A DNA stretch of 64,000 nucleotides. Origin: Dictyostelium discoideum (taxonomy: Eukaryota). Both the position numbers and the translations under genes were made by a program. How positions within the stretch are numbered: the stretch's first letter is position 1; the number at the start of each line of letters is the position of its first letter. The stretch spans positions 5,568,001 through 5,632,000 of the forward strand of contig CM000152.2 in NCBI GenBank assembly GCA_000004695.1, in the 5' to 3' direction. Under the pieces are notes generated by a model. The model was not told the origin of the DNA and searched no databases. It was given only the letters and a program-made list of their open reading frames with translations. This document shows positions 1 through 64,000 of the stretch, piece after piece.

Positions 1-1532
1 TGAAATTGGGTAAATCTGAAATTTTCATTGATAAAATCTCTACCATTCCAAGATTAGAACAAAGAATTCAAGCATTACATTTCAAATTGAATTTCCCTGA
101 TAAATTATATCATGCAAAACCAGACATTAGAAAATTCAATGAGGCATTTGTTCAACTTCAAAATAATAATATATTTGCAATTATGGAGTTAATTCTTTCC
201 ATTGGTAATTTCATTAATTTTGGTACAAATCGTGGTAATGCAAGTGGTTTCAAAATAGATTCAATCAATAAAATGGCTGATACAAAATCAAATATTCGTG
301 AAAAGTATACACTAGTTCATTATCTCATTGAGTTATTAGAAAGTACTCAACCAGAATTATTAAAAGTTTTCGATGAAATTCCATCAGTTGTTGATGCTGC
401 TACTCTTTCATTTAATCAATCATCTTCTGAAATTAAATTATTAAGAGCTGGTTTAATTAAATTAGAAAAAGAAATTTTTGTTAGACAACCAAAATCAGTT
501 GAACCAAAACCAGATGATGAAACTATTAATAATAATGGTGAAGATGATATAAATAATACCTCTAGTGATGAAAAAACTGAAGGTCAACAACAAAGACAAG
601 GAGAAGAAGAAGAAAATGATGAAAGTGAATCAACTGGTAATAGTTTTGCTGATAGTTTAAAGAAAAAGAAATCTCAAGTTAATACAAATTCAACATCAGA
701 TTCAAAACAATCATTAGAACCACTTAAAGATGATGATCCATTAAAATTGAAATTGTCAGAATTTTTATTAGCATCAAAGACAGAATTGGATGATACTGAA
801 ACTTTGATAGCAGAGACAGAGGTTCTCTTTAAATCGATTTGTAAATTCTTTGGTGAGGATAGTACAAAAATTCAACCAGAAGAATTTTTAGCAATCTTTA
901 AAAAGTTTAATGATAAATTTATAATGTCTAAAAAGGATTTGGAAATTGAAAAATCCATTAAAGATAAATCAACTCAAAGAAAGAATGAAAAGGAGAGAAA
1001 AGAAATGGAGATTAAAAAATCGAAATTGGAAATGATTCATTCGAAATTAAAGAAAATTGGTTCACCTTCATCCTCCAATAGAATTCTTGCTAGTAATGAA
1101 TCATCACCAACCTCTTCCACAAGTTCAGTGGTTCATCAACATGATGATGAAGATGAAGAAACTATCAAAGAGTATATCAATAATCCAAGTCCATCTCAAC
1201 AATCAAATTCTTCAGAGGAAGAAGGAATGATGGATGATTTATTGAATTTAATTCGTGATGGTAATTTCAGAGAATTGAGAAGGATGAATCTTCAACAAAA
1301 GAAACCAGTTAGAACTAAAAGAGTAATTGCTAAACAACCAACTCGTCCACAAGCTTTAGATACACCTTCTTCAACATATTCTTCAATCTCATCTATATAT
1401 GATGCTGAACCTCTTGATATGAGTGATCAAGAAGATGAAGATGAAGAAGAAGAAGAAGATGAAGAGGAGGAAGAAGAAGAAGAGGAAGGAGATGACGATA
1501 ATGATAACGATGAAGAAGAAGGTGAAAACTAA
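1..1532 (+). CDS. Formin, C-terminal part of the FH2 domain plus acidic D/E-rich tail. 5' end lies upstream of the window; stop TAA at 1530-1532.
   Basis: The frame is open from base 3. The translation GNFINFGTNRGNASGFKIDSINKMADTKSNIREKYTLVHYLIELL...LLKVFDEIP matches the conserved C-terminal half of formin FH2 domains (GNxxGFKL/I..L..L.DTKS....TLLHYL). It ends in a poly-Asp/Glu tail. Confidence 0.75.
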   Translation, partial: KLGKSEIFIDKISTIPRLEQRIQALHFKLNFPDKLYHAKPDIRKFNEAFVQLQNNNIFAIMELILSIGNFINFGTNRGNASGFKIDSINKMADTKSNIREKYTLVHYLIELLESTQPELLKVFDEIPSVVDAATLSFNQSSSEIKLLRAGLIKLEKEIFVRQPKSVEPKPDDETINNNGEDDINNTSSDEKTEGQQQRQGEEEENDESESTGNSFADSLKKKKSQVNTNSTSDSKQSLEPLKDDDPLKLKLSEFLLASKTELDDTETLIAETEVLFKSICKFFGEDSTKIQPEEFLAIFKKFNDKFIMSKKDLEIEKSIKDKSTQRKNEKERKEMEIKKSKLEMIHSKLKKIGSPSSSNRILASNESSPTSSTSSVVHQHDDEDEETIKEYINNPSPSQQSNSSEEEGMMDDLLNLIRDGNFRELRRMNLQQKKPVRTKRVIAKQPTRPQALDTPSSTYSSISSIYDAEPLDMSDQEDEDEEEEEDEEEEEEEEEGDDDNDNDEEEGEN

Positions 1533-2014
1533 AGAAAAAAATAATACATTATACTTTATAAAAATACTTAATAAAAATATAAAAATAAAAATATAAAATA
1601 AATAATTGTTTTTTTTATTTCATTCCTTTATTAATAAATTAATTTGAATTTCCTGTTTAAAATTATTATTAACTAATAAAATTACAAAAAGGATTAAATA
1701 TACTCAATATCAAACTAGTTTGGTGGACTTAAATTCTAAAAATAGTTTTAAACAATGTTTTTTTTTTTTTATTTTTTCATTTTTTTTACTATACTTTTTT
1801 TTAAAAAATAGTTAAATGTGATTTTATAAGTTGTAATTAAATTTATGCGCATTTATTTAAATTAATTATTTTTTTTAATAAATTAATGATACTATTTTTA
1901 TAGTAAACAATAAAGTTTTTTTAAGACAATTTTTTTAATATATACAAATGAACTCCATTATATAAGAAATTCACTTTTTTTTTTTTTTTTTTTTTTTTTT
2001 TCAATCCTTTAATT

Positions 2015-2865
2015 TTAAATTTGTTCCATTCCTTTTGTAGAATATTTTGAAATTACATTAATTAAAGCTGAAGCCTTTTCAGAATTTTTACTTGTAAAAG
2101 CTGGTGTATTTCTTAATGATGCAGCACCTCCAACCACTAAAAAAAAAAACAAATTAATTAGTTTTTTTGTTCAAAAACCAAAAAATTTTTTTTAAAAAAA
2201 AAAAAATAATAACATAAATAAATAAATAAATAATTACTTTTTTGGTAAAGGAAGTTTCTAAAGGAATCATCTTTTTCAAAGATTGGTGGATCAGGTAATG
2301 GTGGGCCATAGTTTGGAACTTCATCTCTATTTGAAATTGAAACTCTATATTTAATTTTATTTGATGGTGTTGGAGAATTTGAATTGATTGTTGGGGATGT
2401 GGTTGTAGTAGTTGTTGTGGTTGTTGTTAAGGATGGTGATGGTTGTTCACCAACTACTCTATTTTCATCATTTGAAATACCAATTGTTGTTTTACTATTA
2501 CCAACAAAATTTTTAATTGGTTGAATTAAAATAATAATTTCTAAAAATAAAAAAAATAGTAAAATTAATATTTATATACACATATACACACATATATACA
2601 TATAAAACTATTTAATAAAATTATAATTCCAAAATTTATAAAATATACATACGAGTTGATTTTGATTTAATACAGTTTGGTGACATTGGTTTTGAACCAT
2701 CATTAAATATTATAACAACTCTATCTAATGATATTAACTTTCTTCTTTCAGATTGTTTTGGATCACTTGGAAAGAATGGTAACATTGTTGCAACATGATA
2801 CATTACCTCAACATCATTAATTTGTGAATAAATTGAATGTGTGCCATGTGAATTATCTTTTTTAA

Positions 2866-2897
<32 letters not shown>

Positions 2898-3588
2898 TAT
2901 GTTAATACTAATAATAATTGAAAAAAAAAAAAAAAAAGATTTGAATTAATTAAATCTTACTTTTAATATCTAAGCCACCATTGAATTTTGAAAAATCTTT
3001 TAATTCTACTTTTTCACCCAAAAAATTTAAAAAATCATTATATTCTTGAGAAACATTTGAGCTGATATTTTTAAGCATATCATTATCATCACGTTGAGAC
3101 TCTTTGCAATAGAGTAGAGCAGATTTAATAACTTTATTAAATTCTGGTTCACAAACTTTTACTAACTCTTCTTGAATTGATTTATCTGTAACTTTACATA
3201 GAGGTACCTTTGTTAATTCTGGACGGACACTTGTAATAACATTCAATGATGTTGGTCTCATTTTAAGGAATGATCTTGTTGTTTTTGATTTTTGTAATGA
3301 ATCTTTATTTGCTCTTACCTCTTCAAATCCTTTTTCAGTACAAACTAATAAATAGAAATCATCTGATGAATTACCAACCTTTTTAATACAAACTAAAATT
3401 GGACCATTAGGTGAACTTAAACTCATAAACGTTTTATGAGGTTTACCATAGAATTGTTGTTTATATATTGATGCCATAACTTTATTATTATCATTATTAT
3501 TGTTATTTTGATTGAAATTATTATTCCAATTTGTTTCTCCATCAGTTACACCACCTTCAATTCTATATCCTTCACAATGTGAAAACAT
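2015..3588 (-). CDS. Rap GTPase-activating protein (Rap1GAP-family catalytic domain). 4 exons, approx 3588..2961, 2856..2653, 2540..2230, 2136..2015.
   Basis: ATG at 3588. Exon 1 encodes ...DFLNFLGEKVELKDFSKFNGGLDIKS. Exon 2 encodes NNSHGTHSIYSQINDVEVMYHVATMLPFF...ERRKLISLDRVVIIF. Exon 3 encodes ...VPNYGPPLPDPPIFEKDDSFRNFL. These match the Rap1GAP catalytic core ([24 protein letters not shown] / EIMFHVSTKLPY / VPFFGPPLPDPAVF). Donors are GTAAGA, GTATGT and GTAATT, with (A/T)nAG acceptors. Phases are consistent and the stop is TAA. Confidence 0.8.
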
Positions 3589-4245
3589 TTTTATTTAAAA
3601 TATATATATATATATATATTTTATTTTATATTATTACTTTTTTTTTATTTATTTTTAATTATTGTTTTATTATTTTATTATTATTATTATTTTTTATTTA
3701 TTTTTTATTTCTAATTTTATATTATTACTTTTTTTTTTTTTTTTTTTTTTCTTATTAAATCAATTTATGTATATGTGTTGGGATTTTTTTTTTATTTTTA
3801 TTTTTATTTTAATTTTTTTTTTTATTCTTTTTTTTTTATTTTTTTTATTGTTTTTTTTGATATGTTTTTAAAATAATTTTATAAAAAATTCTAAATGTGG
3901 AATGAAATGTTTAATTAATTATTTTATTTGAACAATATAAAATTTTTATATATACTAATTTTGATTAATAATTGATAGTTTTTCTATGAGTGTTATTATT
4001 ATAATTTTCAAAAAAAAAAAAATAATAAAAACAATTGATATTGGGGTCCAAAAAAAAAAAAAAAGATAATACTGATGAAAATATTGATGTTTTAAAATAA
4101 AAAAATGTAATAATTGATTTATTTTTAAATATTAATTTTAATAATAATAATAAAAATAATAATAACAAAAAAAAAAAAAAAAAACCTTAATGTTGGAATT
4201 GATTTATTTTTAAATATTAATTTTAATAATAATAATAAATAAAAA

Positions 4246-4292
<47 letters not shown>

Positions 4293-4451
4293 TATTATCA
4301 CAAACTGACACTCCCCCTTTTAAATCTATTTTTGTCACTCACTAAAAAAATAATAAAAATAAAAAAATAAAAAAAATAAAAAAAAATAAAAAAAAAACAC
4401 ACACACACACACAACTAAACCCACAAAGATAATGCACAAAAGCATTAATTT

Positions 4452-4491
<40 letters not shown>

Positions 4492-5808
4492 TTTGGGTTA
4501 AATGATATTAATATATAAATAGAAGTGCACATGATTGAGAGAGATTTCAATATTAATTTTTAACAAAAATTGGATGATCAACGAATCATACAATTTAAAT
4601 ATATAATTTTTATCATCTCACACAAAAATACACACTAACACACCCCAAAAATACAAAGAATTAAATTCTAAAAAAAATAAAAATAAAAATAGAAAATAAA
4701 AAAAAAAAAAAAGAAAAAAAAAAACACTATTTTTTGATATTGGATTATTAAATATATATATAAAAATTTTATTATTTTTTTTTTTTATCTGTTTTCTATT
4801 CTTTGTTAAGTTTTTTTTTTTTTTTATTTCTTGTGGAATTTGCCTTGATTTAAAAGAACAAAAAAAAAAAAAAAAACACCTTTTTATAAATTTTTTTTAA
4901 ACTATTATTATAATATATTTCCATGTTTAAAAAAAAAGACACTTTTTTTAAAACAAATAATTTTTTTTTTTTTTTTTTTTATTTTAAAAATTTTACAATT
5001 ATTTGTTTTAGAGCGATTGCCTTGTGAAAAAATAATTTTTAAATTAAGTTTAAAAAAAAAGACACTTTTAAATTAAATTGTTATATTCAAACACAAATAA
5101 ATAAAAAAAAAATAAAATAATAATAATAATAATAAAATGTTAATATAATTTTTTATTCGTAGATTTTTATTTATTGTTATTTTTTAAAATCTATTTGTTT
5201 TCGGATCTTTTTTTTAAAAAAAAAAAAAAAAAATATGTGAATATATATTTATATATATTTTTAAAAATAAGGATAAACAAATGGATTGTCAACTGATCAG
5301 TTTTTTAAAAAAAAAAAAAAATACCACAACAATGGTTTTCAACTGGCAAATTGCAAATTTTATTTTTATTTTTTTTTTATTTTTTTATTTTTTTATTTTT
5401 TTTATTTTTTTAATTTTTTATTTTTTTATTATTCTTCACCTGCGATATTTGAAACAGTTAAATTTCCTTTAAATAGTATAATTTTTATTTATTATTATTT
5501 TTCCCCTTCTTTTTCAAATATGTATAATTAAAATAAAAGTAAAGTTTTTTTAATATTATTATTTATTTTTTTTTTCTCTTATATTTGATCAAAAAAAAAA
5601 ATAATAATAATAATAGTAATAATAATAATAATTAAAAAAAAATAACATAAAAAGAAAAGAAAAAAAATATTCGAAAATAAAAAAAAGAAAAAATAATTAA
5701 AAACAGATAATAACTTAAATTTTGTTTAGTGTTTTCAATGTAATGAACTATTTAAATTAATTTTGGTGTTCTTTGAAATTTGAACCGTCAAAAAAAAAAA
5801 TCATTTTT

Positions 5809-5844
<36 letters not shown>

Positions 5845-5952
5845 CATTTAAATTGAATTTTTATTAATTTTTTTTTTTTCTCACATCACCTCCAACAAAT
5901 AACAACCAACTTTAATTTTTCAATTTTTTTTTTTTATTATTTTTATTTTTAA

Positions 5953-5983
<31 letters not shown>

Positions 5984-6240
5984 TTTTTTTCTAAATACAA
6001 AAAGGAAAATTTCTTTACCCCACAATAAAAAAAAAAAAATATAAAAAAATAAAAAAATAAAAATTAAATTTTTTTAAAAAAAAAAAAAAAAAAAAATATT
6101 ATAATTAAACAACTCCTCTCATACGACAAATATATAAATATAGATACATAATAGTAATAATAATAATAATAAAAATAGAGTAAATCAAATCAAATATATT
6201 ATAATATACATTAAACAACACAAACACAATAACTATTAAA

Positions 6241-8373
6241 ATGTATGGCAGAACTGCAAGAGCCTCTGAGCTCTTGGATAATTTAAAAGGTGAGATTGAT
6301 GCCCTCAACCATGAATTATCATTATATAAACACCAAAAAGATGACTATGAAAGAAAATGTATGTAAAATTTATAAATAATTTTTTTTTTTTTAAAAAAAT
6401 TTATAATTAAATAATGTAATAGTTCAAAATCAATTAGCAGAATTAAATACAATACAACAAACATTATATGATTTGGAGAGGGGTCAAAATAAGATGAAGA
6501 TACATTATGAAGAGGAGATTAGACAATTAAAGAGACAACTTGAACAACAAAATATAAATGCCAGTCAAAGAGATTTGAATAGTCCTTCAACATTTAGATC
6601 AAATAGTCCAGCTCCACCAGCACAACATAATAACAACAACAATAATATCATCAACAACAACAATAATAATAACAATAATAATAATAACATGCAAAGAAAT
6701 ACACCAACCCCAACTATTCCTGATAAAGGTCAACCAAAACAAAGACAACGTTCAGGATCTGGCGAATTTTATCAACAACCAGGTTTAGGTCCACAACAAT
6801 TAAATTTCCAACAATTAAATTTACAACAACAACAACAACAATTACAACAACAACAACAACAAGGAAGTGGTCAATCTTTCCCATCATTATCACCATTAGA
6901 TTCAAATAGACATCCAAAAGAAATGGGTAATAATATGAGTGGTAATAGTATGAGTATGAATAACAATAATAACAATTTAAATAAAAAACCAGATATGGAA
7001 GAAGTTAAAGAAGAAGATAGAAGAAGACAGTATGTATTCATTTTATTTAAATTTTTTAATAATTACATCACACACACTCATATATATATAAATATTAATA
7101 TATTTCTTTTTATTATTTTTTAAATCAATAATAGTGATACTGAAATGAGTGAAGAGAATGGTAAAGAAAAAGGTACAGATTGGTTAGTTGGATATAATCC
7201 AAGTGTTCAAACAAACCTAAATATTGATCTTCTTCATAATTTACAACACAATAGTGTTGTTTGTTGTGTAAACTTTAGTAATGATGGTAAGTATTTGGCT
7301 ACTGGTTGTAACAGAAGTGCTCAAATCTATGATGTAGATACCGGTAAAAAAGTTCAGTAAGTAATTTATTTTTATTTAAAAAAAAAAAAAAAAAAAAGAA
7401 ATTAAAATATTAATTTATTTTTATTATTATTATTATTATAATTATTATTATTATTATAGTGCATTTGTTGATGAAAGTGAAAAAGATGGAGATTTATATA
7501 TTAGATCAGTATGTTTTTCACCAGATGGTAACTATTTAGCAACTGGTGCTGAAGATAAAACTGTTAAAGTTTGGGATATTCACACTAAAAAGATTCAACA
7601 TACTTTCTATGGTCATGAATTGGATATCTATTCTTTGGATTACTCAAGCGATGGTAGATTCATTGTCTCTGGTAGTGGTGATAAGAAAGCAAAAATCTGG
7701 GATATTGAAAAAGGTAAATGTGCTTTCACACTTGGTAATGAAGAAGTTGGTCCAAAGAATGGTGTAACTTCTGTTGCTATGTCACCTGATGGTAGATTGG
7801 TTGCAGCTGTATGTATAAAGAATTATAATAGTAATAGTAATAACAATGATAAAGTGAGAGATATAAAGAGTTAAATTTAAACTAACATTTTTTTTTTATT
7901 TTTTTAATTTTATTTTTTAAAAAAAAAAGGGTTCATTGGATAATATTGTACGTTTATGGGATGCTCAAACTGGTTATTTCTTAGAGAGATATGAAGGCCA
8001 TTTAGATTCAGTTTATTCAGTTGCATTCTCACCAGACGGTAAATCTTTAGCATCAGGTAGTCTTGATAAATCCTTGAAACTTTGGGATTTATCCGGTTCT
8101 AGATCACGTTCAAGATGTAGAGCTACCTTTAATGGTCACAAAGATTTTGTCTTATCTGTAGCATTTTCACCAGACGGTAGTTGGTTAATTTCTGGTTCAA
8201 AGGATAGATCAGTCCAATTTTGGGATCCAAGAAATGGTACCACTCATATGATGTTACAAGGTCATAAGAATTCTGTAATTAGTGTTGCCCTCTCTCCAAA
8301 GAATAATTCTCATGGTGTGTTTGCTACTGGTTCAGGTGATTTCCGTTCAAGATTATGGAAATATGACTCTTAA
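6241..8373 (+). CDS. tupA: Tup1/Groucho-type transcriptional corepressor. N-terminal coiled-coil Tup_N region, Gln/Asn-rich linker and C-terminal WD40 propeller. 5 exons, approx 6241..6358, 6423..7029, 7135..7356, 7460..7808, 7930..8373.
   Basis: Exon 1 encodes [39 protein letters not shown], then a GTATGT intron. The WD repeats read [21 protein letters not shown]..., [99 protein letters not shown]. The C-terminus [16 protein letters not shown] parallels yeast Tup1 ATGSGDCKARIWKY. The symbol is inferred from Dictyostelium nomenclature and not verified. Confidence 0.85.
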
Positions 8374-8768
8374 ACAATTCCACCTCTCTCACTCTCCCTC
8401 CCCCTCCACTCTCGATAATTCATATTCTTTAATTACAACTTTAATATGAAAAAAAAAAAAAAAAAAAAAAAAAAGAAAAAAAAAATTTAAAAAAAAAAAG
8501 AAAAAAAAAAAGAAAAAAAAAAAAAAAAAAACTAAAATAATTCTCTTAATGAATTATGTATTAAAAGTAACAACAATCCACAATAATCCCAAAATAAAAA
8601 ATAAAATAAATAAAAAAACTGAATAAATTAAAAATATTTTGTATTATTGATTTCAATTATTTCATTTTTTTTTTTTCAGTCTTTGATATCCTAAAACTAC
8701 TTTTTTTTATTACTTGGAATTATTTTTTATTTATACAAATTATTATTATTATTATTTATTTTATATCA

Positions 8769-10232
8769 CTATATAAAGATAAGTTCTTTTACATTTGGTA
8801 AATCATTTTCTTGAATTATATGATCATATAACCGATTACAAATTGTTAATGATTTTACAGAAGGAATAATAAATGTGTCAAGTTTTTTATTAAAACTAGA
8901 ACCCAATTCTAATGATTCAACCAAAGGTATTACATTAATTGGAATATCTTGATTAAATTTATAACCTAATCTTAATTTTTTAATTGAATCCATGGATCCA
9001 ACTATTAATGGTTTATTAAATTCTGCACCAAGTTTTAAATATTTTAAATTATTAGGAAGATAACCTTTGTTAATTGATTGATTATATCTATCACCCAATA
9101 TTAATGAAGTTATTGAAGTTGATGATAGATTTGCATTTTCAAGTGGTTGATCAAAACAATAACCAAGTTCTAATGATATAATTGATTTTGGAATAGAGTA
9201 TGATTGTAACATTTGGTTAAAAATTCCTGTAATTGATAATGATGTACAAGAATTTGGTATTGAACCTTCAATTAGTGGTTTATCAAATGATACACCTAAA
9301 AATAAATCAACAACAGAGTTTGGTATTGAATTTGGTAAAAGGTTTTGATTAAAATTACTTTTAAATGTTAATTTTAATAAAGAACAAGGTAAATCACCTG
9401 GTGAAATTGGATGATTAAATTTTGAAAATGTTAAATCTGTAATGGATTGACCAAATGAATTTGCTATGATTGGTTGTGACCAACCATTTCCAAAATAAAG
9501 TGTTTTCAATTGTGATGGAAGTTGACCAATTTGAATTTGTTGATTGAAATTATTACCAAATATTAATGTAGTAATACAAGTTGCACCTAAATTTGCATTC
9601 TCTAATGATTGATTAAATGAATGACCAAAATTTAGTAATGTTAAACTTTGTGGTATTGAATATTCTACAATGGGTTGATTAAATAATAAACCAAATTCTA
9701 AAGTTTCCAATTGTTCAGGTAAGCAATCTTGTTGAATTGCTTGATTAAATATTGAAAATCTAATAGTTTTAACTGAATTTGGAATTGATCCATATGATAA
9801 CTGCTCATCATATCCTAATAAATTCAATTCTGTAATGGAGTCTGATTCAAAATATCCCTCTCTTAAATATCTCTTAAAATTTGGAAGTGATAGTTTAGTT
9901 ATTGATTTTGGTAATTTAATTGTTGACGGTTCCATATTATCCAAAATAATAATTGATTTTAAAAAATTTTTATTTTTATATTTATTTAATCTTTTTATAT
10001 CTAAAAAGGTTTTTTCATTCTCACCTATTCTTTCAATCGTACCTTTTAATAATTGATTTGAAATAATTTTTCTTAAATATTTATTTTTCCAAATTTTATT
10101 ATAAAATAATTCACCAATTTCATTATCATTTAAAATTTTAATCAATTGATTTTCTTTATTATCATTCCTAATTAATTTAAATATTAAACTATATTCTTTA
10201 ATAATTATAATTGTACGATTTCTATTATTCAT
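8769..10232 (-). CDS. FNIP-repeat protein (Dictyostelid-specific ~22-aa repeat family), single exon.
   Basis: The 487-aa ORF has about 15 tandem copies of the F-N-x-P-(I/L) repeat unit (LKFGxxFNQPIxxGxLPxSLxxL). FNIP repeats are characteristic of Dictyostelium. Confidence 0.8.
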   Translation of the reverse strand: MNNRNRTIIIIKEYSLIFKLIRNDNKENQLIKILNDNEIGELFYNKIWKNKYLRKIISNQLLKGTIERIGENEKTFLDIKRLNKYKNKNFLKSIIILDNMEPSTIKLPKSITKLSLPNFKRYLREGYFESDSITELNLLGYDEQLSYGSIPNSVKTIRFSIFNQAIQQDCLPEQLETLEFGLLFNQPIVEYSIPQSLTLLNFGHSFNQSLENANLGATCITTLIFGNNFNQQIQIGQLPSQLKTLYFGNGWSQPIIANSFGQSITDLTFSKFNHPISPGDLPCSLLKLTFKSNFNQNLLPNSIPNSVVDLFLGVSFDKPLIEGSIPNSCTSLSITGIFNQMLQSYSIPKSIISLELGYCFDQPLENANLSSTSITSLILGDRYNQSINKGYLPNNLKYLKLGAEFNKPLIVGSMDSIKKLRLGYKFNQDIPINVIPLVESLELGSSFNKKLDTFIIPSVKSLTICNRLYDHIIQENDLPNVKELIFI

Positions 10233-10386
10233 TTTTTTAAACTAAAATAAAAAAAAAAAAAAAAATCAAATCAAAAAAAAAGTAAAAAAAAAAAAAAAAA
10301 AAAAAATCATTGAGAGTTTTAAATTTAAGTTTTTTCTAAAAAAAATCATTGAGAGGAAAAAAAAAAAGGTAACCAACCTATTGATT

Positions 10387-10523
10387 CCATCAGGCTTATT
10401 TTCGTCATCACTTATTAACAAAATGATATTGCCCCATAAAATTGTTACAAAATGGAAGAGGTAACAATTTTATGAGGCAATATTATAATGCTAATAAGTG
10501 ATGACGAAACTAAGCTTGATGAT
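10387..10523. repeat. Long imperfect inverted repeat (hairpin). Arms ~61 nt at ~88% complementarity, 12-nt loop aaaatggaagag. It is embedded in a relatively GC-richer non-coding block (~10380-10760).
   Basis: Left arm: catcaggcttattttcgtcatcacttattaacaaaatgatattgccccataaaattgttac. Reverse complement of right arm: catcatcaagcttagtttcgtcatcacttattagcattataatattgcctcataaaattgttac. The flanks are A/T homopolymers. No conserved ORF lies across it. Confidence 0.6.
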
Positions 10524-11875
10524 GATAAAGGAAATTTTAAAAAAAAAAAAAAATCCTCGTTATTTATGATTTCTTCTGATACATCATCGAGACACCATGC
10601 CAATGCCACCATCCTATCTGCCATATCTTCCAAGGCAGGTTTGCCTCATTGAAAGAATTGTACTCCAAGTTTCTGGTTGTGAAAACTGAACTATCACCAC
10701 AAATTAACAAGAAGCTCCTCCATTTTCTTGGGATAATTTCCAAATATTGATAAAAAAGATGTTTGCAAAATTTGCCATTTAAATTATTTGATGTGTAATT
10801 ACATTTTTAAAAAAAAACAATTTAAAATATATTTATATTATAATTAATTACTTATATTTGTTAATGATTATTTTATTTATATTTGTTAATAAAATAAAAA
10901 ATAAGGGAATTTTAAAAGAGCTTTAAATAGTTTCTTGATTTACAACGAATTCAAATTTTTAATTTTATTAAATTTTATTTTAATTATTTTTTTATTTATT
11001 TTATTTTAATTTTTTTTTTTTTTTTTTTTTTGAAATTCAATGGTTATGGATATTTATTTAACAAATCAAATTATTTAAAAGGTATGTTAATTTATTGATT
11101 ATTTAAAAGGTATGTCAATTTTTTTATTGATTTTCTATTTTAATTTAAAAAGTTTTTAAAATCTTTTGGGAAAATGAAATGGAACAAAAAAAAAAAAAAA
11201 AAAATAACTTAATAATATTTAAATTATTTATTATTATTTTTAATATAGAGCCTAAGTTTATTAAAAAAAAAAAAAATTCATTAACTCCCATAACCATAAT
11301 CTAATCAAATAAATCAATATTTATCAGTTATCTTTTGGAAAATGAATAAAAAGTAAAAAATAAAAATAATTTAAAAACAATAGTAAGGAAATTCAACCAA
11401 TATTTAATTTTATTTACCCCCTCACCATATTAAAAATAATTATTATTTTAAGTTATTATAACTAAAGATAAAAAAATTATTATTAATATTAAAGTAATAT
11501 TATTAGTTATGGATTCAAAGTGAAAAATAAAAAAAAAGTAAAAAAAACTGGATTAAAAAAAAAAAAGATCACCTGAACACCTTAAAGAAAGATTGGAGAG
11601 AAGATTGAATGCATTACAATTAGGTGTAGAAATTGGTAATGAATATAGAAATGATAAAGTTAGACAATCACATAGGGGACTCCAACATTTTCAAAAGAAC
11701 AATATCAATTATTGGTTACCATTGTTGTTGAATTGGTTAAAAAAAAAACAAAATTTAGGTATGAATGAAATTGCTCAATTTCTTAATAATAATCAATTAA
11801 ATAAATAAAAGAAAAATAAAACTTTTTTTTTTTTTTTGGCGAGTTGTAAATTAAAATTTTATTTACTGTGTTGTT

Positions 11876-13670
11876 TTAACAAGATGGAGTGCCAGTTATT
11901 GGAGTGAGTGATGTTGATCTTTGGATGTAACCAAATTGGTGAGCACCATTTACAGGGATTTCACCTAACCAACTTGGGAGTTTGTAATTGTTGGTTGAGG
12001 TTTGATCAGCATTCCATATGTCTTGAACGTTTTGTAATTGGAAGTTGAAACCTCTTACTGGTTTAGAACCTTTGTTATTGATGGTAGCATCAACTTGAAT
12101 ATAGTAAACATTGTTACTGTACCATTGATTAATAATCTTTTGGGTAACATTTGCTGAACACGCTGATGGAGTTGGACTTGGTGTTTGAGTTGGGGTTTGT
12201 GTTGGTGTTTGTGTTGGGGTTTCAGTTGGTGTTTGTGTTGGGGTTTCAGTTGGGGTTTGTGTTGGAGTTTGAGTTGGAGTTTGAGTTGGTGTTTGAGTTG
12301 GAGTTGGGGTTTGGGTTGGGGTTGGAGTTGGAGTAGTTGGTTTAGTTGGTTTAGTGTTACCAAAGTATCTGGATGGTCTTGGGCATTCTCTGGTCCAGTT
12401 TTCTTTATTGTTTGGAAGAAAAAAAAAAAAAAAAATAATAATTAGTTTATATTATCTTTTTTTAAAAAATAATAGATTAAAAAAAAAATGAAATAAATAA
12501 TTACCTTGACAAACTGGTACAACACTCCAGCCTCCAATGGTACCACAAAGACTTGGGAAAAATGTATCGGTAATATTTTCTAAAACTCCACCAATTAAAA
12601 CAGTATTATGATTAATACCATAACCTAATTTGAAGATTTCATTGGCATCCATTGGTAATTGATTGAAGCAACGTTCGCAATACATAACTGAAACATATGA
12701 TGCAAAAATAACTTTATCAAATTTAGTCCACATGGCAGCTGCTGAGCACCTATTTTTTTTTTTTATTAAATTATGAAAAAAAAAAAAAAATATTAATAAG
12801 AATAAAAAAAAAAAAAAAAAAAAAAAACAATTTAATAAAATAAAATAAAAAACATACATTGGACATGGTTCACCAGTAGTATACAAATAATGATCTTCCC
12901 AAGTAGCTTTACCATAGAGATCAGTGCTATATTTATATGAATTTAGTTAGAAATATTTAAATTTTTCTTTTTTTTTTTTTTTTTTTCTTTAAAAAAAAAA
13001 TCTTCCAAAGAAATAATAATAAATAATAATAATAATAATAACTTACCAATTCATGATGGCTTTAACTTCACCATGATACATTCTTGAACCACCAGTGTTG
13101 GCACCAGTACACATTAAAGTACCGTTTTTGTGAACAATAGCAGCACCAAATTTAGAATTATTCTCAACAGCAACATTAATTGCACTAATATTTAAAATAA
13201 AAAATATATTTTAGAATAAAAAATAAAAAATAAAAAATAAAAGAAAAATAAAAGGAAGTTGATATATTTACATTCTCATATATTTTGCATGGAATTGTTG
13301 ATCATCCTGTAGTTAATATAATTATTTTAAAAGTTAATAATAATAAAAATAATAATAACAATAATAATAATGTGTAATAACAATAAAGAAAATATAACTT
13401 ACTGGCGATAAATCTTTGAATTGAGTTAAATCTGACTATATGTTTTGATTGATAAAAAAAAAAAAAAAAAATGAAAAATTAGTTTTTTTTTTTGCAAAGC
13501 AAAAATAAAAGAAAAAATGTGTAAAAAAATAAAAAAATAAAAAAAAAAAAAGATTAATAAATTACAGGTGCAATATCGAAATAAGCTGATTTTGGACAAT
13601 TGTTTTTATGTGCTTTTGCAGTTGAAAAAGCAATGATTAATAAAATTAATAAAGAGTAAATTAATTTCAT
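11876..13670 (-). CDS. Secreted CDA-fold (cytidine/deoxycytidylate/TadA-type zinc-dependent) deaminase fused to a Thr-Pro-Gln linker and a C-terminal Cys-containing carbohydrate-binding-like domain. 7 exons, approx 13670..13566, 13435..13403, 13306..13272, 13183..13046, 12926..12857, 12749..12505, 12402..11876.
   Basis: Exon 1 encodes the signal peptide MKLIYSLLILLIIAFSTAKA. The deaminase core reads KFGAAIVHKNGTLMCTGANTGGSRMYHGEVKAIMN...YLYTTGEPCPMCSAAAMWTKFDKVIFAS. This carries the H(A/G)E ... PCxxC zinc motif and aligns with TadA (VGAVLVHNNR...HAEIMAL...LYVTLEPCVMCAGAM). It is followed by (TPTQ)n and ...ACSANVTQKIINQWYSNNVYYIQVDATINNKGSKPVRGFNFQLQNVQDIWNAD...LPSWLGEIPVNGAHQFGYIQ...TPSC*. 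Donors are GTAATT, GTAAG and GTAAAT. There is a possible 1-nt ambiguity in my reading of exon 5. Confidence 0.65.
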
Positions 13671-13681
13671 TTTTTTATGAT

Positions 13682-13724
<43 letters not shown>

Positions 13725-15349
13725 AAGTTAATTATTTAATTAAAAAAAAAAAAAGAAGAGATAGGTAATGTTACAAGTGTAATAATATTGAAAGTAATTA
13801 ATATCAGAAAAAGAAAAAAAGAAAAAGAAAAAAAGAAAAAAAAAAAACAAAAAAAAAAAAATAAATAAATAAAAGATTTTTTAGTCTCCTCAAAATGAGA
13901 ATAGTTTGAAAATAATTATTTTAAAAAATTAACCAATCATCTGAGCACAAGCTTGTAATTAATAATAATAATAATTTTGTGATTTTATCGTGATTGGGAC
14001 ACAATATTATTATGAGAAAAATAGTATACAATAATTTTATCTAAAGTATTTTAGATTTTTAATCAATGATTGGCTAAAAAAAAAAAAAAAAAAAAAAAAA
14101 TTTAGATTTGGGAAGATATTAAAAATTGTGTGGGCGAGGGGGGTCAGCAATGAACGATGATTTTTTTTTTATTGAAAAACATTACAATAATTTTATTTTA
14201 TTTTTTTTTTTTTCTGCCGAGCCAATCAAAAAATTATCTCGTTTTACGATTATTAGAAATAATTCGTTTTGTCGAAATTTTACAATCAAAAAACCAAGAA
14301 CACAAAAAGGAAATCGTTTTTGGTCAAAAATATTCAACAGAAATTAAAAAGAACACAATATAACTTTCTTTTATTGATTTTTTTTTTTTTTTTTTTAAGT
14401 TTTTTTTTTTTTTTTTTATCTATTTTTTTATTTTCATTTTTTTTTTATTTAAAAACTTAAAAAGAAAAAAAAAAAAAAAAGAAATAATTTTTATGACATA
14501 AATTCATATACTAAATAAAGTAATATTTATCTAGATTATCATTATTAATAATAATAAAAACAATTAAAATTATTTAAATAATCTTAATTGGGCAAAATAA
14601 AAATTAAAAAAAAGGTGGTTAGAATGTGTATACTTGTGGTTAAAGAATAAAAAAAAATAAATAAAAAAAAAATGTGAAACTTGAAAATTTAAATTAAGGA
14701 ATGTTTTTTATGTAATACACATGTTTTAAAAGCAAACCCCTTAACAGTAAACACACAGTTGTGTTCAGTGTAATGTAAACACAAAAAAAAAAAAAAAAAA
14801 AAAAAAAAATAATACTAAAAAATAAATTTATTTTTTAAAGTCAAAAGACGTTATATACAAATAAAAATAAAAAAAATAAAAAAAAAATAATTTCTTTGAA
14901 AAATTACAGAAAATAAAGAAAATCTTAAAAAACCAATAATGCAACGGTTTTTAAATTTATTTTTGTACTCCCTAAGCTAAAGGGTACTAGTATTTTAATT
15001 ATTTAATTTAAAAATAATTTTTTCAACTTTTTTTATTTTTATTTTTTTTTTATTTTTATTTTTATATTTTTTCTCTTGTAACCCACCAAACTTAGCCGAC
15101 ATATGTGAGGTGGAGGGTTTGCATGTAATCACATTTTTTTATAATTGTTTTTTTTTTTTTTTTTTATAAGTTTTTTTTTTTTTTTTTTTCTTTTCTTATG
15201 TTCTTAAAAAAAAAGTAATAATAATATAATAATAATAAAAGTTTAAAAAAAAATAAAAAATAAAAAAAGACCAAAGTTATAAATATATTTAAAAATAAAA
15301 ATAAAAACTTTATAAAAATATCTAAAGAAATAAAAAAAAATAAAATAAA

Positions 15350-15939
15350 ATGACATTCTTGAGTAAAAAACCTCAAATATTTAAAAATATTGAAAAAGAT
15401 ATAAATAAAATAAAATTTAAAAAATCAAATAAAATAAAATCAGATTGTAATAATAGTAATAATAAAAATGGTTTGATAGAGTGTATATCAACTTTAGAAG
15501 ATGATAATCCATGGGATGTTTATACCAAAATAATGAAAGAAGAAGGATTTTTAAAAAGTTGTATATTAGATTTAAATGATGGTGAAGTTAATAGTAGTAG
15601 TGGTGCATCACCATTAAATGTTGCATACCAAGAATACCAAGAAATTAAAAATATTTTGGAAGGTAATAATTCAATTTATATAAATTGTGACTCAACTAGA
15701 TTCTTTATATCAAATTCAAATGACATAATGATTACTGGTATAAGTTCAAATTCATTATCATTCATATTACGAAGAACTGCAAATAAATGTATTATTGGAA
15801 TTTTTCAACCTTCAACAATTCTAGTCGACCATGCTCATTGTAAAGTCTCTGATATTTATAATAAAATTACAAATTTTGATAAAAATGAAAGAATTACAAA
15901 TTTAATTTTTTCATTCTCCGAAGATAGTATAAAAAATAT

Positions 15940-15949
<10 letters not shown>
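15350..15949 (+). CDS. Profilin-like domain protein, paralog 1 (199 aa). N-terminal K/N-rich extension plus C-terminal profilin fold. Single exon.
   Basis: WDVYTKIMKEEGFLKSCILDLNDGEVNSSS...RFFISNSNDIMITGISSNSLSFILRRTANKCIIGIF...VSDIYNKI aligns with the profilin signature (W..Y.D.L......AAI.G.DG.VWA.S ... KY.VI.....VIRGKKG.GGITIKKT.QALV.GIY). The N-terminus MTFLSKK is shared with the two paralogs. Confidence 0.65.
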
Positions 15950-15979
<30 letters not shown>

Positions 15980-16484
15980 AAATCTTTGTAAATAAAAAAT
16001 GTATTTTTAAATCAACCAAAAAAAAAAAAATATCTTGTTTATTTTTTATTTTTAATTTTTTTTATTTATTTATATTAAAAGAGCTGCAAACAAAAAAAAA
16101 ATCCAAAAAAAAAAAAAAAAAACAATAATATTTTGACACATGACATTTCAATGATGCGATTGTTTTTTATTGCAAATTTCCAATTTAATATAGATATTTT
16201 TTTTTATTTTTTTTCTTTTTTTTTTTTTTTTTTCTTTTTTTTTTTTTTTTTATTTTTTTTTTTAAGTGCCAGTATTTTTTAACAAAATCGTTAATATTAA
16301 TCTTTTGAATACGAAATACTAAAATGAGAAATTAAATTGTTTTTTTTATATTGTTTTTTTTTTTTTTTTGCTTTCATTTCCTTTTTTTTTTAATAGCTTT
16401 GCTACTAAAAAAATATCTTTTAATTTATAATAATAATATTACTTTTTTTAAAAAAAAAAATTAATTAAAAAAAAAAAATAAAAT

Positions 16485-16595
16485 ATGTCCTTTTTAAAAA
16501 AAAGAAAGAAGAAATCAACATCAACACTAACATTAAATAGTAATAGCAATAATTCTAATATTGTTTGTGTAAATAATAATAATAATAATAATAAT

Positions 16596-16656
<61 letters not shown>

Positions 16657-17235
16657 TAAATAGTCATGGTATCAATTTAATAATTAATAAAAAAATTAAA
16701 AAATTAACATCAAGTACAAGTTGTCCAAATATGTTAACAATAAAAGAAGAAGAAAATGAAAAATATAATAATAATAATAATAATAATTCCGATAATTTAA
16801 ATGATAATTTAAAAGATACAATAATATTAAATTGGAATAAATATACAGATAAATTAATAAAACAAGGTTATTTAGAATGTGGTATTTTAGATTTAGATAG
16901 TGGTGAATTAAATAGTAGTAGTAGTTGCAATAGTAGTATTAGATTTATAATTAGTTATCAAGAATGGCAAGAAATTAAAAATATTTTACAAGGTAGTTAT
17001 TTAACAACAATAAGTTGTTCAAAAAAAAGATTCTATGTAGTTGCCTCAAATGATTTCATAATTGCTGGTCGTGATTCTCAAAATCAATCTTTTATTCTTA
17101 GAAAAACTCAAACTAAAGCAATCATTGGTATATTTAATATGAATAAATTACAAATTGATGATGCTCATAAACTATTAAATGATTTATATAATGAAATTAT
17201 AAAAGATGATAAAACTGAAATTTATCCAGTTGAAT

Positions 17236-17237
<2 letters not shown>
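16485..17237 (+). CDS. Profilin-like domain protein, paralog 2 (250 aa), with a poly-Asn N-terminal extension. Single exon.
   Basis: MSFLKKRKKK...(N)n...WNKYTDKLIKQGYLECGILDLDSGELNSSS...RFYVVASNDFIIAGRDSQNQSFILRKTQTKAIIGIF...LNDLYNEI. It shares the architecture of 15350..15949 and lies ~540 bp downstream on the same strand. Confidence 0.65.
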
Positions 17238-17266
<29 letters not shown>

Positions 17267-17354
17267 TAGATATTAATAAATAAATAAATTAATGAATAAA
17301 AAATTTAAAATATATTAAAATAATTTTATGGTTTTTTTTTTTTTTTTTTTTTTT

Positions 17355-18328
17355 TTATAAATTACACTTGAATATTGGTTGACGTTTTTCAAAGAAAGAA
17401 GTTGCAGATTCATTTAAATCATCAGATTTTAAGAAAGCAGCATTTTGTAAAGCTACACGATATAAACCTTCATCAATTGTATGATCATCAGCATGATTTA
17501 AAGTGAGTTTTGTAGCTTGAACAACTAGTGGTGAATTTTGAGCGATTGATAATGCTAATTTTCTACCCTCTGACAAGAGAGTATCATGATCTGGATAGAC
17601 ATGATTAACCAAATTAAATCTTTCAGCAGTTTTTGCATCAATATCTTTACCAGTTAATGCCAACTCTCTTGCGAAACCAGAACCAACTATTTTTGAAATT
17701 CTTTGTAATGTACCTAAATCGGCGATAATTGATAGTTTAGTTTCTCTAATTGAAAATTTTGCATCAGAACTGCATAATCTAATATCACATGCTGTTATCA
17801 TATCAACACCACCACCAATGCATGCACCATGAATTAAAGCGATTGTTGGTTTTGAACATTTATTAATCTTATCCAATGATGCTTGCCAACGACGAATCAT
17901 TTTAAATAAATCTAAATTATTTTGTGATTGTGATACTTCTGAATCACCAGTTATTAATGGTGCAATCTTTCCTAAATTTAAACCTGCTGTTAATCCTTTA
18001 CCTTCTCCTCTTAAAATTACACATCTAATCTTTGAATCATTTTGAATTTCATCATAAATTGAAATAAATTCTAGGAATTAAATTAAAATAAATAAAATTT
18101 TAAAAATTAATATATACACATATATATTTAAATTTTATTAATTTTTTTTTTTATTTAAATACCATTATAAAAATCATCATCCATTGAATTATATTGTTTT
18201 GGTCTACATAAAACAAGTTCTGCTACAAAAGTACTATCATTTTTTTCTAATCTTAAATATTTGTAATCTGTTATTTTAAGAATTGATGTTGATGGTGTAG
18301 CATTTGTAAAAAATAGTGAACCTTCCAT
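17355..18328 (-). CDS. Enoyl-CoA hydratase/isomerase (crotonase superfamily; resembles ECH1 dienoyl-CoA isomerase). 2 exons, approx 18328..18173, 18070..17355.
   Basis: MEGSLFFTNATPSTSILKITDYKYLRLEKNDSTFVAELVLCRPKQYNSMDDDFYNG / EFISIYDEIQNDSKIRCVILRGEGKGLTAGLNLGKI...PTIALIHGACIGGGVDMITACDIRLCSSDAKFSIRETKLSIIADLGTLQRI. Crotonase oxyanion-hole motifs are present. Donor GTATTT, acceptor cctag. Confidence 0.8.
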
Positions 18329-18894
18329 TTAATTTATATTTATTTATTTATATGTATATTTATTTGTTTTATTTATTATAATTATTGAAACATAAAAAAA
18401 AAAAATAAAAAAAAAAAAAAAAAAAAAATGAAATTTTGAAATTTAAAAATTAATTTTTTTTTGTTTATTAATTTTTTTTTTTTTTTTTTAATGGAAACAT
18501 ATATTTCCTTTTTTGGATTTCATTATTGGAAGATAAAAAATAAAAAAGTGTTTAGAAAAAATGAACTTTTTTGGTATTAGAACCTTTTTTCTTTTCTTTT
18601 TTTTTTTAAATTCTTTATTTTTATTATTATCTTTTATTAAACATTTAAAAAAAAAAAAAAGATAGTTGTTTTATGTTTTAAAAAAAAAAAAAGAAAAAAA
18701 AAAAAAAGATATTTTTGGCTGAGCTTAGATGATGTGAAATTTTTTTTTTATTTTTTTTTTATTTTTTTTTTTTTTTTTTCTTGTCGTTTGGATTATATTC
18801 AGTTTTTTTTTTTTTTTGATTCACTTACTTTGCCATTAAAACAAAAGTCATCAAAAAAAAAAAAAAACTTAAAATTTATGTATATTTAAACAAA

Positions 18895-21680
18895 ATGAAT
18901 TACGAAATTGTTATGGACGAGCATCAAAGTTTGTATTAAAAAAAAAAAAAAAAACTAAAAATAATTAAATTTTTATATGTAAATATTAATATAAAAAATT
19001 CAACAGAATTCATTGATGAAAATTTAAAGAATTTCTATGGAGAGCATAAACATTTTGTAGAATGGATGGATTCAAGATCATTAGCATCAAAAAGATTTAA
19101 AAAAAGATTAATTGTTATTGGTGAATATAGAATTTTAAGTGTAAAAAAAGGAAAAGTTTCAATATCTTTAAATAAAAATATTCATTTTTATGATATAGCT
19201 GATATAATAGTCGTTGAAGATACTGTATGTATTTTTTTTTTTTCTCAAAAATATTATTATTTAAAATACTAACATATAATTATTTATTAATTTTCAAAAA
19301 AAAAAAAGATTGAAATTAGACAAAAACAAGTTATAAAAGGTGATCAAATTGGTATATTAATAAAATCAAAACAAAAAGAAAGTTTACAAATGATATTAAA
19401 ATTGTTAAGAGAAAAGATTAGAAATATTACACATGGATTTCCAAGTACTAGTCAATTGAGAATTAATGCAAATGAGAGTTATTTATTACCAATTCAAGAG
19501 AAAGTTATTGGAATAGCTGATAATTTCATAGAGACTTATAAAGCACAATCATCCTACAAAAATAATGAACCAAGTACAGAGGTGATTAGATTGGTTGAAA
19601 AGTATGTTCAAGATTGTTGTAGAGAATTTGATTTATCAAAATGTCCAGGATTTGAAGGTAAAAGTGAATTAAATTTTCAAATTGATACTGTAATTTCATC
19701 ATTAAATTATAATGGTTATTTCAATTCAATTATTATTAATGGTAATAGTTGTGGTGGTAGTACTAATATTGGTGGCAGTGGTGGTGGCAGTGGTGGTGGT
19801 AATAGTAGTATAGGAGTTAATCAAAAAGGTTTAGTTGAAAAAGTTGGTGAATTATTATCAACAAATTGTTGTGTTAGAAAAATATCAATTTTTAATTGTA
19901 AAGATGATGATCAAGTATTATCAACCATTGGTACATCGTTAATTGGTAATCAATTTAATTTATTACAAGTTATAGATTTACATAGTAACCATTTAAATCA
20001 ATCAACATTTCAAACATTTGCAGATGGTATTGAAACAATGACACATCATTCACTTAGATATTTAAATCTATCAGATTGCAACCTATCATCAAGATCAGTT
20101 GAAATATTATTTAATTCATTCTGTAAGAATAGTAAAATCTCTACATCATTAGAGTATTTAAATTTATCATACTCAAAATTCGACGAGGTTGGTAGTAGTT
20201 CATTCACAAGTTGGTTAGCAAAGATCAAAGATGATAATGTATTAAAGTTTTTATATTTAACCAATTGTAATTTAAATTTAATTGTGATTGGAGCACAACT
20301 TAGAAATTTACCTTTGCTACGTGTATTGGATATTTCTAATAATAGATTAGAGAGAACTGAAATTGAAGAGTTAATTGCATTCATAAAGAATTCAAGGGCA
20401 TTGGAATCATTGAATATTTCAAATTGTTCACTTAATCATGACTATTTCCTCTACATTTGTAATACACTAAATAAGAATGAATATATTAAACATTTAGATT
20501 TAAATGTATCACATAATCAAATTTCAAAGTCGCCAAGTATCTTTGTTAGCGCATTGGAGTTTCTTACTATGGTGAATTCGTTAAATTTATCTCATATTCC
20601 CATTACTTATAAAACTTTGATTAGAGTTGTTGATTCAATTAGAATCTATTGTAAAAATATTAGAGAATTGATATTGGATGCTTGTTTCTCCCATTCAAAT
20701 GATAAATCTCATGATGGTATTGATTTCATTAATGAGTTGAAACAATTCCTTAGAGAGAGAGAATCATTGAAATCTTTATCTATAGGTGGTGACAATTCAA
20801 ACTACTTATCACCAAAATTGGTTATACCATTAATTGAATATTTAACCAACGAAAATGGTACATTGGAGCAATTGAATATTCAACACTCCCATCTTGGTGA
20901 TTCAGTTATGCCCTATATTGCTAATTTATTAGAACGTAATTCAACTTTGAAATCTTTATCATTGGATAGAAATTATTTCACTATTAATTCCTTCCAAACT
21001 CTATTGCTATCATTACAAAATAATCATACACTTTTAAATATACCTTTCCCATCATATGATTTTGAAAAAATTTTAATTACATTACCAACAGCTCAAAAGA
21101 AATCATTATTATTTAATTTACTTTATAGAATTCAATCAATTTTAGAAGAAAATGGTGGTTGGAGAATACCTGATCCTCATTTTTATCCTGTACCAACTTC
21201 ATTAACTACTGGTAATAATACTAGTGGTGGTTCAAATTTACAATTATTAGGTGGTGGTAGTGGTGGTAGTGGTAGTAATAGTGGTGGTTCTAATTTACAA
21301 TTACAACAACGTCCATCTTCACCAACTAGTAGTTCAAGTGGTAGTGGTTATAGAAGTAAAAGCCCAACACCTGTAACAACTTCATATGGTTCTTCTGCAT
21401 ATTCACAACAACATTATGATAATTTATCATTACCACCTCCACCTGTTGATAATTATTATAACAATAACTATTATCAAAATGAAAGTGAAGGTGGTGATGA
21501 TGATTATTATAATCATCAACAACAATCATCCCAACAAAAATATCAAAATAGAGCAACATTAAGTCCAACAAATAGAAATCAACAACAACAACAATACCAA
21601 AATAGAAATCAAAGAATTGAATTAACTGATAGTTTTGTTGAAGCTGTTGATCATTTAAATGATGAAGAAAATCTTGATTG

Positions 21681-21681
<1 letters not shown>
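18895..21681 (+). CDS. Leucine-rich-repeat protein with an N-terminal PH-like domain, CARMIL-like. 3 exons, approx 18895..18928, 19007..19224, 19309..21681. Ser/Gly/Pro/Gln-rich C-terminal tail.
   Basis: The exons encode MNYEIVMDEHQ / KFIDENLKNFYGEHKHF...KRLIVIGEYRILSVKKGKVSISLNKNIHFYDIADIIVVEDT / IEIRQKQVIKGDQIGIL.... This is followed by >10 RI-type LRRs (LRYLNLSDCNLSSRSVEILFNSF..., LRVLDISNNRLERTEIEELIAFIKNSRALESLNISNCSL). It resembles the CARMIL N-terminus (RILVLSPHRVFLL...). No CP-binding motif was seen, so the CARMIL assignment is tentative. Confidence 0.6.
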
Positions 21682-21741
<60 letters not shown>

Positions 21742-22475
21742 TATTAATAAAAAATTTTATTTAAAGTTCTCAATAATCCTAATCTATAATCTGTTTCAAA
21801 ATTTTAGGTTAACCTTTTTTTTTTTTTATTTATTTTTTTTATTTCTAAAAACTATTAACACCCCAAGTGGTTATTTAAAAACAAAAAAAAAAAAAAACCT
21901 ATCATCGTATTGATAATCACTCTAATCTAAATTCAATGGTTTTTTTTTTAAAAATAAAAAAATAGGTGAGACCCATTTTCGTTTATGGATATTTATTTTT
22001 TCACTTCGTTCAATTGCGAACAAAAAACAGATCAAAACTTAATTTTCTACTATTTTTTTTTTTTTTAATTTTTTTTTTTAATTTTTTTTATAGAAAATAT
22101 CTAGCTTGAAATTTAAAAAAAAAAAAAAAAAAAAAGTGATTGGGAAACCATTAAATACAGACGATAATTTTTTTTTTATTCTTCATTATTCATAAAACTT
22201 ACTCCACCCATCACAATAAAAAAAAATAAAATTAAAATTAAAAATAAAAATAAATTTTCCCCCCCCATAATTATTTATTTTTAATTTTTTTTTTTTTTTG
22301 CATTTTTGCTTAATTTTATTTGTATTTTTAATATTATTATTTATTATTTTTTTTTTTTATATTTTATTAATTTTTTTTTTTTGTATTTTTGATAAATTAA
22401 TTTAAATTTATTTTTAATAAATAAAACAAAAAAAAAAAAAAAATCAAAAATCAAAAACTCATAGTTTGTAATAAA

Positions 22476-22661
22476 ATGAAATTTCGGAATAATTTAACTC
22501 TTTATTTAATATTTATAATAGTATTTACAATTTATATTAGTTTAACTATCTCTATTCCATTAAAAAATGGAAAGTTTTGGTATGTATAAAAATAATAAAA
22601 ATTAATTAAATTGAAACCTTGCCATAAATAAAAAAAAAAAAAGAAAATAATGTGTGTTTAG

Positions 22662-22692
<31 letters not shown>

Positions 22693-24144
22693 TTGTTAAT
22701 AAAAAATAATAATAATAATAGGCATATAACAGATACACACTATGATTTTATGTATATTGAAGGAGGTGATGAAGATAAACAATGTAGAGAGGTAACATAC
22801 AAAAGTAAATATGAAAAAGGTGGTGCATCATCAATTGGTAATTATAAATGTGATACATCATTTGAACTATTACAATCATCATTTGAATATATGGTAAAAC
22901 ATGAAGAAAAACCTGATTTTATAATTTGGACTGGTGATGTATGTATCCAACATATCTTTTTTTTTATTATTTTTAAAATTTATATGTTTATTTATTTTAT
23001 TTTTTAAAAAACAACAAATAGGATCCACCACATTTAGGTAATTCACAATTAAATGAAACATTAGTACTTCAATCAATTACAAATATGACAAATTTAATTA
23101 AAGGGTATTTCCCAGATATACCAATATTTCCAAGTATTGGTAATCATGACAGTTATCCTCAACATCAGATTGGAGTTGGACCAAATTGGTTATTTGAAAA
23201 TGTTGCACAATTATGGTCACCATTTCTATCAAATGATTCAATTGAAACTTTTAAATTGGGTGGATACTATACTGAATTGGTTAGTGAAGGATTTAGAATA
23301 ATATCATTGAATACAGTTTTCTATTATAATGAGAATAGACAATGTTTAAATCTAACTGACCCAGCTGGTCAATTATTATGGTTGAATGAAACATTGGCAA
23401 ATGCATCTTTAGCAGGTGAAAGAGTTTGGATCATTGGTCATGTACCACCTGGTTATAATGAGAAATATGATGTTTTCAATTTTCATAAACAATTCAATGA
23501 TGAATATTTATTCTCATTCTCTCAATATTCCGATATAATCGAATTTCATATCTATGGTCATGAACATACTGATACTTTTAGATTATTTTATGATGATCCA
23601 AATGATCATATAAATGATATTGAACCAACTGGTATTATGTTTTTATCACCATCTGTATTGTATTAATTTATTAAATTTATAAATTACTTTATTTTATTAC
23701 TATTTTTTTTACTAATATTTTTTTTTTTATATATCTATTAAAAAAAAAAAAAAAAAGTTAACACCATGGATGAATCAATTTTTACCAGCATTACCAAATA
23801 ATCCAGGATTAAGATTATATGAATATAATATTACATCATTTGCATTATTAGATTATTATCAATTTTGGACAAATTTAACAGATAATATTATTAGTGGAAA
23901 TATTGATTGGCAACTTGAATATCGTGCAACTGAATTCTTTAATACTTTTAATTTATCACCAGTTTCAATGTATGAAGCTTATTTACTAATTCAATCAGTT
24001 ACAAGTCAATTGTTAAAATTTCATTTCTATAATTCTGTATCTTATCCAACTAAAGGTTGTGATGAAATTTGTAAAAAAATTCAATTATGTTCAATTAGAC
24101 ACCCTTTCACTAAAGGTTTTAAGGAATGTTTAGTTGAAATTTAA
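22476..24144 (+). CDS. Acid sphingomyelinase-like phosphodiesterase (calcineurin-like metallophosphoesterase; sphingomyelin phosphodiesterase family) with signal/anchor peptide. 4 exons, approx 22476..22579, 22724..22938, 23022..23654, 23758..24144.
   Basis: MKFRNNLTLYLIFIIVFTIYISL... / HITDTHYDFMY...IIWTGD / DPPHLGN...PSIGNHDSYP...IIGHVPPG...YGHEHTDTF / TPWMNQFLPALPNNPGLRLYEYN.... The metallophosphatase motifs D-x-H, GD, GNHD, GH, GHEH match aSMase/SMPDL3. The C-terminal domain is ASM-type. Donors GTATGT x2, GTATTG. Confidence 0.85.
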
Positions 24145-24465
24145 ATCAATTAATAATTTCTTTTTTTTTTTTAAAAAAAAAAAAAACAACGGGTGTAATA
24201 AAAAAAAAAAAAAAATAAGAAAAAGAATAAAAATAATACAAAATAAAAAAAATGAATAATTTTATTTGTTTAATTCTTACAAACAAACTCCTAATTAAAT
24301 TCCAGCTTTTTTTTTTTTATATCCAACTTTTTTATTTTTAACTTTTTCATTTTCAACTTTTTTTTTTTCAACTTTTTTTTTTTTTTTTTCAACTTTTTTT
24401 TTTTTCAACTTTTTTTTTTTAAAAAAAAAAAATTTATTATTTTAAAACATTAAATTAAAAAAATA

Positions 24466-25048
24466 ATGAAATTATTATATTGTTTATTATTAGTCATTTT
24501 GGCTTTAGTTGGTTTATCATCAGGTGCTAAGCCAAGTGATAAATTACAAATTGGTGTAAAATATCGTCCAGATGAATGCACTGTTAAAACTAAAAGTGGT
24601 GATAAATTAAAGATTCATTATACTGGTACTTTATTAAATGGAGACAAGTAGGTTATCATAGTTTTACATCATTATACATAGATATATATATAATACAAAA
24701 AAAAAAAAAAAAGAATATACTAAAATTTTTAATAACAATATTTAGATTTGATTCATCAGTTGACCGTGGAACACCATTCGAATTCAAAATAGGTGTTGGT
24801 CAAGTAATTAAAGGTTGGGATCAAGGTGTTTTAGGTATGTGTGTAGGTGAAAAGAGAAAATTAATAATCCCAGTAAGTATTTTTTTTTTTTTTTTTTTTT
24901 TTATTTATTATTTTATTTTGAAATAATTTCAATTTTACTAATTCATTAATAATAGCCAAGCCTTGGTTATGGTCAACAAGGAGCAGGTGATAAAATTCCA
25001 GGAAACTCTCATTTAATTTTTGATGTTGAATTAATTGGAATTAATTAA
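24466..25048 (+). CDS. FKBP-type peptidyl-prolyl cis-trans isomerase with N-terminal signal peptide (ER FKBP2/FKBP13-like). 3 exons, approx 24466..24647, 24746..24872, 24956..25048.
   Basis: [21 protein letters not shown]...[35 protein letters not shown] / [42 protein letters not shown] / [30 protein letters not shown]. This is canonical FKBP ([12 protein letters not shown]). Phases are consistent. Confidence 0.85.
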
Positions 25049-25105
25049 AAGAAACACAGTAATGATTTTTAATAATAAATTGAAAAAAATAAAAAAGAAC
25101 CCAAA

Positions 25106-25142
<37 letters not shown>

Positions 25143-25607
25143 AAAATAACAATTTATCTATTCAATTTTTTCCTTTTTTTTTTCCTCATAAGATTTACCC
25201 AATTTTTTTTTTTTTTTTTTTAATTAAATTGTTCAAATATTTTATTTTGTAATTCTTGGTGATTAAATTATTTGATTTATAATAATCTTTTCATTTGACC
25301 ACTTGGCACCACTTCTACAATTCTTAATTTCTAAATTCTTTTAAAATTTTAATTTTTTTTTTTTTTTTTGGACTTTACAACGAATAAAAAAAAAGCCAAA
25401 GAAAAATAAAATGAAAAAGTCTTTTTTTAGAATTTATTAACTTTTTTTTTTTTAGTTTCAAAGTGATAAAAAAATGAATAATAATAATAAAAATAATATT
25501 AATAATATTATTAAAAATATATAATACTTATATTAATAGTAAATTGTAAAATTATATAATAATTTTAATAATTATTTTATTTTTACAAACACTTGTTGGT
25601 TTGGATG

Positions 25608-25645
<38 letters not shown>

Positions 25646-25705
25646 TCATCCCACTCTTTTTATTATAAAAAATAAAAAAAAAAAAAAAAATGAGGCCAAC
25701 CAAGA

Positions 25706-25756
<51 letters not shown>

Positions 25757-25860
25757 TTTAATTTTTTAATTTTTTAATTTTTTAATTTTAAATTTATCCC
25801 ACTTTTTTTTTTCATTCCACAAGATTCTCTTTATAATATTTTAGTAATACTTTCTCTCAT

Positions 25861-25907
<47 letters not shown>

Positions 25908-25995
25908 GAGAAAGAGTTGCTAAATTTGTAATTATAGGAAAAACAAAAGAATTTTTTTTTTTATATTTGGGAAATTTATTTTTAATTAATTTATT

Positions 25996-26027
<32 letters not shown>

Positions 26028-26029
26028 AT

Positions 26030-26034
<5 letters not shown>

Positions 26035-26097
<63 letters not shown>
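26035..26097. repeat. (CA)n microsatellite (~31 units). An upstream (TTTA)n run lies immediately 5' of the P/Q-rich ORF.
   Basis: Uninterrupted cacaca... run following tttatttatttattta. Confidence 0.95.
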
Positions 26098-26101
<4 letters not shown>

Positions 26102-26138
26102 ATCAAGTTTAGATAAAAAAAAAAAAATAATAAATAAA

Positions 26139-26948
26139 ATGACAGATGTACCATCAAAACCACCACAAACAACTCCACCACCAAAACCAAAAAGTAGAGC
26201 ACCAACTACTATTTTTTCATCACCACCACAATTACCAGATAGATCATCATTAAATATTTCACATACAGCATCAACACCAACACTAACACCAACACCACTA
26301 CAACAACAACAAATTCATACAGATGGAAATTCACAACAACCAAAATCTTCACCACCACCATTACCAGAAAGACAATCCTTTTCAAATTCACCAAATAGAC
26401 AAACACAATCATTTATTCAAAAACCAGCTTTACCACCAAGAGATAGTCAATATAATACAATTAGTGGATCCACTGTTTTTAAAAGCAATAATAATATTAA
26501 TAATAATAATAATGATAGTCATATTATTACAAATGGAAATGCAAGTACTAGTTTTATTCAAGGAAATAGAGTAACTAGAGTTTTAAATACTAACAAATCC
26601 GAACCTATATTACAGCAACCACAACAATCACATTCACCACAACAACAACAACAACAACATACACCAAACCATCAACAACCATTATCGCCACAACAACAAA
26701 AAGATTTAGCTCAAAAAAGATCAACAATGCCATTACCACCAAGACCTAATAAAAATAGACCTTTACCAACACCAATAAGTCCTGAAAGTCATCCATTAAC
26801 AATAAATGAAGAAAATAGTATAACAGAGGACAAAGAACAACAACCACAACAATCAGCACCACCACAACCACAACTACAACAATCACAACAAAATACAGAT
26901 AATTCAAGAAAACCAATTGTTGCTCCACCAACCCCAACAATACAGTAA
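26139..26948 (+). CDS. Pro/Gln/Ser/Thr-rich low-complexity ORF (269 aa). It may be the 5' exon of the downstream DH-PH-FYVE RhoGEF (FGD proteins have Pro-rich N-termini), or a separate gene.
   Basis: MTDVPSKPPQTTPPPKPKSRAPTT...PPTPTIQ. A candidate GTAAAT donor overlaps the stop (ACA ATA CA|GTAAAT). A phase-compatible acceptor tatatttag|ACAAATT lies at ~27388, which would join in frame to QINKEAIAG.... Confidence 0.4.
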   Translation: MTDVPSKPPQTTPPPKPKSRAPTTIFSSPPQLPDRSSLNISHTASTPTLTPTPLQQQQIHTDGNSQQPKSSPPPLPERQSFSNSPNRQTQSFIQKPALPPRDSQYNTISGSTVFKSNNNINNNNNDSHIITNGNASTSFIQGNRVTRVLNTNKSEPILQQPQQSHSPQQQQQQHTPNHQQPLSPQQQKDLAQKRSTMPLPPRPNKNRPLPTPISPESHPLTINEENSITEDKEQQPQQSAPPQPQLQQSQQNTDNSRKPIVAPPTPTIQ

Positions 26949-27366
26949 ATATTCAATTTTATTTTCCTTTGTACTTTTTTTTTTTATTTGTTTACATAAT
27001 TTCAATCCCACCAAACACTCTATCTTTCCCCCTTTTTTTTTTTTATACACTTTTTAAAAGATATTTTTAAAAGTTACAAACCACAAACCACTCTTTTTTT
27101 TTTTTTCATACACAATTTTTAAAAATTTTATTACTAACTTTTCTTTTTTTTTTTTTTTTTTTTATTATTTTTTTTCTTTTTTTTTTTTATTCAAATCTTT
27201 ACACCATAAAATAATATATTATTTATTTATTTATTTATTTTTATTTTTATTTTTTTTTTATAATAATAATATATGACAAATATTTAAACATTTTATAAAA
27301 ACAAAATAATAATATCAAACCAATTGAAAAAAAAAAAAAAAAATTTTTTTAATTAAAATAACTACA

Positions 27367-29368
<2,002 letters not shown>

Positions 29369-30454
29369 GAAAAAAAAAAAAAAAAAAAAAAAAGCAATAA
29401 AAAAAAAACAAAAACAAAACAAAACAAATAAAAAAAAAATAATAATAATTCGAATGTTAACTAGTTAATTAGTCAAAAGGTTTAAAATAAAAATAAAAAT
29501 AAAAATAAAAAAATAAAATAAAAATAAAATTTTTTTATTATTAAAAATTATAAGGAGTTGGAATTTAAATTAATAATAATCAATGATTTAATTAATAAGA
29601 TAAATTAATCAAATTAATAAATATAAATTTAAATTCACATTTATTTAAAAAAATAAATATTTTCAATCGAAAATGGACTAGTGATAAATCAAAAAAAAAA
29701 AAAAAAAACTTAACAAAACAAACAAATAAAAAAATTAAAATAAATTAAAAAATTTTAAAAAAAAAAAAAAATATCAACCCATTTTAGGAACTATTATAAA
29801 TATGTATTTAATCATTGATAAAAAAATTAGTGTGGTGTTTTGTTTGATTAGTAATTTTTAAAAAAAAATAAAAAAATAAAAAAAATAAAAAATAAAAACA
29901 ATAAAAAGGTTATGATTACCTTTCTCATATATTCACCATTAAAAAAAATATGATGTTTTTTATAATTCCATTGTTTAAAATACATTTTTATTATCAGATT
30001 GAATTATTTATTGTTTACTATAATTGTCGTCACTTCAAGAAAAAAAAAAAAAACCTTTTAAATATATATATGTGTCTTTTAAAAAATTAAAATATAATAT
30101 ATATATATATATATATATTATTAATTAAATATTATTTTTATTTTTTATTTTTATTTAATTTAATTTAATTTAATTTTTTTTTTTTTTTTTTTAAAACTTA
30201 TAATTTTGTTTCTTTAAATTTTTAGGAATAGTATTTTTTAGTTTTTTTAATTATTTGATATCTTTTTGATTGATTTATCTTTTTTATATTTTATTACCCC
30301 AAAAATTTATAAAAGTTTTTAAATTCTAAAAAGTTATATTAATTTATTTGTATTTATAAAATATAAAAAAAAAAAAAAAAAAAAAATGGTATGTGTTTAA
30401 TTTTTAGTTTTTTTTAACCAGTATTAATATTATTATAATTCATTTTCAAAATTA

Positions 30455-30612
<158 letters not shown>

Positions 30613-30818
30613 GCAGACCTTTTTTTTTTAAAAAAAAAAATTTATTGTAATTGTGAAAAAAAAAAAAAAAAAGTACACAAACTTGTTTTTTTAATTTTAT
30701 TGTTAAATATTTTTTTTTTAAAAAAATAATAAAAGAAATAAAGATAGGTAATTTTGTTTTAACAAATAATAAAAAAAAAAAACAAAACTATATTTTTCAT
30801 TTTTATAATTACCATATT

Positions 30819-30861
<43 letters not shown>

Positions 30862-31290
30862 ATACAAATCTTTGATCCTAAACATTTGAATATAAAATGT
30901 ATTTAGATAGAAATAAAATGTATTTAGATAGAAATAATGTATCATCAATAATGCTATTTTTTATAAAAAAAAAAAACAAATTAACCCATTTACATAAAAA
31001 TGTGGTTTTGTTTTAATTGTATTTAGAAAAAAAAAAAAAAAAAGTGTGAAAATAACAATAAGAATATTTATATTTTTCATTCTTTATTTGGATGTGGAGT
31101 TTTGTTTATATTTTTTTATATTTTATTTTATTTTATTTTATTTTGTTTTATTTTATTTTATTTTATTTTATTTTATTTTATTTTATATTTTGTTTTTTTT
31201 TTTTTTTTTTTTTTTTTCATTATTTGTTAAGAAAAAAGATAATTATAAATAATAAAAATAAAAAATTAACAAATTATAATTACTATATAG

Positions 31291-31878
31291 GTAAAATTAT
31301 CCCAACAAGATCTCGAAAATTTTGCCCTATTTGAATCAGTATTAAAACCAGTTAACGATCCTAAACAAAAACCAGAACAATATATATCATCAATTGAAAG
31401 TAGTGGTATGCCAAAAAAAGAAGTAGTAATGAATAAATTTAGATCCTCAACTACATATGAATACGTTATTGAAAATAGTGTAATTATTACTTTATTTTAA
31501 TTATTTTTATTATTTTTATAAAATATTAATATCATATTTGATAATTTAATTTAGCCACCACCAAAAATCTTTGTAAATAATGAAAGTAAAAATGAAAACA
31601 ACAATAATAATGATAATAGTAATAATAACAATAAAAACAATAATAATAATTACTCTACCAATACAAAGCCAAGATCAAAATCATGTCCACCAGCTAAAGA
31701 ATTACCATGTAACAACTGTAAAAGAATGAGTCCAATTGATTTATTGGAACCATGTGAAAGATGTGGAAATGGATGTTATTGTTCAGAAGAGTGTCAGTAT
31801 TAAAATTGGATATCACATCGTAAAAATTGTAAATCAGTTTGTAAGGTTGTGAAAATGTCTAGAAATAATAGTTTTTAA
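31291..31878 (+). CDS. MYND-type zinc-finger protein. 2 visible exons, approx 31291..31479, 31555..31878. An in-frame TAA at 31801-31803 lies inside the MYND finger. The 5' exon(s) were not found.
   Basis: VKLSQQDLENFALFESVLKPVNDPKQKPEQYISSIESSGMPKKEVVMNKFRSSTTYEYVIENS / PPPKIFVNNESKNE(N)n...SCPPAKELPCNNCKRMSPIDLLEPCERCGNGCYCSEECQY*NWISHRKNCKSVCKVVKMSRNNSF*. Apart from the stop this fits the MYND consensus C-x2-C-x9-C-x2-C-x5-YCS-x2-CQ-x3-W-x2-H(R/K)-x2-C. The stop occupies a position that is normally a sense codon. Confidence 0.5.
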
Positions 31879-32016
31879 TGATTAAAATAAAAAGTAATAT
31901 TTGAAAAGTCTATTTATTTATTAAAAAATCTTTGTGGATCTTAATTTTTTATTATTTTTGTCAAGATATTTTTTTTTTTTTTAACAAATTTTTTTTTCTT
32001 TTTTTATAATACTTTG

Positions 32017-32050
<34 letters not shown>

Positions 32051-32627
32051 ATTATGTCGTTAATGAACATCTGTGTTATCAAAAAAAAAACATTGTGGTG
32101 GAATTTTTTTTTTTCAGTAGGAAGGAATATTAAAAATTTATTAATAGAATGATTGTTTGTGACTTTTAAAAAAAAAATAAAAAAAAAGGTCAAAAAATAA
32201 ACCTAAAAATAATCTACAGATCCATTTTGATTATTTTTTTAAGTTTTTTATTTATAATGAAAAAAAGTTTTTTCTATTTTTTCAAACAATTTTTTGTTGG
32301 CACTTTTGAGAATTTTGTGAGTCATATGTTGATCATTTTTTGTGTGGAAAAAAAAAATTATGTCGAAAAGTTGCGACGTTATTTTAATTTTATTTATTTT
32401 TATTTTTTTTTTTTTTTTTCTTTTTTTTTTTTTTAGAATGCATAAAATAATTTGGTGGCCACCATAATGTCAGAGATTCTTCAGAGTCATAATTTGACCC
32501 TTGATTGCAAGGAAAAATTAGAAAATGTAGTGTTGCTAAAAAAGAAAGAAACTTAACTTTTTTTTTTTATTTTTCTTTTGTTAATTTTTATAAAATAACC
32601 CATTTTTTTTTTTTTTTATTTAAAGAA

Positions 32628-32660
<33 letters not shown>

Positions 32661-32739
32661 CTTTTGTTAATTTTTATAAAATAAAATAATATTAAAATAA
32701 AAAAAAAATAAATAAAAAAAAGATACAAACTAAATAATT

Positions 32740-32834
32740 ATGCCCTTTTTAAAGAAAAAAAATAATAATTTCGAAAACGATTATCTCAAAATGCCAATAT
32801 TTAGTTCATTTAAAAAATTTGATTTAAATAATAA

Positions 32835-32865
<31 letters not shown>

Positions 32866-32946
32866 AATAATATTAATAATAATATTAATAATAATAATAA
32901 TAATAATAATAACAATAATAATAATAATTGCAATATGAATAATTTA

Positions 32947-32978
<32 letters not shown>

Positions 32979-33411
32979 TAATAATAATAATAATAATATT
33001 GAAAATAATAAAATTAAAAATTGGAAAGTTTTTAGTGATCATTTAATTAATGAGGGATTTTCAATGAGTTCAGTTGTCGATATAGAAAGTGGTGAAGTTT
33101 CATCAGGATTTTCAATTATTGGATACCATGAATTACAAGAAATTTTAAAATTATTATCAGGAAAATTTACCATCAGCATAAATTTATTATCAAGACGTTA
33201 TTTTATTGTAATGCAAAGTGAATTCTTTGTGTCAGGTCATGATTCAAATACCTCATCATTCTTAATACGTAGAACAAATAATAAATTAATTATTGGCACA
33301 TTTGAATTTGGTAAATTAACAATGGATAAAGCTCATCAAATCATAAATGACATTTATACTCAAATTACAAATTCAGACAAAGGAGAAATAGTTTCAAATT
33401 TATTTATTTAA
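32740..33411 (+). CDS. Profilin-like domain protein, paralog 3 (223 aa), with a poly-Asn N-terminal extension. Single exon.
   Basis: MPFLKKKNNN...(N)n...WKVFSDHLINEGFSMSSVVDIESGEVSSGFSIIGYHELQEILKLLSGKF...RRYFIVMQSEFFVSGHDSNTSSFLIRRTNNKLIIGTFEF...INDIYTQI. It has the same fold signature as 15350..15949 and 16485..17237. Confidence 0.65.
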
Positions 33412-33673
33412 TTATAAAATTTTTTTAAAACCATTTCAAAATGTGAAAAAAAAAAAAAAAAAAAAAAAAAAATAATATATTTATATTGTAAAGTAGTCAA
33501 ATAAAATAAAATAAAAAAATACAACTCGAATTGAGTTATATATATTTAACCAATCAAAAACGTGTTCGTTTAATTTTATTGTTTTTTTTTTTTGTTAATG
33601 ATAATCCAATTCTATTTTCCTTTTTTTTTTTTTTTTTAAACAATCACCACCAATTTAAGTTTTATTGACTTGA

Positions 33674-33972
33674 TTAGGAGAGCTTATTCCAATCAGAGAT
33701 TTCTAAATTATTATTGAACTGTTTTTTCTTATTATTGCCAACTTGAGAGCTAGTTCCTTTTTTGCTTTTGAATACGATTCCGTTGAAGTTACTATTATTG
33801 TTATTATTATTATTATTATTATTATTGTAGTTGTTTTGATTTGAGAAGTTGTGGTTCATATTACTATTATTATTGTTATTGTTATTATTAAAACCATTAT
33901 CATTAAAATTTTGGTGAGAATCATCCTCAAATCTTCTTTTTTTAAGGCTATTGTCATTAAAATTTTGAATGG

Positions 33973-34003
<31 letters not shown>

Positions 34004-35090
34004 GTGGGTGTTGCTAAAGTTATTCATATTATTGTTCCTGTATTGATTATTCATATTGTTGCTCTGACAGATATTGTTGTTCATATTCGGATTATTATTG
34101 TTATTCATATTATTGTTATTGTTCATATTCATGTTAGTGTTACAATTGTTAGAGTTCATATTGTTATTATTATTATTATTTTAAATGTTATTATTATTAT
34201 TATTATTATTAAGTTGGTTATTAAATAAGTGATCTATATGTTGAATTTGATTATTTTCGTTTCCTATAGTCATTGTATGATAGTTGTTATTGTTACAAAG
34301 ATTATTGTTCATTGGATTATTAAAATCATTNNNNNNNNNNNNNNNNNNNNNNNNNNNNNNNNNNNNNNNNNNNNNNNNNNNNNNNNNNNNNNNNNNNNNN
34401 NNNNNNNNNNNNNNNNNNNNNNNNNNNNNNTATTCATACTATTATTATTCATATTATTATTCATATTATTATTATTATTATTCATATTATTCATATTCAT
34501 ATTATTATTATTATTCATATTATTATTCATACTATTATTATTATTATTCATATTATTATTATTCATACTATTATTATTATTATTCATACTATTATTATTA
34601 TTATTCATGTTATTATTCATACTATTATTACTGTTATTATTATTATTATAATTTAAAGGTGAAGAATTTAAAGAAGAAGGTGAAGACTGATTAGTTTTAT
34701 TAATATTAGTACCAGAATTTACGGAAGAGACAAATTTAAAAATATCTTGAAGGGAAGAAGACTTTTCTAGAGAGAACAAGTTGTAGATCTTGTTAAAGCT
34801 ATAAAAATAATGTGTATGCTTAAGTGTTTGCATCAAGGAGGCCATATTGGGATCACCAATAGTAAAAAACAAACGCTCCATTGAATCTAATAATCTATTT
34901 GCGTCATCGATTGAAAATGGACGTTGATGAGCCCAGGAATTTCTAAAATTATATATTTCATGTAAAAGATTTCTCAATTGAATAAAATCATCTGAAAAGA
35001 AAGAATTCAACATATATTTGTGGAAAAATTGAATAATACAAGATAAATCCCAACTTTCAAAATTTAAAATATTATTACTGTTATTGTTAC

Positions 35091-35181
<91 letters not shown>

Positions 35182-35475
35182 GTTATTATTATTATTGCCA
35201 TTTGATTTTGTCCTATTCTGTATTATAGTTTGTTGATTTATAATTTGTTTTTTTAAATCTTTTATCATATCACTGGTTATTGAAAAATCTTCTTTCGAAG
35301 AGGAAACGAAACCCATATCTAGGTCATTTTCATTTATAACAAATTTAGAATCTGAGCCGATACAATCTGATAGTTTAGAAATTAAAAAATCTCTACATAA
35401 ACTTAAAGATTTGCCTACAATAAGTTGGTTTGAACCAATTCCAAACTCGTCTAAATTATTTAATGTCAACTCCAT
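33674..35475 (-). CDS. Asn/Met-rich protein with a conserved central domain carrying an HEPN-like Rx4-6H (RNxxAH) motif. The gene spans the 100-N assembly gap, and an in-frame TAA at ~34183 near the gap separates two co-framed ORF segments.
   Basis: MELTLNNLDEFGIGSNQLIVGKSLSLCRDFLISKL...(N)n...ESWDLSCIIQFFHKYMLNSFFSDDFIQLRNLLHEIYNFRNSWAHQRPFSIDDANRLLDSMERLFFTIGD.... Poly-N/M continues on both sides of the gap. Downstream, NDFNNPMNNNL...[14 protein letters not shown]... runs in one frame. Confidence 0.5.
34331..34430. other. Assembly gap (100 N).
   Basis: Run of exactly 100 n characters inside an (AAT/ATT)n-rich coding region. The conventional gap length makes frame continuity across it meaningless. 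Confidence 0.99.
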
Positions 35476-35521
35476 TTCTATATTTTCGATTTTATTTATT
35501 TGTTTATTTGTTTATTATTAT

Positions 35522-35555
<34 letters not shown>

Positions 35556-35573
35556 TGTACAATAACTTTAGAG

Positions 35574-35604
<31 letters not shown>

Positions 35605-36393
35605 AATAATAAAATTTAATAAAATTTAATGAAACTTAATGATATTAATTATTTTTCTTAAAAATATAACCTTAACTCTCTTTTTTTTTTTTTGTTTTTT
35701 TTGTTTTTTATTTTCCTTCTAAACTCTCCTCTTAAAAAAATAAAAAAAATCTTAAATGAAGCTTATTAAATAACTTATTAAATAATATAGGTATATACTT
35801 ATTTTATTATATTAAGTGTATATACATGTATTATTATTATTGTTGTTATTAATAATAATATTATCACAATAATTGTTATTAAATAAAAAGAGTGTGGTTT
35901 TTTTTTTTTTTTTTTAATATGTAAAGAATTCCCTATTAAATTTCTTTTTTTTAATTTTATTGAAATATGAAAAAAAAAATCAATATTGGGTAGAAATAAA
36001 TAAATTGTTTCCTAAATGAATCTCTTACAATATATATTTTTTTTTCTTTACTTTTATTTATAAAATAAACTATTTTTTTTTTTTATATTTAAATATATTA
36101 GTGTACACCAATTATTGAATGAAAACAAACGGTTTGTCTATATGTTAACAAAATTGAAAAAAAAAAAAAAGAAAAAAAAAATTATATTTTTTTTAAAAAA
36201 AAAAAAAAAATTAAAAATAATTAAAAAATAACTTGCGGGTGAAAAAAATAATTAAAATAAAATAAAAAATAAAATTTAAAAAAAAAAAGTGCAACAAAAC
36301 CCAAAACAGATTTTTTTTTTTTTTTTTTTTTTTTTGCGTTTGGAAAGAATATATAAATATTTTTTTATTTTTTCCTATTAAGTTTTTATTTAA

Positions 36394-36612
36394 TTAGTAT
36401 GGAGTAAATCTTTTTTTTTGAAAATTTCCATTATTTAAGGAGTTCGGATAATTAAAATATAATTGTTGGGGTTGAAGTTGTTGTTGTTGCTGTAAAAGTT
36501 GTAAATATGTATTATCCATTGGTAAATTTCCATTAAAGTTATTAAAATTATTATTGGTATTATTATTTAAATAATTTAAAAATTGTTGTTGTAATAATTG
36601 TTTTTGTTGTTG

Positions 36613-36654
<42 letters not shown>

Positions 36655-38049
36655 TAGTTGGTTATAATGTACACTTGAGTTTTTATAATGTTGGGGAATA
36701 TGAGGATTAAAAGATGTACTTCCAAATAGATTCCCATTATTTATATTATTTAAATTATTAAAACTATTATTTAAATTATTCAAATTATTTTTTTGATTAT
36801 TGGAAATTCTTTGTAATTTTCTTTGAATCTTATCGGATCTTAATTTTTTATCTATTGGTTTTGCAAAACTTAATGACAAAACCTTACCATTTATATTTAT
36901 TGGTTTTTCTTCATGTATTCTTAAAATTTCTTCGGCCAATTCTCTAGTTTTTAAATGAACAAAAGCATAATCTCTTTTTGAATTATTTAAACTATTATTA
37001 TTATTATTAATATTATTATTATTTAAATTATTATTTAAATTATTAATAATTTCTAATGTTGGAGCACCTTGAGGTATTATTATTTTTTCGATTATATCAT
37101 CTTTGTTATTGTTATTATTATTTAAAAGTGATAAAGAATTTTCTTGAATTATATCATTAATTATTTTTGTAATTGATAGGTCGTTTCTATGATTTAATGG
37201 TAAATTTCTAATATAAATTGCTTTAATTTCTTTATTTTCCAATGGATCATTTTGAGGATCTAAAGTTGTAGGATCAGGATCTGACCAATTCACAGTGAGA
37301 GTAGTAATATAATCACCCAATTTTACAGTTGAAGCTGTTAAAATTCTACGAGCAGTATCGGCTAAATAATGATCTTGATATTCGATGAAAGCAAAACCTC
37401 TATTTTTATTTGGTTGGTCTGGTGACATTAAGAAATCGATTGATTCAATACCTTCAGTTTTTTCATTAAATATTGAAATGAATTGTTCCTTTGATAGATC
37501 TTTTGGTAAATTACCAATGAATAGTTTACGTTTGTTCTCGGATTGTTTAACTTCAATGATTTTACCTTTAATCGATTTACCATTTAATTTATCAATAACA
37601 TTTCTACACATTGATCTATCATTAAAAAGAACGAAACCAAATCCTTTACTCTCACCAGTTAATTTATCTTTCATTAATCTAATTTCCAATACATTATTAT
37701 CACTATTTTCATTGAAAATTTCTAATAACTCTTCTTCATTAACAGTTTTATTTACACCACCAAAAAATATTTCATTATTTGCATTTCTTTGACTTTTACT
37801 AATACTATTATTATTATTATTGATTGAAATGTTATTATCACCATCTTTAATTAAAGTACTTGTTGATGGTAATTTTTTATTTTTAGATTCTGGTGATCCA
37901 TTTGTTGAAATGGAAGTTGAAGTTGATTTTATATCATCATTTAATAAATTCTCTTCAATTAAATTATTATTACTAATTAATGACGAAGTTGGTGAACGAT
38001 CTGATGATGATAAAACACTTTCTTCATCACTCTGTGTATAAAAACCCAT
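36394..38049 (-). CDS. hnRNP R/Q (SYNCRIP/A1CF)-family RNA-binding protein with three RRMs and Asn/Gln-rich tails. A possible extra 5' mini-exon lies at ~38338..38306 (MPSSTSSTDSI|GTATGT) splicing to acacag at ~38031.
   Basis: RRM1: IFFGGVNKTVNEEELLEIF...KGFGFVLFNDRSMCRNVI. RRM2: KLFIGNLPKDLSKEQF...NRGFAFIEYQDHYLADTARRIL....LTVNWSDPD, which is diagnostic of the hnRNP R/Q/ACF subfamily (NRGFCFLEYEDHKTAAQARRRL...VEWADP). RRM3: AIYIRNLP...RDYAFVHLKTRELAEEIL. Confidence 0.8.
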
Positions 38050-38729
38050 ATATTTTAAAATTTTTATAATTATTGATACAAATAAAAATACAATTTAAAA
38101 TTAATAACATATAAATAAATTTAAAAAATATATAATAATATATATTTATTTTTAAAAAATTAGTTATTAAATAATAAAAAAAAAAAAAAAAAAAATTTCC
38201 AACACTTTTTTTATTTTTTTATTTTTTTAAGATAATTAAATTTTAAATTTTTTAAGAAATATTATTTTTTTTTTTTTATATTTAAGTGAAAATTATTATA
38301 GAAACATACAATTGAGTCGGTTGAAGATGTAGAGGATGGCATTTTTTTGGAATAGTTTTAAAATTCCAATAAATGAATTAACTTGAATATTTGGGATGAT
38401 TTGTAAATTTAAAAATAATAAAAACAATAATAATAATCTAGTATGGTGAATTATAATAATAATAAAAAAATATATATTTATATTTATATAAATAAAAAGA
38501 TAATTATTGTAAAAAAAAAAAAAAAGATTTTATTAAAAAAAAAAAATATTCCTTAAATTAATTTTTTTTTTTTTTTTTAAATTGACACACATTACGTGGA
38601 TTTTTTAAAACATCTTAAAATGGTGTTATTATATTATAATTCACTTCATTGTTTTTTTACCACTTAAAAGTTATCGTGTATTTTGTTTTTACCATTTTAG
38701 TTAAATTGAAAAACATAATTATACACAAA

Positions 38730-38768
<39 letters not shown>

Positions 38769-39243
38769 ACTAATTCGTGAAAATACCACACAATAGTTTT
38801 TTTTTTTTTAACAAAAAAACGAATTTATTTCCTTTTTTGAAATTTCTTTTACCCCCAAAAAAATAAAAAAATAAAATAAAATAAAATAAAATAAAATAAA
38901 ATAAAATCCCCCAATGATATAATTGATTTTCGCAATTCAAGTTTACGCATATGTGGGAATTCAAATTTTGAAATTAGTCAAAAAAAAAAAAAAAAAAAAC
39001 TAACTTTGTAAAAGATGGTCATGATGGTATATAAAAAAAAATAAAAAAAAAAAAAAAAAAAAAAATTAATAATTAATAATTAAAATTTGACACTTAAATA
39101 TACATAAAATGATTTTGAGTTCTCTATTTTATTTACTAAATTCATATTAAAAAAAAATAAAATTAAATGATTATTAAAAAAAAATAAAAAAAAATATTAT
39201 TTTTTTTTTTTTTTGTTTTATTTATTTTTTTTTGGTGGGGAAT

Positions 39244-41652
39244 TTAATGTTTAATATCAAGTTCATTTTCACTTTTTATTTGTATACCCAATTCATTTGC
39301 TTTATTTAATTTTGCAATTGCAGGTTTTTCACCAATTAATAGAATTTGAGTAAAAGAATTTATTGATGATTGAACTTTTGCATTAAATTTTCTTTGAATA
39401 AAATCTTTTACAAAATCTCTATCACCCAATTTAAATTTACCAGTAATTACAATATATTTATTTGATAAAAAACTATTATTATTTTCATTATTATTATTAT
39501 TATTATTATTACCAATTTCTTCATTATTATCATTATTGTTATTATGAGTTAATTTTAAATTATTTGATTTAAATTTAAAAATTAAATAATCTAAATATTG
39601 TTTTTCAAATTGATCTAATGGGTTAAAGAAATTAAAGATTGATTCAGAAGTTTGTCTACCAAGACCAGATTGTAATTCAATTGATTCGATTGATGGTGAA
39701 TTAATTAGATTATCCAGAGATTGAAATTTCTCAGAGAGGATCTTTGAATTTGAGCTTCCAATACCAGGTATACCTATAGCACAGAGTAGTGAAGCTAAAC
39801 CACGTGATTTACTATCCTCAATTGATTCTAATAAATTATTAACTTTTGTATGACTAAAACCTTTCAATGATAATAGTTTTTCCTTAAATTGATAAAGTTC
39901 ATACAAGTCACCGAAATCTTCAATTAATTGATTCTCTAATAATACTTGAATTTGACTTTTACCAACACCTTGAATATTCATTGCTTTCTTATCAACAAAC
40001 CATGAAATTTGTTGAACTAATTGATTTGGACAATTTTCAGCAACACAAAAATAATCAACATATCCAACTCTATTAACTAATTCACTTTTTAAATTACATG
40101 GACATAATATATTACCATTTTCATTACATTTAAATAATGATTCAATATTATTGGTATTATTGGTATTGGTATTGGTATTGGTATTATTGATATTATCATC
40201 AAGGTTAGTAATTATTTTTGGAATTACATCACCAGCACGTTCAATTAAAACTTTTGAACCAATTTTAATATTTAATTTATTGATGTATGAGAGATTATTT
40301 AAAGTTGCACGAGAAATGGTAACACCATGAACTTGAATTGGTTCAACCAATGCAACTGGTGTAATTCTACCACTTTTACCAACTTGTAAAACTATATCTT
40401 TTATTGTTGAAATTTCACTCTTTGCTCCAAATTTATATGCAAAAGCCCATCTTGGTGATCTATTAATGTCTCCTAATATTCTTTGAATATTTATATCATT
40501 CACTTTTATAACTATACCATCAATATCCCAATTATGATTCTCTCTTTTTTTAAGTTCCCATTCTTTTATAAATTCTTCAATATTTTTTATATCATTATTA
40601 TTACCACCACCACCAGTAGATAAAGTTACAACTGTATTTGAACCATTATCAATTTGAAATCCCATTTTTTCAAAAAGTTTTAAATTCTTTGATTGTGTAT
40701 TACAACGTTCATCATCAATTATCATTTCATTGTCATTTTCCTTTTCATTATCATTTTCATTTTCATTTTCACCATTATTAATATTATTATTGTTATTATT
40801 AGTTGGTATAAAAAAGTATGGAAAGAAATCAAATTTCATTTGTTCATTTAATAATAATATTGGTTCAATATTTAATGAATCATTAGCATCTTCTTCAATT
40901 GATTTCCTTAGAATACCAGATACAATATTTCTTGTATTTTTATATTGATGTTGATCATTATTATCAAGTTTTAATTTATTTATAATTTTTAAATATGATT
41001 TATTTAAAACAACCTCACCTCTAATTTCAAAATCTTTATATTTCTAATTAAAAAAAAAAAAAGGAATTAATATTAAATAATAATAATAATAATAATTACT
41101 AATATTAGAAATAAAATAAATACGGTTAAATTTGAAGGTAAAGTTAATAAATTTTTAAGTGATGGAATAAATTGTAATGCATTTGTTGTGATATCTTCAC
41201 CAATTTCACCATTACCTCTTGTTAAAACTCTTTTTAATTTATTATTTTCATAAACTAAACTTATACCAATACCATCATATTTCAATTCTAAAGAGTATTC
41301 AATTTGTTGTTGTGGTTGTTGTTGTTGTGATGTTTGTTTTTTTAATAGAAATTTCTCAATTTTATTTTTGAATGCAATTATATCATCTTTTGAATAAGTA
41401 TTTTGTAATGATAACATTCTTGATTTATGTCTGAATTTTAATCCTCTATTATTACTATAATCACTAATTGGTGCTCCAACTTGATTAGTAATAGTTTGTT
41501 GATTAAATTTCTTTTCTAAAATTTCTAATCTTTTAAATAATTTATCATATTCGAAATCTGATATTTCACTTTTAGATTTATTATAATATAAATCATTATA
41601 TCTATTAATTTTATTTCTTAATTCTTCAATTTCAATTATTTCATTATTATTA

Positions 41653-41690
<38 letters not shown>

Positions 41691-41734
41691 GTTTATAGTT
41701 GATGTAGTAGTAGTAAATTTACTACTTTTTAATA

Positions 41735-41771
<37 letters not shown>

Positions 41772-41831
41772 ATTACTATTTTTAAAATTTAAAAATAAAG
41801 TCTTTAAATATTTTGATTGTTGCCTAAACAT
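39244..41831 (-). CDS. NAD+-dependent DNA ligase, bacterial LigA-type, full domain set Ia-NTase-OB-ZnF-HhH-BRCT. 2 exons, approx 41831..41124, 41043..39244 (835 aa). N-terminus resembles an organellar presequence.
   Basis: Ia: EISDFEYDKLFKRLEILEKKFNQQTITNQVGAP (cf. E. coli ISDAEYDRLMRELRELE...PTQRVGA). NTase: LELKYDGIGISLVYENNKLKRVLTRGNGEIGEDITTN (KxDG adenylation lysine). Across the intron: EIRGEVVLNKSYL...NTRNIVSGILRK. OB: PRWAFAYKFGAKSEISTIKDIVLQVGKSGRITPVALVEPIQVHGVTISRATLNNLSYINKLNIKIGSKVLIERAGDVIPKI. Zn finger: CPCNLKSELVNRVGYVDYFCVAENCPNQ. HhH: GVGKSQIQ, IPGIGSSNS. C-terminal BRCT. Poly-Asn insertions are typical of Dictyostelium. Start MFRQQSKYLKTLFLNFK. Confidence 0.85.
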
Positions 41832-41951
41832 GATGAAACAACTTTTTTATTTTTTTATTTTTTTTTATTTTTTTTATTTTTTGGAAATAAACGAACTTTG
41901 GTTATTTTCCAATCTTATTCAATTTTTTTTTTTTTTTTGAAATTTTGATTT

Positions 41952-42011
<60 letters not shown>

Positions 42012-42060
42012 AAATTTGTTAAAAACTTAATAAAAGGAACCACAGACTTTAAATAAATAA

Positions 42061-42232
42061 AAATACAAATATGACAAGTATGTTTTTAAAAAAATTTATT
42101 AGTATTCAATAAAAAGAAAATGATGATTAAATAAAATAAAATAAAACAAAATAAAATAAAACAAAATAAAATAAAATATAAATTTAAAAAAAAAAAATCA
42201 TTTTGTGAAAATAATAAAATATTAAATTAAAT

Positions 42233-42273
<41 letters not shown>

Positions 42274-42561
42274 CTAACAATTTGAATATATTTATCTATT
42301 TAATTATTAATATTTTTCTATATAGGAGGTAATCAAAGAGAAATTGATAGAAAAAGAGCAGAAGCTAGATCAAAGAAAGGACCACAAAAGGGACAAGGTG
42401 ATTCTTTACAAAGAAAAGAAAAAGATTTACAAGAAATTCAAAAGAAACAACAAATATTTGAAGAGAAGAAAGCAAAGGAAGCAGAAGATGCAAGACTTGC
42501 AAAAATTGCAGAAATTGAAGCAAAGAAAGCTGCTCAACAATTAAAAGGTGCTCAAATTTAA
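42061..42561 (+). CDS. SERF/4F5-family small EDRK-rich protein. 2 exons, approx 42061..42067 (ATGACAA) and 42326..42561.
   Basis: Spliced product MTRGNQREIDRKRAEARSKKGPQKGQGDSLQRKEKDLQEIQKKQQIFEEKKAKEAEDARLAKIAEIEAKKAAQQLKGAQI* matches the SERF N-terminal signature M(T/A)RGNQRE(L/I)(A/D)R. Donor GTATGT directly after a 7-nt first exon, acceptor ctatatag. The ORF-track frame (42344..42544) is an overlapping alternative frame. Confidence 0.7.
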
Positions 42562-42804
42562 ATCACCACCCTCTCAAAATATAATAATAATAATAATATG
42601 CATATTCCCCAATCATATCATATATACACTCTCCTGTTTTTTCTTTTTAATTTTTAAAAAAAAAAGGATGTAAATAAATAAAAAAAAAAAATAAAAAACA
42701 AATAATTTGTAATACTTAATCATTTAATAAATTTTATTTTATTACTTTTTTTTTTAATATAAAAAATATTAATTATTTATTTTATTATTTTATTTATTTA
42801 TTAT

Positions 42805-43967
42805 TTAATTTGTTGATGATAATGAAGCGGCATGTTTATCTTCCCAATATTGAATTCTTTTTGAACTAATTCTATGTTTTATTACATATTTAATAAAGAT
42901 ATCTTCATCAATTTCAAATGTTTCAAATGATCTTAAAATATTATAACATTTTTCAAAACTATCTTTATTTGCTAAAATTGATTCTTTAAAAAAAAAAAAA
43001 AAAAAAAAAAGGTCAGGATTTTGTTGTGTGTGTTTAGAATATGATATTATTTTTAATTTTTAACTTACTTTCATTTAATCTAAATAAAGCCATTGCAATT
43101 GAATAAACTATTGTATAACCTTCAGAGAAGATTAAATCCCAAACACGCAAGGAGATATGAAATGGGAAAGAATCTAAGAAACCAATTAGGAACCATTTTG
43201 TTGAATAAAGGGTGGTTGTTAAGTTAATATTATCTAAAGCATTTTTAGCAGCGGGGAAATAATGATTTAAAAGATTTTCAAAAACGAATGACATTCTTAT
43301 TAGACCTGGTAAACCTGATAAAAACATTGATCTCATTGAATATTCTGGTCTAGACATTAAAGATTGTAAAGTCCAAAAAGCATCTTCCTCTGATAGATAC
43401 ATCACTAATAAAGAAGCGATCGAACTCATACCTTGAGTATAGCCAACACCTTGGTCGTATAGTGAATAAACTTTCAAGACATTGAATAATGATACTTGAC
43501 CCATACCATAACGTTCTCTAAAAAATATATGATTTCTATAAGCTCTATTAACATCCAAATCTATATAAATCTCATTTGCAGAATGTTGATTCACCAATTG
43601 ATTGAATAAACCTGGATTCCTGGATTTCTCTTCTTGAGCATGTGATAACAATGGCCAAACCTCTGATCTCATTCTATCGGGTATACCTTTAATAGATCTA
43701 GATTTAAATTTACCTGTAAACTTGTGATTCAAATTATATCTCTTTATCATTGCATTCCATTTAATTGATCTTTCCAATTCTTTTTCAATCTCTTTTTTAT
43801 TCTTTAAAACACTTATATTTGATGTTAATCCACTATTAATAGTTGATCTTCTTGTATATTTTCTAGGTACTGGTGCAATTGGTGGTGATGGTGGTTCATT
43901 ATTAATTTCTTCATTTGTATTATTATTTGTATTATTATTTGTATTATTATTACTTGTATTATTATTT

Positions 43968-44004
<37 letters not shown>

Positions 44005-45253
44005 CATTTGAATTATTATAACCATACTGAATATTACCAAAACGATCTAATTTATTTAAAATTTTAATATCTTTATAATCTGAATAATCTTGTATTGATT
44101 GACGATAGGTATGATTATGTCTATTTAATGGTTTATAATGATATCTAAGGGAGATATCAGCACCATTTTGAGTTAGAGTTGTTGCTATATCATCATAGCC
44201 ACCATCCATTGCTAAATGAAGTGCTGTTTTTTGCTTTTTATCAATTTCATTAACTTTACAACCTTTTAATACTAATAATCTTGAACATTCAGTTTTACCA
44301 TTTGCACTTGATAGTATAATTGGTGTTCTTTCCAATGAATCCTTTTGATTCACATCAACATTATAATCCAATAATAAATTTAAAATTGTTGAATCACCGT
44401 TTCTAATTACTAAATGAATTGGACTTTCAATTTTTGTTGATTTTTTATAATATTCTAATAATTCATCAATTTCATTATTTGAATTATTTAAATTATTATT
44501 ATTATTATTATTACTACCACTACCACTACCACTACCACTACTACTAGTTGTAGTATTTTCATCTATATTTTCATTTAATGTTACAGTTTTATTTGGATCA
44601 GCTCCATATTTTAATAATAATAATACTATATCATTAAAACAATCAGATTCAATTGAAGTATATAATAAAGTTTTACCAGTTGATTCAATTGTTTTATTTA
44701 AAATTTCTTTAAAATTAAAATATTTATTATTTTCTTTAATTTCTTTCTCTCTTTCTAAATAAAGATTTAAATTTTCTTGAGAATATCTTATGGATTTTTT
44801 TTGTTGTGGTTGTTTCTTTTTTTCTATTTTCTCATCATCTTCATCATCTTCATCATCTTCCTTGTCATCATCTTTTATTATTTTTTCATTTTTTAAACCA
44901 GATAAATTCTCTAAATATTGACTTAATAAATTTGAATTATTTTCTTTAATTATTGATAAAATCTTATCAAATATTTCGTCCTTATTATCTTTTATTGCTG
45001 TTGAATTGTTTAAATATTTTTCTACTCCCTCGTTAATTTGTTGTTGTTGTATAATTGTTGGTTGCGGTATATTTTCGATTTCTACATTTATAGTTTCATT
45101 TGTTGTTATTGTATTGGTGGTTGTGGTTGTTGTATTATTATTATTTGTATTTTCCTTTATCTCCTTTTCTTCTTTTTCAATAATTATATTATTGTTGTCA
45201 TTACTAATATCTTGTGGTAAAGTTTGAGACTTTGTCTCTTCACTTGGATCCAT
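42805..45253 (-). CDS. TBC-domain Rab GTPase-activating protein with N-terminal ankyrin repeats. 2 exons, approx 45253..43069, 42983..42805.
   Basis: ANK: LLLKYGADPNKT..., SPIHLVIRNGDSTILNLLLDYNVDVNQKD, TALHLAMDGGYDDIATTLTQNGADI. TBC: IPDRMRSEVWPLL...IYIDLDVNRAYRNH (Arg finger IxxDxxR)...VGYTQGMSSIASLLV (YxQ Gln finger)...LRVWDLIFSEG. GTAAGT donor after ...LNESK. The last exon encodes KSILANKDSFEKCYNILRSF.... Confidence 0.8.
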
Positions 45254-45800
45254 AATTTACTATTATAGTAATAATAAAAATAATGGTGGTGTTAAAATAA
45301 TAAAAATAAAAATTTAAAAAAAATTAAAAATTTAGATTTTTTTTTTTTTTTTTTTTTTTTCAAAATAAAAATAAAAATAAAAATAAAAAAACAATACTCA
45401 ACGGTAAAAGCGCGGAATTAAAATAATAAACAATTATTTTTTTTTTTTTATATATATTTTTTTTTTTATTATTTCATTTTACAACAAGCCTCGTGCTCAC
45501 TTTTGTAATATTTTAAAATCTTAAGATTTAAAAAAAAATAATAATAAAAAAAAAAAAAATAAAAAAAAATAAAATATTTTAATAAAGATCTAATTATAGA
45601 TTCAAATTTTCGGTATCCTTTTATCTATAATAATCATATATTAATTGACTTTTTATCTATTTATTTTTCCATTTTATTTTATTTTATTTTATTTTTTTAA
45701 TTATTTTATATTGGTTTATTTTTATTTTTTTTTTTTTTTTTTTTTTTTATATTTTTTTTTTAATATATATCTAAGGTGTGCCTAATTTTATTTTTATTTT

Positions 45801-45834
<34 letters not shown>

Positions 45835-45857
45835 TATTTTAATTCCAGGATTTCCAT

Positions 45858-48404
<2,547 letters not shown>

Positions 48405-48529
48405 ATTATAAATTATATTTTACAAAAATATAATTATATAAAATAAAAAAATAAATAAAAAATTTATTTATTTATTTATTTAATTTATATATTAATTATT
48501 ATTTTTTTTTTTTTTTTTTTTTTTTTTTG

Positions 48530-48562
<33 letters not shown>

Positions 48563-50014
48563 ATTAATAATATGGATAGGAGAAGAATAAAAAAATAAAA
48601 TAAAGAGATAAAGAGAGAGAATGAAAAAAGGAGATATTGAAAAGTAAAAATAAAAGTAATTGTCCTCTATTGCAAATTAAATTTAATTTTTTCAAAAATA
48701 ATATGGTATTATTTGTTTAAAATTAATTATTAAATTTTTTTTTTTTTTTATTTATTTATTTATTTTTTTAATTATTATTATTGTTTTTATTTTTATTTTT
48801 AATTTTTAAAATTGTTATTTTTAAACTATCGATTATTTTTAGAAAAATAAAAATAAAAAAAAAAAAAAAAAAGAAATTCCAATTTTTATAAAAAAAAAAA
48901 TTTTATAATATCTATTTAATTTAATATAGTAATTAATAAATTAAGACTTTTTTTAAATAATACGTGATCTTGTGTGTGGATTTTTTTATTTTTAAAATAA
49001 GAAAATAAAAATAAAAAATAAAAAATAAAAAAAAAAATATATAGACTTTCCCAGTAATGTCATTGATAATTAAACAATGTACATTCAACTCTCCTATCCA
49101 ATAAATTTATGGTACGGTTTGTGGTATGTGTAATAAAAATAAAAATAAATATTATGGGGTGGTTGTTCCTTTTTTGTGGTTAAAAATTTTATTACTATTG
49201 GATTTATTTAATTATTTTAAAAATTTTATAAAAATAAAATTAAAAAAAAAAAATAAAATAAAATAAAAAATAAAACAAAACTCCCAATATTAAAAAAAAA
49301 TGGTGTAGGAGTTCTATCAAGAATTTACCACTCTACTTCTTTATTTTTTTGATATTTTGGATATTTTTAAAAAAATTAATAAATGTAGTTTTTTTTTTTC
49401 TTTAAAAATTTTTTTTTCCCAAATATGTAAATAGCGAATTAGGGCGTCATCCTTTCTATTTATAGTTTTTTTTTTTTTTTTTTTTTTTTTTTATTTTTTT
49501 TTTTTTTCGATATTATTATTATGAATTTTTAAATAATAGTAAAATCAATGACCCCCCTATTGTTGCAACATAAATAACTGGTTTTTTTTTTTTATTTTTT
49601 TTTTATTTTTAATTTTATTTTTTTAATTGCGGGGGAAAATAAAAAAAAAAAATAATTGAATAAATCTACTAAAGAATAGTAGTTGGTATTTTAACAATAA
49701 TGTAAATCAATTTTAATTGATATATAGGATTTTTAAAATTATTCTTTGTAAAATGGGTATAAAACCCCATTTTTTTTTATTTATGCAATGGTTTATATAA
49801 ATTAAAGTTTATTTCAGAATTTTAAAAAAAATAATAACCATTAAATAAAGGGGGTGGAAATCTTTTGGAAATAAAAATATTAATAAATATATATAAAATT
49901 AAGAGGATTATTTACTACTTTTAATTGGATTTTTTTTTTTTTTGTAATTTTTATCTAAAAAAAAAAAAAAAAAAAAAGATTCAAATATGGATAAAAATAA
50001 TATTAAAATTAATC

Positions 50015-50057
<43 letters not shown>

Positions 50058-50180
50058 TATTAAAATTGATTAATTTATAAAAAGACATAAAACTAATTTA
50101 TTAATAATTAATTAAATAAAAATAAATTTTCCAGAGTTTTTTTGCTTTTTGTTTATTTGGTCAATTTGCTACAAGTACAA

Positions 50181-50719
50181 TTATGCCTCAACACGTGCTT
50201 TGGCTTTAACATTAACAGTATCAGCTACGTTTGCCTTAACTCTTGCATGTACTGATAGGGTATCTAATAATCCAACATCTGCGTGGATGTCTAAATAAAT
50301 TATGTAATTTAAAATTAGTATAATAAATCTATTATTTTATAATATCTACTACTAAACATATTATTATAATAATAAAATAATAATAATAAAATTATAACAA
50401 TCATTAATTTCTTACCAATATTTGAATGTCCATTACCACCATTACCACCATGTCCACCGTGGGTTGCTGGTGATGTTTGTGAACCAGTTGTACCTCCAGT
50501 TGTGGTAGTTGCCCATGCTGAACTTGGTCCGGAAGTATTACCAAACTTTTTATTAAATTACAATAAATTAAATAACAAATTTTAGTAAATTAATTTCTTA
50601 ATTTAGTATTTTTAAAAAATAAAACAAAAAATTAAAAATAAAGGTTATAAAAATTTATAAAAACTTACAACAACAGAAATTAACAATACAATTAATAATA
50701 AAGCTGATAAAAATTTCAT
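50181..50719 (-). CDS. Candidate small secreted Gly/Thr/His-rich protein, ~95-100 aa, probably 3 exons. The exon-1 frame is uncertain by 1 nt in my reading.
   Basis: ATG at ~50719 encodes a hydrophobic leader (MKFLSA..., 17 aa) ending at a GTAAGT donor. Exon 2 (after aaaaag) encodes FGNTSGPSSAWATTTTGGTTGSQTSPATHGGHGGNGGNGHSNIG and ends at GTAAGA. Exon 3 (after ttatttag) encodes DIHADVGLLDTLSVHARVKANVADTVNVKAKARVEA*. No family assignment. Below the ORF-track size cutoff. Confidence 0.3.
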
Positions 50720-51485
50720 TTTTTTTTTTTTGTACAAAAAAGATTAATAATAATAATGATTCTTTTTAAAAAAAAAATATTTTATATTTATAATCAAAAA
50801 AAAAAAAAAAAAAAATAATAAAAAGTAAAATAAAATAAAATTTTTAAATAATAAAATTAAATTAAAAATTGATTTAAGAAATTAAATCATGATTTTTAAA
50901 AAAGTTCGATAACGGTAACCACTACCTCTATATTCGATTGTTTAATTTATTTATTTCAAAGAAATTTGTAAAACAAGCATATATCGTTATTTACACAAAA
51001 TCATGAAATAAATTAAAATTTTAATTAAAAACTATTATAATTTAGTGTCTTTAATTTTATTTACAAATTTTATTTTATAAAAATTTTGTAAAATTGGAAA
51101 AAAAAAAATTAAATCATAATACTAATATGGGAATGGGGTAAATTATTTTTTTTTTTTTTTTTTTTTTTAATATTAATAGTTGCCTGTTTTGATTAAAAAA
51201 TTTATTTTAATTTCAAAAATATGAATTTTAATGTTTTAAATGTATTTAATGTTTATATATACTTTTTTTTTTTGTTTTTTTTTAATTAAAAAAAAAAATA
51301 AAAATATATTTTAAATAAAAAAATAAAAAAAGAATAAAGGGGTTATTAAATTATGCTATCTAAAATCTGCAAAAAATTAAATTTACAAATATTTTTAACT
51401 TTGTATAATTTTAAAATACTATTAATTATGATCAATAATCTTTAATAATAAAAAAAGTAATTTGTCAAAAAAGCAAATATTAAAA

Positions 51486-51516
<31 letters not shown>

Positions 51517-52093
51517 ATTTTTTTTTTTTAAAATAAAAATTAATATTAAAAATATTTGAGATGGGTGAATAAATAAAAATAAAAGTTTTAGGAAGTAACC
51601 CTATATGAATGGTAGCTTGTTTAAGAATTAAAAAAAAAAAAAAAATTTTAAGGGTTAGATTGTTTATTGCAATTAAATGGTGAAGATTTTTAACCATAAA
51701 ACACACCATTTCTAATTTTAAAAAACAAAAAAGAAAAAAAGAAAAAAAATTATTTATTAGCTTTTTTTTTTTTTCATAATATTTAAATATATTTAATATA
51801 TGTTTGAGGGCATATTAAATATTAGGATTGAAACTAGTTAAAATAAATTGGATAAAAAGATATTAACAATAAACTAAGATAATCTTTTTTTTTTTTTTTT
51901 TTTTTTTTTCTTAAACAATTAATATGAATGATAACCTATGAATTAATTTTACAATCGATTTCTTTTTTTTTTTTAATTAAAAAATTATTAAAAAAATGTG
52001 TGAAATTAAACCACCATTTAAGAAATCGAGGGAAAAATGAAAATTATATTAGAAAAAAAAAAAATTAATATTAAATGTTAAAAAGAAAGTATG

Positions 52094-52130
<37 letters not shown>

Positions 52131-52590
52131 TTTTTGATTAAAAATAAAACAAAAAAAAAAAAATTAAATTCCATATAAAAAAAATATAGGATTTATCTTA
52201 ACAAATACAAATATCAACTAACCGTTCTCCATTTTCAATTAAAATAAAAGATAATGTAAATAATAAACCATTGTTTTAAATAAAACTACCTTTGACCCTA
52301 TTTTTTTTTTTTTTTGTCTCAATTTGTTTTTTTTTTTTTCAAAATATTAATTTATACCCAAAAAAATCAAATCCTCACCTTTAAAATTGATTCTCTAAAA
52401 AACAATATATAATATTTAATATATTGTTCCCTAAAAATAAATATAACTACTATATATATAAATAGCAATTATCACCATTGGTAATAAAAATAATTTTAAA
52501 ATAAAACTTAAAGTGTTTGTTTTTTTTTTAAAAAAAATCATTTATTTCTAAAAACACATATGTATTTTAAACATAAAAGGTAGGTTTTTT

Positions 52591-52640
<50 letters not shown>

Positions 52641-52710
52641 CTTTTGGGAGATTTAATAAATGAAAAAATAATAGTTCGCAACACTACTTTATCCACCATG
52701 TAAATTTTTG

Positions 52711-52741
<31 letters not shown>

Positions 52742-54020
52742 AAAATTTAGAAAGATATCGATTAAATATTAATTAACAATAATAATATGTATATTTAATT
52801 ATTTTTTATTAAAAATAATATTGCTATTGTTTTAGAATAATAAATCAAATAATAAAAAATAAAAAAAAAATTAAAAAATTTTTTTAAAAATCTATTATCA
52901 AAAGATTTTAATCTTTTAATCATCTATTTGTTTTTTTTTTTTTTATTTATTTAAATATTTGATATTAAAAAAAAAAAAAACAAAAAAATTAGGGTTTTAA
53001 TTTTTTACATTCTTTCTAAAACATTGAGAAATAATAAAAATGAAAAATAATTGTAGTATACATAAGCATAAACCAATTTTAATATACAACTAATATTTTT
53101 TTTTTTTTTTTTTTTTAATTTTTTAAAAACAAAATAATATTTATTTCTTTTTTAAATAATAATTTTTTTCTTTTTTTTTTTCACCATTCACCAATTCTCA
53201 CCACCATCAATTTCTTTTCTGGATTCTTGTTTTTTTTTTTTTTTTTTTTTTTTTAATTTTATTTATTTATTTATTTATTTAGAGGTTGGAAAAGCCATGG
53301 ACTTAAAAAACAATGAAATGGGTGATAATTTTGAAATACCCAAAATTCATGTTACACTACCAAAAGAAGAGTCTGAAAAAATTACAGAAATTGGTAAAGT
53401 TTTTTTTTTTTTTTTTTTAGGTTTTCAAATACTAATTAAAAAATTAAAATAATTATTAATAATAATTAATTATAATTATAATAATTATAGGTAATTGGGA
53501 AAATAATAATATAAAAAATATAAATTTGGAAAATAATGAAAAAACTCGAAAGGCACTTGTAAGTATTATAAAAAAAAAATTAAAAAAAAAAAAAAATCAC
53601 AAAAAAAAAAAAGTAGTATTTTCATATAAATTTGGTAGATTTATTTTTTTTTATTTTATTTTATATTATTTTTTTTTTTTTATTGATTTGTTTTTATTTG
53701 TATTTTTGGGTTTCATACCTTTTTTGTGGAGTATTAAAACGTCGGCAATGAAAAAAAAAAAAAAAATTTTAATTACCGATAGTGATCATATGTTGTCAAA
53801 AATATCAAAAATATCCAAAAAAAAAAAAAAAAATTAAAAATTAAAAAAAAAATAATAAAAAAATGAGAAAAAAAAACACAAAACAGTGAAGGGGTTTTAA
53901 TTTAATCAAAAAAATAGTTTTTTGCACCTTAATTATTATTTTTTTTTAAAATTTTTTTTTTATGCGAGGGCGAAACCCCACACCCAGCTTGGAAAAACAT
54001 AAAATTCAAGATGTGTGTTT

Positions 54021-54070
<50 letters not shown>

Positions 54071-54572
54071 TAAATAATTTTTAAAAAAAATTTTTTATGT
54101 GTTTCACATTATTTTATATATTTTTTTTTTTTTTTTATTGTAACACCACCTAACACACTTTAAAGAAATACACATATACAAAAAATAAAAAAACCTTAAA
54201 CAAAAGGCTTTTTTTTTTTTTTTTTTTTTTTTGTTGAATCGTTTTTTTTTTTTTTTTTTTATTTTTATAAAAAAAAAATCTTTTTTTTGTTGTATTTCAG
54301 ACTTTCTGTCATTTTTTTTTGTACGAAAACAATAATAAATAAAATTTAAAAGTCGTTTATTTTGGGAACAAATCGATCATTATTTCCTTTAAAAATAAAT
54401 ATTAAAAAAAAAATAAAAATCGCAACATTATAATTATAAAAAAAAAAAAACAGAGAGTCCCAACCAACGGAACTATTAAAAAAAAAAAAAAAATTAAAAT
54501 TAAATAAAATTAAATAAAATTAAATAAAAATAAAATAAAATAAAAAAAAAAAAAAAGTTAGGAGGTGTTGCA

Positions 54573-55058
54573 ATGAGGAAAGGAAATTCCGAAAGGGGTG
54601 ACTATTTAATACTATCAACCAACGATGATACTATTAATAAAAAAAACAACACCATTTTACTCGAGGAAGACGAAGAAGAAGAAATAGAGGAAAAACCCTT
54701 ATTATTGCCAACTACCTCCAATAACTATACAAATAATAAAATACAAATAGATAATAACAGTAATAATAATTATATAATAGATAAAAATAATATAAATAAT
54801 AATAATATTATTGCGTCCTCTTATCCTACTACTTATAATAATAACAATAATAATATGACTGGCATAAACGATAATAATAGTGAAAATGATAGTAATAATA
54901 ATAATAATAGCGAAAATAATTTGGGTGGAATAACGATAGATAAAACGAATACAGATTTACTAACAATACATAATAATAATATAAAACCAAATTTTAAAAA
55001 GAATATATTAACTCAATTAAAACAAACTATAGTGGCTGGTACCGGTAAGATATAATTA

Positions 55059-55103
<45 letters not shown>

Positions 55104-56547
55104 AAAATAGAAATAAAAAAAAAAATAAAAATATTTTTACTAATTTTTTTTAAATTAATTATATCTTTTTTTTTTTTTATTTTTAGGATTTTTATGTGAT
55201 GCATATGATTTATTTGTAATTAATTTAGTATTAGTTATATTACAAAAACTTTATAAAGAATCAAGTGGTGATTCATCGATGGTATCCACTGGTGCATTAT
55301 GGGGAGCAGTTGGTGGTCAAATTGTTTTTGGATTTTTAGCAGATAGAATTGGTAGAAAGATAGGGTTTATTATAACGTTATCATTTATTATTGTTGGGGC
55401 ATTTGCAAGTGCAGTTTCATTTGACAAGGCAGCATTGAATATTTTTGGTATGTTGACATTGTGGAGAACCATTTTGGGTTTCGGTATTGGTGGTGAGTAT
55501 CCATTGTCGGCCACAATCTCCAGTGAGAGTAGTAGCAGTGATAGAAAGCGTGGTTCTCAAGTGGCCTCAGTGTTTAGTATGCAAGGTTTGGGTATAATTC
55601 TATCGCCAGTGGTTGTTATAGTGCTCTTGAAAATCTGTGGTTCAAATCATATTGATTTAGTGTGGAGATTGGCATTGGGGTTCGGCGGCATACCAGGTTT
55701 GGTGATGATTTACTTTAGAATTAAAATGAAAGAGACTAAAAGCTTTTCAAATAAAGCAAAGATTCAAAAGAAACAAATGTTTTTATCAATTATGAAATAT
55801 TGGAAGACTTTAGCGGGTACTGCCGGTGGTTGGTTCATTTTCGATATCACATTCTATGCTAATGGTCTTTTCAATGGCACTATTGTGTCTTTGATTGGTT
55901 TCGATGATGCTAGCAATACTTATGATGAGATTTGGAATACAACTTTGGTTTCACTCTATCTTGCACTCATTGGTTTGCCAGGCTATTTCGTTGGTATCGC
56001 ATTGATTGACCGTTTGGGAAGAAAGAAGTTACAAATGTTGGGTTTCGCTCTACTAGGTATAACCTATATGGTGATGGGTATAAGTTATGATCATATCGTA
56101 AAGATTAAAGCTTTGTTCATTGTACTCTATGGTTTAACTTTCTTTTTCGGTAATGCTGGTCCAAATACTACAACTTTTGTATTGCCTTCAGAATCTTTCC
56201 CAACTAAAATTCGTGCAACTTGTCATGGTTTATCTGCTGCTGCCGGTAAAATTGGTGCTGTAATCGGTGGTGCAACAATCAAACCTTTATTTACAAACTA
56301 TGGATTAGGTAAAACTTTAATCGTTTGTGGTGCTATTGCTTTCGTTGGTTTAATTCTTACCTTTTTAATAGTTGAAGAAACAATGGGTAAACCAATCATT
56401 GAAGATGAAGATATTCAATTAGATAATATCTCTGATGATCCATCTTTACGTGAATCAACTGGTAGTTCAAGTTCTGGTGTTGAGGATAATATTGATAATA
56501 ATAATAATAATAATAATACTATTACAAATCCAATTGAAAGTAATTAA
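54573..56547 (+). CDS. Inorganic phosphate:H+ symporter of the major facilitator superfamily (PHO84-like). 2 exons, approx 54573..55044, 55187..56547. Long Asn-rich cytosolic N-terminus.
   Basis: Exon 2 begins GFLCDAYDLFVINLVLVILQKLY...GALWGAVGGQIVFGFLADRIGRK...TLWRTILGFGIGGEYPLSATISSE...RGSQVASVFSMQGLGI (PHO84 motifs GGDYPLS, TSE). About 12 predicted TM segments. Donor GTAAGA, acceptor ttttag. Confidence 0.85.
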
Positions 56548-56576
56548 TAACTAAAAAAAAAAAAAAAAAAAAAAAA

Positions 56577-56619
<43 letters not shown>

Positions 56620-56787
56620 TATACACAAAATATCATGACACACATAAATTCAAAAAAAAAAAAAAAAAAAACCTCAAAAAAAAAAAGAAATATTATAATA
56701 TATAAATGTATTAATATATATTTATATAATAATAACATATATATTAATTCATTTTATAATATAATAATAAATTAATAAAAATAATTT

Positions 56788-56822
<35 letters not shown>

Positions 56823-56969
56823 CCTTCCTCCAATTAAAGTAAAAATAAATAATAAAATTATCAAATAAAAAATAAAAAAAGTAATAATTACAATTTATTA
56901 TTTATTATTACAAAAATAAAATATATATATATTGTCTTTATTTTTTTATTTAATTTATTTTATTTTATT

Positions 56970-57478
56970 TTATTTTAATAATTTTTCAAAAGATAATTTA
57001 TCCTCGGCAGAAACTTTTTGTGGGAAAATAATATTGAAAATAACGTAAAGATCACCAGTTTGAGATGGGAAAGAATGATGTGGCATACCTTCACCATCAA
57101 CTTTAATGGTTAAACCTGGTGAAGTTACATCGACACGATTGATTTCAACTTTGTGACCATCTAAATGATCGATTTCCTTCTTGAAACCAACCAATGCTTC
57201 TAATAATGTAATTGACATATCATAGTAAAGATTATCACCAGATCTTCTAAATTTGCTATCTGGGGATGTAACAATTTTGAAAATGATATCACCTGGAGTA
57301 ACATCTGGTGATTCTTCACCTAATTGTTCTAATTTAATAATTGATTGATCATTCATACCTCTTTCAATTTCAATTGTATATGTTTCTTCTCCAATCTCTA
57401 CTTTCTTACCATGACAGTGTGGACATTTACTTGTAACCTTTTTACCTTTACCTCCACATTCATCACAACTATTATTAA

Positions 57479-57565
<87 letters not shown>

Positions 57566-58340
57566 CATCATCGTCATCATCATTAGTATTATTATTAATT
57601 AATTGAAAATGAAGTTTATAATTAAAATACATACGCTGATTGAATTTGTTGTACAAAACCTGGACCTAATTGTTGAACCTTTAATTTGATACCAGAACCT
57701 TTACAGCCACCGCAAGTAGTGACATCTGATGCTTTTTTAGCACCAGAACCACGACATTTTGTACAGAGAACTTGTTTCTTATGTGTTACTTTTGTGGTTT
57801 TTCCAATGTATAAATCCTTTAATGTAACTTCTAATTCCAATTCAATATCAGCTCCTCTTTGTTGTTGTTGGGCTTGTTGTTGATGTCTACCACCACCTCC
57901 AAATCTAATAAATAAATAAATAAATTAATTAATTAATTAATTAATTAATTAATAATAAATATTTTTATTTTTTATTATTATTTATTTTTTTTTATTTTTA
58001 TTTTTTTTTTTACTTACACAGAGAAAATATCAAATGGATCGAAACCACCACCGCCATGGTTTTGTTTTAAACCTTCTTCACCATATTGATCATAGATTCT
58101 TCTTTTTTCTGGATCACTTAATGTTTCATAAGCTGAATTGATTTCGATATACATATCTTTTTTATCTGGATTCTTATCTGGATGATATTTCACTGATAAT
58201 TTACGATATGATCTTTTGATATCAGCTGGTGAAGAATCTCTAGTTATACCTAATATATCATAGAAATCTCTACCTGCGTATGTAAAAACTGATAAACATA
58301 CAACAATAACTAAAATTATTAATGATTTTATTTTCATCAT
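56970..58340 (-). CDS. Type I DnaJ/Hsp40 with N-terminal signal peptide (ER-lumenal, Scj1-like). 3 exons, approx 58340..58018, 57904..57635, 57468..56970. Intron 2 is an (AAT)n/poly-Asp-looking AT-rich tract.
   Basis: Signal MMKIKSLIILVIVVCLSVFTYA + J domain RDFYDILGITRDSSPADIKRSYRKLSVKYHPDKNPD...AYETLSDPEKRRIYDQYGEEG. G/F region FGGGGRHQQQ. Four CxxCxGxG zinc repeats (CTKCRGSG, CGGCKGSG, CDECGGKG, CPHCHGKK) are split by the GTATGT...aataatag intron. C-terminal substrate domains. The ORF-track ORF 56970..57656 reads through this intron. Confidence 0.85.
57478..57575. repeat. (ATT)n/(AAT)n microsatellite forming most of DnaJ intron 2.
   Basis: Perfect trinucleotide run. Similar (AAT)n runs fill RhoGEF introns at 27841-27940 and 28785-28905. 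Confidence 0.9.
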
Positions 58341-58476
58341 TTTTTTTTTTCTTTTTTTCCTAAACTTATTTAAATAAATATTTTTATTGAAAAAAATAAA
58401 AAAATTATGTATATATTCGGTTGATGAAAACAAATATATTGAAATTACTATTATTACAATTCAAAAAACAAAAAAA

Positions 58477-58521
<45 letters not shown>

Positions 58522-58538
58522 AGGCGACTGTACAGCGC

Positions 58539-58578
<40 letters not shown>

Positions 58579-58848
58579 GCTTTTTTTTTTTAATTCCACA
58601 AACATATGCATAAATCTTAATTTTTTTTTTTTTTTTTTTTTTTTCAATTATTTTCCAATTCAACATTAGAAATATTGACTTGAATTATTATTATTTGAGT
58701 TTATTTTCAGTAATTTTTTTTTTTTTTTTTTTTTTTTCTTTCAAAAAAACAATTATCAATGGATTTTCTTATCTTAATATCTTTTTAACCAATTCCTTTT
58801 GTCAAGAATGAAATTCATTTTTTTTTTCATTTATATTATTGATGTTAT

Positions 58849-58905
<57 letters not shown>

Positions 58906-59325
58906 GATTAACTATATATAGCATTTTTAATTAGGAAATTACTATTAATAGCTTTTGTTGAACTGCTTTTTGTTTTTTTTATTATGTCACAGTTATATTA
59001 AATATTGTTATAAAAAAAAAAAAAAACAAAAAAAAAGCAAAAAATTGGTGTTAGCGATTATTGCTTGTGTTGAAAATATTGTATTCTTAAATTTAATTTT
59101 TCCCACACTTATTGGTAAATTAAAATATTATTAATATTGTTAATCATTTATATTAATTTTTAATAAATAATAAATATATATAAATATAAAAATATTATTA
59201 TTAATATTTAATTTAATTTTTTTTTAGAGAAAAAAAAAAAGTATAAATTGAAATTGAAAATATATTATTCATCATTTAAAAATAAATTATTTGTTTATTA
59301 AAAAATAATACACAAAGTAAAAAAA

Positions 59326-59680
59326 ATGACAATTTTATGTAAGTTCAATAAAATATTTAAAAAAAAAAAAAAAAAAAACCTATTATTTATTTTTCTAAAC
59401 ATTTTTTTTTTTTTTAATTTCTAATATAGCTGCAATTACTTCAATTTCAAGACCAAATAAAATTAGTAAATCAGTTATTTCATCAAATGGAGGTTCTTCA
59501 TTGTCAATGGGTTCTAATTCAGTCTCATGTTATAATGCTTGTGGAGGTGGTTCAAGTTATTCATATAGCTCAAGCTATTCAGGTTCAGGTTTAGATTATT
59601 CATATAAGGCAAACTATTCAAGTTCAACTGGTTATAATTCCTCTGTTGTAATTGCAAGTTCAACATGTCATTGCAGTTAA
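59326..59680 (+). CDS. HssA/2C/7E-family small secreted Ser/Gly-rich protein, copy 1. Exons 59326..59338 and 59430..59680.
   Basis: ATGACAATTTTAT|GTAAGT ... ctaatatag|CTGCAATT gives [87 protein letters not shown]. The composition and MTIL... N-terminus fit the Dictyostelium hssA/2C/7E family. Assigned from memory and not verified. Confidence 0.7.
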
Positions 59681-60479
59681 TTAATTTAATTAACTCTAAT
59701 TAATTAATTTATTAATTAATTCAACCTTGGAAATTATTTCTTTGGTCATTTAAAAAATGTATTTTAATAAAAAAAAAAAAAAAATTGAAAAAAAATTATA
59801 AATTTTAAATTGTTTTAAAATTATATTTACCTTAATAATATTATACAAATAAAATTAATTATTATTATAGTGACAATAATAAAAAAAAAATTTTAATAGT
59901 AATTAAATGATTTTTTTAAGTTATAAAATATTTTTTATTTTTAATATTGAATTTCATTTTTTTATTTTTTTTTTTGGATTTGAATATATATTATATTGAT
60001 GTTATTGAAAGTTTTTTTTATTTTTTATTTTTATTTTTTGAATCTACTATATAAATAGCTTTTTTAATTAGGAAATTACTATAAATAGCCTTTGATGGTG
60101 AACTGCTACTGTTTTTTTATTATGTCACAGTTAAAATTAATTGTTTGAAAAAAAAAAAAAACAAAAAATTGGTGGGAGCTATTATTGCTTGTGTTGAAAA
60201 TATTGTATTCTTAAATTTAAATTTTCCCACACATATTGGTAAATTAAAATAGTATTAAAATTGTTAATCATTTATATTTAATAAACAATAAATATATTTT
60301 TTAGTATTGTTTAAAATTATTTATTTATTTATTTATTCATTTATTTTTTTAAATTTTTTTATTTTTTTATTTTTTTTTGGTAAAAAAAAAATTATAAATA
60401 CAAATTAAAAATATATCATTCATCATTTTTAAAATAAAATATTTGTTTAATAAAAAATTAAACATAAAAATATAAAAAA

Positions 60480-60840
60480 ATGACAATTTTATGTAAGTTC
60501 AATAAAAAATTAAAATAAAAAAAAAAAACTAATTATTTATTTTCCTAAAATTTTTTTTTTTTTAATTTTTAAACATTTTTTTAATATAGCTGCAATTACT
60601 TCAATTTCAAGACCAAATAAAAGTAGTAAATCAGTTGTTTCATCAAATGGAGGTTCTTCATTATCAATGGGTTCTAATTCAGTATCATGTTTTAATGCTT
60701 GTGGAGGTGGCTCAAGTTATTCATATAGCTCAAGTTACTCAGGTTCAGGTTTAGATTATTCATATAAGGCAAACTACTCAAGTTCAAATGGTTATAATTC
60801 CTCTGTTGTAATTGCAAGTTCAACATGCCATTGCAGTTAA
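60480..60840 (+). CDS. HssA/2C/7E-family protein, copy 2. Exons 60480..60492 and 60590..60840.
   Basis: Same structure as copy 1. Product [87 protein letters not shown]. Confidence 0.7.
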
Positions 60841-61261
60841 TTAGTTTAATTAACTATAATTAATTAATTTATTAATTGTTTCAACCTTGGAAATTATATC
60901 TTTGGTCATTAAAAAAATGTATATATGTAAAAAAAAAAATTATAATAAAAATTATCAATTTGAAATCGTTTAAAAAAACAATATAATTTACTTAATAATA
61001 TTAAACAAATTAAATTTATAATTTGATTACCATCTTCTAATGGCATGGTAAGATTGGAAAAGATATATTTTTTTTTTCTTTTTTTTTTCTGTTTGTGTTT
61101 TAAAATTTTTTTTTGAATTTGATTTGATATTAATATTGATGTTTAGACAGTTATTTTTTATATTTGGAACCTACTATTATAGGATTCTTAATAAGGAAAT
61201 TACTATTAATAGCTTTTGTGGGGAAGTGCTTCTGTTTTTTTATGTCACAGTTAAAATTATA

Positions 61262-61327
<66 letters not shown>

Positions 61328-61613
61328 TTGGTGTGAGCGATTATTGCTTGTGTTGAAAATATTGTATTCTTAAATTTAATTTTTCCCACACTTATTGGTA
61401 AATTAAAATATTATTAATACCGTTAACCATTTATATTTAATAAGCATATAAATAATATTATTTAAATAATATTATTTAAATAATATTATTTGTTATTTAT
61501 TTATTTTTTTTTTTTGTTAAAAAAAAAAAGTATAAATTGAAATTGAAAAAATATTATTAATTATTAGAAAATAAATATTTTGTTTATTATAAAAAAATAT
61601 TTTAAATTAAAAA

Positions 61614-61961
61614 ATGACAATTTTATGTAAGTTCAATAAAATATTTAAAAAATAATAAACAAAAAACTAATTTTTTTTTTTGTCTAAACTTTTTTTAATT
61701 TCCAATCTAGCTGCAATTACTTCAATTTCAAGACCAAATAAAATTAGTAAATCAGTTATTTCATCAAATGGAGGTGCATCATTATCAATGGGTTCTAATT
61801 CAGTATCATGTTTTAATGCTTGTGGAGGTGGCTCAAGTTATTCATATAGCTCAAGTTACTCAGGTTCAGGTTTAGATTATTCATATAAGGCAAACTACTC
61901 AAGTTCAACTGGCTATAATTCCTCTGTTGTAATTGCAAGTTCAACATGTCATTGCAGTTAA
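61614..61961 (+). CDS. HssA/2C/7E-family protein, copy 3. Exons 61614..61626 and 61711..61961.
   Basis: Same structure. ...[26 protein letters not shown]...[18 protein letters not shown]. Matches ORF-track 61680..61961 over exon 2. Confidence 0.7.
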
Positions 61962-62696
61962 TTAATTTAATTAACTCTAATTAATTAATTTATTAATTAA
62001 TTCAACCTTGGAAATTATTTCTTTGGTCATTAAAAAATGTATATATGTAAAAAAATAAATAAATAAAAATTACAAAATAAATCATTGTGTGTTGGTTTTT
62101 TTTTAAGTGTTAATCTTTTCTCTATCTCTCAACAATTGGATTACCATATTCGAATGGCTTTGTAGGATCAGAAAGTATATTTATATATTTTTATTTTGAA
62201 TTTCATTTTATTTTAATTTATATTTCTAACTTTTTTTTTTGAATTTGAAATTATGTAATTAATAGTTTTTTTTTTTATTTTATTTTTTTATTTTAAACCT
62301 ACTATAAATGCATTTTATATATGGAAATTACTATAAATAGCTTTTGTGGTGAAGTGATACTGTTTTTTATTATGTCACAGTTAAAATTATATTGTTGGAA
62401 AAAAAAAAAACAAAAAAAAAAAAAAGCAAAAAATTGGTGGGAGCGATTATTGCTTGTGTTGAAAATATTGTATTCTTAAATTTAATTTTTCCCACGTATT
62501 GGTAAATTAAAATATTATTAAAACAGTTAATCATTTTTATTTATTATATCAATATCAATTAATTTAATTTTATTTAATTATATAATTTTTTTTTTTTGGT
62601 GAAAAAAAAAAGTATAAATTGAAATTAAAAATAAATTATTCATCATTGAAAAAATATATTATTTGTTAAATAAAAAATTAAATTTTAAATAAAAAA

Positions 62697-63035
62697 ATGA
62701 CAATTTTATGTAAGTTAAATAAAATAATTAAAAAAATAAAAAAAAAACTAATTATTTATTTTTTTAAACATTTTTTTAAAATAGCTACAATCACTTCAAT
62801 TTCAAGACCAAATAAAATTAGTAAATCATTTGTTTCATCAAATGGAGGCTCTTCAATATCAATGGGTTCTAATTCAGTAGCATGTTATAATGCTTGTGGA
62901 GGTGGCTCAAGTTATTCATATAGCTCAAGTTACTCAGGTTCAGGTTTAGATTATTCATATAAGGCAAACTACTCAAGTTCAACTGGTAATAATTCCTATG
63001 TTGTAATTGCAAGTTCAACATGCAATTGTAATTAA
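62697..63035 (+). CDS. HssA/2C/7E-family protein, copy 4 (most diverged). Exons 62697..62709 and 62785..63035.
   Basis: Same structure. Exon 2 encodes [41 protein letters not shown]...[18 protein letters not shown]. The ORF-track 62697..63035 reads through the 75-nt intron in frame. Confidence 0.7.
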
Positions 63036-63244
63036 TTAATTTAAAAATAATTAATTGATTCAACCTTGGAAATTATTTCTCTGGTCATTAAAAAAATGTA
63101 TATATGTAAAAAAATAAATAAAAATTTCAAAATTAAGTAATGATTGTAGGTTTTTATTTTAAGTGTTAATCTTTTCTATTTTTCTTGATTTTTTAATACT
63201 CCGATAACCATCTTCAAATGGCCTGAAAAGATCAGAAAGTATAT

Positions 63245-63283
<39 letters not shown>

Positions 63284-63689
63284 TATAAATAGCTTTTTTA
63301 ATTAGGAAATTACTATTAATAGCTTTTGGGGTCAACTGCCACTGTTTTTTTATTATATCTCAGTTAAAATTAAAATGTTGAAAAAAAAAAAAAAAAAAAT
63401 TGGTGGGAGCGATTATTGCTTGTGTTGAAAATATTGTATTCTTAAATTTATATTTTCCCACACTTATTGGTATATTAAAATATAATTAAAACAGTTGATC
63501 ATTTGTATTTAATAATTAATAAACATAATATTAACATCACCATCAATTTATTTAATTTTATTTTATTTAATTATTTAAATTTTTTTTTTGGTAAAAAAAA
63601 AAAGTATAAATTGAAATTAAAAATATATTATTCATCATTAAAAAAATATATTATTTGTTAATTAAAAAAAAAAATTTTAAAATAAAAAA

Positions 63690-64000
63690 ATGACAATTTT
63701 ATGTAAGTCCAATAAAATAATAAAAAAAAAAAAAACTAATTATTTATTTTTCTTAACATTTTTTTTTTTAATATCTAATATAGCTGCAATTACTTCAATT
63801 TCAAGACCAAATAAAAGTAGTAAATCAGTTATTTCATCAAATGGAGGTTCTTCATTATCAATGGGTTCTAATTCAGTATCATGTTTTAATGCTTGTGGAG
63901 GTGGCTCAAGTTATTCATATAGCTCAAGTTACTCAGGTTCAGGTTTAGATTATTCATATAAGGCAAACTACTCAAGTTCAACTGGTTATAATTCCTCTGT
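63690..64000 (+). CDS. HssA/2C/7E-family protein, copy 5, 3'-truncated by the window end. Exons 63690..63702 and 63784..>64000.
   Basis: Same ATGACAATTTTAT|GTAAGT first exon and ctaatatag acceptor. ...[72 protein letters not shown].... Confidence 0.65.

Follow-up and report, generated by a model that had tools for sequence, protein, structure and literature searches.

Palindromes with short spacers arise spontaneously through fold-back or template-switch repair. They are perfect at birth and are usually lost quickly. In plants, young MIRNA genes are reportedly born by inverted duplication, and in the model that Allen et al. are said to have put forward in 2004 the arms of the hairpin derive from the gene that will later be the target. 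The published pre-miRNAs of Dictyostelium discoideum are 83-133 nt long, with folding energies at 22 C of -0.43 to -0.70 kcal/mol/nt, and Dictyostelium miRNA loci are mostly intergenic, with a lower AT content than the DNA around them (PMC6161686; PMC11014262). The turnover of dictyostelid miRNAs is reported to be very fast and their constraint weak, and only one of them is common to D. discoideum and D. firmibasis (PMC11014262). Unusually long hairpins with few mismatches have been read as newly evolved miRNAs in this group, and the birth of new dictyostelid miRNAs is a question that the field itself states as open (PMC11014262).

The hairpin described here lies between an FNIP-repeat gene and a deaminase gene, in a 64-kb stretch of D. 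discoideum DNA (the window, 64,000 nt, whose positions are used throughout). It is neither a demonstrated small-RNA gene nor a recognisable transposon. On balance, and with moderate confidence, we regard it as a single-copy, young inverted duplication that is decaying neutrally and is inert or incidental, at most a proto-miRNA.

The inverted repeat consists of a left arm at 10388-10448 and a right arm at 10461-10521, each of 61 nt, separated by a 12-nt loop or spacer at 10449-10460 (AAAATGGAAGAG on the plus strand). The left arm would be the 5′ arm of a plus-strand RNA and the 3′ arm of a minus-strand RNA. The arms are 89% complementary and the whole measures 134 nt, in close agreement with the initial annotation, which had placed arms of about 61 nt and about 88% complementarity around a 12-nt loop at 10387-10523. 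In the window allele, 57 of 64 stem positions are paired and 7 are mismatched. The annotation also expected the RNA of 10380-10530 to fold well below shuffled controls on both strands, and this was borne out. The minimum free energy is -73.4 kcal/mol on the plus strand and -74.9 on the minus strand, with one continuous stem-loop on either. Dinucleotide shuffles of the same sequence average -22 +/- 3 kcal/mol, giving z = -16.3 (plus) and -17.2 (minus), and none of 200 shuffles was as stable.

Such a fold is rare in its surroundings. When every 150-nt window of the 64 kb was folded on both strands at a 25-nt step (5110 folds; mean -15.9 kcal/mol, sd 7.2), the hairpin locus supplied the top six values. 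The next independent folds, at 11876-12025 and at about 21400-21550, reach -45.6 and -45.5 kcal/mol; the second of these falls within a 763-aa ORF. The remaining long inverted repeats of the 64-kb window are all A-run/T-run low complexity.

The neighbouring FNIP-repeat ORF (487 aa, 8769-10232, minus strand) has an exact copy in assembly GCA_054883475.1, about 5.65 Mb along a 6.43-Mb chromosome that we take to be chromosome 3 of Dictyostelium discoideum. This assembly is of the same strain type, and its hairpin and surrounding island are 100% identical to the window. In its gene calls the interval from the end of the deaminase gene, near 11876, to the FNIP gene is empty. Logan contigs resembling FNIP mRNA span window positions 10278-8513 and 10266-8742. 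Since they end at 10278 and 10266, with the hairpin 110-155 nt upstream of these 5′ ends, the hairpin lies outside the FNIP transcript. A foreign or contaminant origin of the DNA was rejected, as neither the plasmid and phage collections nor the metagenome contigs gave a match. A scan for bacterial promoters and terminators stayed at background level and is irrelevant to a eukaryote.

The single close relative of the FNIP protein, at 96% identity, is found in a second assembly labelled D. discoideum (GCA_054859385.1). The locus in that assembly, L004, is collinear with the window through deaminase, island, FNIP and tupA, at about 92% nucleotide identity over the collinear stretch, and it carries the hairpin and the GC-richer block beside it at the same position. 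L004 thus provides a second allele from a diverged lineage. Beyond D. discoideum we found no orthologue of the FNIP gene, the best match being 30-36% identical.

Neither the hairpin nor the block has a second copy in the 64-kb window, for the hairpin even at 3 mismatches over a 27-nt arm pattern, and no further copy of the hairpin turned up in about 100 kb of related loci. The hairpin is also absent from metagenome contigs and from about 70 kb of other dictyostelids. The latter comprise four deaminase-paralogue loci of D. dimigraforme and D. firmibasis (L005-L008), which hold neither hairpin nor block and are not syntenic with the window, because tupA is missing from them. One arm has a 24-nt match (87.5%, E 0.004-0.008) to a D. 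firmibasis sedolisin-like gene beside a deaminase paralogue (L006:9784-9807). A derivation of the island from this sedolisin-like gene was considered and rejected, as the protein-level comparison returned only low complexity, and we treat the 24-nt match as chance.

The hairpin lies within an island of about 400 bp. GC content is 0.255-0.36 across 10300-10799, against 0.095-0.165 in the spacer on either side, which confirms an earlier description of a block of about 380 bp that is less AT-rich than the intergenic DNA around it. An A15 run (T15 on the minus strand) at 10538-10552 stands between the hairpin and a GC-richer block (about 35%) at 10555-10760; in L004 this run differs by its length and one substitution. 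The startless minus-strand frame of about 80 codons noted previously in the island is present as 78 codons (10567-10800), and it is indeed without recognisable similarity. No Pfam match was found in the six frames of the region, and tblastn of these frames against the rest of the 64-kb window gave no similarity. Homologue searches beyond Pfam covered the longest, 78-aa frame, the other frames being compared with Pfam only. In a word-index search against 5.8 billion proteins that frame had no word in common with any of them, and an exhaustive HMMER search of 1.84 billion cluster representatives gave no match.

Between the window and L004 the block has 10 substitutions in 199 positions (5.0%) and indels of 7, 1 and 1 nt. 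These indels shift every frame, so the block is not constrained coding sequence. A coding exon or pseudogene of a neighbouring gene was rejected on the same broken frames, along with the empty tblastn, Pfam, word-index and HMMER results. A structured RNA was rejected as well, since folding of the block gave no structure signal (z = -0.17 and +0.69). The block may be what is left of a sequence that has decayed, or else it may serve as leader to a non-coding transcript.

Divergence between the two lineages proved most informative. Four-fold degenerate sites of the FNIP gene differ at 7 of 139 positions (5.0%), and the AT-rich flank differs at 5.6%. The hairpin has 10 substitutions in 134 positions (7.5%) and one 1-nt insertion, an excess over the neutral 5% that is not significant (Fisher p = 0.20). 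By part, the left arm is identical to L004 at 55 of 61 positions, the loop at 12 of 12, and the right arm at 57 of 62 alignment columns, with the 1-nt L004 insertion beside 10479. The longest invariant runs within the arms are only 14-19 nt. No 21-mer is therefore conserved, and any 21-nt product would differ between the lineages.

The L004 hairpin folds better than that of the window, at -78.3 and -82.1 kcal/mol, with nearly all of the 152-nt equivalent paired and 58-60 of 64 stem positions paired. Eleven stem pairs differ between the lineages, and in 10 of the 11 at least one lineage has a standard pair. At the eleventh, 10418/10491, each lineage altered a different side, which most simply points to G-C in the ancestor. 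The lineages have no stem mismatch in common, and no pair has been kept through change on both sides. G-U wobble retains pairing at two changes when the stem is read as plus-strand RNA and at three when it is read as minus-strand RNA, about what random substitution would produce. In the two sequences compared we thus found neither compensatory pair changes nor reduced substitution in the stem of the kind that a structured RNA under selection would display.

Because the mismatches are lineage-specific and none is compensated, the ancestral sequence was an essentially perfect palindrome. The comparison involves two haplotypes and no outgroup, so ancestral states were inferred from the partner arm. 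On this basis the palindrome of the common ancestor was at least 64 bp long and probably about 70 bp. Its likely extent is 10381-10528, which takes in about 7 bp more on each side that are paired in L004 and eroded in the window; over this longer stretch there are 13 substitutions in 148 positions relative to L004. Since the split, the window lineage has gained 7 defects, and L004 has gained 4 plus a bulge (4-5 overall). These independent, lineage-specific defects account for the more stable fold of L004. Arm-to-arm divergence within a lineage (7-11%) equals the divergence of orthologous arms (8-10%), which places the duplication close in time to the separation of the lineages. The stem could also have stayed perfect before the split through selection or through gene conversion from arm to arm. 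Judged from these alignments, the palindrome is single-copy within the searched sequence and young, with no detectable constraint on its pairing or its sequence, and the surrounding non-coding DNA evolves neutrally too.

The following course of events would explain these observations. A palindrome with arms of about 61-70 nt would have been made when a short segment of unique sequence was copied by fold-back (snap-back or template switching), close to the time at which the lineages separated. Such an origin is favoured over transposition because the spacer is only 12 nt long and target-site duplications are missing. Each lineage then gained uncompensated mismatches independently, at a rate no lower than neutral, and the palindrome would have had no sequence-specific selected function. 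If the locus is transcribed, the RNA would form a near-perfect duplex of 60-70 bp, more probably from the minus strand and with the GC-richer block as its leader. Dictyostelium Dicer-like enzymes would then cut this duplex into heterogeneous 21-nt RNAs, and the locus would count as a proto-miRNA, a source from which a microRNA might develop, and not as an established one. Neutral sequence change is compatible with expression.

It is possible, though we lean against it, that the hairpin is already an expressed hairpin-RNA gene, either a newborn microRNA or a hairpin-siRNA locus. The DrnB/RbdB microprocessor, or DrnA for as long as the stem stays near-perfect, would then act on a Pol II transcript that carries the stem-loop, and the resulting 21-nt RNAs would enter an Argonaute. 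The 134- to 151-nt stem-loop has an energy of -0.49 kcal/mol/nt at 37 C and of -0.62 to -0.70 at 22 C, and both its energy per nucleotide and its length are within the known range for D. discoideum pre-miRNAs. Like dictyostelid miRNAs it is intergenic, and its AT content is below that of the DNA on either side. A long hairpin with few mismatches is the reported signature of a new miRNA, and the window allele, with mismatches at 7 of 64 positions, has already moved away from perfection. The Kozomara & Griffiths-Jones high-confidence set, as applied in Liao 2018 (PMC6161686), calls for an energy below -0.2 kcal/mol/nt and for an imperfect stem with at least 60% of the mature duplex paired; the hairpin passes on both counts, with the energy at 37 C just given and 57 of 64 positions paired.

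Other evidence speaks against expression as a small-RNA gene. The hairpin is not at any of the loci of Liao 2018 (Tables S1 and S3) or Edelbroek 2024 (Table S4), which draw on several small-RNA libraries from growth and development, a comparison that covers these two studies but not the 17 miRNAs that Avesson et al. described in 2012. The chromosome 3 loci of the two studies are only at 3.66 and 3.74 Mb, and the hairpin is at about 5.65 Mb. The 12- and 13-mers that tile part of the arms are absent from the Liao 2018 and Edelbroek 2024 supplements and from a full-text literature search. Two failed candidates from Table S3 of Edelbroek 2024 (ddis_Cluster_1065 and ddis_Cluster_1680) were considered as possible matches by their 22 C energy; this comparison was uninformative, since the hairpin comes near their energy only in off-centre windows. 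The three failed candidates in that table carry no coordinates, and the order of the list suggests other chromosomal positions for them.

Rfam 15 at gathering thresholds gave no match in the whole window. A permissive scan returned plant and animal long-hairpin miRNA models only, a point in favour of a miRNA. The best of these sub-threshold matches (MIR4387, 58.3 bits against a threshold of 84) is seen on both strands and is thus a generic long-hairpin, structure-only match. No 21-mer of the hairpin matches elsewhere in the window at up to 3 mismatches. Four ORFs of the region are absent from the gene-call index that holds the FNIP mRNA contigs, a weak negative given that the look-up demands an exact ORF match. 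The lack of a 21-mer conserved between the lineages and of compensatory changes also counts against a hairpin-RNA gene, but a young miRNA could still look like this because the turnover of dictyostelid miRNAs is very fast. Of the initial annotation's proposal of a pre-miRNA or small-RNA precursor, then, the length, energy and GC content stand, as a resemblance only. What does not stand with them is a published locus in Liao 2018 or Edelbroek 2024, an Rfam score, an invariant 21-mer, or a stem spared from uncompensated mismatches, which here accumulate at a rate at or above neutral.

If the hairpin is transcribed, the flanking sequence makes transcription from the minus strand the likelier of the two. 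A T-rich motif ending in G marks the start site of pri-miRNAs, with a spacing of 281 nt for pri-mir-1176 (Liao 2018, PMC6161686). On the minus strand at 10800-10824 there is a T-rich stretch ending in G (TTGTTTTTTTTTAAAAATG, T9-A5-TG) that is present in both lineages and is at most a weak match to this motif. It precedes the base of the hairpin by about 280 nt, a comparable spacing. The plus strand upstream of the hairpin has A-runs only and nothing like the motif. We give the stretch little weight, because such strings are common in an AT-rich genome. A second candidate signal, the DUSE-like ncRNA promoter motif CCCATAA at 10443-10449, was rejected as an imperfect match that is not conserved in L004 (CCTCATAA).

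We consider it improbable that the hairpin is left over from a transposon of the thug-S kind, whether a fold-back or a miniature inverted-repeat element, with the arms as terminal inverted repeats. The element does consist almost wholly of two inverted arms, and thug-S elements yield multicopy miRNA loci in D. discoideum. Within the searched sequence the copy number argues otherwise, with one copy in the 64-kb window, no further one in the related loci, and none in the other dictyostelids or the metagenome contigs. Moreover, no target-site duplication is seen at the borders, which read ...ACCTA | TTGAT...ATAAA | GGAAA... in the window and ...ACTTA | ...ATCAA | GGAAA... in L004, and the same site is occupied in both lineages. 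The earlier suggestion that the hairpin is the fold-back of a degenerate transposon terminus thus gains no support. A tRNA-linked retroelement context was rejected too, as the 64-kb window contains no tRNA genes. A cis-acting role in the promoter of the FNIP gene, as a cruciform or as the binding site of a dimeric factor, would suit the position of the hairpin just upstream of the FNIP mRNA contigs but is very improbable, as a palindrome of 2 x 61 nt far exceeds any factor site, its divergence is 7.5% against 5.0% in the block and at four-fold sites (the excess not being significant, p = 0.20), and the FNIP gene seems confined to D. discoideum.

The young inverted duplication that we favour has different consequences depending on whether it is expressed. 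We think it rather doubtful that the locus is a microRNA gene at birth, that is, an inverted duplication from about the lineage split that is now transcribed and diced. If this were true, the two alleles, with 4-5 and 7 stem defects, would document how a perfect hairpin of the siRNA kind gives way to an imperfect one of the miRNA kind, and would be a natural allelic pair for studying the origin of dictyostelid miRNAs. An expressed locus would cleanly illustrate how this process begins, with a perfect-palindrome ancestor and two diverged natural alleles. If it is not expressed, it is a rare long palindrome that has survived in AT-rich spacer. It would then also be a caution that pre-miRNA-like geometry alone, even with z = -17, is no proof of function.

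Four known systems resemble this locus in part. Like Dictyostelium pre-miRNAs, the hairpin is single-copy, intergenic, 130-150 nt long and restricted to one species, with an energy of -0.62 to -0.70 kcal/mol/nt at 22 C and a composition less AT-rich than the spacer. Its stem is longer and closer to perfect than most of theirs, it has no conserved segment of mature length, and it is known here from its sequence alone. With the thug-S loci of D. discoideum it has in common an inverted sequence that forms a hairpin and is a potential source for the miRNA pathway; those loci are multicopy, whereas this one is single-copy in the searched sequence and has no target-site duplication. It also resembles the young MIRNA and hairpin-siRNA loci of plants, which are long, near-perfect, lineage-restricted fold-backs that build up mismatches over time. 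It departs from the plant model in that no parent or target sequence for its arms was found in the 64 kb searched. Finally, it shares with spontaneous palindromes its two arms, its very short spacer and its uncompensated, possibly accelerated decay. Palindromes of that sort seldom last long, yet here both lineages still have theirs at a distance of about 5% at neutral sites.

The FNIP-repeat gene (window 8769-10232, minus strand) had no orthologue in D. firmibasis, D. citrinum, D. dimigraforme or D. purpureum, and its best matches were paralogues at 30-36% identity. Both this gene and its upstream hairpin, a 134-nt inverted repeat with arms at 10388-10448 and 10461-10521, therefore look specific to D. 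discoideum.

The hairpin is carried at the same position by a collinear locus in a divergent assembly labelled D. discoideum (GCA_054859385.1, JBTAPF010000020.1:1937197-1950660), which was compared with window 3001-16318. Four-fold sites differed between the two by about 5% and spacers by 8-14%, and 20 codons of the 487-aa FNIP protein carried an amino-acid change. The split is deep, either within the species or between cryptic species, and the locus is a useful comparator for any non-coding feature of the window.

The spacer between the 5′ end of the FNIP mRNA and the hairpin contains an exact 18-nt direct repeat (10299-10316 and 10338-10355), with the sequence AAAAAAAATCATTGAGAG, or CTCTCAATGATTTTTTTT when read on the strand of the FNIP gene. 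The divergent locus keeps one copy of this repeat, in surroundings that are only ~65% alignable. The repeat may be an element of the FNIP promoter.

Part of one hairpin arm (10466-10489) matched D. firmibasis DNA over 24 nt at 87.5% identity (CM069770.1, position 9784-9807 of a non-syntenic locus that holds a deaminase paralogue and lacks the hairpin). The match there falls in the coding region of a sedolisin-like (Pro-kuma_activ) gene, located immediately downstream of the deaminase paralogue, the same relative position that the hairpin occupies in the window. Because a comparison at the protein level gave nothing beyond the 24 nt, the match is probably due to chance.

Besides the deaminase domain, the window's own CMP/dCMP-deaminase-like gene (11876-13233, especially 12055-12400, minus strand; 383-387 aa) encodes a signal peptide, an additional C-terminal domain and a long repeat linker that is (T/P)-rich. 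The linker shows a strong GC skew at 12100-12400. The relatives found in other dictyostelids are all 221-242 aa and consist of the deaminase domain alone.

With the hairpin locus and the deaminase linker set aside, the local fold that ranked second in stability was at 21376-21550 on the minus strand (-45.5 kcal/mol), an interrupted stem of ~31 bp within a repetitive Asn/Gln/Tyr-rich coding stretch of a 763-aa ORF (19390-21681). The run of 100 N at 34331-34430 is a gap in the source assembly.

The plus-strand segment 11004-11120 had no evident ORF or structure. Within it, ATGGTTATGG... and then a duplicated AAATTATTTAAAAGGTATGT(T/C)AATTT unit, containing splice-donor-like GTATGT strings, follow a run of about 26 T ending in G, the form of which matches the published pri-miRNA start-site motif.

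Follow-up and report, generated by a model that had tools for sequence, protein, structure and literature searches.

A leader-bearing CDA-fold deaminase joined to a CBM49 cellulose-binding module in Dictyostelium discoideum, a speculative candidate for folate deamination

Of the systems in which cells steer by self-made gradients, formed through destruction of a uniform attractant, folate chemotaxis in Dictyostelium is the best studied. PdsA, the enzyme that destroys cAMP, has been cloned, and the deaminase that destroys folate was described from biochemical work around 1980. The 2-amino-4-oxo ring of folate or pterin is chemically the same target as that in guanine, and in the Bacillus subtilis guanine deaminase GuaD a partner subunit caps the substrate via C-terminal residues (Asp114/Tyr156). 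Pan & Wurster (1978) and Bernstein et al. (1981) described the folate/pterin deaminase activity of D. discoideum, which is both secreted and found at the cell surface, with a molecular weight of about 40,000. Polysphondylium violaceum and D. lacteum are likewise reported to have pterin/folate deaminase activity; for Tieghemostelium lacteum and D. minutum, as for P. violaceum, either such an activity or chemotaxis to folate or pterins is documented. The D. discoideum folate deaminase was still “yet to be cloned” in 2021, and a literature search found no report of its cloning after that year. Because this gene is uncloned, the folate-gradient system has been beyond genetic dissection. Pterin deaminases characterized elsewhere are amidohydrolase-fold rather than CDA-fold enzymes.

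The window analyzed here is a 64,000-nucleotide stretch of D. discoideum DNA (assembly GCA_000004695.1, contig CM000152.2, positions 5,568,001 to 5,632,000 of the forward strand). On its reverse strand, positions 11876-13670 hold a real, conserved gene for a leader-bearing deaminase followed by a linker and a CBM49 module, with the following features.

11876..13670, (-): whole gene, start to stop codon; 7 exons and 383 aa in the spliced model
13566..13670, (-): exon 1, aa 1-35; leader conserved in all orthologues and paralogues
13670-13611, (-): signal peptide MKLIYSLLILLIIAFSTAKA, codons 1-20; predicted cleavage before HKNN
13403..13435, (-): exon 2, aa 36-46; AG/GT flanks, with 31/33 nt conserved and no indels in 5 other genomes
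13272..13306, (-): exon 3, aa 47-58, ending in phase 2; from the spliced model and cross-genome comparison
13047..13184, (-): exon 4, aa 58-104; catalytic H95-G-E97 and substrate-pocket Asn87
13075-13067, (-): HGE motif codons, in exon 4
12858..12926, (-): exon 5, aa 104-127; P124-C125-P126 and the first two bases of M127
12868-12858 and 12749-12746, (-): PCPMC codons, the motif being split by intron 5
12505..12749, (-): exon 6, aa 127-209; zinc ligand C128, W134 and the YCERC motif
11876..12402, (-): exon 7, aa 209-383 and stop; deaminase tail ENWTRECPRPSRYFGN, linker and CBM49 together
12164..12355, (-): Thr/Pro-rich (TPTQ/TPTE)n linker, aa 225-288; tandem repeat
11879..12160, (-): Cys-framed CBM49 module, aa 290-383; Pfam PF09478
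11878-11876, (-): stop codon TAA, end of exon 7

The 7-exon structure proposed in the initial annotation holds. The spliced coding sequence is 1152 nt long and in frame, all six introns are GT..AG, and a 383-residue product is annotated on exactly the same segment in assembly GCA_054883475.1. Fused orthologues found by synteny share all seven exons at the corresponding site in 5 other related genomes, and annotations of six genomes call the 7-exon fusion with product lengths that agree. Across the 5 other genomes exons 1-6 are free of indels and every intron contains them, the sole exonic indels among fused orthologues being in frame and within the linker. Exon 6 also encodes a TadA-like NH..V.I.GVL motif and a Cys-rich tail. 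The exon-4/5/6 joins, by which HGE and PCPMC had been proposed to share a frame, agree with the paralogues and with this indel pattern: H95-G-E97 and P124-C-P-M-C128 lie in one reading frame of the spliced product, and in alignments of deaminase-only paralogues HGE..NCT..PCPMC is either contiguous or split at the intron-5 site only. Introns 1 and 5 share position and phase with deaminase-only paralogues, the match at intron 5 being to P0001, P0003, and P0004. Because the linker and CBM49 share an exon with the conserved deaminase tail (...CPRPSRYFGN), the fusion needs no splice. An artefact joining two genes is ruled out by this single exon without a stop codon, and a gene-model artefact is essentially refuted by recurrence of the seven-exon structure in other genomes.

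The AX4 orthologue is DDB_G0282255 (Q54SS3), an identity that we infer from accessions adjoining the neighbor DDB_G0282257 and from the dictyBase product name. Its neighborhood has an FNIP-repeat gene along with profilin-like genes. The dictyBase entry for DDB_G0282255 already records both domains.

Profile searches agree with the zinc deaminase core of TadA/guanine/cytosine-deaminase affinity that had been proposed from the letters of the sequence. Residues 51-143 match dCMP_cyt_deam_1 (PF00383; E=6.6e-18, 64.9 bits versus a cut-off of 25), and similarity to GuaD-type cores is detected both by phmmer (E=9.6e-9) and by profile (81.2 bits), with the HMM alignment to GuaD ending near position 151 and the C-terminal half aligning better to TadA than to GuaD. 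The three-layer alpha/beta/alpha deaminase fold is present; paralogue P0001, which is 77% identical, was modeled, and its Cys-rich C-terminal tail is of low confidence. Judged by sequence similarity, the core is placed within the TadA/guanine-deaminase/cytosine-deaminase clade. TadA identity itself was rejected, as the protein reaches only 20.4 bits against NF008113, the NCBIfam TadA equivalog (cut-off 150), and has a signal-type leader, extra cysteines, and a CBM49 anchor; since it is probably secreted, it would also have no contact with tRNA. Membership among the amidohydrolase-type pterin deaminases was likewise set aside, with neither an amidohydrolase-family match nor a TIM-barrel domain found in Pfam and NCBIfam scans of the protein, although it could act in the manner of such an enzyme. 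Neither sequence nor fold tells whether the substrate is adenine, guanine, cytosine, or a pterin.

H95, E97, C125, and C128 are invariant across 16 family sequences, and Asn87 is nearly invariant in family alignments. The deaminase domain is 95-98% identical across the clade, and its dN/dS of 0.06-0.16, compared with 0.16-0.58 for CBM49, places it under the stronger purifying selection of the two.

Besides the deaminase, the only parts of the protein are a signal peptide, a linker, and CBM49. The signal peptide (MKLIYSLLILLIIAFSTAKA|HK) was called by eye, with the cleavage site taken from the -3/-1 rule, and the earlier call of a signal-type leader gains from a conserved hydrophobic N-terminal stretch in every Dictyostelium family member. 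Eight extra cysteines are conserved in all Dictyostelium members, and bacterial relatives lack them in the alignment. The (TPTQ)n linker is as first described, with a 12-nt unit repeated 14 times at positions 12167-12334; its length ranges from 64 to 84 aa among orthologues, and the frame is always kept. The predicted mature mass is 40.2 kDa.

The C-terminal module, at first described as cellulose-binding-like, is specifically CBM49 (PF09478). Residues 293-369 (positions 12151-11921) match profile positions 2-79 of 80 with E=4.2e-25 and 88.3 bits versus a cut-off of 23.4, and a single-sequence AF2 model of the module is all-beta with 7 strands, at a mean pLDDT of only 58.8. A word-index homology search with the module returned no matches. 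Exhaustive HMMER recovered 45 relatives, of which all 8 that were scanned are CBM49 proteins, and a deaminase domain occurred in none of the 45, in line with the original description of the architecture as unusual. This is the sole fusion of CBM49 to a nucleobase-type enzyme found in the present analysis. Cellulose binding has been reported for other Dictyostelium CBM49 proteins.

The Dictyostelium family has five members, the fused gene and four deaminase-only paralogues (DDB_G0272030, the Q8T1Z7 gene, DDB_G0282171, and DDB_G0272442), and was found in group-4 Dictyostelium only by a word-index search, a method less sensitive than exhaustive HMMER. In a neighbor-joining tree the fused clade is sister to D. 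purpureum 58458, a weak placement because bootstraps for rooted clades are unreliable. The nearest bacterial relatives, including proteins of Labrenzia alba, Streptomyces, Polynucleobacter, and Methylocystis, are 26-40% identical and reach just 41-57 bits against the TadA equivalog, whose cut-off is 150. Twin-arginine or hydrophobic leaders are present in at least 36 of 80 such relatives, no NCBIfam family claims them, and no conserved gene neighborhood was found among them. That these relatives are uncharacterized and many bear twin-arginine leaders suggests that the protein belongs to a lineage of exported small-molecule deaminases. Whether or not the folate reading holds, this points to an extracellular CDA-fold lineage, common to bacteria (largely with Tat leaders) and dictyostelids, all of whose members are uncharacterized.

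The mRNA is abundant in growing cells (AveExpr 9.97 log2), and the gene is also listed in a growing-cell microarray. The protein was not detected in vegetative and aggregation cell pellets and reached 9e7 in fruiting bodies, an accumulation of about 40-fold alongside matrix proteins, and it belongs to proteome cluster 5 with ecmA, expl7, and CBM49 cellulases. A secretome check against the DPF paper gave no match to the gene product. UniProt and a 2026 proteome paper handle the protein solely as a cellulose-binding matrix protein, and an abundant fruiting-body protein is now catalogued merely as “cellulose binding.”

Evidence touching on substrate comes from the paralogues. In a folate-versus-control RNA-seq comparison, 27 genes passed the threshold and 26 of these were repressed, including DDB_G0272030 (−4.13, the strongest in the list) and DDB_G0282171 (−2.91), together with pdsA, grlG/far2, grlH, and grlA. 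By rough arithmetic, the chance of two of five family members appearing in the folate-regulated list is ~1e-4; only paralogues are in the list, and the fused gene is not. Repression by folate has no obvious fit to an enzyme needed when folate is present. In D. firmibasis and D. purpureum, Grl-type receptor genes (Bmp+7tm_3) are arranged head-to-head with paralogues of the DDB_G0282171 type, and the ML-domain gene DDB_G0282177 is the flanking gene matched beside DDB_G0282171. Whether the Grl gene adjoining DDB_G0282171 could be the folate receptor grlL (DDB_G0281211) was also considered, and it probably is not.

From this circumstantial evidence, our leading hypothesis, held tentatively, is that the fused gene and its paralogues are folate/pterin deaminases. 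The agreement between 40.2 kDa and 40,000 is a weak match, because glycosylation raises apparent size and a dimer of a ~23-kDa paralogue would come to about 40-46 kDa. Activity in P. violaceum and D. lacteum, set against a family seen only in group-4 Dictyostelium, counts against the folate reading. The protein peaks in the fruiting body, not in the feeding stage where folate chemotaxis matters; retention on cellulose could reconcile this late peak with a folate role.

The mechanism we propose begins with a predicted secreted, catalytically competent, zinc-dependent CDA-fold aminohydrolase. The protein would enter the secretory pathway by its cleavable leader and probably form up to four disulfides from the eight conserved cysteines outside the zinc site, with the (TPTQ)n spacer, probably O-glycosylated, linking enzyme to CBM49. 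Its substrate would be a small extracellular heteroaromatic amine, not tRNA or another polynucleotide. Growing cells make no cellulose, so the abundant product would be released from them in soluble form; after cellulose has been deposited in sheath, stalk, and spore coat, CBM49 would hold the enzyme there, and such retention on new cellulose is proposed to explain its accumulation in fruiting bodies. Deamination of folate or pterins by the fused gene and its paralogues would then shape self-generated chemoattractant gradients. The gene model, its domains, their conservation, and the expression pattern are established by the data. That the protein is secreted, disulfide-bonded, glycosylated, and retained on cellulose, and that it acts on a small molecule, is, taken jointly, quite probable. 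The full account of a secreted deaminase, cellulose retention, and a folate/pterin substrate is plausible, although we would not yet call it probable.

The alternative that survives best, though we consider it unlikely, is a secreted, cellulose-tethered enzyme whose substrate is an ordinary base or nucleoside of the purine or pyrimidine type (guanine, guanosine, cytosine, or adenosine), with a role in salvaging, outside the cell, the products of degraded prey nucleic acids or in local ammonia production in the fruiting body. Adenosine deamination outside cells is, however, already attributed to the unrelated ADGF, and this alternative leaves unexplained the two paralogues in a short folate-repressed list with pdsA and Grl receptors. 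Improbable is a matrix-bound enzyme that detoxifies soil-microbe antibiotics or toxins of the base or nucleoside type and protects stalk and spore mass, for which the CDA-fold blasticidin-S deaminase and the ammeline/s-triazine deaminase Msmeg3575 would serve as analogues; similarity to blasticidin-S deaminase is far below that to the TadA/GuaD group, and very high expression in axenic growth would be unexpected of a fruiting-body protectant.

An extracellular DNA or RNA deaminase, serving as an antimicrobial or toxin-like effector like those of bacterial toxins and vertebrate SNADs, is highly improbable. Such an activity would suit a protein thought to be secreted, whose fold and C-terminal NH..V.I.GVL resemble TadA, itself an RNA editor, and whose match to MafB19-deam (PF14437) is above the cut-off (35.5 versus 27 bits). 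E. coli TadA, used as a control, scores 138.1 bits on the same model, however, so the match is generic rather than toxin-specific, and the likeness to secreted deaminase toxins drawn in the initial annotation is left unsupported. A Pfam scan gave no match to SNAD/AID-APOBEC or other toxin-deaminase families, the locus holds neither a toxin delivery or pre-toxin domain nor an adjacent immunity-like gene, and a strongly constrained, housekeeping-like family of five (dN/dS 0.06-0.16) is unlike an arms-race effector. Of the functional options first offered, an extracellular signaling or salvage enzyme is the better supported. A non-catalytic matrix protein using the deaminase fold as a binding or structural module, as UniProt and the 2026 proteome paper might suggest in seeing a matrix protein only, or a two-gene artefact, is barely credible given invariant H95, E97, C125, and C128, a deaminase more constrained than CBM49, one shared exon without a stop, and the same 7-exon fusion in six genomes.

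Returning to the folate/pterin reading, its most specific form is that DDB_G0282255 and its four paralogues are the long-sought folate/pterin deaminases, derived from the bacterial exported CDA-fold lineage, with the CBM49 isoform immobilizing the activity on cellulose. This is possible but somewhat doubtful. If true, the CBM49 isoform would serve as a fixed sink, unable to diffuse, by which self-generated folate gradients are sharpened or recorded. The cellulose of that sink would be either of the amoeba's making, in sheath, stalk, and spore coat, or derived from plants and bacteria in the soil. A concrete, small set of candidate genes for the folate-destroying enzyme is now in hand, predicted to be secreted, related to guanine deaminases, and highly expressed in growth, with two co-repressed by folate along with pdsA and Grl receptors.

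Among known systems, the closest CDA-fold base deaminases are B. subtilis GuaD (PDB 1WKQ/1TIY), yeast Fcy1, Nitrosomonas NE0047, and plant guanosine deaminase. GuaD-type enzymes are cytoplasmic and lack the leader, extra disulfide cysteines, linker, and CBM of the present protein, which has HGE in place of their usual HAE and in which the C-terminal substrate-capping segment of GuaD is not demonstrably present, the alignment ending near residue 151 and leaving D161 and the tail without an established GuaD equivalent. The TadA/ADAT2 tRNA adenosine-34 deaminases lack the family-specific YCERC...PMDANEIF insertion and the Cys-rich tail found here. Bacterial exported CDA-fold deaminases are the closest non-dictyostelid relatives, with identity reaching 37-40% across some 150 residues, and share R.YHGE..A..NC and LYTTGEPCPMC(M)SA..W with the present protein. 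Many of them have export leaders, of the Tat or Sec type, whereas the signal peptide here is eukaryotic, and they have no extra cysteines, linker, or CBM49.

Within Dictyostelium, ADGF is likewise a secreted deaminase, with a developmental role via a small diffusible substrate and ammonia, but its amidohydrolase/ADA fold is unrelated and lacks a CBM, and the present protein lacks an ADA-type domain. CelB, St15, EcmC/D, GH5/GH9 cellulases, and CBM49-papain proteases have the same C-terminal CBM49 after a Thr/Pro-rich linker. These CBM49 matrix and wall proteins show the same late accumulation in cluster 5, yet they pair the module with other partner domains, a nucleobase-type deaminase occurring only here (0/45 relatives). 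The D. discoideum folate/pterin deaminase activity belongs to growing cells, whereas the present protein peaks late in development; that activity is hydrolytic and both secreted and cell associated, and its size of ~40,000 compares with the 40.2 kDa predicted here.

The spliced model of DDB_G0282255, on the minus strand of an AT-rich, Dictyostelium-type sequence, has an open frame of 1152 nt that encodes 383 amino acids, and all six introns have GT..AG boundaries. Its parts are as follows.

13670-13566, 13435-13403, 13306-13272, 13184-13047, 12926-12858, 12749-12505, 12402-11876 (-): exons 1 to 7
N-terminus (-): hydrophobic leader MKLIYSLLILLIIAFSTAKA, with predicted cleavage before HK
Between leader and deaminase core: N-terminal extension, 30 residues
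H95-G-E97 and P124-C-P-M-C128: CDA-fold deaminase core
Ending in ...CPRPSRYFGN: Cys-rich tail of the deaminase
64 residues, 14 copies of a 12-nt unit: (TPTQ/TPTE)n linker
C290 to C383: C-terminal module, 94 residues

The initial annotation had proposed a seven-exon gene encoding a leader, a deaminase, a TPTQ linker, and a cellulose-binding-type module. All of these parts are present, and both domains score above their Pfam cutoffs: dCMP_cyt_deam_1 at residues 51 to 143 (64.9 bits versus 25) and CBM49, the identity of the terminal module, at residues 293 to 369 (88.3 bits versus 23.4). The mature polypeptide has a computed mass of 40.2 kDa, with 12 cysteines and six N-x-S/T sequons. The neighboring gene is DDB_G0282257 (EAL66334.1/Q54SS2), whose single-exon protein marks the window as D. 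discoideum, and the accessions directly before it, EAL66333.1/Q54SS3, are those of DDB_G0282255, under the product name “carbohydrate-binding domain-containing protein.” The two-domain architecture is thus already catalogued and is itself no discovery; the domains are annotated, and the gene has never been studied. A literature search found no functional study, the only paper with the gene in its text being a 2010 microarray table that lists it at 0.40-fold in growing lrrB- cells. Added here are a proven gene model with a fusion shown to be conserved across the D. discoideum clade, placement of the family in an exported, uncharacterized deaminase lineage that bacteria also have, an expression pattern compatible with a matrix-retained enzyme, and a testable connection from the family to the folate/pterin deaminase, an uncloned enzyme.

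The gene model is real on several independent grounds. In GCA_054883475.1 the same 1795-bp segment, identical in sequence, is annotated as a gene for 383 residues, which confirms the seven-exon structure together with five syntenic orthologs. These were located through orthologs of the neighboring gene in two D. cf. discoideum lineages, D. citrinum, D. dimigraforme, and D. firmibasis, and in five of five genomes a 391- to 403-residue gene occupies the same slot. Exon-by-exon reconstruction reproduced the annotated lengths (391, 403, 399, 401, and 395), with AG/GT at all junctions and no internal stops. Exons 1 to 6 are free of indels and all six introns contain them; within exons, indels are confined to the linker, where they keep the frame and give lengths of 64 to 84 amino acids. 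Deaminase-only paralogs have one or two introns, at the same position and phase as introns 1 and 5, and their proteins align unbroken across the remaining junction sites. The initial annotation had allowed that HGE and PCPMC might not share a reading frame; with the joins backed by orthologs and paralogs, both motifs lie in one product. The fusion is independent of splicing, because exon 7 holds the conserved deaminase tail, linker, and CBM49 together. Both domains are under purifying selection (dN/dS in five ortholog pairs, 0.06 to 0.16 for the deaminase and 0.16 to 0.58 for CBM49), and deaminase identity among orthologs is 95 to 98%, D. firmibasis included.

Other features of the locus were also recorded. 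Across window positions 5350-25950, GCA_054883475.1 and the window differ at numerous short indels in homopolymer runs between genes, and the deaminase segment is identical; the window thus represents another, closely related D. discoideum assembly. A tandem pair of fast-evolving profilin-related genes lies at 15350-15949 (+) and 16485-17237 (+), with Profilin Pfam matches in orthologs. One of these is DDB_G0282257, whose product has 200 amino acids in AX4 versus 199 in the window, and whose D. firmibasis ortholog is 68% identical versus 95% for the adjacent deaminase domain. A near-perfect 61-bp inverted repeat (10388-10521; arms 10388-10448 and 10461-10521, 12-nt loop) occupies a GC-richer intergenic patch, flanked on one side by an FNIP-repeat gene and on the other by the deaminase gene's 3' end, with a folding energy of -73.4 kcal/mol (z = -16 versus shuffles). 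Rfam gave only sub-threshold matches to generic miRNA-precursor models at this site, where no gene is called; the repeat may be a foldback element or the precursor of a hairpin RNA or small RNA.

Identity as TadA was rejected, at 20.4 bits on the NCBIfam equivalog versus a cutoff of 150. In alignments the family is set apart by HGE in place of HAE and by a YCERC...PMDANEIF insertion. Apart from the zinc site, the Dictyostelium family has eight conserved cysteines that are lacking in bacterial relatives, a pattern that fits a disulfide-stabilized secreted protein. AX4 has at least four deaminase-only paralogs of 224 to 241 amino acids, all with leaders (DDB_G0272030, Q8T1Z7, DDB_G0282171, and DDB_G0272442); their orthologs are present throughout the D. 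discoideum clade and in D. purpureum, at loci other than that of the fused gene. Across ~186,000 bacterial and archaeal genomes, the closest relatives (26 to 40% identity) were in Alphaproteobacteria, Streptomyces, Polynucleobacter, Methylocystis, and cyanobacteria. They share with the Dictyostelium family the signatures R.YHGE..A..NC and LYTTGEPCPMC(M)SA..W, score only 41 to 57 bits on the TadA model, and are claimed by no family in an NCBIfam scan. At least 36 of 80 have a twin-arginine or hydrophobic leader, such as MAMKCGRRPLLFGTIAALSTRVTPASA or MIDRRSFLLSATSAIALQPSASVA. Examples of the relatives with twin-arginine-type leaders, among bacterial loci L012 to L091, are the following.

L012, 2884-3468: bacterial relative
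L020, 2911-3480: bacterial relative
L016, 342-908: bacterial relative

The bacterial subfamily with twin-arginine-type leaders appears to be an uncharacterized periplasmic or extracellular deaminase family. By their kinship with these relatives, the Dictyostelium enzymes are members of an exported CDA-fold lineage, which favors a small substrate outside the cell or in the periplasm and disfavors tRNA. An origin of the Dictyostelium family by gene transfer from bacteria is plausible. The gene neighborhoods of the bacterial relatives gave no functional clue.

In growing cells DDB_G0282255 mRNA is very abundant (AveExpr, 9.97 log2), and it falls 2.4-fold upon exposure to Klebsiella. At the protein level, the 2026 life-cycle proteome shows no detection in samples from the vegetative and aggregation stages, 4e5 in one mound sample, ~2e6 in culmination, and ~9e7 in fruiting bodies; the protein groups in cluster 5 alongside ecmA, expl7, and CBM49 cellulases, and the authors label it merely “cellulose binding.” Beyond what is established (gene, domains, conservation, high growth-phase mRNA, and protein accumulation in fruiting bodies), the leader would send the protein into secretion, the Thr/Pro linker, conserved in composition and not in length, would be O-glycosylated and, by that conservation pattern, serve as a spacer, and CBM49 would bind cellulose. 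Growing amoebae do not make cellulose, so washing of the cell pellets would remove an abundant secreted product; once slugs form, cellulose of the sheath, stalk, and spore coat would capture the enzyme. Such capture would reconcile the mRNA and proteome data, and DDB_G0282255 is quite probably an extracellular, cellulose-tethered small-molecule deaminase.

Folate deamination is the loss of the 2-amino group from a 2-amino-4-oxo ring, the same chemistry as that of guanine deaminase. The Dictyostelium folate deaminase (~40 kDa) is secreted and on the cell surface; it renders the attractant of vegetative cells inactive, and self-generated gradients depend on it. A 2021 source called it “yet to be cloned,” and a search for newer literature on its cloning found nothing. 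That the DDB_G0282255 family are folate/pterin deaminases is a tentative proposal, with rather less than an even chance. In its favor, the family is exported and GuaD-related, and mature DDB_G0282255, at 40.2 kDa, matches the ~40-kDa enzyme, a match with no discriminating power given glycosylation and potential paralog dimers. Expression of DDB_G0282255 in growing cells is far above that of other family members (~10 versus ~3 log2). Only 27 genes pass the threshold in folate-versus-control RNA-seq (Lamrabet et al. 2020, Table S2). Of these, 26 are repressed (>4-fold), and two of the 26 are family members: DDB_G0272030, which shows the strongest repression (-4.13), and DDB_G0282171 (-2.91). The repressed list, published without comment on the deaminase paralogs, also has pdsA, grlG/far2, grlH, and grlA; DDB_G0282255 is absent from the folate-regulated list. 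In two species, the head-to-head neighbors of the DDB_G0282171-type gene are class-C Grl-type receptor genes.

L010 (D. firmibasis), 6155-8578 (-): one Bmp+7tm_3 gene
L010 (D. firmibasis), 10001-10912 (+): DDB_G0282171-type paralog
L009 (D. purpureum), 2722-8658 (-): two tandem Bmp+7tm_3 genes
L009 (D. purpureum), 10001-10720 (+): DDB_G0282171-type paralog

This receptor/deaminase neighborhood is conserved between D. firmibasis and D. purpureum, and the Grl gene in it is probably not grlL. Against a folate/pterin role, folate regulates the two paralogs by repression, DDB_G0282255 protein is maximal late in development, known pterin deaminases are amidohydrolase-fold, and the family was seen, in a less sensitive search, only in group-4 species; reports of pterin deaminase activity extend to other dictyostelids. 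DDB_G0292096, outside the window, is an entry in the PMC12821622 supplement.

Among rival readings, an ordinary purine/pyrimidine salvage or ammonia-generating enzyme is doubtful, and one that detoxifies base or nucleoside antibiotics is unlikely. A polynucleotide deaminase effector is highly unlikely: the toxin comparison in the initial annotation fell away, since the MafB19-deam match (35.5 bits) is non-specific, with E. coli TadA as a control scoring 138 bits on the same model. Given the conserved exons and purifying selection, a non-catalytic protein or a gene-model artifact has negligible probability.

An exhaustive HMMER search of 1.8 billion representative proteins with the CBM49 module returned 45 relatives of the module (best, 42% identity), and none of the 45 carries a deaminase, in collections that lack the fused gene's own cluster and so may hide further fused homologs. 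The fused orthologs and the window protein are outside these collections, have no precomputed Pfam record despite strong matches, and were reached via synteny only. All eight scanned relatives are CBM49 proteins, with partners that include papain proteases with an I29 propeptide, a GH5 cellulase, and domains of unknown function. CBM49 thus serves dictyostelids as an all-purpose anchor to the matrix, with the deaminase as an unusual cargo. Some papain-family cysteine proteases of dictyostelids (CBM49 relatives P0010 and P0018) have one or two CBM49 modules inserted after the I29 propeptide and ahead of the catalytic domain; these proteases are likewise enzymes tied to cellulose by CBM49.

Follow-up and report, generated by a model that had tools for sequence, protein, structure and literature searches.

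We conclude that a gene on the minus strand of a 64-kb stretch of Dictyostelium discoideum DNA (hereafter the window) encodes a bacterial-type NAD+-dependent DNA ligase (LigA, EC 6.5.1.2). We consider it likely that this nuclear-encoded enzyme is imported into mitochondria, where it is predicted to seal nicks in mtDNA, and that it descends from a single old transfer from bacteria. The gene, its annotation (UniProt Q1ZXG5, "DNA ligase (NAD(+))") and its mitochondrial detection are already public, and this reading of the locus is correct and not new. The present analysis adds a modest amount to this: a corrected gene model, a picture of how the gene is distributed across amoebae, and a hint of the donor. 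The features of the locus are as follows, with coordinates in the window.

39244 to 41831, minus strand: whole LigA gene from start to stop codon, 835-aa product (Q1ZXG5 / KAM9950550.1)
41124 to 41831, minus strand: exon 1, codons 1-236, 708 nt, ATG at 41831
41044 to 41123, minus strand: phase-0 intron, 80 nt, GTATTT...AATTAG, 7.5% GC
39244 to 41043, minus strand: exon 2, codons 237-835 plus the stop (39244-39246), 1800 nt including the stop
41094 to 41099, minus strand: alternative donor GTAATT of the AX4 RefSeq model, giving a 56-nt intron and adding VFILFLIL
41643 to 41831, minus strand: N-terminal extension, aa 1-63, not in bacterial LigA, candidate mitochondrial presequence
41442 to 41642, minus strand: domain Ia, aa ~64-130, with NMN-binding residues Y82, Y83, D92, Y95 and D96
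40417 to 41441, minus strand: nucleotidyltransferase (NTase, adenylation) domain, aa ~131-445, split by the intron and carrying two low-complexity inserts
41280 to 41282, minus strand: codon of K184, the KxDG lysine and predicted adenylylation site, from alignment to E. coli LigA
40186 to 40416, minus strand: OB-fold domain, aa ~446-522 (Pfam, structure model)
40030 to 40104, minus strand: Cys4 zinc finger C550-P-C552...C569-x4-C574, a CxC variant (alignment)
39616 to 39984, minus strand: helix-hairpin-helix (HhH) domain, aa ~590-712 (Pfam, structure model)
39259 to 39477, minus strand: BRCT domain, aa ~759-831 (Pfam, PDB matches, structure model)

The earlier note on this DNA had proposed a complete LigA with its modules in order, and profiles, solved structures, conserved residues and fold all bear this out. 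The full-length NCBI LigA equivalog TIGR00575 scored 506.1 bits (1.4e-151; cutoff 444.45) and PRK07956 scored 495.3 bits against a cutoff of 369. Pfam domains occurred in the order expected for LigA, with matches to DNA_ligase_aden (9.5e-52), DNA_ligase_OB (PF03120; 2.9e-26), HHH_2 (7.4e-9) and BRCT (6.1e-6), while Nlig-Ia matched at 3.7e-4 and 21.5 bits, under its 27-bit cutoff. The Pfam expectations of the note thus held for the adenylation, OB, HHH_2 and BRCT models and failed for the zinc-binding model PF03119, which gave no match on the 835-aa protein even though the four cysteines are present. The closest solved structures are full-length LigAs (1v9p, 1.8e-76; 2owo, 1e-68).

Alignment to E. 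coli LigA showed that Y22, D32, Y35, D36, E113, K115, D117, G118, R136, E173, R200, R208, R277, D285, G286, K290, K314 and the four zinc cysteines are kept. The key residues of the Dictyostelium NTase domain are E182, K184, D186, G187, R205, E246, R274, R282, R403, D411, G412, K416 and K440, with the KxDG motif reading E182-L-K184-Y-D186-G187; motifs III, IV and V, with E246, D411/G412/K416 and K440, are also in place. E. coli H23 corresponds to Y83, and the bacterial LigA P0037 likewise has a tyrosine at this position in the same alignment. In the OB fold R505, V509 and I510 are conserved, and E. coli R333 and T334 correspond to K459 and S460. R487 and G489, which we take to be important HhH positions in the E. 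coli enzyme, correspond to G631 and S633.

The AF2 model of the protein has a mean pLDDT of 78.7, the helical and alpha/beta segments at 575-729 and 766-827 are modelled with confidence, and its best structural matches are again full-length LigAs. Foldseek placed DNA-bound 2owo (E 4.4e-47, TMt 0.68) and 4glx (7.1e-46) far ahead of ATP-dependent ligases, which reached only ~1e-6. The poly-Asn and low-complexity inserts that had been noticed in the translation are real and coincide with low-confidence stretches of the model. From this conservation of sequence we infer that the enzyme would use NAD+ and seal nicks.

The intron that joins the two halves of the protein had also been predicted. When the DNA is read unspliced, the first open reading frame ends at 41073, inside an AT-rich segment, and exon 2 lies in a different frame from exon 1 (41831-41043 = 788 = 2 mod 3), so the LigA halves can be joined only by removing a spliceosomal intron. 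In the D. firmibasis orthologue an intron of 69 nt lies between the same two codons, and the predicted 41124/41043 junction coincides exactly with the end of exon 1 and the start of exon 2. The AX4 RefSeq product is 843 aa long, compared to 835 aa for the model with the 80-nt intron, and the donor site chosen in the RefSeq model is probably wrong.

A bacterial contaminant or an assembly artefact would explain a bacterial-type ligase in this assembly, and nothing speaks for it except that the protein family is bacterial in affinity. The coding sequence has a GC content of 21.9%, compared to 20.3% for the window, and resembles the adjoining genes; native-looking GC of 20-22% argues against a foreign source. 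Two D. discoideum assemblies carry the gene on chromosome-scale contigs (6.36 and 6.43 Mb), it needs a spliceosomal intron, and LigA peptides have been quantified in D. discoideum AX2. Its neighbours are ordinary Dictyostelium genes encoding an RRM protein, a RabGAP/ankyrin protein and a leishmanolysin, in the same order in D. firmibasis, and the locus is therefore not contamination. We consider contamination refuted by GC, contigs, intron, synteny and peptides, with a vanishingly small probability left to it, and the judgement to that effect in the earlier note was right. A scan of the LigA locus for bacterial promoters and terminators was uninformative (43 sites against 39 expected, and zero terminators), and a tRNA scan of the window found none.

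LigA orthologues occur at least in dictyostelids, Physarum and Planoprotostelium; the profile search with the amoebozoan alignment covered up to 8000 candidates, and even the Dictyostelium proteins were not among the matches listed. The P. fungivorum orthologue has 12 introns, as mapped with exact k-mer chains. In neighbor-joining (NJ) trees of 193 sequences, the eukaryotic LigAs formed one clade in 194-200 of 200 amino-acid bootstraps (97-100%) and in 177 of 200 with Dayhoff-6 recoding; the sampling included one alphaproteobacterium (Tistrella) and no identified giant virus. They therefore group together within a bacterial family, while introns and synteny show that the genes sit in native genomic surroundings. 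We infer from the NJ bootstraps that amoebozoan LigA had a single origin.

The zinc finger provides a hint as to the donor. The four cysteines that had been called a Cys4 finger are indeed present: C550, C552, C569 and C574 align with E. coli C408, C411, C426 and C432, and the first pair is C-P-C rather than CxxC. P. fungivorum LigA has lost this first pair. Among the LigAs compared, the CxC finger was found only in eukaryotes and in one set of bacterial LigAs, mostly unnamed metagenome proteins, whose named members comprise Kapaibacterium, Kapabacteria, Ignavibacteria and a single MAG that carries the label Chloroflexota. The D. discoideum protein and that of Kapaibacterium P0124 both read CPCNLKSELV. 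Outside the finger, the CxC group was on average the most similar to each of the five eukaryotic proteins (mean identity 35-44%) and shared three exclusive signature columns with the eukaryotes, compared to zero or one for other groups. Scoring with per-group HMMs is confounded by how diverse each group is: a broad group gives divergent queries higher scores, and such scores are unusable; among the three narrow groups that are comparable, the CxC group was top for seven of seven sequences. A clade with CxC bacteria was sister to the eukaryotes in only 36-41% of NJ replicates, and in 56-68% when viruses were removed. The finger common to Kapabacteria and Ignavibacteria is therefore a hint of an old transfer from Bacteroidota, and a Kapabacteria/Ignavibacteria-like member of that phylum is, on these sequence features, the best but a weak candidate for the donor.

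In the best NJ tree the eukaryotes attached instead to long-branched jumbo-phage LigAs, and capture from a virus, either a giant virus of amoebae or a phage of ingested bacteria, has to be weighed. Viral LigAs from IMG/VR were nearest in that tree, in 26-33% of amino-acid bootstraps and in 58% with Dayhoff-6 recoding, and giant viruses of amoebae do encode LigA. However, the attracting sequences varied between replicates (L059, L071/75/79, L033, L038), they keep CxxC fingers, and they have the longest branches, with a mean distance to bacteria of 1.05-1.23 compared to 0.75-0.88 for the bacteria tested. The four loci whose neighbourhoods were scanned (L059, L071, L075 and L079) adjoin phage genes, for example for an endolysin, a tail fibre, an SbcC-like nuclease and phage-only PHROGs, and are therefore bacteriophages, not giant viruses. 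With shifting partners and the longest branches in the data set, the jumbo-phage sister was rejected as long-branch attraction. In a published maximum-likelihood tree, moreover, the NAD-ligases of giant viruses group together with unequivocal support, close to gammaproteobacteria and a phage, and D. discoideum is a separate eukaryotic sequence. We regard a viral source as improbable.

Endosymbiotic transfer from the alphaproteobacterial ancestor of mitochondria, with LigA kept only in some Amoebozoa, would fit a mitochondrial protein, the Rickettsia prowazekii homologue that a D. discoideum mitochondrial compendium gives for Q1ZXG5, and NJ trees that leave the deep branching order of bacterial LigAs ambiguous. 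We found that Tistrella LigA is no closer than that of E. coli (31-39%, compared to a mean of 35-44% for the CxC group), that this one alphaproteobacterium never adjoins the eukaryote clade and that its finger is an ordinary CxxC. Yutin and Koonin reported NAD-ligases as only sporadic among eukaryotes, so the endosymbiotic route needs many independent losses. We give this route a low probability and favour one old horizontal transfer, which would have passed from a bacterium to the ancestor of Evosea amoebae.

The N-terminus had been suggested to direct the protein to an organelle. The extension of aa 1-63 lacks acidic residues, contains eight Lys/Arg as well as poly-Asn, and is predicted to form a helix at aa 2-17. 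An N-terminal extension is present in all five eukaryotic orthologues, its first 30 aa holding zero or one acidic and three to six basic residues, and an Arg-3-type motif is aligned in P. fungivorum (MLRRF|SS) and T. lacteum (KRYF|SS). The suggestion agrees with the published compendium, in which Q1ZXG5 is enriched in Percoll-purified mitochondria (cutoff for the RER 0.343, value for this protein 0.804, adjusted p 0.011) and is entered under "Proteomics / DNA related processes". The TargetP check that had been proposed for the N-terminus was run by the compendium authors and went the other way: the published TargetP-2.0 call is "OTHER". Among the rows of that table that were examined, most proteins above the cutoff likewise have the call "OTHER".

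It could be argued that this genuine LigA acts chiefly in the nucleus or cytosol, perhaps in repair through its BRCT domain, and that it is enriched in mitochondria only in part or through an artefact. No mitochondrial peptide is predicted by TargetP-2.0, false discoveries by the proteomics classifier are estimated at 7%, and of the GFP-tested proteins above the RER cutoff 90% were mitochondrial and ~10% were not. However, the enrichment in pure mitochondria, far above 0.343, reaches 80% of the level seen for core TCA and respiratory-chain proteins, crude and pure preparations are nearly equal (ratio 0.958), and presequence-like extensions occur in all orthologues. A mainly nuclear or cytosolic role thus seems rather unlikely to us, and we favour a mitochondrial location.

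The mitochondrial enzyme could work as follows. The acid-free, basic N-terminal extension of ~60 aa would direct import into the mitochondrion, where domain Ia and the NTase domain would bind NAD+. Attack on NAD+ by K184 would give ligase-AMP and release NMN, the AMP would pass to the 5′-phosphate of an mtDNA nick encircled by the OB, zinc-finger and HhH domains, and the 3′-OH would then close the nick. Since the predicted reaction is nick sealing in mtDNA, the enzyme may act both in replication, on nicks in the lagging strand and nicks from primer removal, and in repair, using NAD+ from the mitochondrial pool. It is important to note that the mitochondrial ligase of animals is ligase III and that a ligase III orthologue is also present in D. 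discoideum, and LigA therefore need not be the sole or main mitochondrial ligase. A bolder proposal is that LigA is the main ligase of mtDNA replication across Evosea, gained once from a Kapabacteria/Ignavibacteria-like bacterium and marked by the CxC finger. We view this as possible and doubtful; if it is true, maintenance of the mitochondrial genome would require NAD+, and antibacterial LigA inhibitors would impair it.

D. discoideum LigA served as a eukaryotic representative in the NAD-ligase tree of Yutin and Koonin (2009). Apart from the papers by Yutin and Koonin, a literature search for LigA in Amoebozoa or Dictyostelium yielded unrelated work only. We found no enzymology or genetics on Dictyostelium LigA in the searchable literature, and no paper naming Q1ZXG5, XP_001134548 or EAS66865 in the full-text literature. 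Reviews take the absence of NAD+-dependent ligases from eukaryotes as the rationale for antibacterial LigA inhibitors, yet a genetically tractable model eukaryote carries a LigA that is apparently mitochondrial. Dictyostelium thus offers a system for asking how a bacterial replication enzyme integrates into an organelle and whether mitochondrial work can be shared, or split up, between an NAD+ ligase and an ATP-dependent one (ligase III). It also raises the question of off-target effects of LigA inhibitors on amoebae; any value of the protein as a drug target, which the earlier note brought up, is speculation.

Compared to the replicative ligases of bacteria, as typified by E. coli LigA (2owo, 5tt5), the Dictyostelium protein has the same six modules and the same catalytic and NMN-binding residues. 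It differs in being ~31% identical, in its spliced nuclear gene, its ~63-aa extension, its Asn-rich inserts and its CxC rather than CxxC finger, and in being detected in mitochondria instead of the bacterial cytoplasm. The LigAs of Kapabacteria and Ignavibacteria (Kapaibacterium P0124, L096, L099) share the rare CPC...C-x4-C finger with it, but are ordinary bacterial enzymes without an N-terminal extension, and the NJ sister relationship is without support. The ligases of Mimivirus, entomopoxviruses and iridoviruses are likewise bacterial-type LigAs inside a eukaryotic cell, although, according to Yutin and Koonin (2009), they form their own strongly supported clade with Dictyostelium apart. 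Haloferax volcanii LigN is reported to be another LigA-type enzyme gained laterally outside Bacteria (PMC1684257); there the recipient is an archaeon, with no introns and no organelle. Animal mitochondrial DNA ligase III and the organellar LIG1 of plants and red algae have the same presumed job of sealing nicks in an organelle after import. These enzymes are ATP-dependent and of eukaryotic/archaeal type, whereas Dictyostelium LigA is of bacterial descent and predicted to depend on NAD+.

The gene for the bacterial-type NAD+-dependent DNA ligase (LigA) was resolved into two exons separated by one short intron:

41831-41124, minus strand, LigA exon 1, 708 nt, starting with ATG at 41831
41123-41044, minus strand, LigA intron, 80 nt, GTATTT...AATTAG, 7.5% G+C
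41043-39244, minus strand, LigA exon 2, stop codon at 39246-39244

Splicing yields a product of 835 aa. The unspliced frame that begins with the ATG is open from 41831 to 41073 and stops inside an AT-rich intron segment, and the 3′ half of the gene is in another reading frame than the 5′ half, so the halves can be joined solely by excising 41123-41044. These exon ends are exactly the 41124/41043 junction predicted in the earlier note. The product is 100% identical to KAM9950550.1 from a recent D. discoideum assembly and 99% identical to its AX4 counterpart (XP_001134548.1; UniProt Q1ZXG5), whose 843-aa RefSeq/UniProt model splices from a GTAATT donor lying 24 nt further downstream (window 41094-41123) and adds VFILFLIL. 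The D. firmibasis orthologue is 80% identical, with a 69-nt intron at the identical codon boundary (SNLT/KYKDF). This intron favors the upstream GTATTT donor, as does the more recent D. discoideum annotation, and the 835-aa model is therefore probably correct, rather than the 843-aa AX4 model. The Planoprotostelium fungivorum orthologue has 13 exons (12 introns in 729 codons), one of its introns lying at most one aligned residue away from the Dictyostelium intron; that of Tieghemostelium lacteum lies at most two away. Given 12 introns in 729 codons, a match this close would arise by chance with a probability of roughly 8%, and the agreement is suggestive only. In T. lacteum, the annotated 1100-aa KYR02698.1 fuses LigA, over a 216-nt "intron", to an upstream ORF that has a Uma2/PF05685 match (T. 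lacteum locus L002, 6001-7330). This "intron" holds an in-frame ATG (MIHIKNIHYVIYNR...), and so two genes have probably been merged in that record.

The assignment to LigA rests on profile, alignment and structure comparisons. The product scored 506 bits against TIGR00575, the NCBI full-length LigA equivalog (curated cutoff 444), and its closest solved structures are full-length bacterial LigAs. Alignment with E. coli LigA showed that all residues checked are retained, namely those that bind NMN in domain Ia (Y82, D92, Y95 and D96), the KxDG lysine K184 with E182/D186/G187, and R205, E246, R274, R282, R403, D411/G412/K416 and K440. An AlphaFold2 model built from an input alignment of 50 sequences had a mean pLDDT of 78.7, with low confidence where the Asn-rich inserts and the N-terminal extension lie; its best PDB matches were LigAs of full length, among them E. 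coli LigA bound to DNA (E 4.4e-47, TMt 0.68), and ATP-dependent ligases matched roughly forty orders of magnitude more weakly. The Pfam search proposed in the earlier note recovered the adenylation domain (9.5e-52), OB fold (2.9e-26), HhH (7.4e-9) and BRCT (6.1e-6), but domain Ia, at 21.5 bits, fell under the 27-bit cutoff and the zinc-finger model was silent. The finger does have its four cysteines (C550, C552, C569 and C574), and the zinc-finger model finds no match because the first pair is spaced C-P-C, not CxxC. In the second HhH, residues 631-633 (window 39790-39810) read G-F-S in Dictyostelium at the R-x-G position of E. coli R487/G489, residues we take to be important; the same position reads G-W-K in Planoprotostelium, R-W-E in Physarum and R-W-G in Kapabacteria. 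Judged from these motifs, DNA contacts may be relaxed or altered in the eukaryotic clade.

We considered whether the gene could be bacterial contamination, which the earlier note had denied. Both D. discoideum records (KAM9950550.1 and XP_001134548.1 / Q1ZXG5) are on chromosome-sized contigs. The order leishmanolysin-family peptidase, RabGAP/ankyrin protein, LigA, RRM protein, Swt1-like HEPN protein is identical in window 34309-48404 and at the D. firmibasis locus, and the G+C content of LigA is like that of its neighbors. The intron, the synteny and the native G+C all agree that this is not contamination. Other large ORFs in the window are:

8769-10232, minus strand, FNIP-repeat protein
19390-21681, plus strand, leucine-rich-repeat protein
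55279-56547, plus strand, MFS sugar transporter

An ARAGORN scan of the whole window was negative for tRNA genes. Upstream of the LigA start, intergenic A and T homopolymer runs of about 60 and 45 nt occur at 41940-42010 and 42240-42275; very long runs of this kind are typical of Dictyostelium intergenic DNA.

Organellar targeting, proposed earlier from the N-terminus, agrees with published proteomics but not with TargetP. In the D. discoideum mitochondrial protein compendium of Freitas et al. (iScience 2022; bioRxiv 10.1101/2021.11.08.467494), the relative enrichment ratio of Q1ZXG5 is 0.839 for crude mitochondria and 0.804 after Percoll purification (adjusted p 0.011; Table S2), on a scale where the mean of 47 core TCA and respiratory proteins is 1 and the mitochondrial cutoff is 0.343. 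Among GFP-tested proteins over the cutoff 90% were mitochondrial, and the estimated false-discovery rate is 7%. Table S6 of that work lists Q1ZXG5 as "Proteomics; DNA ligase (NAD(+)); DNA related processes", with homologues in D. purpureum and Rickettsia and none in yeast or human; the main text does not mention the ligase. TargetP-2.0 returned "OTHER" for Q1ZXG5, as it did for most over-cutoff proteins among the table rows examined (10.1101/2021.11.08.467494). At its N-terminus, D. discoideum LigA is 63 residues longer than the bacterial enzymes; this extension has eight Lys/Arg and a helix predicted at 2-17, and the first acidic residue of the protein is at position 64. Extensions of like character occur in the D. 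firmibasis, T. lacteum (read from an in-frame ATG within annotated "intron 2"), P. fungivorum and Physarum orthologues, and RRF/SS of P. fungivorum aligns with RYF/SS of T. lacteum, both resembling an Arg-3 processing site. The extensions agree with mitochondrial import, without proving it. In the Physarum transcript protein (1077 aa), the presequence-like N-terminus is followed by some 130 aa of Lys/Pro/Glu-rich linker (KPEKPEKPKAEKAPKPPKPE), and the adenylation domain contains a long acidic insert.

Eukaryotic-type LigA was found in at least seven sequences: D. discoideum, D. firmibasis, T. lacteum, Physarum polycephalum (transcript), P. fungivorum and two environmental sequences, one dictyostelid-like and one other. 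All of the named species are Evosea. We compared these with 186 non-redundant bacterial and viral LigAs, including named Bacteroidota, Acidobacteriota, Chloroflexota, Bacillota, Fusobacterium, E. coli, the alphaproteobacterium Tistrella and IMG/VR viral contigs. The seven formed one clade in 194-200 of 200 neighbor-joining bootstraps and in 177/200 with Dayhoff-6 recoding, and the clade was recovered with or without zinc-finger columns and with or without viruses. The best tree joined the eukaryotes to viral LigAs, a placement we read as long-branch attraction because these branches are very long and the partner shifts between replicates. Of these viral partners, the four with scanned neighbors adjoin phage genes such as endolysin and tail fiber, so their sources are bacteriophages. 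For giant viruses we took the placement from the maximum-likelihood tree of Yutin and Koonin (2009), where their NAD ligases group in a clade, described as "unequivocally supported", that lies close to gammaproteobacteria and a phage.

When viral sequences were left out, bacteria with the unusual CxC zinc finger of the amoebae belonged to the eukaryotes' sister clade in 56-68% of replicates. Among 383 sequences, C-x-C ... C-x4-C was limited to eukaryotic proteins and one set of bacterial LigAs. Most proteins in this set come from metagenomes and are unnamed, and those with a name belong to Candidatus Kapaibacterium, Kapabacteria, Ignavibacteria and a single Chloroflexota-labelled MAG. D. discoideum LigA and one Kapaibacterium protein have the string CPCNLKSELV in common. 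Outside the finger, the CxC group had the top mean identity to every one of the five eukaryotic proteins compared, three exclusive signature columns (other groups, 0-1) and the top score among three narrow-group HMMs, each by a small margin, and the Tistrella and E. coli LigAs were not close to the eukaryotic ones. A Kapabacteria/Ignavibacteria-like donor within Bacteroidota is the leading hypothesis, not a result. In the P. fungivorum LigA (locus L169, 3001-6409), the first and second cysteines of the zinc finger are missing, which probably makes this finger a degenerate one.

Beside the observed architecture, catalytic residues, native gene context and mitochondrial enrichment, we infer the steps of import and ligation. 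The N-terminal extension would direct LigA into mitochondria, where NAD+, bound by domain Ia on one side and the NTase domain on the other, would adenylylate K184. AMP would then move to the 5′-phosphate of a nick around which the OB, Zn and HhH domains clamp, and nick sealing would serve mitochondrial genome replication and repair. Because a ligase III orthologue is likewise present in D. discoideum (Yutin and Koonin 2009), LigA may not do this work alone.

We conclude that the earlier observation and its interpretation are correct. D. discoideum LigA is already public through annotation, published phylogeny and mitochondrial proteomics: UniProt names Q1ZXG5 "DNA ligase (NAD(+))", NCBI names XP_001134548.1 "BRCT domain-containing protein", and the protein is a eukaryotic sequence in the maximum-likelihood NAD-dependent ligase tree of Yutin and Koonin (2009). 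The searchable literature yielded no enzymology or genetics on Q1ZXG5. New here are the support for the 835-aa model, the single Evosea-wide clade and the common CxC finger as a hint to the donor. That mitochondria of a model eukaryote contain a bacterial-type NAD+ ligase runs counter to what textbooks commonly state.

Follow-up and report, generated by a model that had tools for sequence, protein, structure and literature searches.

We found that each of the five hssl genes arrayed in tandem on chromosome 3 of Dictyostelium discoideum AX4 (hssl54–58) is preceded by a two-part upstream module, consisting of a strongly constrained segment of ~110 bp (ModB) and a weakly conserved, distal one (ModA), and that purifying selection on ModB equals that on coding sequence in strength. 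Judged from these sequence data, the module is probably the upstream cis-regulatory region (enhancer/UAS) of each hssl54–58 promoter, copied when the gene was duplicated and since maintained by selection.

Within the window, that is, the whole 64,000-nucleotide stretch that was analysed, the array is adjoined by one MFS and one DnaJ gene and comprises the following features.

59326–59680, + strand: hssl54, 87 aa (exon 1 59326–59338; intron 91 nt; exon 2 59430–59680, including the stop codon)
60480–60840, + strand: hssl55, 87 aa (exon 1 60480–60492; intron 97 nt; exon 2 60590–60840)
61614–61961, + strand: hssl56, 87 aa (exon 1 61614–61626; intron 84 nt; exon 2 61711–61961)
62697–63035, + strand: hssl57, 87 aa (exon 1 62697–62709; intron 75 nt; exon 2 62785–63035)
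63690–64000, + strand: hssl58, cut by the window end (exon 1 63690–63702; intron 81 nt; exon 2 from 63784)
59722–59750, + strand: conserved 3′UTR element CAACCTTGGAAATTATTTCTTTGGTCATT, an imperfect inverted repeat, with further copies at 60882, 62003, and 63061

The sequence-only reading had described five tandem genes for ~87-aa proteins, each with a 13-nt first exon and an intron of 75–90 nt. The five copies are indeed present, with ATGs at 59326, 60480, 61614, 62697, and 63690, and all have the 13-nt exon; the range given for the introns is, however, exceeded in copies 1 and 2. All five fit the hssA/2C/7E layout (13-nt exon 1, one short intron, ~250-nt exon 2, and a product of <120 aa) and agree with the sigN150/155/151 rows (chromosome 3, 87 aa, introns of 90/83/74). 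The copy 4 protein is identical to UniProt HssA/B-like protein 57, whose 90% identity cluster includes AX4 hssl54, 55, 56, and 58, and array proteins match PF05710 over residues 1–86 at 54.8 and 55.9 bits, as compared with a curated cutoff of 21.4. The proteins had also been called secreted; the hssl sequences show no obvious hydrophobic signal peptide, and secretion has been suggested solely by Vicente 2008, for the sigN relatives (PMC2257962).

The upstream module and the core promoter are laid out as follows.

58911–58996, + strand: ModA copy 1, with a pair of TACTATWAATAGCTTTT-type repeats at a distance of 30 nt, of which CTAWWWWTAG at 58942–58951 is the second, and with a GTGG..GAACTGC box and tatgtcacagtta
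60047–60133, + strand: ModA copy 2, with CTATAAATAG at 60079–60088
61172–61253, + strand: ModA copy 3, with CTATTAATAG at 61203–61212, followed by a 54-nt poly(A) tract
62298–62383, + strand: ModA copy 4, with CTATAAATAG at 62331–62340
63281–63365, + strand: ModA copy 5, with CTATAAATAG at 63283–63292 and CTATTAATAG at 63313–63322
59035–59146, + strand: ModB copy 1, with GGTG..AG, ATTATTGCTTGTGTTGAAAATATTGTATTCTTAAA, TTTCCCACAC.TATTGGTAAATTAAAATA, and GTTAATCA
60160–60269, + strand: ModB copy 2
61319–61428, + strand: ModB copy 3
62424–62533, + strand: ModB copy 4
63393–63500, + strand: ModB copy 5
59241–59260, + strand: core promoter (G/T)TATAAAT(T/A)(G/C)AAATT(G/A)AAAA with the TATA box, a conserved T-run/A-run before each copy; the other copies begin at 60392, 61530, 62612, and 63604

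Every module string quoted in the sequence-only reading was recovered, attattgcttgtgttgaaaa being found five times in the array and tatgtcacagtta four times, with tatatctcagtta in its place in the fifth copy. The position assigned to the module (~−330 to −90) holds when counted from the TATA box (~−330 to −85), but not from the ATG, from which it extends from ~−415 to −170. At its 5′ edge, ModB has a G-rich box under less constraint, GGTGGGAG; its further elements are a near-invariant core of 30 nt, ATTGCTTGTGTT(G/A)AAA.ATATTGTATT(C/T)T, a GTTAATC tail, and, 39 (or 32–33) nt 3′ of the core, the CA-rich box TTTCCCACAC.TATTGGTA. The distance from the CA box/ModB end to the TATA box is variable (98–168 nt), and that from the TATA box to the ATG is nearly fixed (84–88 nt in the array copies).

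A second conserved block that had been noticed in the spacers is also present, at the three sites listed below; it is missing between copies 1 and 2.

61003–61070, − strand: block 2 relic 1, reading IFSNLTMPLEDGNQ, a degenerate Response_reg fragment
62114–62184, − strand: block 2 relic 2, ILSDPTKPFEYGN..RDREKINT, disrupted by a stop and a frameshift
63178–63249, − strand: block 2 relic 3, ILSDLFRPFEDGYRSIKKSRKIEKIN

By its sequence, block 2 derives from the neighbouring histidine kinase gene: it is a decayed piece of the receiver domain, on the reverse strand, that was copied along as the array expanded. In five other genomes, the block-2 profile has its match within the adjacent kinase gene, and the intact receiver-domain copy of that gene reads ILSDLTMPFEDGYSMVRKLRDREKINT (PF00072 at 60.5 bits); the relics contain stops and frameshifts and are 76–86% identical to the original. 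A regulatory element or RNA at block 2 was rejected in favour of this degenerate fragment.

The sequence-only reading had further proposed that the module is better conserved than the spacers, as opposed to a whole 1.1-kb unit equally conserved throughout. Pairwise identity among the five AX4 copies was indeed uneven over the unit, averaging 95% in ModB, 95.7% in exon 2, and 82% in ModA, as against 48% with gaps counted (67% for substitutions only) in the spacer between ModB and the TATA box and 31–51% with gaps counted in the intergenic spacers; block-2 relics of the same repeat units are only 77–79% identical. The ModB copies were detected by nhmmer with E-values of 1e-24 to 1e-31, well outside chance similarity, with no further matches in the window. 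Constraint was then assessed from substitutions only in five positional-orthologue pairs between AX4 and a divergent isolate, the orthology by position being clear in two pairs and merely plausible in the other three. ModB differed at 17 of 435 positions (3.9%), as low as exon 2 (4.8%), whereas the pooled comparison set of introns, spacers, intergenic DNA, and block-2 relic differed at 231 of 1584 (14.6%; Fisher p=6e-11). The two clearest pairs alone gave 2.8% vs 13.3% (p=2e-5), and within AX4 the ModB divergence was ~5% vs a synonymous pS of 0.10. For ModA as a whole, constraint was not significant (11.8% vs 14.6%, p=0.28), and ModA has been lost from one isolate copy with the ORF still intact.

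Moreover, a ModB profile gave 16 matches in ~270 kb (AX4, 5; the isolate, 5+1; D. cf. discoideum, 3; D. citrinum, 2), each upstream of an hssA-type gene, in one orientation, and none elsewhere. When a dispersed D. discoideum paralogue is compared with D. citrinum (exon 2, 81% identical), blocks of 12–45 nt are at least 90% identical and are separated by indels of 2–9 nt. These indels are not multiples of three, which argues that ModB is non-coding, and no conserved ORF was found in ModB among the compared copies. ModB thus has the attributes of a footprinted cis-regulatory module, being non-coding, slower-evolving than its neutral neighbours, fixed in orientation, and flexibly spaced from the core promoter. 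The constraint, gene linkage, orientation, and spacing pattern, all directly observed, together with the footprint-like mosaic between the two species, support the earlier suggestion of a shared enhancer; the constraint presumably acts via protein binding and transcription.

In the Kin 2018 supplement, two hssA/2C/7E genes listed beside the MFS gene DDB_G0282311, namely DDB_G0282315 and DDB_G0282319, rise from ~0–4 at 0–12 h to 438 and 195, respectively, at 16 h and are prestalk-enriched. From the gene order, we infer that these data belong to the hssl54–58 array, whose expression would accordingly be prestalk-enriched and begin at 16 h, with ModB best read as its enhancer. ModB would be the functional core of the module, a cluster of protein-binding sites made up of the 30-nt core, the CA box, the G box, and the GTTAATC tail; in prestalk cells of the slug stage, these sites may be occupied by sequence-specific factors that switch on all five genes together at ~16 h. 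The identity of the factors can be proposed from motif likeness. As a guess, GBF-type G/CA-box binders are candidates for the GGTGGG and CCCACAC boxes: GGTGGGA and (reverse) TGTGGGA, ~65 nt apart, each agree with the GBF heptamer at six of seven positions, with the CA box nearly invariant and the 5′ G box differing among copies (GGTGTT, GGTGTG, GGTGGT, GGTGAG). An equally conjectural candidate for the CTA(A/T)4TAG sites of ModA is a MADS/MEF2-type factor. Each of the five AX4 copies has a perfect site at an equivalent position, and CTAWWWWTAG occurs 13 times in the window vs 2.6 expected, a fivefold enrichment, 7 of the 13 being inside modules; the looser YTAWWWWTAR is retained in only about 12 of the 16 copies and broken in ~4.

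Two alternatives would explain the conservation of the module without an enhancer. ModB might be functionless, either as non-repetitive DNA that mutates slowly compared with slippage-prone spacers or as DNA homogenised with the coding region by gene conversion. The spacers are in fact 5–12% GC and rich in homopolymers and indels, conversion is frequent in tandem arrays, and this array is young, D. citrinum, D. dimigraforme, D. firmibasis, and D. purpureum having none at the syntenic site. AT-rich low-complexity spacers do slip fast and inflate the contrast if gaps are counted; this is answered by the substitution-only figures and by the non-repetitive relic, since the ModB rate of 3.9% is about four times lower than those of the introns (14.1%) and of the block-2 relic (16.0%), which belongs to the same units and has a similar GC content. 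Conversion is limited because positional orthologues between the strains keep copy-specific markers, and the divergent spacer between ModB and the conserved TATA box/gene means that one conversion tract cannot explain both. As ModB has also been retained in D. citrinum and the dispersed paralogue, whose coding sequences are 81% identical, a functionless ModB is unlikely. We consider it a little less probable still that the module is an upstream transcription unit, in which ModA TATAAATAG followed by oligo(dT) is a distal promoter, ModB a non-coding first exon, and the AT-rich spacer an intron (TTGG/GTAAAT to ...AAAG/TATAAAT). The ModA CTATAAATAG is also a perfect TATA box with a T-run ~25 nt later, the ModB core ends in GGTAAAT, similar to a 5′ splice site, and the spacer is intron-like in composition and variable in length. 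However, the paralogue reads GGCAAAT and so has not kept the GT, GGTATAT is found in three copies, and hssl55 is without the proposed AG acceptor (AATTATAAAT); the proximal GTATAAAT, 84–88 nt before the ATG, is highly conserved as expected of a real TATA box, ModA is poorly constrained and has gone from one copy, and the published gene models have two exons (PMC2257962).

The sequence-only reading had offered, as the alternative to an enhancer, a small non-coding RNA gene embedded in each repeat unit, driven on the + strand by TCCCACA as a ‘DUSE’ or ending on the − strand at a T-run. Its appeal lies in ModB being as conserved as coding sequence, in a GTGGGA...TCCCAC inverted repeat that could form a 6–7-bp stem in some copies, and in the T-run, which is present on the reverse strand. 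Nevertheless, the sequence largely refutes it, on the DUSE consensus, downstream conservation, class I motifs, Rfam, folding, and covariation alike, and we regard it as highly improbable. TCCCACAC misses the published consensus [AT]CCCA[AT]AA at two of eight positions, and neither this consensus nor [AT]CCCA[CT]AA occurs in 58900–64000 on either strand; the DNA ~60 nt 3′ of TCCCAC is the least conserved segment, a spacer of 5% GC, and no DUSE-like C-run lies upstream of the putative minus-strand start. The array region lacks the 11-nt motif (CCTTACAG/CTTACAGC), the class I 8-mers being absent even at one mismatch, as well as any TGTG box or AAATGTG, and Rfam gave no match over the module. Fold z-scores ranged from −1.6 to +0.7 (both strands, three lineages), RNAalifold predicted no pairs on the + strand and four weak ones (−0.8 kcal/mol) on the − strand, and the GTGGGA/TCCCAC hairpin showed no compensatory changes, those in the 5′ arm just breaking pairs. 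The T-run taken for a ‘terminator’ simply complements a poly(A) tract, 9 to 54 nt long depending on the copy, and Pol III would stop at internal runs of T4–5. There is likewise a slim chance that ModB is transcribed as a short unstructured regulatory RNA or as a promoter-upstream transcript acting on the array, or else is a platform for a prestalk/slug-stage master factor with a 30-nt site near-invariant across species. Such a transcript, if real, would tie in with hssA itself, which reportedly can act at the transcript level, a frame-shifted hssA still suppressing the statA defect.

Compared with known systems, the module shares with the DUSE-dependent small RNA genes (class I/II, snRNAs) nothing but a short inverted repeat and a motif containing CCCA; it has neither the DUSE consensus nor a conserved RNA ~60 nt downstream of such an element, and it lacks the 11-nt CCTTACAGCAA-type motif, a terminal stem with covariation, and covariance-model matches. 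The likeness to Mef2A/SrfA sites is that hssA-related genes respond to mef2A loss, being derepressed in mef2A− (PMC3640940), and sigN genes to srfA loss. The array site, however, lies in the weakly constrained ModA and doubles as a TATA-like sequence in an 85–90% AT context, and hssl54–58 are absent from the published Mef2A list (PMC3640940). The sigN group 1/2 genes (PMC2257962) differ in that they form inverted gene pairs rather than a head-to-tail array and are induced at 10–12 h vs ~16 h. Their upstream sequence is distinct, the ModB profile being without a match at the other hssA-family loci compared; moreover, the array G/CA boxes reach only 6/7 of the GBF heptamer, and the most constrained part of the array module is the 30-nt AT-rich core. 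The two nevertheless share the hssA/2C/7E family and two-exon structure, clustered paralogues with intergenic DNA alignable only in discrete blocks, G/CA-rich boxes in these blocks a few hundred bp upstream, and post-aggregative, prestalk expression. In the sigN group 2 promoters, the common conserved blocks carry boxes of the GBF type, (T/G)G(T/G)G(T/G)G(T/G); promoter function has been shown by lacZ fusion, with prestalk expression (PMC2257962).

The AT-rich Dictyostelium DNA at 58900–64000 consists of five head-to-tail units of ~1.0–1.15 kb, each carrying one small hssA/2C/7E-like gene (hssl54–58), the fifth copy being truncated by the end of the window. The five-copy array with an upstream module described in the sequence-only reading is indeed present, but the intron range given there was too short, the longest intron being 97 nt. 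The genes, each with a 13-nt first exon, an intron of 75–97 nt, and an 87-aa product, start as follows.

59326, + strand, ATG of hssl54
60480, + strand, ATG of hssl55
61614, + strand, ATG of hssl56
62697, + strand, ATG of hssl57
63690, + strand, ATG of hssl58

The array proteins match PF05710. The copy 4 product and UniProt HssA/B-like protein 57 (D. discoideum AX4) are the same sequence, the 90% cluster for the remaining copies includes hssl54, 55, 56, and 58, and the proteins have consecutive GenBank entries (EAL66279–83), the adjoining DnaJ gene being EAL66278. From the cluster membership and the consecutive entries beside the DnaJ gene, it follows that the window lies on AX4 chromosome 3 and that the array numbers exactly five genes. 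In Vicente et al. 2008, sigN150, 155, and 151 appear as chromosome 3 genes for 87-aa products, with intron lengths of 90, 83, and 74 nt. Synonymous and non-synonymous divergence among the AX4 copies are 0.10 and 0.035, respectively. hssl57 (62697–63035) is the divergent copy, with a non-synonymous divergence from the others (0.048–0.055) about equal to or higher than its synonymous divergence from hssl55 (0.049) and a C-terminus changed from CHCS to CNCN, suggesting relaxed or positive selection. Very long homopolymer tracts (A57, T47, T51, and A54 at 58463–58519, 58545–58591, 58854–58904, and 61267–61320) are found in the DnaJ–array interval and within unit 3, and a 128-nt (TAT)n tract (57470–57597) lies inside a DnaJ intron as annotated at the syntenic locus.

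Conservation along the unit was found to be very uneven in a MAFFT alignment of the five units. The segment identities range from 31 to 95.7% and the 1.1-kb unit is not uniformly conserved; as had been claimed from the sequence, the module is better conserved than the spacers, its constrained block of ~110 bp (ModB) standing at 95% against 31–51%. The claimed module position, ~−330 to −90, holds when counted from the TATA box (~−330 to −85), whereas from the ATG it is ~−415 to −170. The distal, weakly conserved part of the module is hereafter designated ModA.

Conservation by segment: mean pairwise identity among the five AX4 units, and divergence (substitutions only) over five orthologous pairs of AX4 and a divergent D. 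discoideum isolate
Exon 2: identity 95.7%; divergence 4.8%
ModB (~89 nt, ttggtgggagcg...aaattaaaata): identity 95%; divergence 3.9% (17/435)
TATA region: identity 89%
TATA plus 5'UTR: divergence 10%
ModA (ggaaattactat...cagtta): identity 82%; divergence 11.8% (pair with ModA loss left out)
ModB–TATA box spacer: identity 48% with gaps, 67% by substitutions only
Intergenic spacers: identity 31–51% with gaps
Intergenic DNA: divergence 13–14%
Spacer 1: divergence 16.5%
Introns: divergence 14.1%
3'UTR: divergence 5.2%
Block-2 relic (second spacer block): divergence 16.0%

For the comparison between isolates, related loci were fetched via their encoded proteins.

L002, the divergent 'D. discoideum' isolate, syntenic five-copy array
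L011, a 'D. cf. discoideum' isolate, three copies
L003, a dispersed paralogue from the first (L002) isolate
L001 and L006, two D. citrinum genes of the same subclade

Copy-specific markers are retained in the AX4 and isolate copies, with clear positional orthology in pairs 2 and 5 and plausible orthology in the other three. ModB diverged far less than the pooled neutral classes (14.6%; p=6e-11), also in the two clearest pairs alone (2.8% versus 13.3%; p=2e-5). With a divergence that is low against the neutral classes and near that of exon 2, ModB therefore evolves in the manner of coding sequence under constraint. Taken whole, ModA showed no significant constraint relative to neutral DNA. One isolate copy (gene ATG at L002:12401) has lost ModA, with unrelated sequence in its place at L002:11950–12100; its ModB and TATA box remain, and its 87-aa ORF is unbroken. 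This natural deletion could reveal the contribution of ModA.

In ~270 kb of Dictyostelium DNA, the ModB profile found 16 copies, all upstream of an hssA-type gene and in the same orientation, with no match away from such genes; other hssA-family loci of D. firmibasis lack ModB. The D. citrinum L006 copy was missed by the first module profile and recovered with a ModB-only profile with the bias filter off. The TATA–ATG spacing is 84–88 nt in the array copies and 78–94 nt in the paralogues, the CCCAC box lies 39 nt from the 30-nt core (32–33 nt in five copies) and 98–168 nt from the TATA box, and the poly(A) tract separating ModA from ModB measures 9–54 nt. The motifs singled out in the module are ATTGCTTGTGTT, TTGTATTCT, CCCACAC, and GGTGGG. 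Between the dispersed paralogue and D. citrinum, where exon 2 is 81% identical, the module is kept as 12–45-nt blocks at ≥90% identity (ATTGCTTGTGTTAAAAAATTGTATT; ATTTCCCACAC.TATTGG; TACCGTTAATCA; ACTACTATWAATAACTT..GTGG.GAACTGCTTATT; ATATTGTTTGTGTTAA), with intervening indels whose lengths are not divisible by three, a pattern characteristic of footprinted regulatory regions.

Two further short elements were observed. One, 50–70 nt upstream of ModA (58838–58850, 59994–60007, and 61131–61143; L003:9531–9545 and its L001 equivalent), has the sequence ATATTGATGTTAT in the array; the paralogue and D. citrinum share its counterpart TAGATATTGTTGC at 18/18 positions, and the regulatory region may reach ~−450. 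The other, ~40 nt past the stop codon, reads (C)AACC(T/A)(T/A)GGAAATTATTTC(T/C)TT(G/C)GTCATT.

59722–59750, 60882–60910, 62003–62031, and 63061–63089, 3'UTR element in the array
L003:10408–10436, 3'UTR element of the dispersed paralogue
L001:10405–10432, 3'UTR element of D. citrinum

It forms an imperfect inverted repeat about GGAAAT/ATTTCC, kept in both the dispersed paralogue and D. citrinum, in a 3'UTR diverging by 5.2% versus 14.6% for neutral DNA (p=3e-7), and may be an mRNA stability or 3'-end signal.

[quoted passage not shown] The DUSE as published, [AT]CCCA[AT]AA, precedes the RNA or a TGTG box by ~60 nt (PMC3188802, PMC7919456). TCCCACAC of the module departs from this consensus at two positions, conservation is lowest in the segment 60 nt downstream, and a consensus DUSE, a TGTG box, and class I 8-mers are all absent from 58900–64000, even with one mismatch allowed. 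Rfam gave no match over the module; eight folds on both strands from three lineages gave z-scores of −1.6 to +0.7; and RNAalifold predicted four weak pairs on the − strand and none on the + strand. Compensatory changes are lacking in the GTGGGA/TCCCAC stem, variation in its 5' arm only disrupting pairing, and the T-run on the reverse strand is the variable-length poly(A) tract read in complement. A tRNA scan and Rfam searches at gathering and E-value thresholds returned nothing relevant, the CRISPR-DR, SNORD24, and mir-651 matches being weak and in coding DNA or far under threshold. The only CTTACAGC (a class I RNA 8-mer) in the window, at 29300–29307 (−), lacks a DUSE or TGTG box at the appropriate spacing, gives no Rfam match, falls in sequence that reads as coding, and is probably a chance occurrence.

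A coding module is ruled out by stops, absent ATGs, and frame-breaking indels (2, 7, 8, and 9 nt); a short ORF in copy 4 from tatgtcacag and an open frame across ModB reading LVGAIIACVENIV... were both dismissed, as a stop follows after 5 codons in copy 1 and the other copies have no ATG. ModA could be read as serving an upstream non-coding exon, in which case its TATAAATAG would act as a distal TATA box and splicing would join the donor GGTAAAT to the acceptor AAG|TATAAAT; this is unlikely because the donor is GGCAAAT in the paralogue, hssl55 lacks the acceptor, and the proximal TATA box shows conservation of its own, at a constant distance. Nor do a purely mutational or a gene-conversion origin of the ModB conservation fit the substitution-only contrast with introns and the non-repetitive relic, or the retention of ModB in a dispersed paralogue and another species. 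A bacterial promoter/terminator scan, irrelevant to a eukaryote, gave nothing above shuffles.

The second conserved spacer block noted from the sequence does recur at three places, but its nature is that of a relic.

61003–61070, − strand, block-2 relic
62114–62184, − strand, block-2 relic
63178–63249, − strand, block-2 relic
L002:14662–14722, original of the relics

Its profile matches within the 3' part of a large gene that lies beside either the array or the DnaJ gene in the isolate, D. cf. discoideum, D. citrinum, D. dimigraforme, D. firmibasis, and D. purpureum, where the intact source (reverse strand, ...DIILSDLTMPFEDGYSMVRKLRDREKINT...) encodes a Response_reg receiver domain (PF00072, 60.5 bits). 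The array copies, 76–86% identical to the original and 77–79% among themselves, are degenerate, translating with stops and frameshifts. Given its homology to the intact domain and these lesions, block 2 is a pseudogene relic, a decayed receiver-domain fragment of the neighbouring hybrid histidine kinase gene. Since the copies are kinase-gene fragments, the original duplication unit extended into the 3' end of that gene. The syntenic DnaJ–kinase interval contains no hssA genes in D. citrinum, D. dimigraforme, D. firmibasis, and D. purpureum, three in D. cf. discoideum, and five in each of two D. discoideum genomes (AX4 and the isolate); therefore, the array is a young, lineage-specific expansion, seeded by an L003-type gene with its enhancer. 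An Inhibitor_I29 gene occupies the array site in D. citrinum and D. dimigraforme. The annotations of D. citrinum P0003 (127 aa; L001:10001–10356) and P0008 (160 aa; L006:638–~970) appear wrong, the family-typical splice site giving 89 and ~80 aa; the L006 product has no cysteines, and its gene may be a decaying paralogue that still retains ModB.

Collectively, the data support the enhancer half of the earlier interpretation but not the small-RNA/DUSE half: the constraint on ModB, its linkage to hssA-type genes in the same orientation, and its footprint-like blocks indicate that the module is likely an upstream enhancer of the hssl54–58 promoters, with ModB as its putative functional core. Kin et al. 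2018 (supplementary file 5) list DDB_G0282315 and DDB_G0282319, annotated hssA/2C/7E, after the MFS gene DDB_G0282311; with an MFS gene at 55279–56547 and a DnaJ gene adjoining the array, gene order makes these two likely array genes. In the same data, their values of ~0–4 at 0–12 h climb to 438 and 195 at 16 h. Both genes show prestalk enrichment, with 615 versus 114 for the first and 247 versus 8 for the second, and are almost silent in mature cup, spore, and stalk cells; assignment to the cup-cell hssA clade of Kin 2018 was rejected (cup TPM 0.2–0.4, peak at 16 h). Literature searches on GBF/CA-rich elements and on hssl or DDB_G identifiers gave nothing useful.

The 110-bp element is precisely delimited, with a near-invariant 30-nt core and a CCCACAC box, and is directly testable as the switch by which a young array of variable copy number would be expressed, with prestalk enrichment, at the slug stage. 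The receiver-domain relic provides an internal neutral yardstick, and the array is dated to the D. discoideum lineage. Understanding of small-RNA genes or of Dictyostelium promoters is unchanged. CTA(A/T)4TAG occurs in ModA of 5/5 AX4 copies and 13 times in the window against 2.6 expected (7/13 within modules), and is absent from about one-quarter of copies; hssA-related genes are derepressed in mef2A- (PMC3640940). Within ModB, the G box varies among copies, the CA box hardly at all. GBF- and MEF2-type factors are candidate binders of the module, identities that we only infer. sigN promoters of the same family, which direct expression in prestalk cells, contain conserved blocks with GBF-type (T/G)G(T/G)G(T/G)G(T/G) boxes (PMC2257962), and GGTGGG and (reverse) TGTGGG of ModB agree with this box at 6/7 positions. 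The module is a further example of the footprinted promoter module, a kind already known in the hssA/sigN family.
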